From: Thecamonas trahens ATCC 50062
Taxonomy: Eukaryota > Protista > Apusomonadida
DNA length: 6,930 bases
NCBI RefSeq assembly: GCF_000142905.1
Contig: NW_013657579.1
Span: forward strand, 1-6,930
Direction of reading: 5' to 3'
The notes under the pieces were generated by a model. The model was not told the DNA's origin. It saw nothing but the letters and a program-made list of their open reading frames with translations, and ran no database searches. The translations under genes were made by a program, and so were the position numbers. Positions within the stretch are counted from its first letter, which is position 1. The number at the start of each line of letters is the position of its first letter. This document shows positions 1 to 6,930 of this stretch, piece by piece.

Positions 1-210
1 TCGACTCCTTGTAACGAACCGGAATCGTTGGACGATTGCGGGCACGAGAGTTAATCGTTAGTCGATCCTTGTAACGAACCGGAATCGTTGGACGATTGTG
101 GGTACGAGAGTTAATCGTTGGTCGATCCTTGTAACGAACCGGAATCGTTGCACGATTGTGGGTACAAGAGTTAATCGTTGAACGATTAGGGTAACGTTGA
201 GTAATCGTCG
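1..210. repeat. Tandem array of 30-bp monomers arranged as ~3.5 copies of a 60-bp A/B dimer, with a palindrome at each monomer junction
   Basis: 1-60, 61-120 and 121-180 are near-identical (gtcgatccttgtaacgaaccggaatcgttg + gacgattgtgggtacgagagttaatcgttg). 181-210 is a diverged seventh monomer. AATCGT recurs every 30 bp (23, 53, 83, 113, 143, 173, 203). The array is cut by the window edge. Confidence 0.95.
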
Positions 211-313
211 GATGCGAAAGGTGTCCGCAACGGTCCCGAAACAGACCGAGTGTGGCATCGGCATCGTATTCGGCAGGGGAAGATACCTCTCTCCGAGCCA
301 GCAAGCGAGAGGC

Positions 314-1612
314 ATGGCAACGATCACGTCCCTCCCCACAGAACTCATCCATCTCGTGGCGTACACACTCAGAATGCTCTCCGGACGCGATGTGGTCGCC
401 CTCGCCTCGACTTGCACCCGACTCCATACCGCACTCCTCGGCTCACACCATGGTCAGGCACAGGCACGGGCACTCGGCGGATTCGATGTCTGTATGGCGC
501 ATGGATGGTGGCGATCGGCGTGGATAGCCATGATGCGGCAGGCCGAGATCGAGGAGTTCATCGAACTGTGGTTCATCGAGAAGTTGGGCCGGCGATCGTG
601 GTCCAAGTCCCGCATGGAGCGCGTGGCCATGGCCAGAGCCATGGATGACGAGTGGTGGCGGAAGGTGGTGGTGGCGGTCATGAAGAGCCGCGCAGCTATC
701 AAGATCAGGAGGCGACAGACGATCATGGGCTTGCGATGGTTGACGGATGACAGATGGATGGGCATGGGGAGTATCATTGCTCTCGGCGGCGGCGAGGAGA
801 TGGAGGAGCTGGCGCTCGAGCTGGTGGAGCTGGCCGACGACAACGAGAAGACCACCATGCTCATGGCGGCAGCAGTGAAGGGTTTGCCTCGTCTTGTGGA
901 GCGATTGCTGGAGGAGAGCGGCGTGGATGCCGGACCCGATGACGACTTTCCGCTCCGGGTGGCCGTAGCCGCCGGCCGTGCCGACATCGTGGCGCAGCTG
1001 CTGGCCCATCCGTATGTCAATCCGGGGGCAAAGGGCGGCTTTGCCATTCGGACAGCTGTCACCGATGGTCACACTGACATCTTGAAGATGCTCTTGGCGC
1101 ATCCGCGCGTCAGCCCGTCATCCATCTCCGAGACCGAGTTTGCCTTGCTGGCTAGCGAAGGGGACGCCGACACCTTGGCGCTCCTCTTCGCCCATCCGCG
1201 CTTTAGCGTCCGGGCCAGGGACTACGACCTTGCCATCGATTGTGCCATCCGCGAGGGGCACACGCACATTGCCGAGCTGATCGTTGGCAACACATGGGCA
1301 TTCGAGTCCCGGAGCACCAAGAGCACCTTTGCGTGGGCAGCGAGGGAAGGCCACACCGAGATTGTGCAGCAACTGCTTGCGAATCCAGCTGTGGATCCAT
1401 CGACAGACAACAACTACGCGTTGCAAGTGGCGAGCATGGCCGGGCATGCAGAGGTCGTCGCGCTGCTTCTGGCTCATCCGCGCGTCGATCCGTGTGTCAG
1501 CAACAACATCTCTATTCGGTTGGCCGCAAAGAACAGACACGACCACGTCGTTGCCTTGCTCGCAGCCGACCCGCGCGTCGATGCCGCCGCCGCAAGCGGT
1601 CCCGCCCGTTAG
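314..1612 (+). CDS. F-box-like / ankyrin-repeat protein (432 aa)
   Basis: The long ORF 197..1612 begins at a TTG inside the repeat array. The ATG at 314 (ggcATGg, good Kozak-like context) directly precedes LPTELIHLVAYTL...RDVVALASTCTRLHTAL, which resembles an F-box (LPxE start, C at the VC/TC position). The C-terminal half has ~8 ankyrin repeats, e.g. NYALQVASMAGHAEVVALLLAHPRVDP. An in-frame ATG at 212 is a less likely start. Confidence 0.85.
   Translation: MATITSLPTELIHLVAYTLRMLSGRDVVALASTCTRLHTALLGSHHGQAQARALGGFDVCMAHGWWRSAWIAMMRQAEIEEFIELWFIEKLGRRSWSKSRMERVAMARAMDDEWWRKVVVAVMKSRAAIKIRRRQTIMGLRWLTDDRWMGMGSIIALGGGEEMEELALELVELADDNEKTTMLMAAAVKGLPRLVERLLEESGVDAGPDDDFPLRVAVAAGRADIVAQLLAHPYVNPGAKGGFAIRTAVTDGHTDILKMLLAHPRVSPSSISETEFALLASEGDADTLALLFAHPRFSVRARDYDLAIDCAIREGHTHIAELIVGNTWAFESRSTKSTFAWAAREGHTEIVQQLLANPAVDPSTDNNYALQVASMAGHAEVVALLLAHPRVDPCVSNNISIRLAAKNRHDHVVALLAADPRVDAAAASGPAR
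851..1582 (+). repeat. ~8 ankyrin repeats of ~34 aa (GHxxVVxLLLAHPRVDP subtype, no TPLH)
   Basis: Recurring GLPRLVERLL, GRADIVAQLL, GHTDILKMLL, GDADTLALLF, GHTHIAELIV, GHTEIVQQLL, GHAEVVALLL and RHDHVVALLA, mostly followed by HP(R/Y)V, NPAV or DPRV. Confidence 0.9.
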
Positions 1613-1621
1613 CTGCTTTAC

Positions 1622-3151
1622 TTAGGCGCCGCGGTTGATGCCGAGGAGAGGGGATCGCTCCAAGCGCTGGCTGTTGCGACGGCGGCGGATGATAAAGACC
1701 ATGGCGAGCACCAGGCCGCATACGACGACGGCGCCGACTGCGGCGAGAATGATAGGTGTGGGGCTCGGATTGAAGGTAGAGGGTCCCTGTGCCGGCGGGT
1801 GCGGCGACGGCGGCGACGGCGGCGATAGCGGCGACGATGGCGGCGATGGCGGCGATGGCGGTGGCGATGGCGGTGAAGACGATGGCGATGGCGGTGAAGA
1901 CGATGGCGGTGGTGGAGGACAGGCCGGAGCGGGAGGCGACGGCGGAGACACACTGGTGGCAGGGTAGGCCATGACCGCAATGAGACCCATGGCAGCAAGA
2001 TCACGACCAGGCGCAGACGGCGAGTCAAAGAGGTTGGAGACAAGAAGCCGAACCGCGCCAGTCTTGCTTGGGATGGTGGTCCGGTTCCACGCCGCCGATC
2101 CGGTGGGCGTCAGCTGGAAGATCTTGGCCAATGTGTAGGCTGAGATGATGAGCGTGTCGGGCCCGTCTGGGACAAGGGCCGGGACAGTGACCATGTCAGG
2201 CACCTGGCTTCCAATTGTGCCAGGCTCGGCGATGTACTCGCCGACAACAAAGGTCATCGGTGCAGTCTGGACAACGCGGACGACAAAGGCAGTCGGCACG
2301 GACGAGTTTTCAACGGCGACGATGATGTCGGCGCGAGGGCCAGGGAAATGGCCTACGGCAATCGCGGTGACCGTTGCCTCTACCGGGCCTTGGTAGACGA
2401 GGACTGGCGCGTCGAGACCACCGTCAGAGCCCTTGTTGCGAACAAGCCAGACAGCAGGTGATGAAGAGCTGAAGACGAGGACGTCGTCGAGGCCGTCGCC
2501 GTCGACGTCGGCGAGGATCGGCCGGCTCATGCTGGCGTTGGAGAAGACGGGAATGGGCGTCGACAACTCATGCCCGCTGCCATGAGTATTGGCCATCCAC
2601 GCGAGAGTGTCCGGACTGCTCTCTGCCTCGCCTGGCAGTACCATGACCAAGTCCTGCGCAGGATGTGGGGCGGAGATGGCGGTCATGACCAGGGCCGACG
2701 GATGGATACCGGGATAGACCGGCACGAGTGGCTGCGAAAATCCCACGGGGGCGGCCGACATGTTGGCGTACACAAGGCCATCGTCCGCGTTGGCGAGGAC
2801 GATCATGGCGTGTGCATCTGGCCCGACCGCCGAGAGGAGACCAAAGGTGGCGGCCGATGTCTGGTGTGTCAGATCGATGGGATTGACATGCCAGGCCTTC
2901 TTGCCCTGGTTGCCAAGCATGGTAGGACTTGACATGGGCGAAGAAATGAGGATGTCACTGGGCGGCATGGGCTTGGTACTGATCGGAGCTAGAGAGCCAG
3001 CCACAAAGGTAGGCACTCCCGACATGGGAGGCAGGAAGCCAGTAGTGATCTTAATTGGTGCCTCATACACGAGGTGTGCACCTGGACCAAGGCCAACATC
3101 CGCATCAAGTGTAGCGGCAGCAGGGAGGACAAGGGCGAGGAGCAAGGTAGA
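1622..3151 (-). CDS. Single-pass type I membrane protein with FG-GAP/VCBS-like ectodomain (5'-partial; start probably within the N gap)
   Basis: About 509 open codons from the gap edge to TAA at 1624-1622. Signal-peptide-like LLLALVLPAAA at the gap edge. Ca-binding-type ADVDGDGLDDVLV (DVDGDGLDD at 2483-2509) plus degenerate copies (IAVGHFPGPRADIIV, LLVSNLFDSPSAPGRDLAA, PDGPDTLII). Pro/Ser stalk, 22-aa hydrophobic helix (1688-1753), RRRR stop-transfer and a 21-aa tail. Confidence 0.85.
   Translation of the reverse strand, partial: STLLLALVLPAAATLDADVGLGPGAHLVYEAPIKITTGFLPPMSGVPTFVAGSLAPISTKPMPPSDILISSPMSSPTMLGNQGKKAWHVNPIDLTHQTSAATFGLLSAVGPDAHAMIVLANADDGLVYANMSAAPVGFSQPLVPVYPGIHPSALVMTAISAPHPAQDLVMVLPGEAESSPDTLAWMANTHGSGHELSTPIPVFSNASMSRPILADVDGDGLDDVLVFSSSSPAVWLVRNKGSDGGLDAPVLVYQGPVEATVTAIAVGHFPGPRADIIVAVENSSVPTAFVVRVVQTAPMTFVVGEYIAEPGTIGSQVPDMVTVPALVPDGPDTLIISAYTLAKIFQLTPTGSAAWNRTTIPSKTGAVRLLVSNLFDSPSAPGRDLAAMGLIAVMAYPATSVSPPSPPAPACPPPPPSSSPPSPSSSPPSPPPSPPSPPSSPLSPPSPPSPHPPAQGPSTFNPSPTPIILAAVGAVVVCGLVLAMVFIIRRRRNSQRLERSPLLGINRGA
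1790..1950 (-). repeat. Low-complexity Pro/Ser-rich stalk (SPP repeats)
   Basis: ggcgac/ggcgat/ggcggc runs on +. An exact 21-bp duplication, ggcgatggcggtgaagacgat, sits at 1863-1883 and 1884-1904. Translates to PPPPPSSSPPSPSSSPPSPPPSPPSPP on -. Confidence 0.9.
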
Positions 3152-3458
3152 NNNNNNNNNNNNNNNNNNNNNNNNNNNNNNNNNNNNNNNNNNNNNNNNN
3201 NNNNNNNNNNNNNNNNNNNNNNNNNNNNNNNNNNNNNNNNNNNNNNNNNNNNNNNNNNNNNNNNNNNNNNNNNNNNNNNNNNNNNNNNNNNNNNNNNNNN
3301 NNNNNNNNNNNNNNNNNNNNNNNNNNNNNNNNNNNNNNNNNNNNNNNNNNNNNNNNNNNNNNNNNNNNNNNNNNNNNNNNNNNNNNNNNNNNNNNNNNNN
3401 NNNNNNNNNNNNNNNNNNNNNNNNNNNNNNNNNNNNNNNNNNNNNNNNNNNNNNNNNN
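3152..3458. other. Assembly gap (307 N)
   Basis: Run of N. Confidence 1.
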
Positions 3459-3614
3459 GCGTGTACATGAGCGCCGTTCGATAGCTCGCGTACACACGAG
3501 ATCAAGGTAAGAATTGGGCGCTCAGAGGCGCCCGTCGTCGTGTCGTCGTCGTCGCGCATCGTCGATCGGAGAGCCGACCGTGTCGAGGCCATCAGAGCGA
3601 GGTGGCAGCTGCTT

Positions 3615-3626
3615 TGATTCGCTCCG
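3615..3626 (-). promoter_or_regulatory. Candidate core-promoter/5' leader motif CGGAGCGAATCA (copy 1)
   Basis: An exact 12-mer also found at 6901-6912. Both copies lie on - just upstream of an ATG (3592 and 6866). Confidence 0.25.
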
Positions 3627-4222
3627 CTGGCCGTGAGTGTTAGCGACTCGTAGCAGTGGCGGCAATCATGAATAGAGGGAGAAGGCTCTCTAGCTCGGAA
3701 TCAACGAGGCCATGCCATCGATTCTGCGGTGCGATGGCGGTGGGTGCTACACGGATGGGGGCGAGGTCGCCGCGTAGCAAACCACAGGAAGTAGCCCCGT
3801 GTTGGCAGATATATCGGAGAAGTTGTCCATCTGCCCGACGCTCGTGGCGGCAATGAGTCCAAGCACCAACTCGCACCGGCCGAGGGATGTGTGGGTGCAC
3901 TGCCGATGTCGATGAGCTGCATAGCTGCATCAGCCCTCGTGACTGTGGTTTTGCCGGCCGATCAGTGGACCGGATGCTCCAACAACGGCCTTGCTGTGAA
4001 CGCCGGCAGCGTCGTTGTCAGCGGCGGCATCGACGAGATCGTCATCGATGGCGAGCGGCCGGATGAGATTGACGACGAGTCCGCGACCTCTACGCCCGCC
4101 GCGTCGTCTATGTCGTCGTCGCATGGCTGTTGCCTACGGCCCGTGCAACGGCGAGCAGACGAGTCTGGCGGCTACCCTCAGTGAGCTTGCTACTGCGCGA
4201 TCGTCGCGGGGGCGGCCTCGTC

Positions 4223-4916
4223 GCCTTGTGGTGCGAGATGGAGGCAGTGTTGGAGGCTGGCGGGCCGATGGCGCTCAGCGGGTACACGCGGGTGATGGCC
4301 AAGGTCTTGCTGCCACATGTAATCTACGCGCGCATCGACTGTGGGTCGCTGGAGGAGCTCCCTGCCGAGGCCTTTCTCGTGGGCGGCCGCACGATCGGTC
4401 GTTGCAGCGGGAGTAGAAGCGGGCTGGCCGGGCTCGGACGCCGCTGTTAGCTGAGCTCGGGCTCGGGCCTCGACCGCGTGTGGGCGCTGAGCATCGAGCT
4501 GGCGCTGGCGCGTGCGCTCGCCGAGGTCCACTCGATCACGGGTGGCGGGCACGACGTGGTGGTGGACCACAAGAGCGGACGGATGGTCATCAAGAGCAAC
4601 TAGGGGACGATGGCGGTGGTGCCATCGGTGGCGTACATGGCGCCGGAGCAGCTGCGCGGAGCCGATGAGGGTTTGAGGGCGACATGTTCACCTTTGGCAC
4701 GCTCCTCTACGAGATGCTCATGCGGGCGCCGGCGTTTGATGGCAGCAATGCCATGGGGGTCGGCCGTCAGGTCCTCACCAGCAACGCTGCTAGTGCGATG
4801 GCGGGTGATTCATCCGGCGGTGTTGGTCGGTCGATCCGCTGGTGAGGCCCATGGCGCAGGAGGCTGCAGATGTGCTGGCGGCAGCGAGGATGCGGACGCG
4901 GTGCTGGGGGGAGTAA
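4223..4916 (+). pseudogene. Decayed eukaryotic protein kinase domain (TKL/TK-like)
   Basis: Kinase subdomains occur in the correct order across three frames. Frame 2: ALWCEMEAV (III-like, 4223), HVIYARIDCGSLEEL (V, GSLEEL at 4343-4360), WALSIELALARALAEVHS (VIa), SVAYMAPEQLRG (VIII, YMAPE at 4634-4648). Frame 1: DMFTFGTLLYEML...PAFDG (IX, from 4681). Frame 3: FIRRCWSVDPLVRPMAQEAADVL (XI, CW..DP..RP at 4821-4850), ending in TAA at 4914-4916. There are in-frame TAG stops at 4448 and 4601, frameshifts near 4670 and 4809, and no intact HRD or DFG. The 5' boundary is uncertain. Confidence 0.85.
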
Positions 4917-4928
4917 AGGCGGTGGGTG

Positions 4929-6866
4929 TTATGGGTGGCGGCGGAGGATGATGGGGGGGCGGTTGGAGAATACGGTGAGGAGGCGGTTGGGGTCGGAGGG
5001 GTGGGGGATGGAGAGGCCGGTGTGGTTGGCAATGGTGATGCGAGTGGAGTTGTTGCGTGGGTGGGTGGAGGTGGAGCGGCGGGCGTGGAGCCAGAAGGAG
5101 GAGGGGTGGCGGGCGTGGAGGGCGTAGCCGGTGGGGGAGGGGTGCCACTCGAACGTCTCGTCGGAATCTGAGTGGGAGGCCAGGACGGGCAGCTGGCCAT
5201 CCGCACTCGGCAGCGCAATCACACCCCGCACACTGTAGGTGTGGCCCTCCAGCACCTCACAGGAGGCATTGTCCGCGGTGTACCGCATGGCACCCATCTC
5301 GTCGTCCGCAGCATGCCACACCCGGATCGTGTCTTCCCACGACCACGAGACCAGGACAGGCAGCTGGCCATCCGCACTCGGCAGCGCAATCACACCATGC
5401 ACATCGTCGGTGTGGCCCTCCAGCACCTCACAGGAGGCACTGTCCGCGGTGTACCGCATGGCGCCCATCCCGTCGTCCGCAGCATGCCACACCCGGATCG
5501 TCCTGTCCCGCGACCACGAGACCAGGACCGGCAGCTGGCCATCTGTACTCGGCAGCGCAATCACACCCTCCACACCGCTGGTGTGGCCCTCCAGCACCTC
5601 ACAGGAGTCCCTGTCCGCGGTGTACCGCATGGCGCCCGTCCCGTCGTCCGCAGCATGCCACACCCGGATCGTACTGTCCCACGACCACGAGACCAGGACA
5701 GGCAGCTGGCCATCCGCACTCGGCAGCGCAATCACACCCTCCACATCGTCGGTGTGGCTCTCCAGCACCTCACAGGAGGCACTGTCCGCGGTGTACCGCA
5801 TGGCGCCCGTCCCGTCGTACGCAGCATGCCACACCCGGATCGTGTTGTCTCTCGACCACGAGACCAGGACCGGCAGCTGGCCATCCGCACTCGGCAGNNN
5901 NNNNNNNNNNNNNNNNNNNNNNNNNNNNNNNNNNNNNNNNNNNNNNNNNNNNNNNNNNNNNNNNNNNNNNNNNNNNNNNNNNNNNNNNNNNNNNNNNNNN
6001 NNNNNNNNNNNNNNNNNNNNNNNNNNNNNNNNNNNNNNNNNNNNNNNNNNNNNNNNNNNNNNNNNNNNNNNNNNNNNNNNNNNNNNNNNNNNNNNNNNNN
6101 NNNNNNNNNNNNNNNNNNAGGCAATGTCCGCGGTGTACCGCATGGCGCCCGTCCCGTTGTCGGCAGCATGCCACACCCGGATCGTGTCTTCCCACGACCA
6201 CGAGACCAGGACAGGCAGCTGGCCATGCGCACTCGGCAGCGCAATCACACCCCGCACATACTTGGTGTGGCCCTCCAGTACCTCACAGGAGGCACTGTCC
6301 GCGGTGTATCGCATGGCGCCCATCCCGTCGTCCGCAGCATGCCACACCCGGATCGTCCTGTCCCGCGACCACGAGACCAGGACAGGCAGCTGGCCATCCG
6401 CACTCGGCAGCGCAATCACACCCCGCACATCGCTGGTGTGGCCCTCCAGCACCTCCACGCGTTCACCAGTTTGCACGTCAAGTACGTCCACATTCTTCCC
6501 ACATCCAGCAGCAACCAGCGAGCCACCGATGTTGATGACATTGCCGGACAAGCCATCAAAGCGAAAGCGCTCAGCACCACGATGCGCGACAGGGTCCACG
6601 ACTCTCAATGGAATGAGAGCCCCAGACGGGGCATCTTTGCTCACAGCAGCAACCAGGTCCTTCACGGCGTTGGACGCGTTGTCATAGGCAAGTCGGGCAA
6701 CGAGCTCGGTTTCGATGTGTGACGTACCGCTCTCAATGATCTCGCGTGAGAGCGACAGCGCATGCTCGACCTGGTCAACGTCTTTGGCTCCTTCACGGCC
6801 GAGGCGCACAACACAACGCAGATCGTTGAGGAGGCCACCAAGCGAGTCGTTTGCGCGGGCATTCAT
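4929..6866 (-). CDS. WD40-repeat protein with highly internally conserved 57-aa repeats and a ~100-aa, probably helical, N-terminal region
   Basis: 645-aa ORF, in frame across the gap. Repeats read EVLEGHTxxVxGVIALPSADGQLPVLVSWSxxxTIRVWH..., matching the WD40 GH...S.D.TIRVW signature. A degenerate blade (SLVAAGCGKNVDVLDVQTGERV) precedes them. No Walker A/NACHT motif is visible. Confidence 0.9.
   Translation of the reverse strand: MNARANDSLGGLLNDLRCVVRLGREGAKDVDQVEHALSLSREIIESGTSHIETELVARLAYDNASNAVKDLVAAVSKDAPSGALIPLRVVDPVAHRGAERFRFDGLSGNVINIGGSLVAAGCGKNVDVLDVQTGERVEVLEGHTSDVRGVIALPSADGQLPVLVSWSRDRTIRVWHAADDGMGAMRYTADSASCEVLEGHTKYVRGVIALPSAHGQLPVLVSWSWEDTIRVWHAADNGTGAMRYTADIAXXXXXXXXXXXXXXXXXXXXXXXXXXXXXXXXXXXXXXXXXXXXXXXXXXXXXXXXXXXXXXXXXXXXXXXXXXLPSADGQLPVLVSWSRDNTIRVWHAAYDGTGAMRYTADSASCEVLESHTDDVEGVIALPSADGQLPVLVSWSWDSTIRVWHAADDGTGAMRYTADRDSCEVLEGHTSGVEGVIALPSTDGQLPVLVSWSRDRTIRVWHAADDGMGAMRYTADSASCEVLEGHTDDVHGVIALPSADGQLPVLVSWSWEDTIRVWHAADDEMGAMRYTADNASCEVLEGHTYSVRGVIALPSADGQLPVLASHSDSDETFEWHPSPTGYALHARHPSSFWLHARRSTSTHPRNNSTRITIANHTGLSIPHPSDPNRLLTVFSNRPPIILRRHP
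5180..6455 (-). repeat. Coding tandem repeat, 171-bp unit, ~7.5 copies (one hidden in the gap)
   Basis: The anchor ggcagctggccat occurs at 5188, 5359, 5530, 5701, 5872, 6214 and 6385. Spacing is 171 throughout and 342 (2 x 171) across the gap. Confidence 0.97.
5898..6118. other. Assembly gap (221 N) inside the WD40 repeat array
   Basis: Run of N. Its length keeps the 171-bp register exactly. Confidence 1.
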
Positions 6867-6900
6867 CCACGGCCAGGAGAGAGCAACGGCAACGGCGGCA

Positions 6901-6912
6901 TGATTCGCTCCG
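6901..6912 (-). promoter_or_regulatory. Candidate core-promoter/5' leader motif CGGAGCGAATCA (copy 2)
   Basis: Identical to 3615-3626 and 34 bp upstream of the WD40 ATG at 6866. Confidence 0.25.
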
Positions 6913-6930
6913 GCTGCAATCAGGTGCGAA

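Follow-up and report, generated by a model that had tools for sequence, protein, structure and literature searches.

What kind of gene carries an array of almost identical WD40 repeats whose few differences fall again and again on the same codons? The question is raised by a contig end in the genome of Thecamonas trahens ATCC 50062 (NW_013657579.1, positions 1 to 6,930; these 6,930 nucleotides are called the window below). A sequence-only reading had proposed a HET-E-like variable receptor in a probably non-fungal microbial eukaryote, with a short N-terminal region and no NOD. The host is indeed non-fungal, being an apusomonad, and the repeat pattern and the signature of selection stand as well; the NOD-less architecture does not, and the role in recognition is suggested by analogy. 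Our best explanation, to which we assign a probability of roughly 0.78, is that the window holds the sensor end of an NLR-type (STAND) receptor, in which five codons per WD40 unit are probably driven apart by diversifying selection.

Translation of the minus strand of 5088-6455 yields WD40 units of 57 aa in an exact 171-bp register (Table 1). Together with a TRF period of 171 (91-92% matches) and a Pfam WD40 (PF00400) score above cut-off in the array, this confirms that the units are near-identical. All motifs initially read after GHT (SD-V-R, KY-V-R, DD-V-E, SG-V-E, DD-V-H, YS-V-R) and after SWS (RDR, WED, RDN, WDS, RDR, WED) are present, and the milder variation described for an insert loop is real and lies at unit positions 40, 45 and 53-56. 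The unit starts on either side of the assembly gap within the array are offset by exactly 4 x 171 nt. Because 221 N equals 50+171, frame and repeat phase are both kept across this gap; any gap of 50+171k would be equally in register, so that its length does not fix the number of hidden units. With the gap taken as written, the propeller has eight blades, unit 3 being all N. Each blade is four-stranded in an AF2 model, and the unit departs from the norm in its length (57 aa instead of the usual ~40-44 aa), in ending on WH instead of WD, and in having an additional hairpin, with its strands at residues 78-80 and 86-88 of the model.

Table 1. Features of the window assigned to the receptor gene. 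Positions are those of the window; codon numbers are unit positions.
Feature	Position	Strand	Remarks
3' two-thirds of the predicted TIR-NB-ARC-WD40 gene	4932..6930	minus	matches ~14 paralogues at 91-95% DNA identity
Helical linker, after NB-ARC in paralogues	6567..6930	minus	same sequence ~690 residues into full-length paralogue proteins
Degenerate first blade (FRFDG...GERV)	6456..6566	minus	four beta strands, ahead of the first regular unit; AF2 strands E10-41
WD40 unit 1	6285..6455	minus	codons 8-11 at 6423-6434 (SDVR); 31-33 at 6357-6365 (RDR)
WD40 unit 2	6114..6284	minus	codons 8-11 at 6252-6263 (KYVR); 31-33 at 6186-6194 (WED); last two codons in gap
Assembly gap, 221 N	5898..6118		covers end of unit 2, whole of unit 3 and first 15 codons of unit 4
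WD40 unit 4, visible part	5772..5897	minus	codons 31-33 at 5844-5852 (RDN)
WD40 unit 5	5601..5771	minus	hypervariable codons at 5739-5750 (DDVE) and 5673-5681 (WDS)
WD40 unit 6	5430..5600	minus	hypervariable codons at 5568-5579 (SGVE) and 5502-5510 (RDR)
WD40 unit 7	5259..5429	minus	hypervariable codons at 5397-5408 (DDVH) and 5331-5339 (WED)
Terminal divergent blade (YSVR ... SHSDSDETFEWH)	5133..5258	minus	
Low-complexity C-terminal tail	4932..5132	minus	kept among paralogues, 73-98% DNA identity

To which protein does the array belong? The minus-strand frame that closes with the stop codon at 4929-4931 is still open at the right window edge (base 6929). Directly beyond the window end the contig continues with a gap of 1,207 N, and on its far side lies a partial TIR domain of the window's own copy (C101; Pfam TIR_2, 27.9 bits). 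Gapless paralogues that are 95% identical to the window gene combine TIR_2, NB-ARC and 8-13 WD40 units. In two of these, C59 and C64, all three Pfam families score above cut-off, TIR_2 with 37 bits (cut-off 28); NB-ARC reaches 52-54 bits in the paralogues (cut-off 23.5). Their NB-ARC segment comprises 404 aa, or 1,212 nt, and matches the 1,207-N gap in size, which is where the NB-ARC of the window copy probably lies. The paralogue segment aligns with the NB-ARC of plant NRC proteins, including the P-loop, the hhhDDxW motif and a GLPL-like motif, and the TIR domain aligns with a bacterial TIR (PDB 4lzp) and has a Glu at W+4, a catalytic-type position. Pfam finds no NACHT in C59 or C64 and no HET domain, the N-terminus scoring as TIR_2 instead. 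The seeming lack of a NOD is thus a product of the window edge and the assembly gap. Compared with three paralogues, the window copy lacks one base in the early part of its TIR domain, a possible sign of a pseudogene or of a read error near the contig edge.

Other readings of the locus were considered and set aside. The region 6567..6930 is not an N-terminal effector, since this linker sits downstream of NB-ARC in the paralogues. Likewise, the ATG at 6866 was rejected as a start codon, and an upstream uORF along with it, because this Met is internal to a frame that stays open to the window edge and the TIR domain lies beyond the gap. Long plus-strand ORFs over the repeats (482-516 aa) were taken as by-products of GC-rich repeats, because the Pfam WD40 signal is on the minus strand. 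The C-terminal tail may partly represent a 3' UTR or an intron, since the last blade is spliced internally in the public gene model of paralogue C59. In the neighbouring sequence, a kinase pseudogene suspected by eye at ~4480-4950 from a 'MAPEQL'-type motif found no support, Pfam giving no match in three ORF pieces.

How unevenly is variation spread over the unit? Codons 8, 9, 11, 31 and 33 comprise 15 bases, of which 13 are variable among the units of the window, as against 17 of the 156 others (Fisher p=9.5e-10), and the pairwise nucleotide difference is 0.467 at these codons and 0.045 outside them; the clustering of changes at two spots per unit, noted at the outset, is thereby borne out. 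We collected the paralogous 171-bp units family-wide, as had been suggested, and obtained 122 complete units, 114 of them unique. Across the unique units, πN is 0.50-0.63 at the five positions, compared to a global πS of 0.11, and nucleotide diversity amounts to 0.53 at the five codons, 0.069 elsewhere and 0.087 at other third positions. There is, in short, an excess of non-synonymous change at five sites. In codon models, lnL rose from -4517.6 (M1a) to -4381.3 (M2a-type; 2ΔlnL≈273), with a class of ω≈4.5 (p=0.08) that contains exactly sites 8, 9, 11, 31 and 33, each with posterior 1.0; these numbers are approximations from a grid likelihood of the MG94 type that we wrote, in which the IQ-TREE topology was fixed, the overall branch-length scale alone was varied and mixture parameters were optimised on a grid, and the tests are inflated because one tree is assumed although the units clearly recombine. 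The five sites are the very ones for which ω>1 had been predicted. When each site is given its own synonymous rate, the outcome is weaker: only sites 9 (p=1e-8) and 11 (p=0.0025) stay significant, β exceeds α non-significantly at sites 8 and 33, and α is high too at site 31, which leaves room for a locally raised mutation rate.

The placement of these sites is orderly. Positions 9 and 11 flank the conserved V10, positions 31 and 33 flank the conserved D32, and site 8 is selected as well. In the AF2 model (pLDDT 77.8, pTM 0.79), positions 8 and 9 lie ahead of strand A, in the D-A loop, with 11 at the start of that strand, and 31 and 33 are found between strands B and C, beside the conserved B-C turn Asp. 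By standard WD40 topology, the D-A and B-C loops are predicted to form the top, ligand-binding face of the propeller. The best PDB match of the model is 2ymu, a highly repetitive propeller. The more weakly variable sites 40, 54 and 55 are located in the C-D insert, on the other side.

While the putative binding-face codons diverge, the scaffolds do the opposite. Between units of one gene the scaffold distance is 0.059, between units of different genes 0.063, and it is uncorrelated with NB-ARC distance (range 0.023-0.163; r=-0.25). Homogenisation of the repeat scaffolds extends across paralogues as well as within them and does not follow NB-ARC divergence, in keeping with the HET-E/HNWD-like pattern that had been proposed. 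A set of 119 units, drawn from 17 copies and without the divergent C17 copy, displays 102 distinct five-residue signatures, and 33 pairs of units are at most two scaffold bases apart yet differ in 2-5 hypervariable residues. Residues are tightly associated inside each loop cluster and nearly independent between clusters, which are 60 nt apart, and C101 combines C71-like with C97-like segments in a mosaic.

The family comprises ~18 copies at scaffold ends, oriented with the 5' end outward, with paralogues 87-98% identical; the 15 copies on large scaffolds all have this orientation and are at most ~17 kb away from an end. One copy is found ~10 kb from a true telomere, the (CCCTAA)n at the start of C67, the only place at which telomere repeats occur in the fetched family loci. 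The family is probably subtelomeric, a location that, with a telomere adjoining one copy only, is observed for this copy and extrapolated to the others. No family match was reported for scaffolds C1 and C2, both of which have a telomere at their start. A word-based sequence search found no relatives outside T. trahens. Public annotation names the genes only 'WD repeat protein' or 'ribosome assembly protein 4', and we found no description of NLRs in Thecamonas in the open-access literature.

The closest counterpart of this arrangement is the HNWD/NWD family of Podospora anserina (HET-E, HET-D, HET-R). Both are STAND/NLR families with a C-terminal array of near-identical WD40 repeats, both evolve in concert within and between ~10-20 paralogues, and both are selected at codons of the interaction face that flank the Val after GH and the B-C turn Asp (PMC1805685). 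In Podospora these are codons 7, 9, 25 and 27, next to conserved codons 8 and 26, and the pattern has been explained by selection together with concerted evolution (PMC1805685). Differences are equally plain: the NOD is NB-ARC in Thecamonas and NACHT in Podospora; the N-terminus is TIR_2 rather than HET, a domain that is itself remotely TIR-like (PMC4986451); the unit is longer (57 aa against 42 aa) and has a beta-hairpin insert following strand C; there is a fifth selected site (8); and the copies sit at scaffold ends of an apusomonad, in which RIP is not known. Judged by its sequence, the Thecamonas family thus appears to work like the fungal one without being a member of it (no HET, no NACHT). 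High internal repeat conservation combined with positive selection is also shared with fungal NLRs that carry superstructure-forming ANK, TPR or WD repeats (Dyrka et al., 2014). That survey was a fungal one, with protists outside its scope, and reported such repeats to be very rare in plant (0.4%) and metazoan (0.8%) proteins generally (Dyrka et al., 2014).

Individual parts of the protein recall other systems. The order of TIR and NB-ARC is that of plant TNLs (TIR-NB-ARC-LRR), and the NB-ARC motifs align with the NRC helpers NRC1/2 (E=2e-8 against PDB), whereas the sensor is a WD40 propeller instead of an LRR and the sequence similarity is remote. In proteins of the Apaf-1/CED-4 type, a long WD40 array comes after NB-ARC and is the part to which the activating ligand binds. 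Apaf-1 shares this layout and serves as our model for the mechanism, but it has a CARD in place of TIR and is single-copy, with divergent, non-homogenised blades that lack hypervariability. Near-identical WD40 repeats are found in bacterial propellers as well (Nostoc, PDB 2ymu), and the Thecamonas TIR resembles ThsB and retron TIRs. Compared to the bacterial TIR/NB-ARC-WD40 STAND proteins, this is a eukaryotic nuclear gene family, for which the word-based search found no close bacterial relative. In Ectocarpus, TPR repeats are reportedly shuffled as exons. The NB-ARC-TPR candidate receptors of that organism form, like the present genes, an NB-ARC-repeat family outside fungi, plants and animals that has been proposed to diversify (cited in PMC4053784), although they use TPRs and are not known to carry TIR or WD40.

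How might such a receptor operate? By analogy, the WD40 array would be a ligand sensor, and the protein would have an immune or allorecognition role that involves TIR activity. We envision that each blade presents a different pair of loop 'cassettes', so that each array would offer a different recognition surface, while exchange within and between copies probably keeps the 171-bp scaffolds nearly identical. On the model of Apaf-1, plant TNLs and HET-E, binding of a ligand to the propeller might then release the NB-ARC switch and allow the protein to oligomerise; the TIR domains, brought together in this way, might signal, probably as NADases, to trigger cell death or defence.

Could the pattern have arisen without selection on recognition? 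Collapsed or mis-joined near-identical repeats might create differences between units, the arrays do contain several N gaps, and some contigs may be redundant, namely C97/C101 and C73/C123, in which identical units occur. An assembly artefact is nonetheless the least probable of the explanations that we considered, because errors would not hit the same five codons in 119 units of 17 copies with the frame kept, identical hypervariable combinations recur on independent contigs, and mis-assembly could change the order or number of units, not their content. Hardly more probable, and disfavoured, is a neutral origin, by which repeats of recent amplification would simply have varied where surface loops are unconstrained. 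The variable sites do lie in loops, and the family is young by the identity of its paralogues; but non-synonymous diversity at the five sites is ~5x synonymous and ~6x third-position diversity, the nearly neutral M1a fits far worse than M2a, and the other loop residues (PSADGQLP) are conserved. A more serious contender, albeit an improbable one, holds that diversification is targeted or programmed, the five codons being hot spots of mutation or short-tract gene conversion in the style of contingency loci, helped by ectopic recombination at chromosome ends, instead of sites at which selection sifts ordinary mutations. This would accommodate the raised πS at codons 8, 11 and 31 (0.31-0.74 vs 0.11), the unit pairs that have almost the same scaffold but differ at up to all five residues, the decay of residue association between loop clusters, and the mosaic C101. 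Sites 9 and 33, however, are at background synonymous diversity, multi-step codon paths and long-lived selected alleles can likewise raise apparent πS, and selection with concerted evolution sufficed for the same pattern in fungi (PMC1805685). Mutagenesis of the DGR type is provisionally rejected: in the four translations of the window and C101 that were run against Pfam, neither a reverse transcriptase nor a template repeat appeared, and the changes affect all bases and all codon positions, unlike adenine-specific DGR mutagenesis.

A different kind of alternative keeps the molecule and changes its job. Instead of sensing pathogens, the receptor might recognise conspecific non-self at cell fusion, or act as a selfish or incompatibility element. 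HET-D/E/R, the only functionally defined relatives by mechanism, are allorecognition genes (PMC1805685). In addition, the Thecamonas family is highly polymorphic, close to chromosome ends and, as far as the word-based search reaches, lineage-specific. Somatic fusion or incompatibility is not known to us from Thecamonas, however, and TIR-NB-ARC proteins of plants and bacteria are mostly pathogen sensors, which makes this job the less expected one, if somewhat easier to credit than programmed diversification. Sequence alone does not decide between pathogen sensing and allorecognition.

If the family is a set of diversifying NLR-type receptors, what would follow? Homogenised repeats with hypervariable binding-face codons are established in fungal NLRs; here they are met together with TIR, NB-ARC and a 57-aa WD40 unit, in an apusomonad outside fungi, animals and plants and in copies that sit at the ends of scaffolds, a location expected to favour ectopic recombination. 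The pattern suggests that variable intracellular receptors of this build were either reinvented convergently or follow an old eukaryotic design. We also entertain, as a speculation with the odds well against it, that frequent ectopic swapping, both of 171-bp units and of the pair of loop cassettes inside them, among the ~18 chromosome-end copies constitutes a receptor-diversification system, which would generate new recognition surfaces fast, possibly within clonal lineages. If true, this would amount to an anticipatory immune repertoire, in the style of contingency loci, in a free-living protist of the lineage sister to Opisthokonta. In either case, T. trahens (ATCC 50062) provides a culturable system for asking what protist NLRs recognise.

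Variation clustered within otherwise near-identical WD40 units is confirmed at this locus, and the statistics behind it are strong. A single open frame runs on the minus strand from position 4932 to the right window edge, and arrayed units of 57 codons (171 bp) make up the C-terminal half of it, with a period of 171 and 91-92% matches (TRF) and a Pfam WD40 score over the cut-off. We kept the register of the sequence-only reading, which starts each unit at the E of EVLEGHT, and found all the motifs quoted there in the window units. Among these units alone, the pairwise difference is 0.467 at codons 8, 9, 11, 31 and 33 versus 0.045 elsewhere, and 13 of 15 bases vary in the five codons versus 17 of 156 in the remainder (Fisher p=9.5e-10), bearing out the claim that changes concentrate at two spots per unit. 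The assembly gap at 5898-6118 has a stated length of 221 nt (50+171) that keeps both frame and repeat phase, with flanking unit starts separated by exactly 4 x 171 nt. Since any true length of 50+171k would do so equally, frame continuity is plausible whatever the real unit count, and the blade number of this copy (on contig C101) is not fixed by the stated gap length.

Coordinates of predicted features in the window
Feature	Position	Strand	Remark
WD40 unit 1	6285-6455	-	EVLEGHT register
WD40 unit 2	6114-6284	-	EVLEGHT register
WD40 unit 3	5943-6113	-	entirely N
WD40 unit 4	5772-5942	-	codons 1-15 are N
WD40 unit 5	5601-5771	-	EVLEGHT register
WD40 unit 6	5430-5600	-	EVLEGHT register
WD40 unit 7	5259-5429	-	EVLEGHT register
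Divergent terminal blade	5133-5258	-	EVLEGHT register
Ankyrin-repeat protein	314-1609	+	Pfam Ank_2, 1e-31
FG-GAP-repeat protein with Pro/Ser-rich stalk (PPSPPSPP)	1625-3592	-	

From an ATG at 6866 to the window edge there is no stop codon, and a 1,207-N run starts at base 6931 of C101, a contig of 8,762 bp in all whose positions 1-6930 are the window. Past this run, a TIR domain follows in the same frame, its fragment scoring 27.9 bits with Pfam TIR_2. About 14 further loci match window 6456-6930 at 91-95% identity, and the gapless paralogues on scaffolds C59, C64 and C22 encode proteins of 1,415-1,622 aa that score 37 bits for TIR_2 and 52-54 bits for NB-ARC and have 8-13 WD40 units. The C59 segment between the positions flanking the C101 gap spans 404 aa (1,212 nt), a size compatible with the 1,207 N. 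The earlier claim that the protein has no NOD is therefore refuted, the apparent absence being due to the window edge and the assembly gap, and the supposed short N-terminal region is a linker after the NOD, its frame still open at the window edge. The paralogues have the domain order TIR, NB-ARC, WD40, with intact motifs: the NB-ARC aligns with plant NRC1/NRC2 across the P-loop, Walker B and GLPL-type motifs, and the TIR, which can be aligned to a bacterial one (PDB 4lzp), has retained a Glu at W+4, the site of the catalytic Glu in TIR NADases. In the C101 copy, one A is missing in TCCAACGAC relative to C59, C64 and C71 (locus L009:3690-3863, minus strand, equal to C101:8589-8762). The resulting frameshift comes 13 codons into the TIR, following YDVFLCHGS, and the contig ends short of the gene's start codon; the copy may be a pseudogene, or the loss may reflect a read error close to where the contig ends.

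Are the five codons under diversifying selection? Every complete in-frame 57-codon unit was taken from 19 loci with a profile built on the window units, giving 122 units (114 unique in DNA). Tree-free πN at codons 8, 9, 11, 31 and 33 is 0.50, 0.59, 0.61, 0.63 and 0.51, whereas globally πS is 0.11 and πN/πS is 0.98; nucleotide diversity drops from 0.53 in the five codons to 0.069 outside them, and third positions outside them have 0.087. Each of the five positions holds 8-14 kinds of amino acid, and positions 10 and 32, which lie between them, are conserved. We then fitted an MG94-type codon model on an IQ-TREE tree (in-house code, fixed topology, a single overall branch-length scale, grid optimisation). 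Adding a class with ω>1 (M2a-type, lnL -4381.3) to the nearly neutral mixture (M1a-type, lnL -4517.6) gives 2ΔlnL≈273 with 2 df, under a one-tree assumption that is violated, as the units clearly recombine. This class (ω≈4.5, p=0.08) comprises exactly sites 8, 9, 11, 31 and 33, each with posterior 1.0, just as had been predicted; sites 54 and 40 are weaker. With a site-specific synonymous rate, sites 9 (p=1e-8), 40 (p=1e-5) and 11 (p=0.0025) are significant, sites 8 and 33 have β>α without significance, and at site 31 α is high too. Multi-base changes pass via synonymous steps in single-step codon models, and long-lived selected alleles also raise apparent α; a raised local mutation rate may nevertheless be at work here.

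Beyond the five codons, the units are homogenised: unit distance is 0.059 within and 0.063 between genes. The scaffold distance of the WD units between paralogues (0.041-0.099) does not track NB-ARC distance (0.023-0.163; r=-0.25), as C59 versus C70 (NB-ARC 0.129, WD 0.046) and C22 versus C59 (NB-ARC 0.023, WD 0.077) illustrate. There are 102 distinct five-residue signatures in 119 units, and 33 unit pairs differ at no more than 2 of 156 scaffold bases yet at 2-5 hypervariable residues. Association between residues is strong inside each loop cluster (8-9, z=12; 31-33, z=7.4), but the two clusters, separated by 60 nt, vary almost independently of each other. Units thus behave as a homogenised frame on which pairs of loop cassettes are mixed and matched. 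We prefer to read this diversification as the outcome of ordinary mutation, selection and exchange, rather than as one assisted by a targeted process.

The WD region of C64 (538 aa) was modelled with AF2 from a paralogue alignment of 8 rows; the model (pLDDT 77.8, pTM 0.79) assigns to each unit strands D (CEVLE), A (V10-L16), B (V25-S30) and C (T34-W38), with an extra hairpin (A40-D42 and M48-Y50) from the insert of the 57-aa unit; in the PDB it is matched best by 2ymu, 'a highly repetitive propeller structure'. Positions 8 and 9 lie in the D-A loop, 11 comes second in strand A, and 31 and 33 stand on both sides of the B-C turn Asp. The top face of a WD40 propeller is defined by the D-A and B-C loops, and all five sites would thus lie on it, in a mapping that is topological rather than geometric. 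The non-synonymous excess falls in these top-face loops, and the five sites correspond to the known interaction hot-spot positions. The weaker variable sites 40 and 53-56 fall within the C-D insert, which by the same topological mapping is on the opposite side or at the rim. In the C59 and C64 arrays (loci L016 and L010), the hypervariable B-C turn varies in length, e.g. SWSRDNNT and SWSGGFRNTDNT versus SWSxDxT, and one unit has two residues missing after RVW.

Database sources assign the paralogues, under generic names such as 'WD repeat protein', 'ribosome assembly protein 4' and 'NB-ARC domain-containing protein', to Thecamonas trahens ATCC 50062, which confirms the earlier proposal of a non-fungal microbial eukaryote. 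A word-based search with the TIR-NB-ARC part found no relatives outside this species. The family is multi-copy and sits at scaffold ends: about 18 scaffolds carry members or fragments, and each of the 15 copies on large scaffolds has a scaffold end no more than ~17 kb away, towards which its 5' end points. C67 begins with (CCCTAA)n at 18-477, and its copy at ~10.2-16.4 kb is subtelomeric; we infer the same position for the others. C101 is, by sequence, a mosaic contig of C71-like and C97-like parts: with C71 it shares 98-99% identity in the far flanks and the TIR, and with C97 it shares 98.3% in the last four units, the tail and the sequence downstream of them. At the array start and preceding linker (6119-6930), identity to C97 is only ~93%, and other array parts are ~92-94% identical to either C71 or C97.

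Several further observations concern these contigs. C101 is co-linear with the terminal ~11.6 kb of C71 (flanks 98-99% identity), and a 60-bp tandem repeat at window 1-180 (three copies, 95% identity) recurs at C71:11399-11697. By eye, the ankyrin-repeat protein has an N-terminal F-box-like LPTELI...V motif, and the FG-GAP protein, broken by a 307-N gap (3152-3458), has a C-terminal hydrophobic, membrane-anchor-like stretch. Short ORF pieces at ~4480-4950 (+), part of a block 98.3% identical to C97, contain kinase-like motifs by eye (MAPEQL..., FGTLLYEML); no Pfam domains were found in them. A neighbouring ORF on C64 (L010:53-2437, +) has long Ser-rich tracts and, by eye, an N-terminal fungal-type Zn2Cys6-like Cys pattern. 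On C70 (L014, C70:107000-114015, minus, ORF 3-5567), the frame continues past the WD array into further NB-ARC, TIR_2 and nSTAND3 domains, and the public model AMSG_11190 has 2,359 aa; this arrangement points to NLR-like genes that are clustered in tandem or fused at that scaffold end. Loci on C22 (L011), C97 (L017) and C125 (L027) carry a second N-terminal type, a different TIR-like sequence with an extra ~60-aa segment, on the same NB-ARC-WD40 body; therefore, the family shuffles N-terminal modules. A divergent paralogue on C17 (L019, C17:1-10000) has 62% protein identity and a WD scaffold distance of 0.18; it is an older paralogue outside the repeat-exchange pool and could be used as an outgroup to date homogenisation.

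The HNWD/NWD family of Podospora (HET-NACHT-WD or NACHT-WD) has near-identical WD repeats in concerted evolution over 10 paralogues, with strong positive selection on the interaction surface at codons 7, 9, 25 and 27, which enclose the conserved codons 8 and 26 (PMC1805685). The likeness extends to detail, as the Thecamonas sites 9 and 11 flank V10 and 31 and 33 flank D32, and it supports the HET-E-like interpretation of the sequence-only reading. By Pfam, however, the Thecamonas family departs from HNWD in two defining features, with NB-ARC in place of NACHT and TIR_2 in place of HET; it works like HNWD without belonging to it. Repeats that combine high conservation with positive selection are described as enriched among fungal NLRs and as very rare among the proteins of plants and metazoans generally (PMC4986451). 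Beyond an unrelated mention, we found no open-access paper linking Thecamonas to NB-ARC, NLR or TIR proteins.

How might such a receptor act? By analogy with Apaf-1, plant TNLs and HET-E, we envision that the propeller would bind a variable ligand, either pathogen-derived or conspecific, and that binding would free the NB-ARC switch. Oligomerisation might then bring the TIR domains into clusters, which would signal, probably via NAD+ cleavage, towards defence or cell death.
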